Source: Antechinus flavipes (taxonomy: Eukaryota). Taken from it: a stretch of 64,000 bases of DNA. The stretch is taken from the NCBI RefSeq assembly GCF_016432865.1, contig NC_067399.1, positions 232,252,001-232,316,000 on the forward strand. The letters are read 5' to 3'. Made by a program: the position numbers and the translations under genes. Shown here piece by piece: positions 1-64,000 of this stretch. A model generated the notes under the pieces. It did no database searches. It saw only the letters and a list, made by a program, of their open reading frames with translations, and was not told the origin of the DNA. Positions within the stretch are counted from its first letter, which is position 1. Each line of letters starts with the position of its first letter.

Positions 1-745
1 AGGAAAAGAAAAATGCAAGCAGACAATAAAGAAGGAGTGGAAATGCTATGTTGTGGTCACACTCATCTCCCAGAGTTCTTTTCCTGGGTGTAGCTGGTTC
101 TCTTCATTACTGGACCATTGGAACTGTTTGGTTCATCTCATTGTTGAAGAGAGCCACATCCATCTGAATTGATCATTATATAGTATTGTTGTTGAAGTGT
201 ATAATGATCTCTTGGTTCTGCTCATTTCACTCAGCATCAGTTCATGTAAGTCTCTCCAGGCTTTTCTGAAATCATCCTGCTGGCCATTTTTTACAGAACA
301 ATAATATTCCATAACATTCATATACTACAATATACCACCATTCTCAAATTGATACCACCTTCTCAAATAGAAAGGCATCCATTCATTTTCCAGCTTCTAG
401 ACACCACAAAAAGGGCTGCCACAAACATTTTTGCACATACGTGTCCCTTTTCTTTCTTTAAGATCTCTTTGGAATATAAGGACAGTAGTAACAGTGGATC
501 AAAGGATATGCAGAGTTTGATAACTTTTTGAGCATAGTTCCAAATTGCTCCCAGAATGGTTGGATCCATTCACAGTTCCATCAACAATGTATCAGTGTCC
601 CAGTTTTCTCATATCCCTTTCAACCTTCATCATTATCTTTTCCTGTCATCCTAGCCAATCTGACAGGTGTGTAGTGATAACTCAGAGTTGTCTTAATTTG
701 CATTTCTCTGATTAATAATGATTTGGAGCATCTTTTCATATGGCT
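1..745 (-). mobile_element. LINE-1 fragment (ORF2 C-terminus and 3' region), degraded
   Basis: Minus-strand ORFs 363-569 (IWNYAQKVIKLCISFDP...MFVAALFVV) and 133-321 (DDFRKAWRDLHELMLSEMSR) resemble the L1 ORF2 C-terminus. The element runs off the window start; right boundary approximate. Confidence 0.8.
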
Positions 746-1226
746 AGAAATAGTTGAGAATCATTTTTAATATAATCTGTAAGAATCCTTCTAGCTGTAA
801 AAGTCTATTTAAATAGGTCATTAACATCCTCCAGATTTTTTGTTTTATGAGCTAGTGTTATGACCAGAAGTTTGCTGTGAAATGGTGTGATTAATACTAT
901 AGTAAGGTTGTAAGAGGTTCTGATTTGCACTAGTCCAAAATGTATCCACACTGAAAAAATCCCAGATTCCTGAAATATTGGAGAATTATGATTAAGTACA
1001 AAATTGGCAAAAATTGAGAACATTTATCAAACAATGAAAAATAATGATGTGTTATTTGTGGTCATGTTTGTCTTTAGATTTAAAAGGAATAAATAAGTAT
1101 AGAAAATCCAGTTGAAATCAGTCCTTTTGTCAATGCTTTATTTGACTGGGCACTGTGTTTCTGCTTTTTAGCTGTTTTTACATAAGGATAAAAACATTTC
1201 AGAGAAACATTTTTATATTTTAATAG

Positions 1227-1306
1227 GTTCTGGTTCTTCAAAATTGTTGCCATTGTTGGTCTAATGGTTGGATCTTTTTACATTCCCGAGGGTCCATTTA
1301 GCACAG
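1227..1306 (+). CDS. SERINC3: Serine incorporator 3, coding exon (exon 4 by human numbering), 80 bp
   Basis: taatag|G...ACAG|gtatga; encodes [26 protein letters not shown]. Earlier exons are outside the window. Confidence 0.93.
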
Positions 1307-1732
1307 GTATGATTTCCAAATTATAAAATACCATAGTGATAAGTTTATAACATTTGTGAAATAAATGGAGGCTAGGTTTTCATGGATATTGATAGCAAAT
1401 GGCCTGGAAACAGTCAAGTTTGCTGTCTTTCCTTGCCATGTTTTAAATACTATGTTTATTAGAAGTACTTTGTAATATGGATGAGCTAATAAAACAACTC
1501 ATAGCATAAGAATTCCAATACCTTTATTTTTAGGTTTTTGTTATTATAATTTGATATTGTTAACATACCTTGAGTGATATGTATGGATTTCTGGTATAGG
1601 TTAAATAAGAATCGAAACAGCCAAAGAACTTCCTGATTTTCTTTACCATGTACGTTGGATTTGAAATCATTTTGATTGTCATGTCTTATCCTATAATGTG
1701 AACTAAGGAACTCTCCTCCTTTTTATTTGTAG

Positions 1733-1870
1733 TGTGGTATTATACTGGAATGTGTGGGGCCTTCCTGTACATCCTCATACAGTTGATACTGTTAGTGGAC
1801 TTTGCCCACTCTTGTAATGAGAATTGGGTTAATCGAATGGAAGAAGGAAATGCTAGATGCTGGTATGCAG
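1733..1870 (+). CDS. SERINC3: SERINC3 exon 5, 138 bp
   Basis: ttgtag|TGTGG...GCAG|gtaggt; encodes [45 protein letters not shown]. Confidence 0.95.
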
Positions 1871-2672
1871 GTAGGTGTCTGAACTGATATTAGAGTATAT
1901 GCAAACCATCAAGTTTGTAAAATTTCAGTTTCAAATGTGTAAAAACCATTGATGAAAAGTTTGGATTTCTTAGAACTATTATTAATTTCTTACTTCAAAT
2001 CTCAATTGAATTTTCAGAATGTTAAGCTAGAAGGGACTTTGGAACATAGAAGGTTAAAACTGGAAGAGACTATCCTAACTCATTTTATAGATTCCCTGAA
2101 ATATGGCTAACATGGAAATAGGTTTCACATGATTTAATATATATAATTGACTTTATTGTTTACATTCTTATTTGGCAGTAAGGGGAGAGGAAGGCAGAGA
2201 ATTTGGAATTTGAAATTTAAAAAGAAAAGAATGCTAATAATGATTTTTTTTTTAAAAAGAAAGTAACGAACTTTAATAGATATAGGGACAGAAGAACACC
2301 AATTTTGTCAGAGGAGATTCAAACTCAAGCCATAGGGGAGATTGCAATGCCTTAAACTATTTGTTTATCTCAAATACAGGTTTTCCTACAGGTAATAATA
2401 CACTGGATTGTTAAACTCTGCTTTTCCAGCCCAAGAAATCAGAATGACAGAATGATCTAGTGTATAGTTTTAGGTGCTTGATGAATTTGAGCAAAGTTAA
2501 CATGTTCTTATAACTTTGGGCCTTCTTAGGTTTCAATTTGTGATCACTGATTATATAAAAGATGAAAGCATGCATCAGTTTATGCATAGGGGAAAGAAAA
2601 AGATCCTTTCCTAAATCCTAGTTGTTTTCTGCTGCAAATTGTGGAAGTTAACATTAATTTTCTGTTTTGTAG

Positions 2673-2842
2673 TTTTACTGTCATGTACAAGCTTCTGCTA
2701 TATCCTGTCCTTCATCGGTGTGGTGCTCTTGTTTGTATTTTACACCAAAGCTGATGCCTGCACTGAAAACAAGTTATTCATCAGTTTAAATTTGATTTTT
2801 TGCATTGTGGTATCCATTGTCTCAATCCTTCCCAAAATTCAG
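2673..2842 (+). CDS. SERINC3: SERINC3 exon 6, 170 bp
   Basis: ttgtag|TTTTA...CAG|gtattg; encodes [56 protein letters not shown]. Confidence 0.95.
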
Positions 2843-3465
2843 GTATTGACATATTTTTTTCTTAAAATTTCCTGCTGAAGTGCTTTTTTGTTAATAGTTC
2901 ATTAAAAAAAAAAATCTATGATTTAAATACCTTGAATTTTTTTTTAAGTTTCAGAAAGCCTAGATTTTAATCCCTGCTGGGATCCACTGACTTTGTTTCA
3001 CCTTGGATAAGTCATTTCCCTTTGGCTAACTGCTCTCTGAATTAGGGTTGTACTTAGATATTTATTTAAGATCTTTTTTAGCTCTAAAAATCTGTTTTAA
3101 TCTCTTAAGGGAAAAATAAAAGAGAATTATTTGTAGGTTTGTATAAATATATTTTGTCCATATGGTTTTAAATAATCTGCTTTGGAAATCAATTCCCAAT
3201 CCCTGTATGATTTAGGCAGACTAAATCTCGTGTCAGAAATATTGTAGAAGGGATCCCTCCACTACATATGTTGCATTAGATCAAGAGTTCTTAACCTGGA
3301 CTCCACAACCTTGTTTTAATTTTTTTAAATAGTTATTTCACTATTACTGTTTTTTTGCAGTCTTATATGTTAATATTGTAGGAAAAATTTTGCTGATAGG
3401 TACTACTACTAGACAGAATCATCGGTGTGTAAACATCTAGGAAGCAAAACCAAGATTTTTATTAT

Positions 3466-4090
3466 GTTCTTAAGTTCAGACTTGAAATCCATGATAAAGT
3501 GTATCCTGTTCAGGTATCAAAATATAGTGCCCGGACTAGCTCTCTGGAGGATCTTGGGAGCAGTCTTGGTCATAGTGAACTAGTGAAGGAGGCAGGAGAA
3601 CCACCACAATGGATGGTCTAAGATGGAGACTCTGTGTCATTTCCAGTCCTCTCAGACCTTAGAGGGTAGGCAGGTTCTTACATAAGGAAAGTCGAAATAT
3701 ACTAAAGATAATTACATTTCAAAGCTAGGTTTGTTGAGATTTATACTTCAAAATTATTTTTGGAGGGTTAACAGTAGACTAATTGAAAGAAGGAAAATTT
3801 ATATGCTAAAAGCTAACCAAGAGCCAGAGCTTGGTTGTGGACATATTAGTAATTTAGATTAGTAATTAGAATTTCTTGGGGAATTGGGGACCATAAATCA
3901 ACTTTCATAAGTTCCTTTTGTTTAGGCTTGGTTCACTCTCCACTCTTGCTCTCCTCTCTCATAGTTTATTTATAAAACTGAACTTGTCTGGACTGGACTT
4001 GTCCTTTAAGGTTTTTTTCCTTAAAGTTCTATATATTTTCTGGGTGGTCCTGTATGAATCATTAAAATCCCAAAGGTTTAAAATTATTAG
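3466..4090. mobile_element. Possible degraded LTR-like repeat
   Basis: The segment near 3590-3680 (gcaggagaaccaccacaatggatggtctaagatggag) resembles marsupial ERV LTR sequence from memory. No TSD found; boundaries uncertain. Confidence 0.3.
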
Positions 4091-4647
4091 AGCTTTTTAG
4101 AGAAAAACTGCTGATTTTTCTTACCTCATAAATTGGTATTCTTTAAAGAACACAAATTATTATTTTGAATTTTGTCTTTAATATGCCATTTTAATAGGTT
4201 TATTTGAGTTATAACAGTTGGAAAGAACTATAAATATCTAAGCCAGTTTAATGTTACTAAATAGGAAACCGAGACTAAAAATGTTGAAATGATGTAAACC
4301 AAGTTTACATTAAGTTAGTAGCAGAGTCCAGGCTAGAATCCATGTCTTCCAACTCCTATTCAAGTAACATACTATTTGTTAGAAATTCGGAATGTTTTAA
4401 TAATGTACTAAAGTGCCATAACTAGTCATATAGTCATAACATGATCCGAGCCTTACCTTTCTTAAGTGGAAGCCATACTACAATGATGCATACTTCTAAT
4501 AATTGAAACTTTACAATCTAAGACCAGTTTAAGGTATCCAATTACCATGCTGTCATTATATAGTTCACATTTATGTAATAATTATAATTCATCTTATATA
4601 ATAAGGTCATGCCTTTTGTAGTTTTGTAAGAGGTATATAAGTTGTAC

Positions 4648-5298
4648 TGTAGTACCAGAGAAACTGAGGCAAGTGGAAACTGGTTTAATTTTAAAGTGGA
4701 GAGTTTAATAAGCCAGCTGACCCACATGGAAATATGTTTCCAAAGCATATGGTACCAGAGAAAGTGAGACACAGAGCTTATAGGGTTTTAGCTAACTAGG
4801 ATTTGCAAGAATACAGAAGCTGATATGCAATTAGCTTAACATGTTGCAGCTGTTGTTATCTTTTGGGAAACACTTCAAAGACAGAACAGGGAAACAAAGG
4901 CAGATGAGGGAGGCAAGGACATTAGGAGGATAGGAGACATAATTCCAAGGAAGGACAAGCATTTTAAGATGAGAACATAATTTAAATCTTGACAGGATAG
5001 GAAGTAAGATAAAAAAGCATAACTCCCTGTTTTGTCAAGGACAGTGAAGTGTGTGGGACAATACTCAAAATCCTGAGGGGAGATGGGAGGGATCATCCTG
5101 GTGAGGATAGAAATAGGGAATTAGACATCTGCATGACGTTTTTCTTTGCTATCCTTCATTGTGACACAATGGTATATTTTAAAAAAGGGGGAGGGAGGTT
5201 TGGAGTTTCCAGGTTTAGAACTCTCTTCTAAACTCAATTTTCCCAGACCTAATTGCAAGGGGGAGGGGGACCTATGGTCTATTTTCCAGGGCTCAACA
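4648..5298 (-). mobile_element. Putative solo ERV LTR, about 651 bp
   Basis: Starts TGT (4648) and ends ACA (5298), so TG...CA on both strands. Flanks gtac/gtat form an imperfect 4-bp TSD. The minus strand has a TATAAG-like box (plus cttata near 4777) upstream of ATTAAA (plus tttaat near 4705). Confidence 0.5.
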
Positions 5299-5679
5299 GT
5301 ATCAGCAGAATCTGTGTGTGGTTGGGGCAATTATTAAGAGCATTTACTCTTTTTCCTTGACTTAGTAGTTTGTATTAATTTTCATTTGAAACGAAAAACT
5401 CTTATTTTTAAAGCTCTCAAGCAGAATACAAAAACCACTTAACTGATATATTTAAGTCAAGAAATTGATAAGTTTGTAAAAGTTAAAGCAGTCTTTAAAA
5501 TGTAATGAGATTTTATTTTGGAAAGAGAGCCTACTATAGTGGAAAAAACATTGAACATAAGAGTCAGGAGACTGGGTTCAAATCCCAGCTTCTCTTCAGT
5601 TTCTGTTCCTCTCTAATCCTCAGTTTTGTCACCTGTAAACATTTGTAAAGAGCTACATAAATGTTAGCAATTTTAATAC

Positions 5680-5684
<5 letters not shown>

Positions 5685-5718
<34 letters not shown>
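5685..5718 (+). repeat. (TG)17 microsatellite
   Basis: Read directly from the sequence. Confidence 0.97.
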
Positions 5719-5727
<9 letters not shown>

Positions 5728-5756
5728 AAAATGTCCTCCCTCTTTTTATTAAACAG

Positions 5757-5847
5757 GAATTTCAGCCTCGCTCTGGCCTTCTCCAGTCCTCTATCATTAC
5801 ACTTTATACCATATATCTCACATGGTCAGCCATGTCCAATGAACCTG
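5757..5847 (+). CDS. SERINC3: SERINC3 exon 7, 91 bp
   Basis: aaacag|GAA...CCTG|gtaaga; encodes [30 protein letters not shown]. Confidence 0.96.
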
Positions 5848-5876
5848 GTAAGAGTTAGTTAATAATATCTATGCTT

Positions 5877-6106
5877 AAATAACTGTTTGGACATGTATAC
5901 TTATATTGTATTTAATTTATACTGTTATATTTAACATGTATTGGTCAACCTGCCATCTGGGGGGGTGAGGGTGGGGGGAGGGGGAAGGAGGAGAAAAATT
6001 GGAACAAAAGATTTGGCAATTGTCAATGCTGTAAAATTACCCACACATATAACTTGTAAATAAAAAGTTATAATAATAAAAAAATTTAATTTAATTTAAT
6101 TTAAAA
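5877..6106 (+). mobile_element. 5'-truncated L1 3' end with A-rich tail and 16-bp TSD
   Basis: G-rich tract and AATAAA/A-rich tail typical of an L1 3' UTR. TSD aata(a/c)tatctatgctt at 5861-5876 and 6107-6122. Confidence 0.8.
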
Positions 6107-6247
6107 AATACTATCTATGCTTGTTTTATCATATTGGTTTTGGATGAAAATTAGAAATAAAACACATGCAAAATAAACTATTTCTGGATGATATTTGAAG
6201 GTATGATACAGCTCTACATTTGCATACATGTTATCTCCTATTTTCAG

Positions 6248-6431
6248 ATCGAACCTGTAACCCAAGCTTATTGAGCATCGTCACGCAGATAACCACACCC
6301 ACCTTGACTCCTTCAAACACAACTGTTTCAGTGTCTACCATTGGTCCTCCATTGTCACAGAACAGGCGGTGGCTAGATTCAGAGAATTTTTTTGGACTTA
6401 TGATCTTTGTCCTTTGCCTTCTATATTCCAC
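6248..6431 (+). CDS. SERINC3: SERINC3 exon 8, 184 bp
   Basis: tttcag|ATCGA...TCCAC|gtgagt; encodes RTCNPSLLSIVTQITTPTLTPSN...LDSENFFGLMIFVLCLLYS. Confidence 0.94.
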
Positions 6432-7163
6432 GTGAGTTTATGAACACAGCACACTTAAATAGTGCCTCCACAGAGTATTTGATTTGATCTTCATAGCAAA
6501 CTTGGAGCAGTTTTCTCTGTTGTCAAAGTGAGAAACTTTGATGTCTCAAAGCCTAAAATGATTCATATTAGATGCCAGTAATGGCAAAGGCTTAAAGAGA
6601 ACCCAGGTGTCCATATTCTGGCCATGATATCACAGCTTTCTAAGTTAGCTTCACACTCAGAATGAGAGTGAGAGACATAATCTACAATAATGGGATCTCT
6701 ACATTTAGTTGTATCCCCAAAATACAGTGAAAACCCTCAGCTGTCCTTTCTAAAGGGAAGTATAAGGGTAGTATCTTTAAGAATACCTGGGTTCTTATAA
6801 TACTGACCCAACTTCATAAGCCTGTTATTGTAATAATAAATAAGCTTTGTCAATAGAGAATGTTAACTATTCATTTGAAACATTCCCAGTTTGAATGAAA
6901 CAGGAGGAATAAATTCCCTAGCTTCTCTGAACTAGCCATGGAGGTAGTTTGCCTTTTCCTTGCTTCTCTAATATATTATGGATAGTAGTAGTTGTATATA
7001 TTAAAGCATATACTACCTGATTCAAGTGGTCTTGTGGCAATCAGCAACGACTGTTAAAAAAAAAAAATAAAGTAGATAAGAGTTAAGAAATTCCAAACCA
7101 TCAGATAATGACAATTAAGTCATATCTCCTTTCTGATTTTTCTTTGTGGGAATTCATTTGCAG

Positions 7164-7391
7164 CATCCGTTCTTCTAACAACAGTCAAGTAAACAAGCTA
7201 ACTTTGTCTGGGAGTGATAGTGTGATACTGGACGATACTTCCTCAAATAGCCCCAAAGATGTTGAGGATGGACAGCCACGGCGAGCTGTGGACAATGAGA
7301 AAGATGGGGTGCAATACAGTTACTCTGCCTTCCACCTGATGATGTTCCTGGCCTCTTTGTACATCATGATGACCTTGACCAACTGGCAAAG
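7164..7391 (+). CDS. SERINC3: SERINC3 exon 9, 228 bp
   Basis: ttgcag|CATCC...AAAG|gtataa; encodes [24 protein letters not shown]...[41 protein letters not shown]. Confidence 0.96.
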
Positions 7392-7678
7392 GTATAAGCC
7401 AAAAAATCAATTTTAGATCTCACGAATTATAATTATTGACAATATAGTGATTGGTGGTTTATAAACTGCTTTTTTATAATGTGATTTAATCTTCATATTC
7501 ATATGAAGAAATAGGTAGCATGTATCCTCATTTTATTATTCTTTTTATACCAGCCCTGTGATTTTATTAGTATAAGAAATTCTCTATCAAAGCAAAATGG
7601 CAACTATCATCTTGTCTTGGGACCCTGAGTTGACCAGGCCAGGATCACACAGCTAACTTATAGCAGAGGCAGGACTGA

Positions 7679-7834
7679 GGGCAGTTGAGTAGTACAGTGG
7701 ATAGAGCACCAGCCCTGAAGTTAGGAGGACCCGACTTCAAAGTTGGCCTCAAACATTAAACAATTCCCAGCTGTGTGACCCTGGGCAAGTCACCTCACAA
7801 TTGCCTCAACTCCCCAAAAAAAGTTAAAAAAAAA
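7679..7834 (+). mobile_element. Short tRNA-derived marsupial SINE (WSINE1-like)
   Basis: gggcag...gatagagcaccagccctgaag...gacc head, gtgaccctgggcaagtca core and A tail. TSD gcaggactg at 7669-7677 and 7835-7843. Confidence 0.8.
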
Positions 7835-8403
7835 GCAGGACTGGCACTTAAATCTTCTGAACTTCAAGGCCAATTATTAATCTACTGTGCAGTGTCACCT
7901 CTTCAGTTCCACTTACAACAAACAAACGATGGCAAAAATTAAGTGACTTGTCCAAAGTCATACAGTTAGGAATGTTTGGGTATAAAGATTCAAATGCTGT
8001 GACTGTCTCTGACATTGATGCTAAAACATTGGTCTTAGTTGATTGCTTTCATAGCTACTGGAGACTTATTACTGGCAGTGTCAGTGATACTGCATGGAGT
8101 CTTTTCGTTAATACAAAATCTTGGAAATTGAAAGTTATCAAATTAGCACTGCTAAATTTTGCCTAGATAACATCTGAGGAGGGAAAAATCAGAATAGACA
8201 CCAACCAGGTTTCAGAATGCTAGCTTATCAAAATACCTTTATTCATTTGTGCATACTGTCTCAAAGATACCTCCATATCACTAGCTGGCTATCATTGGGG
8301 TGGCTGGTCCCTGACAAAGAGGACTCTGTATGAGGCCTATTCTGTGTTCCAGCATTTTGATTAATATAACTCAGGCAAGCATACTCTAATATAACATTTT
8401 CTT

Positions 8404-8682
8404 TCTTTTTTTTTTTTTTTTAATAACTTTTTATTGACAGAACCCATGCCAGGGTAATTTTTTACAGCATTATCCCTTGCATTCACTTCTGTTCCGATTT
8501 TTTCCCCTCCCTTCCTCCACTCCCTCCCCCAGATGGCAAGCAGTCCTTTACATGCTAAATAGGTTACAGTATATCCTAGATACAATATATGTGTGCAGAA
8601 CCGAACAGTTCTCTTGTTGCACAGGGAGAATTGGATTCAGAAGGTATAAATAACTTGGGAAGAAAAACAAAAATAACAGTTT
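8404..8682 (-). mobile_element. 5'-truncated L1 3' end with perfect 15-bp TSD
   Basis: Poly-T tail near 8405-8423. TSD atataacattttctt at 8389-8403 and 8683-8697; the minus-strand target reads TT/AAGAAAA, like the L1 endonuclease site. Confidence 0.85.
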
Positions 8683-9951
8683 ATATAACATTTTCTTAAT
8701 GGTTATGACTCAATCATTTCCCCATGCATGGTTGCTATATAACTACCAGTCTCCTAATTTATCCGGTTGCTTTCTTATCAACGTATATCTGTTAATGTCA
8801 ATCTTATTTCTAATCAGTATAGTCTTGGCTATGTTGTTCCACAGAAAGCACTTTAGAGATCATCTAGTTGAACTTGCTGTCATATTCACAAATCCCTGAT
8901 ACTGTGTTGTGTATTTGACTTTGAGTCAAATAAGTATTTGTATTTCTACTACCTATAAGGTACCATGTTCTTGGGAAAGTAGCTATATTATCAAAGACAT
9001 GGCCCCACTTCTCAGGAGCAGGCAATCTTAACTGGCTGATACCTAGGGAGGCACATTTGTAATACAAATGTCTTTATACTTCTTTGTAATACAAAGGATT
9101 ATGATTTCTTTGGAATAGGGAACTTTCTAGCCTGGATCTTCTTGCCTCTGAGGCCAGATTTTTATCTCCTGCACCAGAGAAGTCAAACTCACTCCTAGTG
9201 CAATCTGAACCAAATTAAAATGTACTAGGAAAATGTTTAACCAAGTTAGTAAGATAGAACACTACATAGATAATGTTAGTTTTTTAAGGTAGTATGTGGA
9301 GTGCAGGGATCAGTTTCCATTTGTGTTTGACAAGACTGCACAATATGCCACATCACAGCTGCCTCTCTTTGTAATACAAAATGAAATTTAGATTCATAAA
9401 AGTGGTGCAAACTAAGATCTGTACATGGCCTATGAAAAGAAGGATCATTATTTTCTTGACCAGAACAAGAGCATATGGTATTTGAGCTGGAATTTAGGAA
9501 AAACTAGTAAAGATAGTAGGGACTGTTTCAAGCAAAGGCAGAAACAAAGCAAGCCCAGGGACATTTTGTAGTTTGTCCCTAGTTCTGTTTGACTGGTTCA
9601 CAAAGTTCATGGCAGGGGAATTTGGGTATCTGAAAAACTTTTCCCAGGGACTACACAGTTATGAAGAAATGGCTAAACTTCCCCAGGATGATGTCCACTT
9701 CTTCATGAAGAGGAACAAAGAGAACAGCTCCCCTCCAAGCCCAAGAGCACAAATAGCATCCTGTCTTGGCTGTGATAGCATCCTTAGAAACTGTACTTAT
9801 TTTGAGTTTGCTTTCAACCAGGATCTCTTGTTTAAATGATTCCTAATCAGATAATGGTATCCACTTCCTAACTATGTCAGGGATTCAGGCAGCAGTCAAG
9901 AGTCCTGGGAAGTAAGGTGAATATTGCCTTAATACCCTCTTTTCTTTGTAG

Positions 9952-10087
9952 ACCTGATGTAGAGTTCCAGACAGTGATCCACAAGTGGCCTGTGTGGGTA
10001 AAAATCGTTTCCAGCTGGTTTTGCCTCATCCTTTACCTCTGGACCCTCATGGCACCCCTTATCCTCACCAACAGAGACTTCAGTTGA
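9952..10087 (+). CDS. SERINC3: SERINC3 last coding exon (exon 10), 136 bp to TGA
   Basis: ttgtag|ACCT...; encodes [44 protein letters not shown], the SERINC C-terminal signature. Confidence 0.96.
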
Positions 10088-10874
10088 GCCTTCAAGAGTC
10101 ATCACACAGTTTTTGTGCCAAGAGCCAACATCCATGTATTTCGCTTCAACTAAAATATTAAGTGAACACTTCCCAAAAGTTTTGGCTCTATCCAGGTATA
10201 TCCAAGGTTACTACATGAATAATGCTTTGAAGCAGGATCTAAACTTTTCCTTTTGATATATTACGTTTATTTGTAACACAAAATACTAGGTGATTATTAT
10301 TGCATTTTTAAAAAGGAACTACAGCTGTGCTGTGAAGAGAATTCTGAAAAAAAAATCTATAGGTTCCTGCAGCTTAAATTTAAATTGTTTAATAGAAAAA
10401 TATGAAGGGTCAGAAACCTTTCTCAATATATACAACTTGAAATACCTTTAGAAAACAAAGAAGAATATCCTACTTCACAAATGCTTTGGTCAATAGAAAC
10501 CTTTTTTCTTGTATTTTTCCTACATTCCAGTGTGCAGGTTTAAGGGATGCACTTGCTCTTTCCTGAGGGAGGACACCCTTGCCCAAGCTAGGGCTCTCAG
10601 AACAGTACATCTCTTGCTTCTGTCACTTAGAAGTTCTTTTCAGATTCATACATTTTTACACTATAATAATATGATGCTGCTTGATCTCAGTCTGTGGCTT
10701 TGCCAAATATAATGATTTCAGTGAATGCTTTCATATTTAATGTAAGTGGAAAATTAGCCTGGAATACTGCTCCTTATGTCCAGTATAATTTCCACATCAG
10801 AAGAAAAATGTGTAAAGCAAAAATGCACGTAAACTTTTCTGTCAGCGCTTCAGCCATTTGCACTGTAACATTTG

Positions 10875-10880
10875 ATTAAA
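10875..10880 (+). terminator. Candidate SERINC3 polyadenylation signal (ATTAAA)
   Basis: ATTAAA with TGTA about 10 nt upstream, about 790 nt after the stop codon. Usage not shown. Confidence 0.35.
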
Positions 10881-11261
10881 AATATCAAGATTTTAAAGAA
10901 ATTTTACAGGGTCTTCCTTAAACAATTTGCCATTTCCTTATCAGCAGGTTTGGCATAGTTGGGAGTCATATTGATGATTATATATTAAGCACACATGAGA
11001 AAGGTGTTCAGCTACTCCTAGAAGGAATGAGAGATAACAGATGAGCCTCTTGAGCTGTACTCTGGTTACCTGCAAGATATTAAGCAAAAAGGAAATTCAC
11101 CTTCTCTTGTGGAAGATTTATGGGAAATAGATGCCAAAGTCGTAGGATTAGAAGATATGATGGATTTAATTGCATCTGGGAAAAGCCTAATTATGCTAAT
11201 GAAATAACTCAAAATAACACATAGGAACCCTTCGCCTGTATGTAGTACTGTGTTTGAGAAA

Positions 11262-11505
11262 GTGAGGTTGTTCAGTGAATAGAGTGCCGGGCCTGAAGTC
11301 AAAAAGATTGATCTTCAGTTCAAATCTGCCTCAGTCACTTACTGGTAGCGTGACCCCCCCCTCAGCAAATCACTTAACCTTGTTTGTCTAAGTTTCCTCA
11401 TCTGTATTAATGAGCTAGAAAAGGAAATGGCAAATCACTCCAGTATCTTTGCCAAAAAGATCCCCAGCAGGGTCATAGAGAGACACGACTGAAAATGACT
11501 GAAAG
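11262..11505 (+). mobile_element. MAR1-like CORE-SINE
   Basis: CORE sequence (agtttcctcatctgta) plus tail gaaatggcaaatcactccagtatctttgccaa...gacacgactgaaaatgactgaa. Confidence 0.8.
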
Positions 11506-11559
11506 CGCACTGCTGTTAAGGATGATACAGAGAAATAGACTGCTTTATTTCAGCATCAG

Positions 11560-12700
11560 GGAATTATAATTGAATACATAACATTGAGTGCTTGCTATGT
11601 GCAGAATAACATGACCCTTGCTCTGGAGGATGAGCGGCACAAACAGTGTTTGCTATGGGAATTCAGACAGAAACATATTGGCTAAGGCAGTCGTAGACTT
11701 ATGGATGTTGAGCGTAAGCTGAACCTTGAATTAATAAGTCTTTATTAATGTGCCTTCACATTTGGGATACAAAACCATAAATGAAACCATATCTGCCTTT
11801 GAGCACTTTACATTCATTTCGAAGAAATGACATGTACCTATGTAAATATGCAGATAATTACTATGAGGTGTCTGGAGGGAGACTATTGACAATGAGGTGG
11901 GGGCCTCAAGCAAAGAGGTGGCATGTGAGTTGAGTTTTGAAGAGAAATGGGGATTCTAAGAGAGAGCATTGAGGATATATATTCCAGGTATAAAGCCTGG
12001 CCTTTGCAAAAGCACCAGCATAAGATATGGAATGTTGTGTGTGTGATGAACAGCAAGATGATCAGTTTGCCTGGATTGGAGAGGGCGTAACTGGGGCAGA
12101 ATTAATAACACCGGAAGAGAGATTGAGGGCAAGTGATAAAGAGCTATAAGTGCTAAACAGAGGAATTCTGTATTTGTTCCTAGAGATAACAAGGTACTAT
12201 TGCTGCAATTTACGAGGAGGAATGACATGGTCCGAACTGTTTTTTAGAAAAGTCACTTAGTCTGGAGGATGGTTTGAAAACAGGAGAGACTAGAATTAGG
12301 GAGATCAATTGGGAAGCTATCATAGTAGTCTTGTTGTGAAGTGATGAGGGTTCTAAGAGTGCAAACAGGTGTTGTGTGAAAACCAAGGCATGAAAACCTG
12401 GCTATGTTGGATGAGGAAAAGTGAGGTGTTAAGTAAGGATGACAGATGCCTAAGTTGTGAACTTGGGAAAAAAAGACTTCCAAAAGAGAATATAGGATTA
12501 GGATTTAGACAGAAAGATGAGACTAAAAGTTATTCAAGGAAGGGAAAACTGACATGAAAAAAAAAATTGGAGTTGTGAATACCCTTAGAGGAGATTTTAC
12601 CTGTTGGAATAAAGGCTTTTGGTGGGACATGGAATTGTAATGAGCAGTGGAAGAAAAGGTTTGATAGATTGGGAGAGAGATAGAATATGAAGGTATCAAA
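11560..12700 (-). mobile_element. Old L2 LINE fragments
   Basis: Purine-rich degenerate sequence with motifs typical of antisense L2. Boundaries approximate. Confidence 0.55.
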
Positions 12701-14169
12701 AATCAGGCAGAAGTATATACATGATATATAGAGAGCCACAGAAATATATTAAGACTTAAGTCAGTAGATAGATGAAACTCCTTGCCTCATTTTGTCCCTT
12801 CTGTATAGAACTGGAGACAGTAAAGCTTATAGTATCTGAAGGTTTCCTTAAACACAACCATTAGCTTTGTTAGGGATAAATAAAATCAGGTGACATTAAA
12901 CCATGAAAACATTTAAACCATAAAACATTCTGAATCATCAGCTGTTATGATGGCATCATCTCATTGCCTGCTGCTCACCTGTCAATTCTTTGCTTTGTAA
13001 TGAAGACATTCTCCTATTACAAATAGGAAAATGACCAAGAACTAGTTCAGATGCCACAGACATGTTTGGTATCTATATTATAATGTGCTTCATGAAGCTT
13101 TTAGGAAACTCAACTACTTAGTAATGTTCACACTTTTAAGATTTATACTTATATTTTGTATCTAGTATCTAGACACTTAATCTCACAGCAACCAAGTGAA
13201 GTTGCTGTCAGCTTTTCTTCCCATTTTACAGGGAAACTAAGATTCAAGAAAAGTGGCTTTTCCAAATTTACATATGGCTAAATAAGTAGTCAAACCTGAA
13301 CCTCTCAACCATGATATTCCAACTTCAAATCCTGGACACTCTCTTCCCTATTCTATGTTACCTCTCAATTTTGCCTCATCCCTGCTACTGAGTAAGCTGT
13401 TGTGAAGTAATGAAAGAGAGGCACTGAAGTTATGTCACTGTGAACAAATGACATTGGTAAGCTGTCCCTTTTGGCTCACAAGAAGCTATGAAACAAAGCT
13501 TTTCTTTGAGAATCAGAATAACAAGCCAATGACAACCAGAGAAGACATGGCTAACCATGAATTCTCCTCCTCAATCCCTTAGTTTGCTAAATCCTGGAGA
13601 AAGTAGATGATGCTTACCTATTGTAGCTTTTAGACAAATGGGGGGAATAAAGACATTAACACAGGGATCAGAAAATAAAGTGCTATGGGAGGTTTAAGAG
13701 TAGAGATTGTTGTTAAATGGAAGATTTCAGGCAAGGCCTTTTGGAGGAGGAGCTTGAATTGGGCTTTGAAAAATGGGTAGAAGTTAACTGGGCAGAGAAA
13801 GATTGTATTCTCTGTAATTGACATTCCATCTGTGGCCTCTGGGCTTTTGTATAAATTGTCCTCTTGCTGTCCCTAGCTCTCTTTGGAATTCAGCTCAGGG
13901 TTGGTTCAGGATCTTCTGATCCTGAAATGTGCTCAATGTCAACCTCTTGCTTCCCTCTCTCCCCCCATCTAAAATTTGGATTTAGATACTTGCATGTATG
14001 TTTTATTCCCTAAATAGGTAGTACATGCCAAGGGTAGGGAACTATTCTATTACTGCTTTTGTGTCCCCAGCATTTGGCATGGTGTCTTGCACATAATAAA
14101 TGCTTATGGAATACAGTAACTGAATTATATAAGCATAGGTAATGTTGTGAGCAAAGGTATGAATGATTA

Positions 14170-15300
14170 GTCCAAATTAGCTAAAATTGTCTATATCTCT
14201 GGATAGCTATCTATCCCTAATTTCTTCTGATCTCTAGATCTGCATCAGTGACCTCCATCAGCATGTGTCATAGACATTATAAATTCATGTTCAAAACAAA
14301 ATTTTCCTCTTAAATCTGCCCTTTTTTACCAAGTTTCTCTGATTCCATCAAAGAGACCACCATCATAGTTACTCAGCTTCATGAACTTGCCTCTTCCTCA
14401 TTCCCCATTATCCAATCATTTACCATGCCAAGATTGTCAGCTCTTTTACCATAACCTTTCTCAGTCATTCCCTCTTATTCACATATCCACCATCCCACTT
14501 CAGGCCATCGTCACTACTTCCCTGGATGTTTATAATAGCCTCCTATTTGGTTTTATTGCTTCTATTCTCACTCTGATCCATTCTTTACACAGCTGTTAAT
14601 AATATTTTTTTATTAAAGCTTTTTATTTTCAAAACATATGGACAGATATTTTTTAAACACTGGACCCTTGTATAGCCTTGTTCCAGATTTTCCCTTCCTT
14701 CCCCCCATCCCCTCCCTAGATGGCAAGCAATCCAGTATATGTTATACATATTAAAATATGTTAAATCCAATATATATAAACATATTTATACAATTATCTT
14801 GCTGCATAAGAAAAATCAGATGAAAAAGGAAAGGAAATGAGTAAGGAAAAAAAATGCAAGTGAACAGCAAAAAAAGTAAGAATGGTATGTTGTGATTCTC
14901 ATTTCCCACAGTCCTCTCTCTGGGTGTATGGCTTTATCACTAAACATTTGGAACTGGTTTGAATCATCTCATTGTTGAAGAGAGCCACTTCCATCAGAAT
15001 TGATCATCATATAGTCTTGTTGCCATGTATAATGATCTTCTGGTCCTGCTTGTTTCACTTAGCATCAGTTCATGTAAGTCTCTCTAGGCCTCTCTAAAAT
15101 CATCCTGCTGATTGTTTCATGTAGAACAATAATATTCCATAACACAGAATAATATTCCTAAAGCCCAAACCCAATCATGTCAGTCCCCTACTCTAAAACC
15201 TTTTTTAGCTCCCTATGACTTTTCAGATAAAAAAGCCTAGCATTTGAGTCTAGCTTTTGAGCCTTATTATTATTGAGCCTCTTATGGTCTGGCTAAACTG
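14170..15300 (+). mobile_element. L2 fragment interrupted by an L1 insertion
   Basis: L2-like pyrimidine-rich sequence stops near 14597 and resumes near 15150. Confidence 0.55.
14607..15147 (-). mobile_element. L1 3' fragment nested in L2
   Basis: Same L1 3' region as 1-320 (ctcattgttgaagagagccac...catcctgctg). T-rich tail near 14605; possible 9-bp TSD aataatatt at 14598 and 15148. Confidence 0.75.
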
Positions 15301-17000
15301 GGCTCTACTAGCTACTCCTCCATTTCGTTCCCACACTCAAAAATATTGTTTCTTCTCTTTTCAATCATATCTGACTCTATAACATTTTCTTGGTAAAGAT
15401 ACTAGAGTGATCTGCCATTTCCTTCTCCGGTTCATTTTACAGATGAGAAAACTGAGGCAAAGGGGATTAAATGAGTTGTCTAGGGGTCACACAGCTAATA
15501 GGAGACTCTAGATCTAACACTTTATCCTCTGTGCCATTTAAGTGCCCCAAATATTAGTATTCCTACTTTACAAGGAAGGAAACTGAGCTTCACAGAAATC
15601 ATAAGATGATTGGATTTATATCTGATGACTTGGTGCTGGTCTCATCAGCAAATGTTAAAATTCAAATGCACATCTTCTGACTCACAGACATCTTTGCTAG
15701 GAAGATATATAGAAGAACTAGGAAATGCTATCCAATTAAAGAGATAAGTTCTTTGGATTTAATCTAAAGTGGCTTTAGAAGACCATATTATTTAATACCT
15801 TCATTTTACAGTAAGAGGGAAACTGGGGCTCACAGAGGTGTGACACAGACTTATTCAAAATCATCTGGGTTTTTAAGGAGCAGTTAGGGATTTAAATCTG
15901 TGCCTCCTGCCTTCAGATCAAGAATTCTTCCTCCATGATCTTCTGCACTGCACTTAACCTGGTTAGAGTATAAAGAAGTAGAATTTGTTGATTACTGTAT
16001 GGTCAGGCATCTTTGTATTATGAAAAGAATGCTAGATTTAAAGAGTTTAGATACCTGCATTTATGTTCTGCCTCAGATTAGTCACTGAACCTCTCAAAGC
16101 CTCATTCTTCATCTGCAAAATGAAGCTATTCCTTATGCTGTCCATTTCATAGTTGTAACAAGAGTGCTGTACAAACCTTAAAGTGTTAAAAAAAAAAAAA
16201 AATAGGATTTTTTGGCAGCTGGGATGATCTGGATGTGAGGAACATAAATATGATAACATAGACATTGGCACTTTCATTTTTTTTCTGAGAAAACAGCAAC
16301 TGAGAACAATAATATTCCTTGCCATCACCATCCCACCCTAGGTATGTCACATGGGGGGCACAGTTGGAAGCTGCAATTTGGTGTCCCTGGTACAAAGGCT
16401 TCTGCCAAGTTTCATCAATGGGACAGTTGGTAGATCACCAGTCATGCCACAAGTGAGCTGGTAGCAAGAATAGAGCCCAAGTTTTATCTCCTCAGTCCCA
16501 GACCATTTAGCTTATGTAATTATAAAACCTATATCTAAGAGCCTTAAGGAATTTGTGACCTTCCTCAGATGTGATTACCAGTATCTGGCTAAGATTCAGG
16601 AACTACCTTGCATCACCATATAATCATTTTTTTAACCTAAGATTTGTTTGGTTTGTATTCTACTTTTTTTCTTCTCTCCCCCTCAAAATACAAAACTAGA
16701 TATGGGGTGTGTACAGTCATTTAGAGTTGTAAGATGTGGTGTGGTAAAAAAAAAAAAAATAGCAACCTTACACTTGGAAAACCTGGCTTCCAGTTCTGGC
16801 TCTATCCCTTACCCTCTGTGGGAGTGGGTCTGGGTTTTTTCATCTCTAAAGGTAGTTGAATTAGAAGAGTTTAGATCCCTAAAATTCCAGCAAAACTGAA
16901 GCTGCATGATGATACTCTTTTTTTTTTAAATTTTGACTTTGTATCGAACATATAGAGAAACACTTAATAAATGCTTGTTTCATTTAACTGAATCAATGAG

Positions 17001-17006
17001 TTTATT
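17001..17006 (-). terminator. Candidate distal TTPAL polyadenylation signal (AATAAA)
   Basis: Plus-strand tttatt, preceded on the minus strand by AU-rich sequence (17100-17200) typical of 3' UTR ends. Confidence 0.35.
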
Positions 17007-18056
17007 CGAAATAGAATATTAGAGCCATTTAAATTTCAACTCATGTCACCAAATTAACGCCTCCACACGCACTCAACCCAAGATAGATTTTTAATTGTGT
17101 AAGATCCAGTCATGCATAACAAAACAACACATTTTCACCATACCATGTTATAAAATGCATTATAAAAATAAATATCTTGTCAAAATAAACACGGAATTAG
17201 ACTCAATCCACCTCCAGGTGCACACTTATCCCCACAGAGTCTCAGTTTCAAAGAAAGAATGACAAATGACTGAACTTATGCCCAAAACTGGCTAAAGAAT
17301 ATAAGCTAGAACTCTGGCCACATCAAAAGCAGAGGCTGCACTGTCAGGGTCTAAGCCATGGCATAGATTCAAATACTCCAACTGCAGAACTGGTCTGCTT
17401 TTCCTCTTCCTGCCTCCCCCCAGCCTCATTTTTACCAAACAGGCTTAACCCCAAGCAGCCACTGACTTTGTGCCCAAGGAAACAATTATGCTTGCTTATA
17501 TTTAAAAAAAAAAAAAAAAGAAAAGAAAAATAACAAACTAAATGCTTATTTAACAAACAAGCAAGCAACAGTTACTGAGTTATTGCCCTCATATTAGTGA
17601 AAGGTCCTTCAAGAAATATTTGTGTGACCAAAACCATTTTGGTCTTTTTTCTAAAACCATGTGACATGGTAGTGACATGATTAATATCTGTTGCAGCATA
17701 CATTCCCTTTGGATCACACGTTTGAAAAGAAACCTTTGGTTTACCAATTCAGTATAAATCTTTTCAATCCTGGCTTCCCTCAGAATAAGCAATTGTGCAT
17801 GGAGAAGGGACTCACAAAACCTCAGAGCCTGATGGAGCTTTAGAATACAACAAGGATATTAGGACAGAAAGGAAAGCTAGCACGGAGATTATCCAAAGTG
17901 GAAGAAACCTTCAAGACCAACTAATCCAGCTTTATTCTGTAGCTAAAGAAATTAAACACAGACAGGAGAATGAAGTGCCATAAATCACCCAGCTAGTCAC
18001 AAGGCTAGAACTAGAACTCGAGTCTTTTCACTCTCCATAATAGGGTTCTTTCTACT

Positions 18057-18080
18057 GTAGTAGTAGTAGTAGTAGTAGTA
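18057..18080 (+). repeat. (TAG)n microsatellite
   Basis: About 8 units. The flanks repeat aatagggttc(t/c)ttc(t/g)actgta. Confidence 0.9.
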
Positions 18081-21000
18081 ATAGGGTTCCTTCGACTGTA
18101 ATAGACTCAGGATTTCATCTTTCCTACTCAGAATAATCCTTGTTTTCCTTTATTTCATATTAGCATACTACTCAATGACCAAAGGAGCAACCACACCACA
18201 ATCAGTAGTTTAAAAGGTCTTTCACTCCTTTTTAAGCAAGAAATTAAAAAATGATGCAAGTTTGAAACATAAACATGAGGAGGTACTAGAGAATGTTTCC
18301 TTCTAGCTGCCAGGGGTGGAAAGATGGTGAGCTACCCACAATTCATCTGAAAATAAAACAGGGCAATTCAGAAACCACTAAAAGGTTTAGAATCAAATGG
18401 GACCATACACACAGCTGTCCTATCCTACCAATATTGTCACTGACAAGGGACCTGACACTCATCTGAGATGTTTTACATGCCTGCCTCCCAGGACAACTGA
18501 CTTCTGATGAGTGTTGGATAAACTACCAGAGATCTTAAGTTTTCTTGGAGTTATGAAGGAACAAGTTTTTGTCTTTCCTAAGCTGATTTGCCAACAGGTG
18601 TCAAGGAAGAAATGCTCACCAACAATTAGATATTTGTTTAAAAAAACAAAACAAAACCACATAATTTTCAGCTAAGAAAGGTTCATATTAGAGCATCTAG
18701 TCAAATCCCCTTATTTTACAAAGGAAGAAACTCTGGCTTAAAGAGGGAAAAATGTTTGATTTAGGTCATAGGATTCAAATCCAAATCTTCTAATTATAAA
18801 CCCAAAGCTTTTTTCTTATTAAAACAAAGCTCCCTCTTTCACTTTCTTTTAAAACTCCTAGTTTGTCCCTAACAAAGGCCCAAGATGGACTCAGGAGGGA
18901 ACTGCAGTATTCTAGAATTCTAACCTAGGAGAAATTTTTTTAAAAAATCAAATTAATTTGAATGAGCCAATTAATAAAGAGCACATTCTCTAAATATAAC
19001 TGTTGATCATAAAGTCACAGACTTTAGAGATTAAATAAGCCTTGGGAAATAATTTTCTTTTTACAAATGGGGCAACTGAGACCCAAATTGTGCGTAATGG
19101 CATCAAGGGTGAGAGATACCTTAAGAATGTTGTTCTTCTAGTAGTCAGGCCAAAGAAGTGGTACAATATAGGGATAAAATGGCTTCAGAAATTTGTAAAA
19201 TTGGCTAGGACTTTTCCTCAAAGGGAGAGACAAAAAGCAACTACTCCCATGCAGCTGTGACAGTTGGAATTCTCACTTCTACAAGCCACGATAAGTCTGG
19301 TTTATGGCACAATCTGCTTTGCATACTAACATCACTTCTTGTTGGTAGTACAGGTCACTTCACATCAAAGCCAATGGAAAAAACCTGACTCATAATTGCC
19401 TTTTGCTATTCCTATTCACTGCCAGTAAAGAACTACTTCAATTGCCCCAATAAGACAGCGTATAGGGACTACCTAGGCTCTCATCCAAGTGAGTTCCCCA
19501 CTCATCATCCTTGCACAAACCTGCTGAAATATCTAGTGATCAGATATCCCAAAATCACAACCTTCCAAGAAAGAATATTACAACCTTGGTTCCATCATAT
19601 CAAGGGTACTCATGGAGAAGATTTGCAACATGACCTGGTCCTTATGTAGATTTTCTAGATTTACTAGATCATTCATATTTAAAGTTATGAACAAACAATG
19701 CTGAATAATTCAAAAGGCTAACTCACTAAAGCCACTAATACTCAGGAACTTTGGACCATGGAAATTTTTTTCTATTTTTCTACTTACCTCTTCTGCTTCC
19801 TTCCAGTGACCAGAAGATCTAATTTCCTCTGACTTTTGTCAGATTTTCAACTTTCCTCTGTTAATCCTACTTTTTATTGCTGTTCTATGTGTCTTAATCT
19901 TTACCTTGTTCCAAACCTAGATCCAACAGGCCTGATGGAAACTTGTCCCTCCCTTCAGAAACAGTTTTTCACTTCTGAGGCTTCCCGGATGAAAATCTTT
20001 GTTTTTCCATTTTTGGTGATTTGAGAGACACTGCCATTATCATTTTGGCACTTAAAACATGTAATGTCTCTTAGCTCTTTCCTAGACAACATGATGTTAA
20101 TCTATAGGGAGATAAGGTTTCCCTAATTGAGAATTGGCACCAAGGAGGTAAAGTAAATGGAATTTCAACAGAAAAAACAAAAAAACAAAAAACCCTGTCA
20201 AGTAAGTGCTTTTAAGAAAGAATTATATAGATGAACTACCTGGTAGTAAAAGTATAAACAAATGGCTTCAGCATGTCTTAATTGCTCTGCTTTTAGAGAA
20301 TTAATTGTATGCCTTGCTCTTGGTTTTGCAGCACATTAAAATAAATGTGGAGAAGAGGCACATAAAGGATAAAACTACAATTTAAAACCATCTTGTATAT
20401 GCAATAAACCAGACATAAACCAGATCTAAAAAGACATCAAATCTCATTTTGACTAGGGTTTAGGGCAAAGGCGAATCTTGACAGTGAAGATGTAAAGTGC
20501 TGAAACTCCCAGTCCATCTTTAGAAATGGCTGACCTGACTATAACTGGCACATTATAAGGGCTCAACCTGGAACAGAGGAGTGGAGTGGCAAAGCAGCTC
20601 AGGAATGCTAATGAACAGATATAAATCATAATTACAGACAGAAAGCTTGCAGGAAATCTCAAAAATATATGTGCTTTTTAAAAACATTCTATTTCCATTT
20701 GTTTCCCCAAACTCTGAATTTTTACTCAGAAAAACTCACTGGATTCACAAAATATAGGTCACTAAAACTAATCTTTAGCAAAGATTTCAGTGAATAAAAG
20801 GCTGGCATACAGGCAGTGTGGGAATTCTCCCTAGTGATGCCTACCTACAAAGATGACAAGATCTCCTTAGTCTTGTGTAGCTGTGCATCTTCAGTAGTTG
20901 GAAAGGGATAAGAACTAGGCCTGGAATTTCACAGGGAACTCCAAGGTGAGCAAACTTCCTCTACAACTACAAGTCACACCTTCTCTGTAACTGTAGTCTT

Positions 21001-22364
21001 AGAGCTGACTAGAGCACTGACAGGTTAAATGGTCTGCCCAGAGTCAAACACCCAGGATGTGTTGGAACCCAGGTGGTCTTGTCTCTGAGTCCAACTCTGT
21101 CCACTACACTGTAACTTCCATCTGCAAGTAGAAAACTGATGTATGATACAGTCCAATAATTAAACTGAGTTCCACAATTTTATAGTTAAAAAGAATTTTG
21201 AAATCCACAGAGGTTAAGCTCCACAATGAATTAGTGACAGAAATGGGACCAGATGGCAGGGCTGCCTGGTGCTCTTTCTATTATACTACATTGAAATCTG
21301 GTGATTTTCTATCTATTAAAACAGTATCCTTCCACAGCCATGCCATATTGTTTATCTTCCCAAAATGATAAAGAATGAGAGATGAGACCTTTAGGATTAC
21401 TAGAAAAATGGGATCACTTCAGCAGGAATCTCCAAGAGATCACAACATCTTTAGCTTCTGAATACTGAAAGGAAAGTGCCCTGAGGCCTTTAGACTGCAG
21501 CAAGAACCATATTAAGGTTTAAAAAAGGGAACAGATGATGAATTAGCAGCTCCTGACCACACTGAGGACAGAAGTAGGAGTGCAAGGAAAGTGATCTTTA
21601 AGTATAGATTGTTGTGAAACCAGACATGAGGATCCCCTCCGTGATCTTCATAATCTTCCTAGCAATCTTCACTGCAACAGAATAAGCTCGCCTGTCACAA
21701 GCTGATTTCTCCAAGACAGTAGATCTCTCTTATTCTTGGACTGCCCCCTACTGGATTTCTTTTTGCAAAGCTCGGAGATTCCCCAAGTCCTCACTGGGTT
21801 CTCAAAGCCAATGTTGAGTGGATAGATGCGAGTTGGTCCCATCAAGATGGAAGGATTTTAAATACAGCCCAAGCAATAGATTAGACTTGCTACTCAATGA
21901 CCAGAACAACTAAGTACAGAAAGGTTCATCATCAGTGGGAGATTGCTTTTGCCTCAGAAGCTCCTGAAATTTTCTATCAAAGCATGGGAGAGTTGAAATC
22001 TGTTTTGGGAAAGGAAATACCCAAACTAATAGAAATTACAGGAATATATCTTGAAAGCACAGCTATCAGATTTGAAAGTGGGGTTCACGAAACTCGATCA
22101 CTGGCAAGGTGTTTTCAAGGAGCTTAAAGGTATTACAAAGGTCTATCTTAAGACATTCTCAAGCAACTTACCTACTGTTACCTTCTGTACTACATCTTTA
22201 TTTTAAAGCTGATCATGACTTCACCAGGCTTAAATTCTATCCTGTTAGTTCAATTATATGGAAAGGGTCAAACTCATGGAACTTATTCTCCTTTTATGCT
22301 TTAGGAGGGAGAAAGAAATTACTTAATGGCTGCAATATATGTAGAAAACTATGTGACTTCTTGG

Positions 22365-22643
22365 TTAATAGCAGGAGTACAGCTGTGACTTTACTCCCCG
22401 AATGGAGTCATCTCCTTGAACCTCAGAAGTTATTCTCTCCACCAGTGGGGTCTCCTGGAGGAGGCTACTGCTGGGAGGGAGAGGCCTACAAAACTCCTTT
22501 ACAAAGTCTTCCTCCGAAGCCAGCAGCACCTCCTTCCAGCCATTTGCATCCAGCTCTCCAGCAGTGCCTCCATACTCCTGGGGAAGGATACTTTTTGGAA
22601 GGTTCAGGTGTAGAGAATTCAAGTCTGATCCATGGAGGAAAAA
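22365..22643 (-). CDS. TTPAL: Alpha-tocopherol transfer protein-like, last coding exon, 279 bp
   Basis: tttcag|TTTTTC...TAA; encodes FFLHGSDLNSLHLNLPKSILPQEYGGTAGEL...KSQLYSCY*. Confidence 0.97.
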   Translation of the reverse strand, partial: FFLHGSDLNSLHLNLPKSILPQEYGGTAGELDANGWKEVLLASEEDFVKEFCRPLPPSSSLLQETPLVERITSEVQGDDSIRGVKSQLYSCY

Positions 22644-24325
22644 CTGAAAGGAAACAAACAGGGAACAATCCATGTGTAAAGATGTTAGGACAGAGCTGAA
22701 TTTCCACCTGCTGCTAACAAAACTCCACCAAGGGTAATGAGTGTCAGTGAATAAGAGTAGTACACATTTCACAGCCTTTTATTTATATTAATATACTTTA
22801 CGTATATTATCCTACATAATACATATATACATCTTATACACATATCCTCTACATCATCCTATACATACAAAAACTTTTCCATCCTGGAAGGTAAGCAGGA
22901 CAGGGGTTATCATAATCATTTTACAAATGAGGAAACTGAGTCTCAAGGAGCAGAAGTAATCATATAGCTAGCAAGTGGTAGAGTCAAGAATTTAAGACCT
23001 ATGTCTCCTAATCTCAGGTCTAGTTCCTTTCTGACAATACCATGTAAAAACACTTGTGTAACTGGCCCCAAAGTTGGCCTTAGCAATAGCAGGGTCCTAG
23101 ATTGGCGATTTCCTGTGGCAACACAATATAAAAGCTAACTTTTTCCCAGAGAACAAAACCAGAAAGAAAAAAGGCAAGTGGGGAAGAAATCTTCAGTTCT
23201 ATAGTTCTAGTTTCTGAAACAAAGTCCAGACAACTATAATAGCCATTAATAATTGGGTAAATAACTTTTTTGAAAATCATTCATAGAGCATATTTATGAC
23301 TAAAAGTTCTATTTAATAAGAAATTATTTTAAGTCACTTTTCTACTTATTGTGGGGCCCTCTGATCTAACATTTTAGATAAAAATCAAGATATTTAAAAA
23401 TAATTAAGACCCGAAGTAGTGCCAGCTTTCAAGGTAAATTCTTAACTTTCTGAAACCAAGATTCACTAAAGGTCAGAGATGGAAGGGGTCTTAAACTCAG
23501 AATGTAAGAGCTGAGTAAGAGCTTATAAATTATGTTGGCCAATCTCTTCATGTAATAGAGGAGGAAATTAAAATTGAAGAGATCTACAGAAGGGATTAGA
23601 GGTCATTAAGTTCTACTCTCCAGCTGAAGCTGAGGCAGAAATATAAGTTCACAGGGCCAAAAGGGAACAGAAGGTGGGCTAGCCACTGTCTCCATACTGT
23701 TAACCTTTATGAATTTCCTTTTATTCCCAGAAGATTGGTTCATTTGTTACATTTAGAGAATAGAGAATTTAGAGCCTCAGAATCACAGAATGACAGAGAA
23801 GGATTCTAGAAGGGCATAGAGGCTAAACTCCTCATTTTAAGGAGAAAGTTCTCAATTTACATCTCCACAGTTAGTCTGCCCTGACATACAAACAAGCTTA
23901 ACATTTACTCATCTTTTCAAAAATAAGACATTGGGGGGAAAATAGGGGACTCTATAAGATAAAAACAAACTTTTAACAGTTTATATTAAAAATTGATAAT
24001 AAATAAATCACATATTATCACTACACAAAATATAATGTATTATAATAAAATTTATATTAAGCTTTATTTTAAAAATGTTTATATTAATGTATTTTTTACA
24101 TCACCTACATTTCCCAGTGCATTCCCTCTTCCTCCCCCTCCCAAAGAGCCATCCCCTATAGAAAAGGAAACAAAAAAAAGGAAAAAATTAAGCAAAACTA
24201 ACAAATTGGAAAAAGCCTGATATTATCCATAGTGCTACAAACCTGTAGTCCTGAACTTCTTCAAAGAGAAAAAGAAAAAGGACATTTAAAGCTGCCATTG
24301 ACAGGAAAAGAAGTAAGTCACTTAC

Positions 24326-24436
24326 TCTATTTGCTATTTTCTCCTTCAGAAATGGTTTTATGATAGCAAAAATGCCTTTGAATATTCGAGGTTCATTTAC
24401 AATATTGACAGCTTTTATTCTAATGGGAAACCCATC
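24326..24436 (-). CDS. TTPAL: TTPAL coding exon 3, 111 bp
   Basis: ccacag|GAT...AGA|gtaagt; encodes DGFPIRIKAVNIVNEPRIFKGIFAIIKPFLKEKIANR. Confidence 0.97.
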
Positions 24437-26908
24437 CTGTGGTAAGAAAAGAAAAAGTATTTTAGAACATCTGGGAAACTTCTATAGAAAACAAAAGTCT
24501 GTATATTCCTACTTTGGAAACATTTCCTATAATATTTACTACATACGAGCATAACATTTATTAATTGAATTCAATAGTCATGGTATTTTTACAATTTATG
24601 AAGCAATTTCATATTGAATTTGATAATCACAACCACCATGTAAAATAAAAGTAGGCAGTCCAAGGCTCATTTATCCATTTCTAAAAATGAGGAATCTGAG
24701 TTTTAGAAGTTATACGACTTGTCTAACTATGAAGAAGTCATGATTCAAATCCAAGTCTCCACACCCCTAGGTCCCTGTTCTTTTCCCTGTACCAAAATGC
24801 CAACACCACCCAGATTAGATCCATTTCTGGATCTGCTTCTTATGTGCAAACCAAAACTGGGACCTAAATCAGGAACTTAATTTCTGATCAGGTGGTCTTT
24901 CTGGAGTAAGCCAGAAATATAAATATGGACTTGTTCTTTGTAACGTTAAACATTATTCCTAGAAAAACCCAGCACATGCCAAATCGGTCACTTAAACAGC
25001 TATAAGTTCACCTGTGTTCAAAGAACTGGGCAGACAAAGAAAAGCAAGCTATGTTCTGAGACAGAAGCAGGTCCCAAACAAGTTTGAACAGAAACTGAGT
25101 ATCAATTGAGTTGATGGAGAGCCTACAACATAGACTGCCCGTGTTGGTGAGAGTGAAAATGTTTTCTTTGCTCTTAACTATTCCCCATTACCAGGAATCC
25201 TCTGTGGGAGGTATTGCAGAGCAACAGGAAAAACTATTTTTGCTTGGCCATCAACTCACAGTGTAACTTTGGCAAGTGAGTTATCTCTTCTGGATTTCAT
25301 CTATAAAATGAGAGATAGGTTAAGTGCCTCTAAGGTTTCTTCTATCTCTGACATTCTGTGTTCTAACAATCCAGTTCTCAGTACTGAATACATTCCAAGT
25401 TATGTGACTACTCATTTTGCTCTGTGCTCCATCACACTGGCATAGAGCTTTCTAGGTCAGACCTGTCATGGGCCAGGTCTGTTCCAAGTCTGACATCCGA
25501 TATCCTCAGCCTTCCTGAAATGAACACCATCCCTTTAACCTGTCCCTCAGCATTTGCATCTCTCCTCTTCCCCTGTTTAAATGACTGGAAGGAGAAAGAG
25601 TGGGGCCAAGAGAAGTAAGAAGATGTCTGAGGTGCCTATGGGACACAAGAGAACTCTTAAAGATACAGAAAACAAGGGCCTCTGCTGTTTATTTACCCAT
25701 CGAAGCTGTCTTTTGTAGTAAACAGTTAATTTTGTAATAGGGAAGGGGGAACACCCACTTCTGCCTCTGAGATGAAAATATGCTGCAAGCTTCTTCTGAC
25801 CCTTAGTGATCTCCCACAAAGCTTCAAAAAAGCCAGACTTTCCAGTGTCTACACCTCCTACCAATATGTATTTTTCATACCTCCATGCCTCAATCAGTGC
25901 TTATCTGAGTAATTCTGGCCAAAAAAATGTCTTCATTGTCTTCAAATCAATCATCTGATTATCAAATTATCAAATGCCCTTAGCTGCCATCAGATGAAAG
26001 GTACAGAGTCTGTTGCCAGGCTTGTTCCCCAAACTTTTCTAGCTTGAGGGGCCGTGTCAAAACCTGGGTCCTGCTAGAACAATTGTGGAACATGGTGGAA
26101 CATGGAAAGAGCACTAGGCCTCATGTCTCATAAGTGAAAAAGTACTTGGAAAACATTATTATGTGAAAAATACTGTCCACCTCCAGAAAAAGAAATGCTA
26201 ATGTCTGAATGAACATTTAAGCATACAATTTTTCACTATTTTTCTTGGTGGTGGGTTTTTTTTTTTTTGGTCTCTCTGTTTTCTTTTTGCAACATAGCAA
26301 TATGGAAATATGTTTTACATGGCTGCACATGTATAATCTTATTAAATTGCTTATCTTTTCAAGAAGGGAAAAAGAGTAGAAGGGAGGGAAAGAATTTGGA
26401 ACTCAAAATTTAAGAATTATTTTTTACATGTAATTGGAAAAAAATATACCAAAAAAGAAAACATCTTACAATTGGCTTCAATAATCTGAGGCACAAAAAT
26501 ACTCAAATTTTTCTATAGAGGGTTGAACTTTGAAAAATTTCATCAAAAAAAAAAAAGAAAAGAAAAATTTCATCCATACAAATTTCACATAAATGACTGT
26601 AAAAGTGAGATTATATATTCTGGAAAAAGAAAAGCCAATTTTTGAGGAGTTGGCCTTCTTTGTTTTCTTTACTTCAGATTTTTAGAGCTGATCTTGTCCA
26701 AACAACAGGAGCTGGTAAACCAACTAGCAAGCCCACAGTATAAGGTAAAACTTTCAAATCATTCATAGCATGGGGAAAAAATGGGCAATCTGGATTCTGG
26801 GAGAAAAGTCTAATCATTTCCCAACCTATCAATCCTAAGAATAAAGGATAAAGTGTCCATTGACTAATGTAAATACGTATTGTTCCCTGACCCAAATGGA
26901 ACTCTTAC

Positions 26909-27102
26909 CTGGAGAATTCCAATCACTTTTTTGGCTATAAAAGGACCAAAATGAGAAGCCTTGGTTAAGCCAACTCCTTTGTAGTCTGCAAGGATAACAA
27001 TTCCGTTCACCTGGGTCTCCTCAGACTGAATCAGTTTTTCTAATGTTAAATATATGGCACGAATGTTCTCAGTAATTGGGTAGTTACTTGGAATCCATCT
27101 AT
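26909..27102 (-). CDS. TTPAL: TTPAL coding exon 2, 194 bp
   Basis: ccttag|ATAGA...CAG|gtaaga; encodes RWIPSNYPITENIRAIYLTLEKLIQSEETQVNGIVILADYKGVGLTKASHFGPFIAKKVIGILQ. Confidence 0.97.
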
Positions 27103-28700
27103 CTAAGGTTGCAAGATAAAGAAGGGAGAAACAAACAATAATAAGAATTCATACCTCATACTTCTGTAGCATTTACAGTTTATAAAGCATTTTCTTTATC
27201 AGGCCTGTGAAGAAAAAGAGAACAAGGTCTGGGCCTGGGATTTCATTGGTACTGTAGAGGAGGACTCCCAGACAAGGGACTTTGTAGCTCAGAGGGCTGC
27301 CTCTAGCTCCATGGAGCTCATTGACTGGCCTATGTGAGTTGGAGGGAAATGAGTTAAGGTCAATGGCCAGCCCTTCATTCTCTTCAGCAGAAGTGACCAG
27401 CTGTGTGTTACAGCAGCAGCGAGATGGCAAAGGGGTTGAGGTATCTCACCTGGAATTAGGGAGATCTGAGTTCAGGGATTCTTAACCCTGGGATCTGTGA
27501 ACCTGTTTGTTGTTTTAAATACTTGATAACTACATTTCAACATAATTTGTTTTTTTTATAGTGTTTTCCTTATTTCATCTTACTTAAAAGCACTACAATT
27601 ATCCCTTCCACAACATGATTTTTCCCTCTGTGACTTCATTCAGTACATCTCAGGTTGGCATACGATATTAAACAGAAGTTTGGGGGGAGTTGTATGGAAG
27701 CCACAAATGACATAGAAAAAATTCAGAAATGCATAAATGTATACATAATAGTGTATATTATCAACATTTTGTCTTTCAATCATAATAATTTAGACTTCTT
27801 CTCTGGTACAAAGGAAGGGCCAAAAAAATTTTACGCAGATTTTCCAGATCAAGTGGGCACTGTGACCTTAAGGCCTACAATGTAGAAGGGATAATAACTG
27901 TAAAATGGAGATAATAGCACCTATTTCCCAAGTGAGGATCAAATGAGATAATGTGTAAAGTACTTTGGAAACCTTTAAGGACTAAGCTGATGCTAATTAT
28001 TATTATTATTACAATTACACATATTGTTATCCCTCCTTTGCATATGAGGAAATTAAGGCTTAGAGAGACCAAAGGATTTAATGCTAACTATTCACAAGGT
28101 TGTGACAATAATTCAGATTCCCACAGTCCCTGCTTTACAATTCACAGATTACAAAAAGTTGGCCTCCTTTCTTTGATTATAAACTAACAGATCTGAAATT
28201 CTACTCCTCTCATTTTACAAATGGAGAAACTGAGGCCCAGAGAAATATGTTCAAATGACTAAACTAGGAATATAGCCCAGTTCTCCTGAAAAGGGCAGGG
28301 ACACGTTGGTTAATGAGTAATATTAACAAATTGATCCTTTCAGACAAAAAAAATGTGAATTATGTTAATTAATCATCAATTAATAAGCATTTACTAATTG
28401 ATTACTTTTTGCCAGTACTGTGCTAGGTACTGGATGTACAAAGAAAAGCAAAAAATACAGTTCCTGTCACTAAGAAGCTAAACCAGAGTCAAAACATCCT
28501 AGCCAGAAACAAAGGCTCTCTCAATGAGCTATAAAGCCTTCAAGTATAGGCCCAGTGAGATTGCATGCTGTCCAAGCTTAAGCTCCGACTAGTGGGCAGG
28601 CTTGGAGTAAGCTAGGTAGTGCCATAGAACACAGAGTGCTGGGCCTGAAGTCAGCAAGACTCATCTTTTTCCATTCAGATCTGGCCTTGGACACTAACTA

Positions 28701-29235
28701 CTGTGTTTCCCCAATAATAAGACCTATCCCGAAAATAAGCCCTATTGAGATTGCTACTGTAGTGAAGGTGATCCCCTGCGCTACACGCTATATTACAGTA
28801 CCCTCTGTATGCACCGTCCCCCCCCCCTCCCCCCCCGAGGTGAAACGCACGCCACTCTCCGAGCTGCATCCAATCAGAGCTGCAGCAGTGAGCGCGTCAT
28901 CTTGTTCTTCCCCAGTGATTTGCTTGCTGGCGCCATTGAGAGCAGTGCTGCGGAGGAGAGCTGAGGCAGGACAGCATAAAAACCCAGTATGTAAGCGGGA
29001 GTGAGGGGGCATGATGGAGGATAAAAGAAGAACTCAGGGGGCATGATGGAGGATAAAAGGGGCATGATAGAGGATAAAAGAAGAACTCAGGGGGCATGAT
29101 GGAGGATAAAAGGGACACTCAGGGAGCATTGCTGTCAATGTTCATTAAAATAAGCCCTCCCCTGAAAATAAGCCCTCTGGTGTTTCTCTGTCCAAAAAAA
29201 TAATAAGACAGTGTTTTATTATCGGGGAAACACGG
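28701..29235. mobile_element. Non-autonomous Tc1/mariner-superfamily (Tc2/pogo-like) MITE, 535 bp
   Basis: 23-bp TIRs CTGTGTTTCCCCAATAATAAGAC / CCGTGTTTCCCCGATAATAAAAC (20/23 identical), TA TSDs at 28699-28700 and 29236-29237, and subterminal AAAATAAGCCCT repeats. Confidence 0.88.
29005..29111 (+). repeat. Four copies of GGGGCATGAT(G/A)GAGGATAAAA inside the MITE
   Basis: Read directly; two copies are followed by gaagaactca. Confidence 0.95.
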
Positions 29236-30605
29236 TAGCTGGGTGACTGAGCAAGTTACTGTTTGCCTCAGTTTGCTCATCTGTAAAATGAGCTGGAGAA
29301 GCAAACAGCAAAACCACTCCAATATCTTGCCCAAGAAGATCCCAAAGGGGATCGTGAAGAGTCAGATAGGACTAAAAAAACAACTAAGTGACTATTCACT
29401 TTATATGCCTCCTGTTTCACAGCCTTCTCTTGGCTGGAAATCCTAAGCCATGGCACTTGAAAAAGAATGGGTGGAATCTTCTGTCAGATTATGTGCTCCT
29501 ATTTGTATAGTGCAATTTAAGGTCTACAAAGTGCTTTTCTCACAAGCCTGAGATTTTGATGATCCTAAAGCTCAGATGCTGAGGTGATTTAGGTCCCAGA
29601 ATTGATTAGATAGCAGAACTGCGACGGGAAGCCAGGTCTTTTGACTTCTACCAAGCCTATGATTCTTGTCTTCCACGCAAGCTGCTGACCTTCAGTTTTA
29701 CCCATCTGGGTCATTCTCAGTGAAAAGGAAACCTGTGGTTGCATGGTAGTGTTGTGCTGCTCTACTCATACATACATATAGTCTCATGGTGAACAAGTCC
29801 CTTCTGCTGGCACAGACTTTGCCTCCTACGTGGTAGCTCTTTAAATACTTACAGGTAGCTGACATGTCCCCTATTCTATGCTAAAACCTCTACTGACAAG
29901 AGTGCAAACTCACCTAAACAGATATTTCCATGAGTTTGGGTGGCAAACCTTCTGGCAATGAGTGCTCAGCTAAGCCAGGCCTCAGACATTGGTCACACTG
30001 TCCACTGACAGCCTCACACTTCAAGGTTTCCCAGCTCTATAGAATCTATCAAGACTTCAGTAGAGGATTTCATCACCACATGATCAAATAAATAATCATT
30101 GAGCCAAGACAAGACACTCAAAGGGCTAGACAAGACACAAAGAACTGCTGTCTACTACCAGAAAGAGAACACTAGGACCAACCAGAATCAGGGCATCTGG
30201 GTTTAAAGCCCAGTTCTACACCTTTTGATGGAACCTTAAGTCACTTTCTTCCCCTGGGGTATTAGTTTCCTATACTGTAAAATGCAGGGGTTGGTTAGAG
30301 CAGAGCTTCTTAAAATTTTCCCTCCCCATTATCCCTTTTTGTCCAAGAAGCTTTTAAGTGATCCCAGATATATAGGTATATAAAAAAGGTACACAAATCA
30401 AACATTTGCTGATAATCATAATTTCATGACTCCCACATTCAGTTATGAGACCCCACATAGAATTGCAAACCAGTTTAAGAAGCTGAATGTTAGAGGTAGC
30501 TTTCAGCTCCCTTCTTGTTTGAAATTCTATGAAAGTTTATTCCATCATCACAAGAACCAAATGCAACCCAAGCTCACAGAATCAAGCAACATTCAAGAGA
30601 CATAC

Positions 30606-31044
30606 CTGGACGAAGGCAAAGTACCTGGCAGCCTTTAGGGTCCGAGTGAGGCAGCACAGTGAGAAAACCTGAACTCAGAACCTCCTTCAGGGCAGAGGGC
30701 TTTAGATTATCAAACACTTCAGGCCAGCTCCTCCGACAGCTGTGATAGTTGACCAGAAGCTGCAAGGCTCGGTCATAGTCGAACTTTCGGGCTCTGAGGA
30801 AGCGCAGAAGAAAAGCATCATCCAGGGACGTACTTAAGTTAGGATAGTCTTTACAGACCATGTCTCGAAGGGCTTGGACATCCCGCAGCCGCCATTCTGG
30901 TTTTTCCTGTAGCTCCTCCCGGGCTTTGGTGACCAGCTCCTCTGTCAGGGAGCACACATAGCCAGGCTGTTTGGGGAGCTCATTATTTTCAGATAAAGGT
31001 GCCACAAATGGGCTTGTCCTCAGAGAGTCACTTTCTTCGGACAT
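30606..31044 (-). CDS. TTPAL: TTPAL first coding exon, 439 bp from ATG
   Basis: Acceptor ggacag| gives exon start 31059 with 15 nt of UTR. Encodes MSEESDSLRTSP...EKPEWRLRDVQALRDMV...DDAFLLRFLRARKFDYDRALQLL (CRAL-TRIO N domain); donor CCAG|gtatgt. The four exons total 1023 nt = 340 aa plus stop. Confidence 0.97.
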
Positions 31045-32509
31045 TAGATTATCAGGAAGCTGTCCAAAAAATTTAAACAACCCATTTTAAGCCCACTTAA
31101 TAGCATGCTGTACTACCCATAACTCCCACCTGCTACAGAATACAAGAAAGTAATTTTGAAAGAAAAGCCGAATTGCCATAAGGGAATGTACTTAGCTCTC
31201 TTTGAGGCCCAGCTCAAGTACAGCCTAGAAAACCCTCTTACTTCCCCCAGCTCTTAGTAACCTTTCCCCCAACCTTTTGTAAATTTATCTTTTGTACATC
31301 CTGTATTTACTTCTCTGTAAAGGCGTATACCCCTAGTAGAATGTAGATTCCTCAAAGGCAAGCGCTGTCTCAGTTTTGTCTTTGTATGCCAGAACCTAGC
31401 ACAATGCCTGTGTACCAGTGCCTGATACACAGCAGGCACCTGCTAAATGCTTGTTGGCTGACTGACTGAAACTAGTAATATCCAACTTTGCTCACGAGCC
31501 CTCAGTAACCTCCTCCTCAGCCGAAAACAAAGTTGGGGCAACTTGTGGTAGATGACCTTGGAAAAGTCCCCTTCCTTTCCTGGAGTCCATTTTCTCCTCT
31601 GTAAAATAAAAGAGTTGGAATAAATGATGTCTAGGGGGCCCTTCAGTTCATATTGTCTATATTCTACTTTGGGTTGTTATCAACAGAATACTACCATATG
31701 ACAATCAACGGAGCCTGGGTGAGGGGCTGGGACTTGGACTTTCTATTTAGACACGTTTGCACAACCTTTCCAATCTACAGAGAGGGCAAGGAAGAAAAGT
31801 AAGCAATATTCAACACGTATAATCCCCACTCCCTAGCTTTCACTATTGTTACCCTTTCCCTAAGAGCTCTCCTGTCAGTAGTTATTTCCTATCTCTTATT
31901 CTCCTGTTCCCCAATAAACTTTCCCCCTTAATGTCCCAGTTCATAGGTCCACTCTTCCTCTGATTCTCCCTTTTCCAATATCCCCTTTTTCTAAGTCTCC
32001 CCTTCCCCAGGTTCTCCCCTATCCCCACTGCCTCATTATTCCAAAGTCTTCTCTTCTCAGGTTCCCCTTTCCAGGTTTCCATATCCTGATTTTATCTCTT
32101 CACCTCCCACTTCCCCCTTAATTCAGCAGTTACCATTATTTCTTCTTGCCCAGCATCCCTACCCCATTTCCTGATTCTCCTCATTCATTCCATAAGCATT
32201 TGTGAGACACCCTTTATATGTAAAGCACTGTGTACTAGGGATACAAATGAAAAATGAAAAACATCCCTAGTCCTCAAAGAGTTTGCATTCTAGTAAGGGG
32301 GTATAAAATGTGCACAAATAGCATGTACAATGTAATCTGGGAAGGGAAAAAAACCAATAACCTCCAGTGGGTGAACTTTCATTATAACTGCATTTCAACG
32401 TAACTAATTTCCTTTGCAACTCTCTAATTTTTTCATTTAAAAAACTATTTTTCACCAGATTGCCAAAGAGTTTTATGACAAAAAAAAGGTTCAGAACTTC
32501 TATTCTAGA

Positions 32510-32960
32510 AGGATCGGAAAAAGCTTCCTTCTAGGAGTGGGCGGTTAAGCTAGGCTTTGCATGAAGTTAAAGATTCTGAGAGACTGCTGTGAAGCAGGGA
32601 TGCAATTTCCGGTATGTGGGCTGGCCTGTGGCAAGGGCATGGAAAGAGAAGATGCAATGGAGTGGCTGCACAACAGCAAATTAGTCCACTTTAGCTAGAA
32701 CATGGTGTGCACGAAGAGGAATGACTTGAAACAAAGTCTAGAGAGGGTGCTGAAGCCAATCTGAAAAGGATTTTAAATGCCAAATAAAAATGTTTGCATT
32801 TGATTCTCGTGACTTCAGGAGGCTGTTTTGATCATGGGAATGACGCGATCAGACCTGGGCTTTAGGAATATCACACTGGCAGCTCTGCTGGGGGTGGGAA
32901 TAGATGGGAGAGAAAAGGGACTTGAAGTAGAGAAACCAATTAGGAGGCTGTTGCAATCGG
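32510..32960 (-). mobile_element. L2 fragment
   Basis: Degenerate antisense L2 motifs (ggaggctgttgcaatcggtcaggtg). Boundaries approximate. Confidence 0.55.
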
Positions 32961-33139
32961 TCAGGTGTGAGGGAGGGAGACAGGTGCTTGAGGTGTGACA
33001 GAGAAAGACCCATAAGACTTGGTTACTAATGGAGTATGGGGGCGAAGAAGAGGGTCAAAACTGGGTACATAGCAGGAGAGGGAACTTGTCTTCCGAGGGT
33101 TTAGGAGAGCAAAGGAGACGAGTTCCGTTTTGAACTTGT

Positions 33140-33600
33140 TGTGTTTGAGATGCTTGAAGGCTATCCAAGGAGAGACGTCCAGCAAGATGTGAGGCAGGAG
33201 GTCGTGATAGGCCGCATCCCCTCCCTTGGTCAGTTTCTTTACTACTTTTCCTCTCCCGCCTTTCCCAGCCCCGCCCCAGGCACGCGCACGCGCACATACT
33301 CTGGCCCTCACAGGCCACGGCCCCGCCCTCCTCCTCGAGAACGCGCCGACCCTCGCCAGCCCCGCCCCCCGCCCCGGGCGCGCGGTACTCACCAACCCCC
33401 CGGGCCAGAACGGAAGGGTGGGTGGGCCGAGTCACAGGCGACCTGGAGTCTCCGCCAGCACCGCGGACAGGTCCGACCCACCGTCCGCTCCACCCGCCCC
33501 TCTACGCCGGAAGTGACGCAACGCTGGCCATAGGCGCCTTGCACAGGCGCAGTGGAAATATCGACGTTGCGCGTTGTGGTCCTGGACTTCTGGCACAAAC
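33140..33600 (-). promoter_or_regulatory. TTPAL: TTPAL CpG-island promoter and probable non-coding first exon
   Basis: CpG-dense, with several CCCCGCCC boxes, NRF1-type GCGCACGCGC (33284-33293), ETS-CRE CCGGAAGTGACG (33507-33518) and a minus-strand donor TTG|GTGAGT (exon end 33393). Confidence 0.82.
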
Positions 33601-34419
33601 TTGTCCGTTGTAATGATATTTTACCTTCCCATCTCGCCCAGCCTCTGCGCTAGAGGGAGACATACAGCTTTTCAATTCGCTGTGCAACTTGGGAAAAGTC
33701 ACATGCTCTCTCTGGGCCTCAATTGCTTCAATACTGCGAGGGACTTTCATTGATCTACACGTTAACCTATTTAGCCTTTTTGTGTGTGTGTTTTTTGAAA
33801 TCCCCTGGCACTCTGGTGGAACCTAGGAACCCCTTCTTAGAATAATATTTTTAAATTCCTAAAATAAAACAGTATTATCTAGGAAATCAATTATCTTGAA
33901 GGGCCCAATCCCGGTTAAAACCCCTAAAACACTTTATTCCAAGCATTAAACAATTTCCTAGTTGAAAGGACCTTAACAAATGTCCTTCATTAAGTAAATG
34001 GTTTAGGGTTTTGTCAACATCTCTATGATACATTTAGGTTTGCAAAGAATTTGATATTTGTAGCAATCTTGGAGATAGATACTATTATATCCCCTTTGTA
34101 CAGATGAGGAAACTGAGGCAGGGTAGTGAAGTGACTTGCCCAGAGTCAGCTGTGCAATGAATGTTCTGGATGCAGATTGGAAGCTAGATCCTTTTAGCTT
34201 CCATTCTGGATTTTTTTTTTATTGAACTATAAGCTATTTGACTTTAAGCTGACACCTCTCCTACCCCATTCCCAGGTAACAAGGGATTCCTGTCTTTAAG
34301 GAAATGTGGGTTTCTTCTTCTATAAAATGTGAACTCTTCAGAAAAATGCAAAATTTTCAATGCAAAAATGAAAATATTTAGGATTACAAAGGAAATCAGT
34401 TTTTGGTTGATAATTTCTG

Positions 34420-34540
34420 AAATACAGCCATCCATCTATCTACCTGTCTATTGATCTGTCTTTTTGTCTATCTATCCATCTAGCCACCTGCCTACTTGTC
34501 TATCTATCTGCCTAACTGTCTGTCTGTTTATCTGCTAAAA
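34420..34540 (+). repeat. Degenerate (TCTA/TCTG)n simple repeat
   Basis: Read directly from the sequence. Confidence 0.75.
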
Positions 34541-34755
34541 AGCTATGCAGATCATGTTAAGAACCACTGCCCAAAGGGATCCTTTCCCAGTTCTTTCCCT
34601 TGTTTTCCATCCCCTCATGCCCTTCCATTTGATCTGTAGCTGCTAAGCAGAACTTTCTGTGTCTTGCTTCTTGAGAGAAGCCATACAACAGCAGGCCGTG
34701 TGTCAGGGAAGCACTTGGTTGAGATGGTACAAAATCCCTTAATATTTTCCTCACA

Positions 34756-35066
34756 NNNNNNNNNNNNNNNNNNNNNNNNNNNNNNNNNNNNNNNNNNNNN
34801 NNNNNNNNNNNNNNNNNNNNNNNNNNNNNNNNNNNNNNNNNNNNNNNNNNNNNNNNNNNNNNNNNNNNNNNNNNNNNNNNNNNNNNNNNNNNNNNNNNNN
34901 NNNNNNNNNNNNNNNNNNNNNNNNNNNNNNNNNNNNNNNNNNNNNNNNNNNNNNNNNNNNNNNNNNNNNNNNNNNNNNNNNNNNNNNNNNNNNNNNNNNN
35001 NNNNNNNNNNNNNNNNNNNNNNNNNNNNNNNNNNNNNNNNNNNNNNNNNNNNNNNNNNNNNNNNNN
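34756..35066. other. Assembly gap (311 N)
   Basis: Run of N. Confidence 1.
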
Positions 35067-38000
35067 TATTTACTGTGACCTGATGTCACTAGAATAATTG
35101 GGAAATTGTAAAGGCAGAAAGGATATGGGCAAAAAGTGTACAATATACCACTCTTCCCAGAGCAAACCCTGGGTCGTCATTTTGCTTCCACTTTGCTAGC
35201 TGCCCAAGACCAGGTTCTTGTTCTCCATTGCCTGGGGTGAATTGTGCTCAATTGTGTTTCCTACTAAAGACAGCAGGGGGAGCCTAAGACAGGGATAAAA
35301 TCAGAGAATTCAGGACGCCTTAAGATGGCACCTGGAAATCTTGCTCCCATAGAAATGGCATTTAATTTGATTTTGACTCTTCCCCATGCTAGAAAATATC
35401 AAGAATTGAATTTAAGTCTTTTAAATCCAAATTCAGTGCTGTTTCCACAAAGCCACAGAGAACTGTGACTCAAACCCAAAGTTAATACTCTTTCCATTAC
35501 ACCGTACACTTAAGCAATGTCTAATTACATGACAGGACCTAACAGGAAGAAACATTTGGAGGCAAGAAGGCTAATGGTGTCATCCTGCTGAGATGACCCT
35601 GGAACCTGAAACATTTATAATCTTCAAGCTGCTGTTCTAGACTGGCAGTGATATCTGGACAGCTGTAAATGCCAGAAAGGGGCTCAGTAGGACTGGTCAC
35701 TAGGGCTGAATGTGGTCTTTTTTTTTTTTTTTTTTTAATTGTTGAAAGCATCTTATAAGGGCATTGTTTAGAAAGGGCCCCAGAATATAATTTTTTGTTT
35801 AAATTGATTAATTCCTCCCTCTCAATTAACTGTAAAGAAGAGCTTTCTAATTAAATCTTTCTTAAGAACAAATGGGCTGTCTCTATGCGTAGTAACCTTT
35901 TCACTAGAGATATTCACACTGAATCTGGAGAGCCACTTGTCAGAGAATGGTGTAAAGGAGATATCAACACCAGATAACCTTTCCAGCTTGGAGATTCTGT
36001 GGATCTATGAAAACTTGTTTCCATGGTAGATAGCTCCCCCAAATGGCAAGGACTTGGTCAGTGGCCCATACATGGTTTTCCTGCTACATTAATTACCCAA
36101 GCCATAGGTTGCCAATGCCTGATACGATTCATATATAAAGCACCATATGTGAGGATAGAAAAGGCCCTACTTTAATGAAAGTATCCTAGCCCCACCTAGG
36201 ATTCCACAGTGGAAAGGAGATTGGTCTGGAAATCAAAAGAATGGTCCCTTGTAACTTTCCACTGTAACCAAATGAATTTTCCCAGATACCCCTCTTTTCC
36301 TTATATCATTTAAAACCAGGGCTGGTAAGAACCAACTTCCAGGTAACAAAGTTTTTGAGTCCAAAATCTAGGAATCCTTTGCCTAAGATCCCCCTAACCT
36401 AACTGTATAAAGCATACAACATCCACCTTCCTACTTGGGAAGGTGCTTCTTTATACTTTCTCAGTCCAGTTATGTTACCATAGGCTCATGCTTTGTTCCC
36501 TGTCTGAATAGATTTTTCTTGAATATCAATTCATTCATCAGGCTTAAAACTAAAATGGGCTTTAAAGCTCAAGATAAGCTAATCATTTCTTTTTAGGGAA
36601 GTCAAGGCCCAGAAAGTAAAAGCTATTTTTTTTCAAAATCACATCAATTTGAAGCATTATCATAATTTGAACTCAGGTCCTCTGACTCAAAAGCCTGATT
36701 TCTTTCTATTACAGTACACCAGCCTCAATTCATTTAAACAAATATTGATTAATTATCTGCTCTTTCAGGGCCCTAGTCTCAGTATTGGGAATACAAGTAT
36801 AGACACCACCCATCCCTCTCAGAAAGCAAGGAGCAGTATAAGCATGGAGATCAAGCCTGTATGAAGGAACATTTGGATGAGAGAAGATTTGAAAAGTAGA
36901 TTAGAACCTGGAATGCCAGACTAAGAAGGTTATGATTTATTCAGCAGAAAATTGGGAATATTTGAAGGATTGTCCAGTGGAAGGAGGCTCATGATTATTC
37001 TATTTTGACTTAGAAGGAAAAACTAATAACGGTAGAAGAAGCTTAAGAACCCAGGTCTTCTTCCTCTTAAATCCAATATTTTCCATGACCCCAAGCTGGT
37101 CTTCCTATTAAAGACTCATATCTCTAGAAGACTCAAAATATCGATAGTAGCTTGGAATTTTAAAAATATTTATAGATGTTCTCACAACTGCTACATCAAA
37201 AAAAAAAAAGATAAGGTGACTAATAGCACCATTTTACAATCGAAGATACTGAAGCATAGGGTTATACAATTAAGTCTTGGGGACAAGCTTTTAATCCAGG
37301 TCCCCAAATGACAGGACTCTTTTCTCTTTACCACATATATTCTTTTACTATTCATTGACTGGTCTGATTCAGGCTGAGACTGTGGGCCTTGGTACACAAA
37401 GAGCTCATCAGGCCTCTGAGGCTCAGCCCTAGCTAGACCATGTTTTTCCTGGTGTTTATGTTGCTGGAGCATGCTCCAAGGAGTAAACCTTAGTTCACCC
37501 TCTGTATCCCTTTATTAACAAGGCTTCATATAAACAAATTGCCCCAATATACATGTCTCTTTACAGAGGTTCTAAGCCACTTTGTTTGAAGAAGCGCCAC
37601 TTGGGGGAAGACAGCCATGGAGGAGTTTCTAAACAGAGCTGAGGGCAGGGATTGTGTTTTTCCAGTGACTGATTGATTTGCTAACCTTCTGAGTCAGCAC
37701 AGCACAACACGGGTCTCCTGGGAGGGACAGGGTGTACTCACTGTTCCCAGGTGCCCTGGAGAACGGACAGGCCCAAAGCATTTGTGGAACAGGGCCCCTG
37801 GGGGTGGAGTGGAAGGGGTGGAGACTTGCCAGTGGCCCCTGTAAAGATTCAAGCAATACTGAAGTTATCCCTATCGGGCATCCAGTAGCAGAAAGCAACT
37901 TAGAATATAGAATATTTAGAACAAACAAGAAAAGAGCTCTAAGGGACCTCAAAATCTAGAACACAAACTGTTAGAACAGAAGGGAACCTGAGAACAGAAA

Positions 38001-38328
38001 GAGGAAGGACCCACATCTCAGCGTGGAATGCAGAAACTGGCAAATACAGAAATCATCTTCATCCCAGGCCACCAAGAATTTGATTTGAGATTCAAACCCA
38101 ATTCTCCAGACTTCCAGTCCAGAACCCTTAACCATAAACCAGGCTATCTGTTTATCTGCATATCCTTCAACACTACCCACTCTCACCCCAGTGTATACCA
38201 GCTCTTTCCCCAGCAGAACTGCAAACTAAACAGGAGTTTTCTTTGCCAACTCACACCTCTTCTTGTACCATCCTTTCTTCCTCACTAAGTGAACTCCACC
38301 CAATGTCCTTTCACTCTTGCTCCCTTCC

Positions 38329-38460
38329 CAGGGGCAGCTAGGTGGCCTAACAAATGGAGTGCTGAGATTCAAATCCGGCTTTGGATATGTCGGACTGGGT
38401 GACCCTGGACAAGCTACTTAATCCCATTTGCCTTAGTTTCCTCAACTGTAAAATGTGTAT
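38329..38460 (+). mobile_element. CORE-SINE (MAR1/MIR-like)
   Basis: ggggcagctaggtgg head and ttagtttcctcaactgtaaaatg core. Many further MIR fragments in the window are not listed individually. Confidence 0.7.
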
Positions 38461-41400
38461 AATAATTGTACCTTTCACACAGGGTGTACAAATGCTATAT
38501 TTGTACAAAGTCCTTAGCATCTGCCTGGCACACAATAGGCACCATATACTTCTTCCCTTCCTCCATTCCCAATCGCCCCCATGCTCTTCACCTTTCTCAT
38601 TGCAATTATTAAAACGCCTCTTTGGGTCCTGCTAAACCCATAAACTAATTTGCAATATGGTTAATGATGGTTTCCTTTGTCACCTCTCCTGGGATACCTT
38701 TAAATAAGTGTGAATGAGTGTGCATGTGTGTGTGTGTGCTGCAGTGGATAGAATATTGACCTCTAAGTCAAGAACATCTGGGTTGTTGAAACATCAATCT
38801 AGTGCAATCCATAATTGAAAGAGAATTCCCGGGACATAGATCAAACAAGTAGCCATTGTGGTCATCTAAGTCTAGTCTCCGACATAACCTGCCTGTGTAA
38901 TGTTGGGCAAATAATTTAATCTCTTGGTGCCACAGGAAAGTTTCAAAGCAGATATCAACCTACAGTGGTAGAGGGGATATCCTCATTCAAACTTCTTAAT
39001 ATCAATGAAATCAGAGCTCTGGCTCCCAGAGGGAAAGAGCACAGGACTAAGAGTCAAGAAACCCAATTCCTGGTTTTAGCTCTAGCATGAACTTGCTGTA
39101 TTATCTTGGATAAGTTATTTCCCTTTCCTCCAGGCCATCTCTATTTTCATCTGTAAAATGAAGGGATTGAACTCAATGGTCTCCAAGATCCTTTCTTTAG
39201 CTTTGACACTTATGTTTTAAAATCCATTCCCTTTCTAACAGAATTCTCCATTCTCTGTCCTCAGCTGTTGTAAGACCCTGTGAATGCTAATATTTGATGT
39301 TCTCAAGGCTTTCCCTATTCTAACCTTCTCTGATCTGAACTCCAAGATTCTTAGGTTTGTAGACTTAGAAATGGAAGGGACATTTGTGTCCATCTACTAC
39401 AACCCTCTCATTTTACAGCTGAGGGAACTAAAACCAGCATGATTTTCTAGGTAGTGAGTGACAGAGCAGGGATTTGAATCCCAGGTCTTCCATCTCCCAA
39501 TCCAGCACTCTTCCCACCACAAAAGGAACTATTGCCAAGGTTCCACCCCCTGCTACCCTGAAGAAAGGATTGCTGGGAACTTTCTGTGCACATGTCCTCA
39601 TTTATGACCCTAGCTCCTATCTGGTGCTCAGAAACAAGTGGGGCCAGCCAAGGCCATAAATTCCTGCTATCTTTGGTCAGTATCTCCATAGCACTAGTTG
39701 TTTACTAAGCTCCTCATGATTGTTCTTTATCACTCCTTACTCACAAAGAGGAGGGGAGCACATTGTCCCCTTCCTCATGACAGTGGAGAGAACTGGGGGC
39801 CTCATGGGGTTTCGGCTTTGCTCAGAGGCCCACAGTGGGCCATGGTGGGACTCACAGATCCTGCCATGATCCAGTTGAGATCTTAGCCCATTGAAGTACA
39901 ATGTAAACACAATGGAAAGAATGCCAAATCCAAAGTAAGATGAGATGGGCTTCAGTTCTGGCATACCACATGCCTCACAACACTATAAAATACATAGATA
40001 TCAAGTGAACTCAAGTTGTCAGAACCCCCTAATATGGCCATAGAGGCCAGCCCCCATCCCCACTTGATACCCCACCACGTACTCTTCGGTGTTCCACCAA
40101 TAAGACACTCCATTTCATATCTCTTCACCATTTTCTTGGGCTATCTGAAGTGTTCTCCCTTCTCATCGCCACCTCCTGGCTTTCCTGGCTTCCTTAAAGT
40201 CCCAATTAAAATAAGCTCTCCTTCTGCAGGAAATTTTCCCCAATCCTTCTTAATTCTAGGGCTTTTCCTCTGTTGATTATTTCCCATTTGCCCTGTGTAT
40301 AGCTTGTTTTACACAGTTGTTAACATCTTGTCTCCCTCATTAGATTGTGAGTTCCCAGAGAATAAGGATTGTCTTTTGACACCCAGTGCTTAGCACAGTA
40401 CCTAAGCACATAGTAGGCACTTAGTAAATGCTTTGGATGGAGTCTAGATGGCTTTACCTGCTTCTGTGGTCACAGACTATACTCTCCTTCAGGCCAAATA
40501 TCAATAAAATGTATGTTTAATCTATGGCAGAACAATAGAGGACCGCTAATAGTTCCATGAAAACCAACTTCTTATGCTTGCAAGGGGAGATTAGGCATAA
40601 AGAAAAATCAGCTGTCCTTGTCTTTGAGGAGATTACCTGGGGAACACTCATGGGAAGGCAACCAGAATGGTTAGGGGACTTGGGACATTGACATGCAGTG
40701 ATGGGTAGAAAGGACTGAGAATATATCTGCTGGAGCTGATGTGGGGGAAAAGAGTATGTAGAAAACATGGTATCTGTTTTCAAGTATTTCTAGGTCTGTT
40801 ATATAGAAGAGGAATTATACTTGTTCTGTTTATTGCCAGAGGAGAGAACTAGGGGCTATTGCTCCAAAGAGATCAATTGAAGTTTGACATTTCTAATAAT
40901 TAAGGATAGTTAAAATGGAACGTGCTGCTTTGGGGAGAAAGTCTATTCACCCTTGATGGAATTTTTTTAGCCAAGGTTGGATGGCCACTTGTTTGACATA
41001 TGTCCAAGAAATTCCTTTTCAGTTTTGGATTGGACTAGAGGGATGCTGAAATCCTGTGATTCTGTGAGTTCATAGTCTAGTGGGAGACACGGGTCACATA
41101 TAAATGGTACAACTAGAGAACAGGACAGGATGATAAATGGCAGAGTGAAGGAGAGGAATATGATCTCCCAATTCTTTGGCTTCAGATTCAAGGACTGATT
41201 TCTTTTCCCTGAAGTACCTATTCTGAATAAAGAAAGAGATAGAACAAGACTTCAAAGGGCCCAGCCCAAGGTGGGTAAGGAAAACGTTGCTACCCTGGGC
41301 AAACAGCCTTCTGGTAATAAAGATAATGCTTTCTTGGGGAGGGCTTGGGAGAGAGGAAGGTCAGAGGAGGTTCTCTGAACTTGTGTGAAGGAACACCAGG

Positions 41401-44400
41401 CCTCAGATCTGCCTTTGGGCCCTATAAGATAGATGGGCTTGGGAGGAAAGAGACTGGGATTCTTGCCACTCCCGGGCCCAGAGATAGGGTTGTGAAGCTT
41501 CTCCCATTGAATTTCGTGTGACTTTTCTCTTCAGCTGCTATGGAACAGGGATGCTTGGATGAGGAATCTGACTAAAAATGAGAAAATCGAACCATGTCAT
41601 TTCTGGCGTCTCCTCCATTGCTAGGGTCCCTTCCAAATCTGTCACGCTTTTTGTTCTGAAGTCCCTTGTGGTCTTGGTATCTACCAGCCTTTGTCCTAAA
41701 ATAAATGTGGGCTCTAACATTCTGCATTCTAATATCCTACTCTGAAATTTCCTTCTAACCCTAAAGGCTATATAATTCTAGCATTCTTCACTATAAAACT
41801 TCTACAAAAGATAGACTATTAATCTTAATCTTGAAAAGCAGGGTTGTCTCCCTTTAGCCTTCTCTTCTCTAGATTAAGGAATCCTCTCCTCTGCCCTCTA
41901 AGACCTCTTCCAACTAAACTGTGCCTATCTCTCAGCCCTGAAGCATCAGTCCCCAGGCTTCCTGTAGGGCAGTGCCCTGGTGAACAGGCTCGGTGTTTAT
42001 GGCCCCATTCATTGCCTCTGCCAGACATCATCTAAGAGCCATAAAGCCCATTTACAGTTTTCTTTTCCCCAAAGATAAGGCTAGCAGTGCTTCCCAAGGC
42101 CGAGGGGCTATTTCAGCTCTAGGCCTGGAAGTGGGGTGGGGACTTTTCAGAAATGAAACAGATTAAGTTTTATGGTACAGACTTATCTGAAAATGCCCCA
42201 TTCCCATATCCTCAGCTTGAACCTGCCAGGTGAAATCTCAGAGCCTATACAAAGGTGGTGTTGCTTCATTTACTTATTAATTCAGACATTCAATAAAGAT
42301 TTGCTGGGGTACTAATAATCACAGCTCACAATTCTTTGGCCCTTTATAGTTTACAAAATACTTTCCTTACACTAACCTTCTGAAGTAGGTAGTACAAGTG
42401 AGTAAACTAAGGTTTATCTAAACTAAATTAAGTGAATGATAAACCCAATGTCAAATAGTAAGTGGTAGAACTGGGATCTGAACCCAGGCCTTCTGACTCC
42501 AACTGCTAGGTTCTTTTCACTTGGGGCCGGTGGGATTGATTGAGAAGTTACTGTGGGACTGTACCTTTGCTATAGGGAAGAGAAAAGAGGCATGACATAG
42601 GCTCCAACTTCAGAGTTATAGCTGGAGAAACTGGCCAATATGGTAGAAAGAATGACAGTGTTATACAGGGAGTCCTGGTTTTGGAGTGAGAAGACTTGAG
42701 TCTGAGTCCCTCCTTTAACACTTAGCTGTGACCTGGACATATTCAGGTTGTTTTTTCCTATGTATAATGGGGACAATCTAACAATGGGATCATTGTGAGT
42801 ATAGTGTTTGGTAAGCTTGAAAGCGTCATAAAAATGTGAACTTTTGTTATTTATAATTGTCAACATAATCATTTTAGCAGGACAGCATCATAAGTGCATG
42901 TTTATTTTCTCTTTAGAGACCCTCTATTGTCGGTAGGAAGCACAGTGGTCACCATTCACAAGTGGATTGGTGTGAGAGTTTTGACCTACTTCATTTCTGA
43001 CCTTGTCCCTCCTGACTAGCCTTGGGGTTCCCTACTCTACTTCCAGGAGCTCCTAATGCATTGCATCTTGACTCAACAAAGTATTGAGATTATACATGTC
43101 AGAGAACAACTCATTATGTCACAAAATTCTTTGTGTTATTGACTATCCTCCTATGTGAATACTCTCTCTTTGAGGGCAAGAATCTGACAGGTTAGTTTTA
43201 TGATCCCAAGCAAATAATTTAACTTCATTGCCTTAGTATTCTGACCTGTAAAATGGGAATAATTATAGAATTTAGAGCTAGAAGAGATCTTGGAGATGAA
43301 AGAACTCAAGCTATTTATTTTGCAGATATGGAAACTAAAGCACAGGGTAGGGAAGAAATTAATCCTAGATAACAGAAAGTGGCAGAATCAGGATTAAACT
43401 CCATCTGACTGGCAAACTAGGGTCCTTGCTGCCACTGCCATTTTTATCCTTATCATTTTTGTCATTATGATTTTACCTCTTTATATCTCCTAATAGCCAC
43501 CATATGATAAATACTAGATCACTACAAGACTTAAAACATTTACAAAGTACCTTCTTAATAAGAGTCCTGGGAAGGACTCAATGATATTAGCATCCCCATT
43601 TTATAGAACAGAAAATGAAGTCCAGTGTGGGGAGGTGATTTTCTCTGATCACATATATCTTTTGATACCCATTTCAATGCTTGGTTCCTTGACACCAAAA
43701 TGATTCCTACCCTAAATCCAGACCTAAATTCAAGGTCTAAGCAACTAAAGGAAGGAAAAAGACACTGCAGGTCTTCGATTCCGAAGTGGTGGGTTCAGAG
43801 CAGTATGATCCCGAAGAAAGAGAACTGACTGCAGAATAAGAGGATCTGGGATCAAATGCTGCCTGTGTAATCTTAGGTAACTCACCTTCCTTGGATCTCT
43901 CTTTCCTCTTCTGTTAAATGAGGGAATAAGGATGATACATGATTTCTGAGTTCCCTTTGTGTTTCCCTATGTGATAGGGGATAGAGGTCAGCTCCCTGAG
44001 TTGTTAAAAACACAACCAACCTGAAAGAGCTATCACTGGGCTTAAGAGTGATTTGTGATTAACTGGGTAAAGGGCTAATGGGATAGAGCAATTGGTAGGG
44101 TGAAGGCAGAGGAATTTATGGCTCCCAAGGTTTTATAATCTTCTGCATGGATTTATTAAGCCTATTTCAATTCCAAATAGCCTCCCCCATGTAGTCAACT
44201 CTGATACATAGCTCTGAGCTGACTTTAAGCCTAGTTACACATTGTTAGAAGTATTTCCTGGTAGTGACTGAGGTGGGGCATTTCCCAGGTAAGAGTCACA
44301 GGCCAAAAAAAAAAAAAAAAAAAAAAAGTCTAGGAGCTGTCCAGAGGATGTTGGGTGAGGTACATTGAGCTAATGGGAAAGCTTGGAGAGAGGCTCACTG

Positions 44401-44655
44401 CTTTGCCCAAGTTGGCTCAGATCACCAGAGGCAAACGGAACCAGAATTCAATTCTCCTGGCTTCTAGCCAAGTGCACCCATCACTGTTTCCTAGTGTACT
44501 GCCTGCTCCCTGGATGGGATTCTTGTCTCATCAAAGAGGGATATCAAAGACAAAGTGAAATAGCCTCCCCTGAACAGAAGGAACACAGACAGAGCAGAGC
44601 CATCTCCTCTAAGCAGAATTAGCATACCTCCATCCAAGAACCTGAGAGGAAGCTT

Positions 44656-45270
44656 GTGTTTGGTACCCTCTCTCCTCTTTTTCCAAGCCTTGGATTTTAA
44701 GAGATAGTTTCAGAAGACAGAAAAATCCAAAGGCATGAAGATTTAATGTTGGCATTTATGGACCAACTGGCTGGAGATCTAGGCAGAACAGGCAGAACTT
44801 CCCAGAATCTCTCAAACTGCCTTATTTTTAGAAAGCACCTTGGAGTCCTTTCCCTAGGACACATGGCTCTTCAAGATTCCTGAAGGATCGACCTGAAAGG
44901 AGGATGCAGCCCCAAGAAGGCAGAGGAACCGGAAAATTTCAGAGCTGAACTGTGCCTAATTGTTTACAATCTTGGCTAGTGCAAGGATTTGTTGTCTTTG
45001 GAGCAGGGGGGTTCTGCCACTGACTCCCTGTGTGATTTTGAACAAACTGCTTGTCCTGTCTGGGGTCTTTGCTCCTCTCTAAGAGGAAAGGGTTGGGCTT
45101 GATAATCCATCATCCTTAAGGCCTCTTCCAGTTCTGACATTCTGAGATCCTTTGAAAGGCTGTTCCTTAAAGAAGGCGGAACCACTTTAGAAGTTACCTT
45201 TCTACTCATCTCTAGCTTTGGATTTAGTTCTTTCTAGTTCTGACTAATCAGTAGCCTCTTCCTGGGGGCT
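44656..45270 (+). repeat. Local segmental duplication, copy 1
   Basis: Collinear with 47600-48206, with long shared runs such as ccaaaggcatgaagatttaatgttggcattt and cttccagttctgacattctgagatcctttgaaaggctgttccttaaagaagg. Confidence 0.95.
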
Positions 45271-47599
45271 CAATTTCCTTGTGTAAGGAGGTAATGAGGC
45301 CCAATGTTCTTAAGACTCTAAATCTTTCCACTCCCTACCTTGAGAGAAAGGCTAAGTACCTTAGAAGCAATGCCCTAGTAACTTCTGAAATATTCCCATC
45401 TCCAGTGGCCCAGGCAAGTTACTTTCCCAAGCCTTGTGTCTGGCTTCCTTTTATCTTACTAACAAGGCCTTCCATAGCCTACCTTGACTCAGTTGTTCCC
45501 TGAATGTTTTCTTGTTACTCTGGCATGGGTGACTGGTAGCTGGGACCCAAATGAAAATTTTCCTGTATTAGTTTTTCTCATAAATATGTGCTTTTGTAAA
45601 ATGTATCCATGCTACCCTTACCATTTTCCCCCCATGCATTTTGGATGGTGTGTTCAGTAATTGAGGCAAGAATCCTGTACTGCCTTAAAGAGTCTTGAAA
45701 CAGTTAACTCCACCTATACTTCAATTCTCCCTAGACCCCCTTTCACTGAATTCTCCCCCAGCACACAGACATAAACACACAAATATATATGCACATACAT
45801 ACACACATTTCCCACCAAAAAAAAATTTACTTTCATTGGAACATTCAGGGTGAAATAAAATTCTTCCAATGCTAGAATAGAAAATTCTAAATAATGCTGT
45901 CATTAAAAAAATAACAAAATTGGTTATTTTCAACTAAATGATTGGGAAATGGCATTCCCTGCCATTCAGATTGGTCTGCATAACCATATATAACTTTTTT
46001 TTTTGGTCTGACTTACCCAGACTTATTATCTAGCCAAAGTGCATTAAGCTTGAAGAAGATCTAGAGTTAGTGGAGATGAGCCCACTATCTTCAAATTACT
46101 GAAGGATTATTAATGGGAAGAGAAAGAAAATTTGTTCCAAATGATGCCCAGAGTTTGGATCAATGAGTGGAAGTTACAGGGAGGCAAATTCCAGCTCATT
46201 TTCAGGAAGAACTAAGAATAATAGTTGACCCATGATATAACAAAATAGTGCAATAAGTAGTAAGCTTCCCATCATTCACAGTGTTTGAGCAGAATTTGGG
46301 TGATCCCTTAGTGGAAAAGCTAATGGTTCTAAACTAAGTGAGAGATTAAACTGGATGACCTAAGAAGTATCCTCTGACTACAAGACTGTATGATTCTAGT
46401 TTCAGGTTTGCTTCTAATTTATTGTACAACTCTGGGCAAATCACACTTTTGTAAGTTTCATTTGTAAAATAAAGGGATTGAATTAGATGTATCCTCTGAC
46501 TCTTAATAGTCTCTGTTCTACGGTTCCTCCCACTCTGCCATTCTGTGATATTTGTTCTATTTATTCTATGTTCTAGGGTACCTTCCAAATCTAATGTTCT
46601 ATGAGTTTATGAGAAAGAAGGGAAAACCGTTCATCTAGGATGAGTTAGAAAATATCCTTGGTATTTATTTTGAAGCTTAAAAAACATTTTTTTTAAGAAA
46701 TACAAACTAGAGCTAAGAAATGTTCTTTCCCGACTGGTTGGCAATGATGGCAGTGGGAATGGTTGGGAAGGTTTGGTACTAGCCCATCAGTGTTTCTCAA
46801 GCCCCCATTCTCTCCCCTAGAAATTTTTTGAGGAAATTCGAAAGGAAAATACCTTAATGACTGGAATATTGCAGTGACCCTGCGGTTTGGAATTATTTGA
46901 AATTATACAATTAGAGTTGATCAAGGGCAAATCACAGAATAATTTAGCAAACATGATTGGTTTTGCCATTACAATCTTGCCAACTTTCATATTGCCTCTC
47001 ACTCCCTTGACTTCCAGAAGTACCCTTCTGAGAGGGCCACTAAGGTCATACCAGGAAAGTGGGGAATGGTAGAAACCCTGGTGTGCAATCCCGCTTGGGA
47101 AGTGCCAAAGAGTTTTCCACTCCACCTCTTAAGAATCCTGAGATTAGGACAGCCACAGGAGAGGCAATGTCCTCTTGTCCTAGACCCACAATGGCAAGAA
47201 AGCCAATTGATCAGGTTTGAGGGGAATGGTGGCAGCTTGGATTCTACCTTATCTCCTCTCCCTAAGATGACTTCAGTTGTTATTGAATCTTCTTTCCCCA
47301 CATATATAGAAATATATTCACTTCCAAACCCAAAGAGATTCAAATGCCCAGCCACATCAGACCATACCCAGGAATATTTGTCCAAATTTGGTCCTAGAGA
47401 GAACAGTAACCAAGGGAATTATAAACCAAGGCAATCATCCACCTTTACTTGACATTTTCCTTTCCCAGTGTGGAACTCAGGAAGCTTGGGGGAGGGAAGA
47501 AGTGTAAAGACTGGAGATAATGAGGGTTAGTCTTCACCAGGAGATTCTACCCAACCTGGGACTTTTCCATATGCAGCAAATTATTGTTTGTTAGAACTG

Positions 47600-48206
47600 G
47601 TGTTTGGTATGCTCCCTCCTCTCTTTCCAAGCCTTGGAGTTTAAGAAGTGGCTCTGGAAGATACAAAAAATCCAAAGGCATGAAGATTTAATGTTGGCAT
47701 TTGTGGACCAAATGGTAGACAGAACTTCCCTCAAACTGCCTTATCTATAGAAAGCACCTTGGAGTCCATTCCCTAGAGAGCAGAAAGCAGCAGAACATGT
47801 GCCTTTCAAGATTCTTGAAGGGTCGAGCTGAAAGGAGGATGCAGCCCCAAGAAGGCAGAAGAACCTGAAAATTTCAGAGCTGAGTTGGGGCTACCTCTGT
47901 TTGCAATCTAGTCTACTGCAAGGATTTGTTGTCTTTGAAGCAGGGGGGTTCTGCCACTAACTCCGTGTGATCTTGAACAAACCCAAAGGGCCTGTCTGGG
48001 GCCTTTGCTCCTCTCTAAGAGGAAGGAATTAGGCTTGATGATCCATCATCCCTAAGGTCTCTTCCAGTTCTGACATTCTGAGATCCTTTGAAAGGCTGTT
48101 CCTTAAAGAAGGGGGAACCACTTTAGAAATTACCTTTCTACTCATCTCTGGTTTTGGACTTAATTCTCTCTAGTTCTGACTAGTCAATAGCCTCTTCCTA
48201 GGGGCT
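47600..48206 (+). repeat. Local segmental duplication, copy 2
   Basis: Direct repeat of 44656-45270, offset about 2.94 kb. Confidence 0.95.
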
Positions 48207-49570
48207 TGATCCTGTAAGTGTCTCTCCTGTTACAGCACCTGCAGAGGAACTTTCCCTCCCACTTCTGAGAGTGGAAGCCCCAGGAGACTTCTTAGGACAA
48301 GCCTGCTGATTCACCATCCCAGAATTCTCTGAAAAGAGAATGCGATGGCAGAAAAGAATTAGGGATTTCAGCCTGGATTTGAGGCTAATTTAGCCCTAGG
48401 ATGAGTCAGAATTCAAGAAGGAAACCGAATTTTTGTCCTCTATGATGAGGGGCTTAAAAGCATGGCAGGGAGAAATCATTGACTTTATTGCCCTGAGAAC
48501 TCCTTTGAATTGAGAGTAACCCTTGCCCTCTCAGTGGCTGAAGAGCCCACAACATGAACAAATCAAATCTATATTAACTTTCAAGGCTTTCCATCAACTA
48601 GCCTCATCTTACCTAAGACCATGACTTACTGTATCTGAATACACTTGGGCTCACCGCAAAGGGGACTGATTCCCAGCTCTGTACCATTGTTCAGGCTTTC
48701 CCCCCAATGGAAACATCTCCCCATTTGTCTCCACAAATCCCAAATCTTGTCTGTGAAGCCCCGATGAGCTACCCCCAATCCACAGTGAATCTTTTCCTTC
48801 TCTTGGATTCCTACTACATTTTTATTGTCTTGAATTGTTCTCTATTTGTTTTATGTCTTTGTTTCTTGTCTTCTCAGCCAGCCCCCCCCCCTTAAGGATA
48901 GGGGCTGTCTTCTTCGTCTGTGTTCCACACAGTGCTTGGCACAGAGCTTGGTCCAGCAGATGCTTCATAAAGTTTGTCAAATGATTGAACTATCACAAAT
49001 TCAGTCTCTGAGACTTTTTCAGCCTGGAGAGGAAATTTTCTTTTGAATAAAAGTTCTTGGGGATATTGGGACTGGGATGGCAGTGGGAGTAGGCAGAGAG
49101 AGTCCTGGCCTGGCCCATGCTCTCCCCAAAGGGCCCTGACTCTCAGGGTGTTTAGTCTCCACAGGGGAAGGCAGGGTGGATTCCTAACTGGTGGTTCTAG
49201 AAAGATCCCAAGAAGAAGAGATGGCAGCGGATCTGGGGCAGTCAGGAGAGGAGGAAACTGGTCGGGTGGGGAGAAAGTGTCAAGAAACAACTAGTCTCCC
49301 CCAAAGGTGACTTCCTAATCTCCCTCAATGTCCCCAAAATAGGAGGAGAAAGACTGCATGAAGGCACGTAAGTCGGCAGCTGGAGCCCCCAGTCTGAGCC
49401 CTGGCTCCTCATTGTGCCTTTACGGTCCCAGGGTAGGACCACTGTTGTCCTATTTCACCAAGAGTGCTAGGAGTTCTGAGGGGAGCTGGACCCTCTGGAG
49501 GCTGGGACAGGCGGAGCCAGGCTGGGGAGGAAAGTGTCTGGCTGACCTCTCCCAGCCCTCCAGCCCCCTG

Positions 49571-49713
49571 TTAGATGACCTCCTGCTTGGTGATGGTGGG
49601 CTGAGGGATGGCTGAAGGAGGCTTGACCACTGTGGCGATGGCTCCTGGCAGTAGCTTGTAGGGCTCAGGCCCCGAGCTGGCCGGCGGAGAAGGCTGTGGG
49701 GTCTCAGGAGTGG
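49571..49713 (-). CDS. HNF4A: Hepatocyte nuclear factor 4 alpha, exon 10, 143 bp to TAA
   Basis: ttccag|CCACT...; encodes [46 protein letters not shown]. Confidence 0.97.
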
Positions 49714-50482
49714 CTGGAAGGACAAGGAGACAAATACCACCCAGTGAGTCAGAGGGGGACCACCGCTGGGTCCCTGAGAGACAAAAGAAAGCGCACACAG
49801 GAGTACGCAGGAGGCAGCGAGGTGTAAAAGACCAAGATCTAGTCCTGCTTTGGGCACTGACTCGCCTACTCCCACCCCCTTGACCTGGGTCTCAGCTTCC
49901 TCAACTCTATGTTAAGGGCAAGGGACGAGACAGTCTCTGTGGTTCTTTCTACTTCTGACAGTCTATGTTCTATGCCCAAAGATTTTTCCAGCTCTAAAAT
50001 TTGAGATTCTCTCAGGACTCGTGGCTAAATGGGTTGGAACAGAAAGACAGTAAGTTCCTGACTGGAATCCTTTCCCTATATTCCAGGACGTCCCCTCTTT
50101 GCTCCCAACATCACTGTCTGTTCTTTCAGCCTGAGCAAGAGGGCCAGACTTCCTGTCCTGAACCAAAGCATACGGTCAGCATGTGGCACACGGCCTGGGA
50201 GAAACCGGCCCTTTTGGGGGGAAAGCAGCAAGTCTTTAAGCCACTACCTTGTGGCCTGGAATGCTAGGGAGGGCGTGTACCCTCCTTCTCTGAGAGGTCA
50301 GAGGCTGCGATCTTATTCTAGTCTTGGTTTTGAGAAATGGATCCCATGAGTGCAGAAAGATTCTCCTTTCCCACAAATCCAAATTTGCAGGGCCCTGCCT
50401 CCGACCCCAACCCAGGACCAAGCTTCTTGAGACCTCCCTCCCTTCTCCCTCCCTTTCCCCCAAAGAGCCCCAGGCTGCCCAC

Positions 50483-50635
50483 CTGTCCGCCACCCAGGAC
50501 GGGGCCACTCACACATCTGTCCATTGCTGATCTGGGCAGGCATGGTGTTGGCGACTATCACATTAGTGCCCATGTTTTCTGGCACCAAGTGAGGGTGCAA
50601 GGGGTGGTGAGTGTGGGGTGCTTCGCTGGAAGACC
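50483..50635 (-). CDS. HNF4A: HNF4A exon 9: long form 153 bp (alpha2-type) or short form 123 bp ending at 50513 (alpha1-type)
   Basis: ctcag|GGTCT; encodes [40 protein letters not shown]. Donors GT|gtgagt (50513) and CAG|gtgggc (50483) are 30 nt apart. Confidence 0.96.
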
Positions 50636-50887
50636 CTGAGGATGGAAACAGTAAAACTAAGAATAGCAGGTCACAAGAGCTGGATTACTGAGATGGAGCT
50701 TAATATCTGCCCTAATTGTCTTCTACTAGGATTCTAGAAATAAAAATGAGACTAGTCTCATTTAGCTAGACTAGTCTAGCTAAAGAAGCTTAAAGAGTAC
50801 TTTCACTCTCTGGTTTCTTTTCCCTCAGTTAAATGAGAGATTTGAATTAAATAATCCTTAAGATTTCTTCCAGACATAATATTCTAT

Positions 50888-51772
50888 GTTCTAAGGGCCC
50901 TCCCAGCTCGACCTCTTGGGTTCTAACGGCCCTCCCAGCTCTGACCTCCTGTGTTCTAATCTCCCTCCCAGCTCTGACCTTCTGGGTTCTAAGGGCCCTT
51001 CCAGCTCTGACCTCCTGGGTTCTAAGCTCCCTCCCAGCTCTCACTCCTGGGTTCTAAGGGCCCTCCCAGCTCTGACATTCTGTGTTCTAAGGGCCCACCC
51101 AGCTCTGACCTCCTATGTTCTAAAGGCCTTCCCAGCTCTGATGTTCTGTGGTCTAAGGGCCCTCCCAGCTCTGACCTCCTATGTTCTAAAGGCCTTCCCA
51201 GCTCTGACCTCCTGTGTTCTAAGGGCCCTCCCAGTTCTGACCTCCTGTGTTCTAAGGGCCCTCCCAGTTCTGACCTCCTGGGTTCTAAGCTCCCTCCCAG
51301 CTCTCACTCCTGGGTTCTAAGGGCCCTCCCAGCTCTGACTCCTGTGTTCTAAGCTCCCTCCCAGCTCTGACATTTCATGTTCTAAGCTTCCTCTCAGCTT
51401 TGACATTCTGTGTTCTAAGGGCCCTCCCAGCTCTGACCTGGGTTCTAAGCTCCCTCCCAGCTCTCACTCCTATGTTCTAAAGGCCTTCCCAGCTCTGACC
51501 TCCTGTGTTCTAAGGGCCCTCCCAGTTCTGACCTCCTGTGTTCTAAGGGCCCTCCCAGATCTGACATTCTGTGTTCTAAGGGCCCCCCCAGCTCTGACCT
51601 CCTGGGTTCTAAGCTCCCTCCCAGCTCTCACTCCTGGGTTCTAAGGGCCCTCCCAGCTCTGACTCCTGTGTTCTAAGCTCCCTCCCAGCTCTGACATTTC
51701 ATGTTCTAAGCTTCCTCTCAGCTTTGACATTCTGTGTTCTAAGGGCCCTCCCAGCTCTGACCTGTGCTCTAA
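50888..51772 (+). repeat. 33-bp minisatellite, about 27 units, in HNF4A intron 8
   Basis: Consensus GTTCTAAGGGCCCTCCCAGCTCTGACCTCCTGT; 28 (t)tctaa anchors at about 33-bp spacing. Confidence 0.97.
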
Positions 51773-51931
51773 CATCTGAATTCTAAATCTGCAAGCCCCC
51801 CAGTCCCACTTGGAGTGGGGACAGCTGGGGCCAGTGCCCTGCCCTTATGGATTGAATGAGGACCTCAAGAGCTAAGCCCCCCCCCCTCCACCCCAGGTGG
51901 TGGGTGAAGTCGGGAGACGACTGGCACAGAC

Positions 51932-52168
51932 CCCCCAGCAGCATCTCCTGCAGCAAGTTGTCGATCTTGGTCACACCAAAGAGTTTGATGAACTGTATCT
52001 GCTCGATCATCTGCCAGGTGATGCTCTGCAGGGTGGGCAGCAGCAGCAGCAGCTCCCCAAAGCGACCCCGGGAGTCGTACTGCCGGTCATTGATGTAGTC
52101 CTCCAGGCTCACCTGCACCTGTGACCGCATCCGCTTGATTTTACCAGGGTCGCTCAGCCCCTTGGCAT
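51932..52168 (-). CDS. HNF4A: HNF4A exon 8, 237 bp (end of ligand-binding domain, AF-2)
   Basis: acacag|ATGCC...GGGG|gtctgt; encodes [78 protein letters not shown]. Confidence 0.97.
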
Positions 52169-52289
52169 CTGTGTGGGCAAGGGAGGAAAGCAAGGGAGGT
52201 TTGGGGGGGAAAGAAGTCTGGGGCCGAGGGAAGCCCAGATGAGAGCGGGCCACAGGACAGAGACTGTCTGGTCCAGAATGCTCTCGGGA

Positions 52290-54040
52290 AATTATCGGCT
52301 TTAATCCCCGCCGTTTCCAAAGGCGGACCTTGAGGCCAGGCCAAACAGGCGCTGAGGCGGAGGCAGCGCTGGAAGCCGGGTCACTGGCTGCAAACCCAGC
52401 GCTTTCCCTTGGGCTCCCACCATTTTATAGATGAAATGACAGAGACCCAGGAAGACAATGTTATGCATGAGGCGAAAGCAGAGCCTCGATCAGAGCCCAG
52501 GCTGGGCCCTCCTCATTACCCCAGCGGGCGCCCTAGTCCCAGGTCCCGCGACCAACTCTCCTCAGTTTGCGCCCGCGGGTCCCTCCCTGCCCACCCGGGC
52601 ACCGGCCAGCGCTCCTCAGTCTGCGCCCGCGGGTCCCTCCCTGCCCACCCGGGCACCGGCCAGCGCTCCTCAGTCTGCGCCCGCGGGTCCCTCCCTGCCC
52701 ACCCGGGCACCGGCCAGCGCTCCTCAGTCTGCGCCCGCGGGTCCCTCCCTGCCCACCCGGGCACCGGCCAGCGCTCCTCAGTCTGCGCCCGCGGGTCCCT
52801 CCCTGCCCACCCGGGCACCGGCCAGCGCTCCTCAGTCTGCGCCCGCGGGTCCCTCCCTGCCCACCCGGGCACCGACCAGCGCTCCTCAGTCTGCGCCCGC
52901 GGGTCCCTCCCCGCCCACCAGGGCACCGGCCAGCGCTCCTCAGTCTGCGCCCGCGGGTCCCTCCCTGCCCACCCGGGCACCAACCAGCGCTCCTCACTCT
53001 GCGCCCGCGGACCCCGCCCCACCACCAGGGCACCGACCAGCGCTCCTCAGTCTGCGCCCGCGGGCCCCGCCCCACCACCAGGGCACCGGCCAGCGCTCCT
53101 CAGTCTGCGCCCGCGGGCCCCGCCCCACCACCAGGGCACCGACCAGCGCTCCTCAGTCTGCGCCCACGGGCCCCGCCCCGCCCACTCGGGAACCGGCCAG
53201 CGCTCCTCAGTGTGCGCCCACGGGCCCCGCCCCGCCCCGCCCACCCGGGAACCGACCAGCGCTCCTCAGTGTGCGCCCACGGGCCTTGCCCCACCACCAG
53301 GGCACCGACCAGCGCTCCTCAGTCTGCGCCCGCGGGTCCCTCCCCGCCCACCAGGGCACCGACCAGCGCTCCTCAGTCTGCGCCCGCGGGCCCCGCCCCA
53401 CCACCAGGGCACCGACCAGCGCTCCTCAGTGTGCGCCCGCGGGCCCCGCCCCACCACCAGGGCACCGACCAGCGCTCCTCAGTCTGCGCCCGCGGACCTC
53501 GCCCCACCACCAGGGCACCGACCAGCGCTCCTCAGTGTGCGCCCGCGGGCCCCGCCCCACCACCAGGGCACCGACCAGCGCTCCTCAGTCTGCGCCCGCG
53601 GACCTCGCCCCACCACCAGGGCACCGACCAGCGCTCCTCAGTCTGCGCCCACGGGCCTCGCCCCACCACCAGGGCACCGGCCAGCGCTCCTCAGTGTGCG
53701 CCCACGGGCCGGCCCTGCCTGTGCTGGGCAGAAGCAGGGGGAGAGGAGGCCGCCGCCTTCGGGAGGTCACTCAGGGCTGCCTGTCCCGGCCCGAGCCAAG
53801 TGGCCCGGAGCGAGGAGAGGGAACGGGCAGTTCCTGCGTTCTAGATACTCCAGTCCTACTGAGGGAAACAACAGGGGAACTGCAAACTGGGATAACCTGG
53901 GGACGGGGGAGGGCGCAAGGATCAACACACTGATACCTAAAGGCCTTCGCAGCCTGTTATCTTCGAAAAAGTATAGCATGGGGGCCGCTAGGAGGCGCAG
54001 TGGGTGGACCCAGCCCGGAGTCAGGAGGAGCTGAGTTCCA
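52290..54040. promoter_or_regulatory. Intragenic CpG island spanning the minisatellite and its non-repetitive flanks
   Basis: 6 CpG per 54-bp unit. The flanks 52290-52400 and 53700-53830 are also CpG-rich, unlike the rest of the gene. Confidence 0.7.
52553..53710 (+). repeat. GC/CpG-rich 53-54-bp minisatellite, 21 full units plus 1 degenerate unit, in HNF4A intron 7
   Basis: Unit GGGCACCGGCCAGCGCTCCTCAGTCTGCGCCCGCGGGTCCCTCCCTGCCCACCC. CAGCGCTCCTCA recurs at 52607, 52661, 52715...53682. Confidence 0.98.
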
Positions 54041-54130
54041 ATCCCACCTCAGACATTTAACACTTCCTGGCTGTGTGACCTTGGGCAAGTCACTTAACCC
54101 CAAATGCCTCAGGGAAAAACAAATAAACAA
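53981..54130 (+). mobile_element. WSINE1-like SINE
   Basis: ggggccgctaggaggcgcagtgg head, core and A tail; imperfect TSD at 53966-53980 and 54131-54145. Confidence 0.8.
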
Positions 54131-55213
54131 AAAGAGTGTAGCATGCTGGAAAGACTTTTGGAGTCTGAGGACCTCAATTTCACCTCAGTTTCCTCAGCTG
54201 TAAAACAGGGAGAGTTAGATTGGACAGCCAGGTCTAGCCGAGCCCAGTGGGGAACCTATGACTCCGTCATATGATTGTCTTGTGGTCCATCGAGGGGGGC
54301 CAAGCCTGCAGCCCCGGGCCTTGGGGGAGACCTGACTTCCCTGGGCTATCCAGCTGCTTCCTAGGAAGACGGGTCCCAGGATGGAACATCTGGGAATGAG
54401 AGCCCCTCAGGCTACAGCTGATGAGATTGTGAAGAGGGGACCCCAAAACTTTGAAAATCCTTGAAGGAGAGAATCAACTCTGCCTCAATAAGAGACCCTG
54501 CCCCAAGTCCTTTTTTTTTCTCTTAAATGAATTTTGAGGCTTGAGGGGGAATGGAGCAGGTTGTGGTCCCTTAAAAAAACTAGTCCTTTCAGATTGATTT
54601 ATTCCTTTCTGATTGAGATTACTCCCAGCCCCTCCTTTGATTCACAAATCCTGGTCAAAAGGATCCCTTTGAATTCCAAAAGGAGATCCAGCTTGTTCTA
54701 GTCCCAGCCGGATCTGAGCCAATCTGGGACTCCACCCATGAACCCCCTATTATAAAAGAGCCAAACTAAAACCCTCTCTTTGCAGAGGTTCCAAACATGC
54801 CAGCTCCATGCTTGGCACCCCAAGGGCCTCTGCCCATTGGAATACAGTTTCCAGTGCCCCTTCTCTTTACCCTCACCTATTTCCTTAACTAGACTTTAAA
54901 ACCTTACTTCCAATCCCCATAACAAACCTCTTTTATCAATCTAGGTTTTCAGGCCTCTAAATTCCTTTACAGAGAACTTCTGTGCCACCAGAAGGGAGTT
55001 CCCAAAACTCCCTACCCTTGCGCCGAATCCTGAGGGGGTGCAGGGGAGCCAAACCCCTCCATCTGGTTTCCTGAACCCCAAATATGCCACTAGACCTCAT
55101 TTAACTCCCTGACCACTAGAAACCCTAATTTCATTTGGGTATCTCAAACCTAAACCTCATCAACTGGATCCCACCAAGCCAGAGAACTGGGGGCTCTGCT
55201 TGATTTCCAGTAC

Positions 55214-55369
55214 CTGGGTCAAAGAAGATGATGGCCTTCAGACAGGCGTATTCATTGTCATCGATCTGGAGTTCCTGGAAGGGCTGCACCAGCTCGTCCA
55301 GAATGCGGACCGCCACACGGCTCATTTCCACCAGTTCGGGGCAGTGTCGTGGGACGATGTAATCATTGC
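55214..55369 (-). CDS. HNF4A: HNF4A exon 7, 156 bp
   Basis: gttcag|GCAAT...CCAG|gtactg; encodes [51 protein letters not shown]. Confidence 0.97.
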
Positions 55370-55429
55370 CTGAACGCATGGGGGAGAAGCCACAGGAGTC
55401 CAGTCAGTTCAGTGAACATCCGCAGTACT

Positions 55430-55810
55430 AACGTGCATACGCACACACAGTGCACATGCATTAATTGTGCTCACCTGCATACACACGTGTGCACCGTGCA
55501 CATAACACACAATGCACACACATCATTCATGTCTTTCATGCATCTATACAGCACATCTGTGCACATAACTGGACCGAATATACACATGTGCACCACACAA
55601 TCATATCCATATGCGTACACACCTGTGCATGCCTATACTCAATGTACACGCATATACATCTATGTATGTGAGTGCATGCATGCACATTAAGTGTATACAT
55701 ACATGTGCATATATAACACATACATATGCATGGATACGTATACATGGCAAGCATTGAAAATAACACGTTCCCATTCTAATAACAATAGCTGGTACACACA
55801 CATATACATA
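55430..55810. repeat. Degenerate (CA/TA/TG)n purine-pyrimidine low-complexity tract
   Basis: Read directly from the sequence. Confidence 0.9.
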
Positions 55811-56338
55811 AATAGTGCTCTGTAGTGGCAGAATTGTTTTTTCGACATAACCTTTTATGATCCTCCCAACAGCCCACGAGGCTAGCAGGGCAGGAAACAT
55901 GTGGTCATCCATCCATTTAAAGTCCTTAGAAAGAACCTAAGAGATCTTGTCCAGCCTGCTTATTTTGTAGACACTAGGAATCAGAAAGGCAAGAGGAGTG
56001 ACTGGCAGACTCAGACCTCCTGACACCAAACCCAGTGCTCTTTCCACTCTACTGAACAGACTCACTTATTTCCATTTTGCAAATAGGAAACTGAGGTAGA
56101 TGCTGAGTCCATGGCTCTATTGTACGATGCCCTAAAAAGTTATATCTAAAGAAAGGTCTTTTCAATAGACCAAAGTCATGGATTTGATACTTTGGAGGAA
56201 GGAAAGACTCTGCTAAGAGATTCAAGATTCTCTACTTTTCATTCCTCAATAACTCTTCCCCATTCAAAGCAGAAAACACATGTCACACCCTTTGCCCCAT
56301 GGCCCTAGTTTGGAGTTCCCTTCCAGGTCAGTTGGTCA

Positions 56339-56497
<159 letters not shown>

Positions 56498-58915
56498 TCA
56501 TAGAATATAAGTTTAGAGTGACCTAGGAGAACTCTTTTTATTTTACAGATGAGGTAACTGAGACCCAAAGAAACCAAGCAATCTGGCTGGCTGGTCTGTT
56601 CTTTGACCTGTGTTACACAGACTACTAAGGCAGTATAAAGTGCTGGTCATTATTGCTGTTCCAATTATATATATAAGCTGTGCATCATTGGGAAGGCTGG
56701 TAAAAATACCGGACAGTTGGTGACCATTGTGAGACGAAAATCATGTTTATGGGACAGGGACAATAAGTAATGGTCTCTCATCAGTCAGGCTCTTTCTTTA
56801 GGGATGGGGAAAGAGGTAACCAACAGCTTCCTAGGAGACAATCCTCCCAGGCCTGCCATTCCATTTTCCTCCCAATTGAAAGGAGTAGATTCCTTGTCTG
56901 AAAATTAGTTTTCTTCCCTGCTCTTCTTCCTCTACTTCAGGAAGTCCTATATAGGGAAGCTTGTGGCCCAAGGAGGTTGCCAAGTCACTAGAATTTGGAA
57001 GCTTCTTACCCTAGCACTGCTGTTAACTAGTCCTGTGAGCTTTCTAGAGTTTCACAGCTGCTCTCTGCCGCGTAACACTGGCCTTATCAGTTCTGCAACA
57101 GCCATGCATTCCCATTCTACAGGATTTTACTGTTTATAAAGCACTCTTCTATCCATTTACTTCACTGAATCATCCCATCATCCCTATGGAGTTCATCAGA
57201 GCAGGAATTAAAGTAACCATTTTATAGAAGAAGAAATTGAGTCTTGGGGAGATCATCTGCCCAACCAAGTTGGAACAGCAAATTAATGGTAAAGCTTGGA
57301 CTTGAACCCAATCTTCTAACTCTGAATCCAAGAGACAAGAGCAGTTCAAATTCTCTGTGTCTAAGAATTAGATATTCTGAATCAGAACAAGCCTTAAGAC
57401 ATAGAACACTGAATGTTAGGTCCTGATGGAATGGACCTTAGAGATTATTTAGTCCGGTTGTCTTTTTAGAGATGGAAAAACTAAGGTCCAGTGGACAAGA
57501 GATTTGATCAAAATCAAATACAGCTATTTATGGAAATAAACTTGTTGTGGGTATCCAGGGCACTTCTCCTTTTTATCTGCCTTGTAACAGAAGGTATTCT
57601 ATATGACCCAACCAGCAAGGCTCTCCTTCGATTGTTTCTCATATACCAAGGGCAGCCCAATTTAGCTATTTCCCAAGGCCATCTTGGCCTCTTGTGGTGG
57701 CCACCATTTTGGCATGAGAAAGAAGCCATCCCTGGGGGCTGGGGGTTAATTATTCCCCTTGTTATCTGCCACCCATCACTGCCCCTGGAGAATGTTCTGA
57801 GCCCCTGCCCGGGAGTAGTTCCAAGGTTTAGGTGAAAAATGGAGGTTAACAATTGGTTGGTTGAATAGTGTCTCTAAACCCACTGAGACCCCTGGGGAGG
57901 AACAGCAGTGATTAAACATTAATGCATGGACCCAGGCCTGGCATGGGGGGTGGAGGGAGGAACAGCTCAAGCAGTTGGAGAAGAATGAGTTCCTCTCTGG
58001 GTAGGAGGGCAAAGAACTGGTGCCCTGCCAGAATCCCAGCTCAGTTCAATCTGTGAAGAATGAGTTCACAGGTGCAGAATATCTTAATATTCATTGAGTC
58101 TATCCCCTCACGTTCTATAGGTGGGAAGACTGAGTCCCTGGAAAAGAAGGGACTTCTTTATGCCTTACAGATAATAAATAAAACTTCAGTGCTTGAACTG
58201 CAAACTCATGCTCTTTCCACTATTTCCTGGAACTATTTGATATATGGAAAGCAGGACAAGTTACCTCTTCATCTGGTCCAGCTCTAGCGTGTCTTAGCCT
58301 CACATGCAGTTATTATTTGAGGTATCCAGGCCAAGGCCTCCCTTGTCCCCCAAACCAATCTGACACTGGAATTCTACCCTTTTTCATTCCTTCAGAATGT
58401 CACAGTGAGATAATTGCAGTAACACTGGGAGGGAGAACAATTAAGCTTTATCAGTTAGTGACACTTTCAGTGTTAACAATAAATTTGCCAGTGCCTTTTA
58501 AAATAGAGGGGCACCTGAGTAGGGATGAGAGGGAAAGAGGTTCATAGGCTTAGGTGGGAAACTGCTACACAGGCCTGAATAGCTAAGAGGAAGCACAAGC
58601 AGAGTAGGTAGGTAATAGGGAGGTAAAGAGACCTGGATTCTTGACTCAGATCTGTGATTAATTTGATGTATGATGTTTGGCAAATCACTTCTTCTTAATC
58701 AACCTTAATTTCCCTTATATAAAATGAAGGAATTGAGACCAGAAAGTAGACCCCATGACATTTCTAGGAGGCAAACTCCAGGTGGTCACCATGTATCCAC
58801 AGAGTATGGCTGGGCTCCCCAAGCACCTCAGATGGCAGTGATACCTCCTCCAACCCAAAGATGTTCTGATGCACCCCATGCTACTTTCTGGGATACCTGA
58901 ACACAGACAGTATCA

Positions 58916-59320
<405 letters not shown>

Positions 59321-59906
59321 CTATATCTATATCTATCTATCTGGTTGGGTTGGTTTTTTTTTTTTTAGATTTCAGCCAATTATGGGGGATTTTCTTTTAA
59401 TACTGTTATTTATTTTTTATCTTTTAATAATATTTAATTTTAAAATACATGCAAAATTAGTTTTCAACATTCACCTCTGCAAAACCCTGTGTTTCAAATT
59501 TTTCTCCCCAAGACAGCAAGGTCTTGATAGAGGTTAAACATATGTAACCATAATAATATTTTTAAATGAACAATATAAAATACAAAAGGATTATAAAGGA
59601 GATCAATTATATTGAAATATAGTTATCAAAATATTTAGCCCTTACTTTGAAGTTATTTAATTCATCTGTATGGTTTTATAGATATGGAATCCAAGACACA
59701 AAGAAGGGGAGTGATTTGTCCAGCATCACACTGGAATTAATTGACAAAACCAAGACCAAAAAGGAGAAATGTCTTGCCCAATGTCATAGAGATACTATCA
59801 ATCCATCACAAGTATTGATGAAGATACTAGGTAACAGAATCTCATCATAGAATGTCAAAGCTGGAAGAAGGCCATCAAGACCCTTTCACCAAATCTGTTC
59901 ATTTTT

Positions 59907-60048
59907 TGTTTGTTTGTTTGCTGAGGCAATTAGGATTAAGTGACTTGCCCAGGGTCACACAGCCAGGAAGTGTTAAGTGTCACATTTGAACTCAGGTCCT
60001 CCTGATTTCAGGGCTGCTGCTCTACCCACTGCGCCACCTAATTGCCCC
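59907..60048 (-). mobile_element. WSINE1-like SINE with 16-bp TSD
   Basis: TSD aaa(t/c)ctgttcattttt at 59891-59906 and 60049-60064. Confidence 0.85.
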
Positions 60049-60770
60049 AAACCTGTTCATTTTTCAAGGAAGGAAAAGGCTGCTCAGAAAGAAATGATTT
60101 ATCCAAGATCACTAAGATAACATGGCAGAACTGATTAAAGAACCCAGGTCCTCCCAATTTCAAGCCCACTGTTCATCCTTTCTATTAAGCTACATTAATT
60201 TTGGGTAAGAATTTTTTTTAATGTGAAAAGATGTATTTATATCCTACAAAAGGTACATTTCTGTACTATAAGAAATATCATCATGCCGCAATAAGAAAAT
60301 GAGAGGCAAGGCCAAACATGCGGTCCTTATCCCTACCCAGACAGTCCTGCCTCCTCCCCAAACGATTCTTCTGAATGATTATTGGAGGCAAAACCCTGTT
60401 CTACAGAGTCAGTGGGGCTGATGCAGAGGCTATTACTCATTATAATGAGCTCTCAGAAGAGGGGAAGAAGAGGAAGTTGGAGGCCACAAAACTGCCAGTC
60501 TTGGTGGGGATGGGTCTGTTTACTCTCTGCTAGAGCTTAAGAGCTGGGGGTACCCAGCCCTGACTGATTGGAATAAGAAAATCCCAGGAGATGCCACAAG
60601 ACCTAACTAATTAGTCCCTCTGCTCTTCTAGCTCTACCAGAACTAGTTGTGTGATTCTGACTAAATCACTCCCTTTCTTTGGGTCTTTTTTTTTTTTTAG
60701 AGAGAGATGAACTGCATGAGGTCCTTGATGTTCATGCACCCTTTGTTTTGCGATTTTTCACTAACATTCA

Positions 60771-61025
<255 letters not shown>

Positions 61026-61682
61026 TCAAAAGGGACAGTTGGACACTGAGCTGAGAGAGCAGAAGACTGCAGAGTGCATGCATCACTCAGGCTCAATCCC
61101 AGGAGAAGGCCGAGCGACCTGCTCCTCAATACCACCGGCCACTTGCTGCCTGTGAATTTAATTCACCAAGTATATTAGGTGCCTACTACATACACGACAC
61201 TACGACAGGGAGTGGGAGCACAGAAACAAATTAGCACGGAGCCTGTCCACAAAGATGGTGCATTGTGTCATGTAAAGATCCCTGAATTTCAAGTCACAAA
61301 ACGCAGCTTCAGATTCTGGCTCAGACATTTATCTCTGAGATCTTCAGCAATCTAACCTCTTTGGATCTCCATTTCTTTCCCTGTAAAGTGAAGACAAAGG
61401 ACTAGACTATTAGTAAGAGTAAATCTTATGAACCTAATGAGTTTTATGAACTATATAGTTGAGGACACAAGACCAGGATATTATTAAATAGAATTCAAAA
61501 TAATGTGTAGTAAGAACACTGGAGAAGGTCAAATAAAGTATTCTTGGAGGCCCAAGGAAGGAAAGGTGGGGCTTTTGGATTGTGGTTTTGAGTTTTTTGG
61601 ATGACTCAATGGGAACAGGCTTCCTGGAGGAAGTGGCATTTGAGGTTGGCCTTGAGGGACTAATAGGACATCCATAGGTGGA

Positions 61683-61702
61683 GTGTGTGTGTGTGTGTGT
61701 GT
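61683..61702 (+). repeat. (GT)10 microsatellite
   Basis: Read directly from the sequence. Confidence 0.95.
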
Positions 61703-61949
61703 AAGGGGAAGCAGGATTTGAGACATAATGAATATTATAGCAAAAATGCTACAGCAAAGGTATAAAAGTGAGAAAGACTGGGCCATATTTGGAGGACCAC
61801 GAATCATTCAGTTTACCTAGAACTTAGAATATGTTAGGAGAGATGAGACTACAAATATAGATTTGACTATTCATGAAAGCCGGGATACCAGATCATGGAG
61901 AAGGCAGGCTCACTGCTCAGGCCAGTAATGTTTCTTTTCTTTGAGAAGG

Positions 61950-63420
61950 GATAGTTTACCATGAATCCCTGTTATCTCTTCTACTGTATCTCTCCTTCCC
62001 TTCTCCACTAAGTTCCTTGAGAAAGCTATCTACACTAAAGGCCTCCACTTACTCTCCTGTCATGTGTCTCCTAAACCCTTTGCCACCAGCTTCCAGTCTC
62101 ATAATTTAACTAAAACTTCTCTCTCCAAAGTTGCCAGTGATCTCTTAATTGCCAAAACGAATGGTCTTTTCTCAGTTTTAACCTCCTTGATCTCTCAGGT
62201 CTTGCTGGATACTTTCTCTTCCCTAGGTCTTTATTACACTTTTTTCCTCTTTCTCCTCCAACTTGTCTGAATGCTCCTAGGAATTGTTTATTGGTTCTTC
62301 ATCTGTACTGCGCCTGCTAACTGTGGGTCTCTCCCAAGGCTCCATCCTGGCCCCTCTCTCTGCTCATTCTCTATAGTGTCACTTGGTGATCCCATCAGTT
62401 TTCCAGAGTTCAATTATCTCTTTGCAAACGAATCTCAAACCTATATATTCAGCCTTAATCTTTCTCCTGAACTACAAAACTGCATCAATAACTCCCTGCT
62501 AGAAGTCTTGAACTGGATATTCTATAGGCATCTCAAATTCAACGTGCCCAAAACAAAATGCATTGTCTTAAATTCAAACAAAATTTCCCTGCCCCTATTA
62601 TTGACATAACCATTCTCTTGACAAAGCCAGCTTGAAACTTCAGCTCCCCCTCATCTCAGATACCCAATCCTTTGCCGAATCCTGTCATTTCTACATTTAC
62701 AGAAACTCTCATGTACATCTCCATCTCTCTACACACACAGTCATCAGAGAGATTCAGGTCCCCATCACCTTTCACCTCAACTATTGTAATAATAGCCATC
62801 TGATGTGGTCTCCATGGCTCCAATCTCTCTCCCCATTCTAATCTGTCCAGGTACCAAAGTGATCTCCCTAAAGCGCAGATCTGGCTCTGTCTCTCTGTCT
62901 CTCTCTGTGTCTCTGTCTGTCTCTACCTCCCTCATACATACCCATCTCTCCTCATTCAATAGACTTACCTTTAGGATAAAATACAACGTCCTCTGGTTGG
63001 CATCTAAAGTTGTATACAGCCTGAACCTTTTCTACCTTTCTAGTCTCATTCCACACTTTCTATAATCTGGCCTCCGAGCTCTCCCTTACACATGACACTT
63101 CATCCCCTATCTTGAGGACTTTACACTGGCCAACCCTCATGCTTGTAACACTTCTCATGCACCTGCCTCCTCCCTTTACCTCTTAGCTGCCCTGACTTCC
63201 TTCAAGGCTCCATCCAAGTCCCACCTTCTGTAAGAGGCCTTTCCTGGGATTTCTTCTCGCTAGCCTTTACTAGTCCCTTGCCCCAGAGATTACCTTCCAT
63301 TTACAATGTATATATCTTATATGTACATGGATATTTGCATGCAGTCTCATCAATTTGAAGATGAGCTTCCCCTTTCTTTGTATACCCAGTGCTTAGCACA
63401 GTGATGACATGTCGTGAGCT
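61950..63420 (+). mobile_element. L2 LINE 3' portion (degraded reverse transcriptase and tail)
   Basis: ORF 62064 reads TKTSLSKVASDLLIAKTNGLFSVL, resembling the L2 reverse-transcriptase motif; tail cccagtgcttagcacagtg. Confidence 0.8.
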
Positions 63421-64000
63421 TGTCACCTGACTGCTTGATTTACCCCATTTTACCCTATATCTAGATTCCCATAAACCTGAGATGGAAAACCAAGATGAGT
63501 CCTTGGATTCGATTCTTGCTTTTGACAGACTGGCTGCTTTACCATGGATGAAAAAACTATAGCTAAGGTAATGCAAGTAGCAGAATAGAGGGGAAAAACT
63601 GTTCTGAAACTGGGAGTCTTAGACTTTAGCGCCTGCTTACCATTAACTAGCTGTATGATCTTGAGTCAGTAACTTTCCTTCTCTGTGCTCTAGCTTCTCC
63701 ATCTGTAAAATGGAGATAATCACACTAACTCTATCTGCCTTAAAGGGCTGCTTATAAGAAGATCAAATGACAAAAGGGATGTAAAAAGTTTTGTAAGTTA
63801 AAGGGTAAGAAAGATCTATGTGTTCTATGGGCAAAGGAATGGTCCCCTCATTTAGTGTCATTCCCCAGGAATGATTGGGATTAAGGAGAGTCCATGCTGC
63901 CATTTTTCCCAAGAGAGAAGGAGCAGTAGGGACAAATGGCCCAGGGTTCTGGCCTTTGGAAGATGGGTCAGGCTGGTGTGGGAAAGTGACAATTAGTTCT

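What the first reader, a model, noticed from the sequence alone, without database searches (positions are those of the whole stretch)
52581..52974. Phased tandem array of perfect G-quadruplex motifs on the HNF4A sense strand
The minus strand carries GGGTGGGCAGGGAGGG (four G3 tracts, 1:2:1 loops, the loop pattern of the well-studied MYC promoter G4). There are seven perfect copies at plus-strand 52581, 52635, 52689, 52743, 52797, 52851 and 52959, a variant at 52905, and an exact 54-bp period. They lie on the non-template strand and in the pre-mRNA about 410 nt upstream of exon 8. That arrangement favours G4/R-loop formation, Pol II pausing, altered splicing and repeat instability. Later 53-bp units lose the perfect motif, so the homogeneous G4 units look like the newest expansion. 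This is the best candidate in the window for an undescribed regulatory element.
Basis: partly seen in the sequence, partly recalled or inferred. Interest (0 to 1): 0.7.

Follow-up and report, generated by a model that had tools for sequence, protein, structure and literature searches.

The report
G-quadruplex-rich minisatellite in marsupial HNF4A intron
A real 1.2-kb tandem repeat inside an intron of a marsupial HNF4A gene carries a very strong four-stranded-DNA (G-quadruplex) motif in a third of its units, but this is a known kind of GC-rich minisatellite and nothing here shows that it regulates the gene.

Summary
Seven perfect GGGTGGGCAGGGAGGG motifs lie on the minus strand at the stated coordinates, 54 bp apart. 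They sit in a 21.6-unit, 53/54-bp minisatellite at 52549-53710, in intron 7 of a non-human, marsupial HNF4A gene read on the minus strand. The nearest motif is 412 nt upstream of exon 8.

The seven copies are one motif multiplied by tandem duplication, not seven independent events. A random unit of this composition (51% G on the sense strand) gives a canonical G4 motif in 22-26% of shuffles, and loops of 2 nt or less in about 2%.

Folding with a G4 energy term predicts a G4 at all seven motifs; the competing hairpins are unremarkable.

The array is CpG-island-like (CpG o/e 0.80 against 0.22-0.24 in the flanks). It is strongly GC-skewed and carries nine Sp1-type GC boxes but no CTCF consensus.

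The closest known cases are the human CEB1/CEB25 G4 minisatellites and the G4-forming VNTR6-1 in TERT intron 6. Verdict: a new member of a known kind; regulatory function unproven.

The parts
52549..53710 (-). Whole minisatellite: 21.6 units of 53/54 bp. GC 78%; the sense (minus) strand is 51.5% G; CpG o/e 0.80.
   Evidence: TRF; unit parsing; composition
52549..52984 (-). 54-bp block: one partial unit and seven full units. Units 1-4 are identical, units 5 and 7 differ by 1-2 bases, and unit 6 is an intermediate form. This block holds the seven perfect GGGTGGGCAGGGAGGG motifs.
52985..53710 (-). Type B and mixed block: 14 units, mostly 53 bp. It holds Sp1-type GGGGCGGGG boxes, three further canonical PQS (53163, 53230, 53329) and an exactly duplicated 106-bp dimer (53417-53522 = 53523-53628).
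52581..52596 (-). The perfect G4 motif nearest to exon 8, 412 nt upstream of the 3' splice site. The other six start at 52635, 52689, 52743, 52797, 52851 and 52959.
52896..52916 (-). Variant unit 6: still a canonical PQS, but with a 6-nt third loop.
51932..52168 (-). HNF4A exon encoding [17 protein letters not shown]...LLQEMLLGG. It is exon 8 in the usual human numbering (from memory). Acceptor cag|AT, donor GG|gtctgt.
   Evidence: Pfam PF00104 and the HNF4-alpha names of hits
55214..55369 (-). Upstream HNF4A exon (exon 7). Intron 7 is 52169-55213 (3045 nt), of which the array fills 38%.

Best explanation
This is an ordinary GC-rich, strand-asymmetric intronic minisatellite, probably a VNTR. 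It arose and is kept homogeneous by replication slippage, unequal exchange or gene conversion within intron 7 of a marsupial HNF4A gene. Because the sense strand is about 51% G, its units hold G-tract clusters. One unit variant (type A) acquired four G3 tracts with 1:2:1 loops, and that variant was then amplified into an eight-unit block next to the exon-8 side of the array. As single-stranded DNA or as pre-mRNA the motif very probably folds into a stable parallel G4 (predicted, not measured). The most likely real consequence is on the array itself. Short-loop G4s make minisatellites unstable during replication, as in CEB1 and CEB25, which would explain the very homogeneous type A block. Any effect on HNF4A transcription or splicing is possible but is a by-product, unproven, and probably small.
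For: Shown: a tandem array with 14 distinct unit variants among 20 full units, and blocks of identical units. The unit occurs nowhere else in the window, in no JGI metagenome contig and in no predicted protein in the size range searched. The array composition is C 51.5%/G 26.6% on the plus strand, and a PQS is expected in 22-26% of such units. All seven motifs, plus three others, come out as G4 in the minimum-free-energy fold of the whole array when a G4 term is allowed (-910.8 against -727.1 kcal/mol; one unit -43.1 against -19.3). DNA hairpin folding of three units is no better than shuffles (z = -0.44). Intermediate units 6 and 14 link type B to type A. From the literature: G4 minisatellites with short loops are the unstable ones (PMC5491262; PMC2673046 and PMC3486850). 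An earlier unchecked note of this scan reports another run of about 37 G4 units on a non-template strand in this genome, so such arrays may not be rare here.
Against: The array stands out from its flanks in CpG content (o/e 0.80 against 0.22-0.24) and in GC skew. That could mean protection from germline methylation and hence a function, rather than mere youth. All-short loops occur in only about 2% of composition-matched units. A precedent exists for an intronic sense-strand G4 VNTR that changes splicing from 3.5 kb away (PMC11830802). Neither copy-number polymorphism nor absence from other marsupials could be checked here.
Confidence: 0.6

Rival explanations
1. A functional co-transcriptional element. 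During HNF4A transcription the G-rich non-template strand forms G4s that stabilise an R-loop, or the pre-mRNA forms RNA G4s. This slows Pol II or recruits G4-binding proteins, and so tunes use of exon 8 or of its donor (an alpha3-type read-through), as VNTR6-1 does in TERT.
For: The strand, the intron position and the predicted G4s fit. The sense strand is 51.5% G over 1.16 kb with GC skew about 0.32, which fits known R-loop-prone sequence by my own knowledge of the SkewR and QmRLFS criteria. TERT VNTR6-1 is a precedent (PMC11830802). G4s are preferentially on the non-template strand near splice sites (PMC9065059).
Against: The array is 412 nt or more from the 3' splice site and about 1500 nt from the 5' splice site, outside the 100-nt enrichment zone. 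No RNA run holds the stretch and no read evidence was obtained. RNA G4s are reported to be largely unfolded in eukaryotic cells (Guo and Bartel 2016, from memory). A single locus gives no statistical support, and conservation is unknown.
Confidence: 0.15
2. An intragenic CpG island that acts as a binding platform for Sp/KLF-type factors, as an enhancer or a cryptic or alternative promoter. The G4 motif would be incidental.
For: It passes CpG-island criteria over about 1.8 kb (500-bp windows starting at 52201-53501, so 52201-54000), amid CpG-poor flanks. Nine exact GGGGCGGGG boxes lie in the type B units, and CACCC-type boxes lie in type A units (read directly).
Against: GC boxes are expected in any GC-rich repeat. 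There is no transcript or chromatin evidence. Several unit variants are CpG-to-CpA changes that have been propagated (CGCGGG to CACGGG in units 11-13, 20 and 21), which argues that the array is not fully protected from methylation decay.
Confidence: 0.1
3. A cluster of intronic G-runs read in unfolded form by hnRNP H/F-type proteins, acting as an intronic splicing enhancer or silencer rather than as a G4.
For: There are more than 100 G3+ runs on the sense strand of the array. G-triplets are classic intronic splicing enhancers (my own knowledge).
Against: Such G-runs act mostly within about 100 nt of splice sites, and this array is farther away. There are no data.
Confidence: 0.07
4. An assembly artefact: a mis-assembled, over-expanded or collapsed repeat.
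For: Four identical 54-bp units in a row are hard to assemble.
Against: Eight runs of three studies and four organism labels hold part of the 2-kb stretch. Which part is unknown, and the best holder may be the source sample. The array has an orderly internal structure with 14 unit variants and clean unique flanks.
Confidence: 0.03

Closest known systems
Human minisatellites CEB1 and CEB25 (G4-forming, Pif1-sensitive)
   Same: A GC-rich, strand-asymmetric tandem array of units of a few tens of bp, each with a G4 motif. The CEB25 variant with short loops and the CEB1 forms with 0/1-nt loops are the unstable ones (PMC2673046, PMC3486850, PMC5491262). Here the loops are 1:2:1.
   Different: Those are human subtelomeric loci with measured hypervariability and solved G4 structures. 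This array is intronic in a marsupial liver transcription-factor gene. Only a third of its units hold the tight motif, and neither variability nor folding has been measured.
TERT intron 6 VNTR6-1 (38-bp unit, 24-66.5 copies)
   Same: An intronic VNTR whose units give G4s in the sense orientation of the host gene, upstream of alternatively used exons (PMC11830802).
   Different: For TERT there are population copy-number data, G4-seq/G4-ChIP-seq support, CRISPR deletion and G4-ligand effects on isoform ratio. Here there are none. The sequences are unrelated, and the distance to the exon is 0.4-1.5 kb instead of 3.5 kb.
MYC promoter NHE III1 G4 (Pu22/Pu27)
   Same: Four G3 tracts with a 1:2:1 loop arrangement, which predicts a parallel and very stable G4 (my own knowledge).
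   Different: That is a single promoter element on the non-coding strand upstream of a transcription start, not a tandem intronic array. There is no sequence homology beyond the G-tracts.
HNF4A 5'UTR RNA G4 (human P1 transcript)
   Same: The same gene family member, and a parallel G4 with a regulatory claim (translational repression; reviewed in PMC7734589).
   Different: That one is in the 5'UTR of the mature mRNA. This one is intronic and is removed by splicing. They are unrelated elements.

Membership tests
Minisatellite / VNTR | Head-to-tail tandem units of about 10-100 bp forming an array of 0.5 kb or more | tested here: met
   TRF: period 53/54, 21.6 copies, 1162 bp, 92% matches
Minisatellite / VNTR | GC-rich with purine/pyrimidine or G/C strand asymmetry | tested here: met
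   GC 78%; C 51.5% against G 26.6% on the plus strand
Minisatellite / VNTR | Copy number varies between individuals | not testable with these tools
The runs found are about 1x short-read contigs.
Canonical G-quadruplex motif (PQS) | G3+ N1-7 G3+ N1-7 G3+ N1-7 G3+ on one strand | tested here: met
   11 non-overlapping PQS in the array, all on the minus strand, out of 17 on the minus strand and 3 on the plus strand in 64 kb
Canonical G-quadruplex motif (PQS) | G4Hunter score (25-nt window) of 1.2 or more | tested here: met
   1.40 in type A units, 1.48 in the intermediate units 6 and 14, 1.12-2.16 in units 8-20, 0.48 in the last degenerate unit
Canonical G-quadruplex motif (PQS) | Folds into a G4 in K+ (CD, NMR, polymerase stop) | not testable with these tools
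   Energy-model prediction only: ViennaRNA with the G4 term predicts a G4 at all seven motifs
G4-driven unstable minisatellite (CEB1/CEB25 type) | G4 with short loops (3 nt or less, preferably pyrimidine) | tested here: met
   The loops are T, CA and A, a total of 4 nt. The criterion is from PMC5491262. Only one loop is purely pyrimidine.
G4-driven unstable minisatellite (CEB1/CEB25 type) | Instability that depends on the G4 motif, on Pif1 or on G4 ligands | not testable with these tools
   Indirect hint only: the G4-bearing block is the most homogeneous part, with 4 identical units
Splicing-active intronic G4 VNTR (TERT VNTR6-1 type) | Intronic, with G4s in the sense orientation of the host gene | tested here: met
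   Intron 7 of HNF4A, with the motifs on the coding (minus) strand
Splicing-active intronic G4 VNTR (TERT VNTR6-1 type) | Array length or G4 stabilisation changes the isoform ratio | not testable with these tools
   No RNA run holds the stretch and no reads were laid
Splice-site-proximal G4 | G4 within about 100 nt of a splice site (PMC9065059) | tested here: not met
   The nearest motif is 412 nt from the 3' splice site of exon 8. The array's far end is 1503 nt from the 5' splice site of exon 7.
CpG island | At least 500 bp, GC at least 55%, CpG o/e at least 0.6 | tested here: met
   Qualifying 500-bp windows start at 52201-53501. Array CpG o/e is 0.80 against 0.22-0.24 in the flanks.
CpG island | Unmethylated in germline or tissues | not testable with these tools
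   No methylation data
CTCF-site minisatellite (seen elsewhere in this genome by earlier notes) | CTCF core consensus CCASYAGRKGGCRSY in the units | tested here: not met
   No match with 2 mismatches or fewer inside 52549-53710

The most novel reading that the evidence does not exclude
The array is a lineage-specific, copy-number-variable G4/R-loop element. By slowing Pol II in intron 7 it would set HNF4A output, or the choice between normal splicing of exon 8 and read-through of its donor (an alpha3-like C-terminus). That would be a heritable length-dependent dial on a master regulator of liver metabolism in a marsupial.
Probability: 0.08. Interest if true: 0.6.

Novelty: new member of a known kind. 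Interest (0 to 1): 0.25.

Why it matters
HNF4A is a master regulator of liver, gut and pancreatic gene expression. A length-variable structure-forming repeat inside it could in principle make its dosage or isoform mix heritable and variable, as shown for TERT. As it stands, the locus is mainly a clean natural example of a short-loop G4 minisatellite in a transcribed gene of a marsupial. It is useful for comparative work on G4-driven repeat instability, but it gives no evidence of regulation.

Tried and rejected
**Reads**
The Rfam scan and the local flank BLAST both stopped at 54050.
- There is therefore no read evidence on copy number, on assembly correctness, or on presence in organisms B-D.

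**Cross-species test**
- The exon-8 ORF was searched by reference. The one marsupial hit was Gracilinanus agilis, P0001, on a 4968-nt contig.
The tool was not tried again.

**Handling of other hits**
- Several hits are placental-type (KRLRSQ/GMAKIDN). P0004 has the C-terminus I recall for human HNF4-alpha3 and may be human.
- I did nothing further with any of them.
Exons were used one by one, by reference.

**Searches for the unit elsewhere**
- 0 of the JGI metagenome contigs hold the unit core.
- No predicted protein of 58-185 aa resembles the array's translation.
- There is no other copy in the window and no look-alike in the scan's notes.
- All of these are weak negatives.

**Other readings tested**
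- CTCF-array reading: rejected.
- Known RNA family: none in 49000-54050.
- Coding reading: the 425-541 aa plus-strand ORFs are a mechanical result of stop-free repeats and have no relatives.
- Literature: no paper was found on a VNTR or G4 in an HNF4A intron.

Full report
**1. What is there**

Reading 52200-54000 and running Tandem Repeats Finder show a single tandem array at 52549-53710. It has a period of 53/54 bp, 21.6 copies and 92% matches. The 16-mer GGGTGGGCAGGGAGGG occurs exactly seven times in the window. All seven are on the minus strand, at 52581, 52635, 52689, 52743, 52797, 52851 and 52959. Spacing is 54 bp, with one variant unit at 52905 between the last two.

Parsing the array on an invariant anchor gives 21 units after a partial first one.
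- Units 1-7 are 54 bp. Units 1-4 are identical; units 5 and 7 differ by 1-2 bases (type A).
- Unit 6 is an intermediate form that recurs as unit 14.
- Units 8-21 are mostly 53 bp (type B) and lack the perfect motif.
- Units 16+17 are exactly repeated as units 18+19, so recent exact duplication is not limited to the motif-bearing block.

**2. Gene context**

Minus-strand ORFs contain the HNF4A ligand-binding-domain exons. The exon encoding [17 protein letters not shown]...LLQEMLLGG runs 52168 down to 51932, with a cag|AT acceptor and a GG|gt donor. The preceding exon is 55369 down to 55214.

Intron 7 is therefore 52169-55213, which is 3045 nt. The array fills 38% of it. The nearest motif ends 412 nt upstream of the 3' splice site.

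A word search with the exon-8 ORF returns HNF4-alpha proteins (Pfam PF00104). The best hit, and the only one of the 14 hits whose sequences I read that shares the KRMRSQ and GVTKIDN residues, is from the marsupial Gracilinanus agilis. Earlier, unchecked notes of this scan name the genome as Antechinus flavipes. The window is not human.

**3. Is it more than chance?**

The window-shuffle null (0 expected) is not the right one, because a tandem array multiplies whatever its unit holds. The array is 51.5% C and 26.6% G on the plus strand. Shuffled units of the same composition, placed in tandem, give these rates:
- a canonical G3+N1-7 motif on the G-rich strand in 22-26% of trials;
- a motif with all loops of 2 nt or less in about 2% of trials.

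So a G4 motif in such a unit is unremarkable. The very tight loops are moderately unusual, and they count as a single event.

The later units have not lost G4 potential either. Four more canonical motifs lie at 52896, 53163, 53230 and 53329. G4Hunter scores of type B units are mostly 1.3-1.8, up to 2.16, against 1.40 for type A, so most are equal or higher.

**4. Does it fold?**

This is prediction only. With ViennaRNA's G4 term, one unit folds at -43.1 kcal/mol with the G4, against -19.3 without it. For the whole array the minimum-free-energy structure contains ten G4s, including all seven perfect motifs (-910.8 against -727.1 kcal/mol).

As single-stranded DNA without a G4 term, three units fold no better than dinucleotide shuffles (z = -0.44). 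The competing hairpins are 3-5 bp.

Four G3 tracts with 1:2:1 loops is the arrangement of the major MYC promoter G4 and is expected to be parallel and very stable (my own knowledge).

**5. Other properties**

- The array meets CpG-island criteria. Its CpG o/e is 0.80, while both flanks are at 0.22-0.24.
- GC skew towards G on the sense strand is about 0.32.
- Type B units carry nine exact GGGGCGGGG (Sp1-type) boxes.
- No CTCF consensus lies in the array at 2 mismatches or fewer, unlike minisatellites noted elsewhere in this genome.
- No Rfam family matches 49000-54050.
- The unit occurs nowhere else in the window, in no JGI metagenome contig and in no predicted protein in the size range tested.
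- The long plus-strand ORFs through the array are a mechanical result of stop-free repeats.

**6. What could not be done**

- The look-up of sequencing runs found eight low-coverage runs, held as contigs, under four organism labels. None is on record as RNA.
- Copy-number variation, assembly correctness, expression and conservation therefore remain untested.
- Some hits are placental-type, and one (P0004) may be human. Nothing further was done with them.

**7. Interpretation**

The best-supported reading, at about 0.6, is an ordinary GC-rich, strand-asymmetric intronic minisatellite. One unit variant acquired a short-loop G4 motif and was amplified at the end of the array nearest exon 8.

Work on CEB1 and CEB25 shows that minisatellites with short-loop, thermally stable G4s are the ones that become unstable (PMC2673046, PMC3486850, PMC5491262). 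This offers a mechanism for the homogeneity of the type A block, but that link is an inference.

It has a real precedent in TERT intron 6 VNTR6-1 (PMC11830802). Here it rests on position and composition only. The array also lies outside the roughly 100-nt splice-site zone where G4s are enriched (PMC9065059).

The remaining readings are an intragenic CpG island acting as an Sp/KLF platform, an unfolded G-run cluster read by hnRNP H/F, and an assembly artefact. All three are less likely.

**8. Novelty**

G4-forming minisatellites and an intronic, sense-strand G4 VNTR that affects splicing are already described. The known HNF4A G4 is in the 5'UTR (PMC7734589). No paper on an HNF4A intronic repeat was found.

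This is a new member of a known kind and of modest interest unless conservation or copy-number effects are shown.

Noticed in passing
window 50887-51763: A second minisatellite: 33-bp unit, 26.9 copies, 83% matches, with a 324-bp higher-order period. It lies in the next intron (intron 8), so exon 8 is flanked by two tandem arrays. Both are C-rich on the plus strand, that is G-rich on the sense strand. No canonical PQS was found in it.
   Followed up: partly
window 51783-51931 (minus strand): The exon-8 reading frame stays open past the donor for about 49 codons ([12 protein letters not shown]...). Placental hits show a similar read-through tail (PCQAQEG...), which recalls the alpha3-type C-terminus of HNF4A. 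An alternative isoform made by donor read-through may exist in this marsupial too.
   Followed up: no
window 33255-33375: A cluster of GC boxes and two canonical PQS on the minus strand (GGGGCGGGG three times), in a locally GC-richer stretch about 16 kb downstream of the HNF4A 3' end. It may be a CpG-island promoter of a neighbouring transcript. An assembly gap or mask of 311 N follows at 34756-35066.
   Followed up: no
window 29006-29129: A small tandem duplication (53-bp unit x 2.1, 98% matches, overlapping a 32-bp period) downstream of HNF4A.
   Followed up: no
window 53949-54042 and 59984-60083: About 100 bp just beyond the array's exon-7-side flank matches an inverted copy 6 kb away at 75% identity. 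It is probably an old dispersed repeat (SINE-like). The opposite flank (about 52410-52500) looks MIR-like from memory, but it has no second copy in the window.
   Followed up: partly
window 55400-55900: ORF translations rich in C, H, T, V and Y point to an imperfect TG/CA-rich low-complexity stretch in the intron upstream of exon 7.
   Followed up: no
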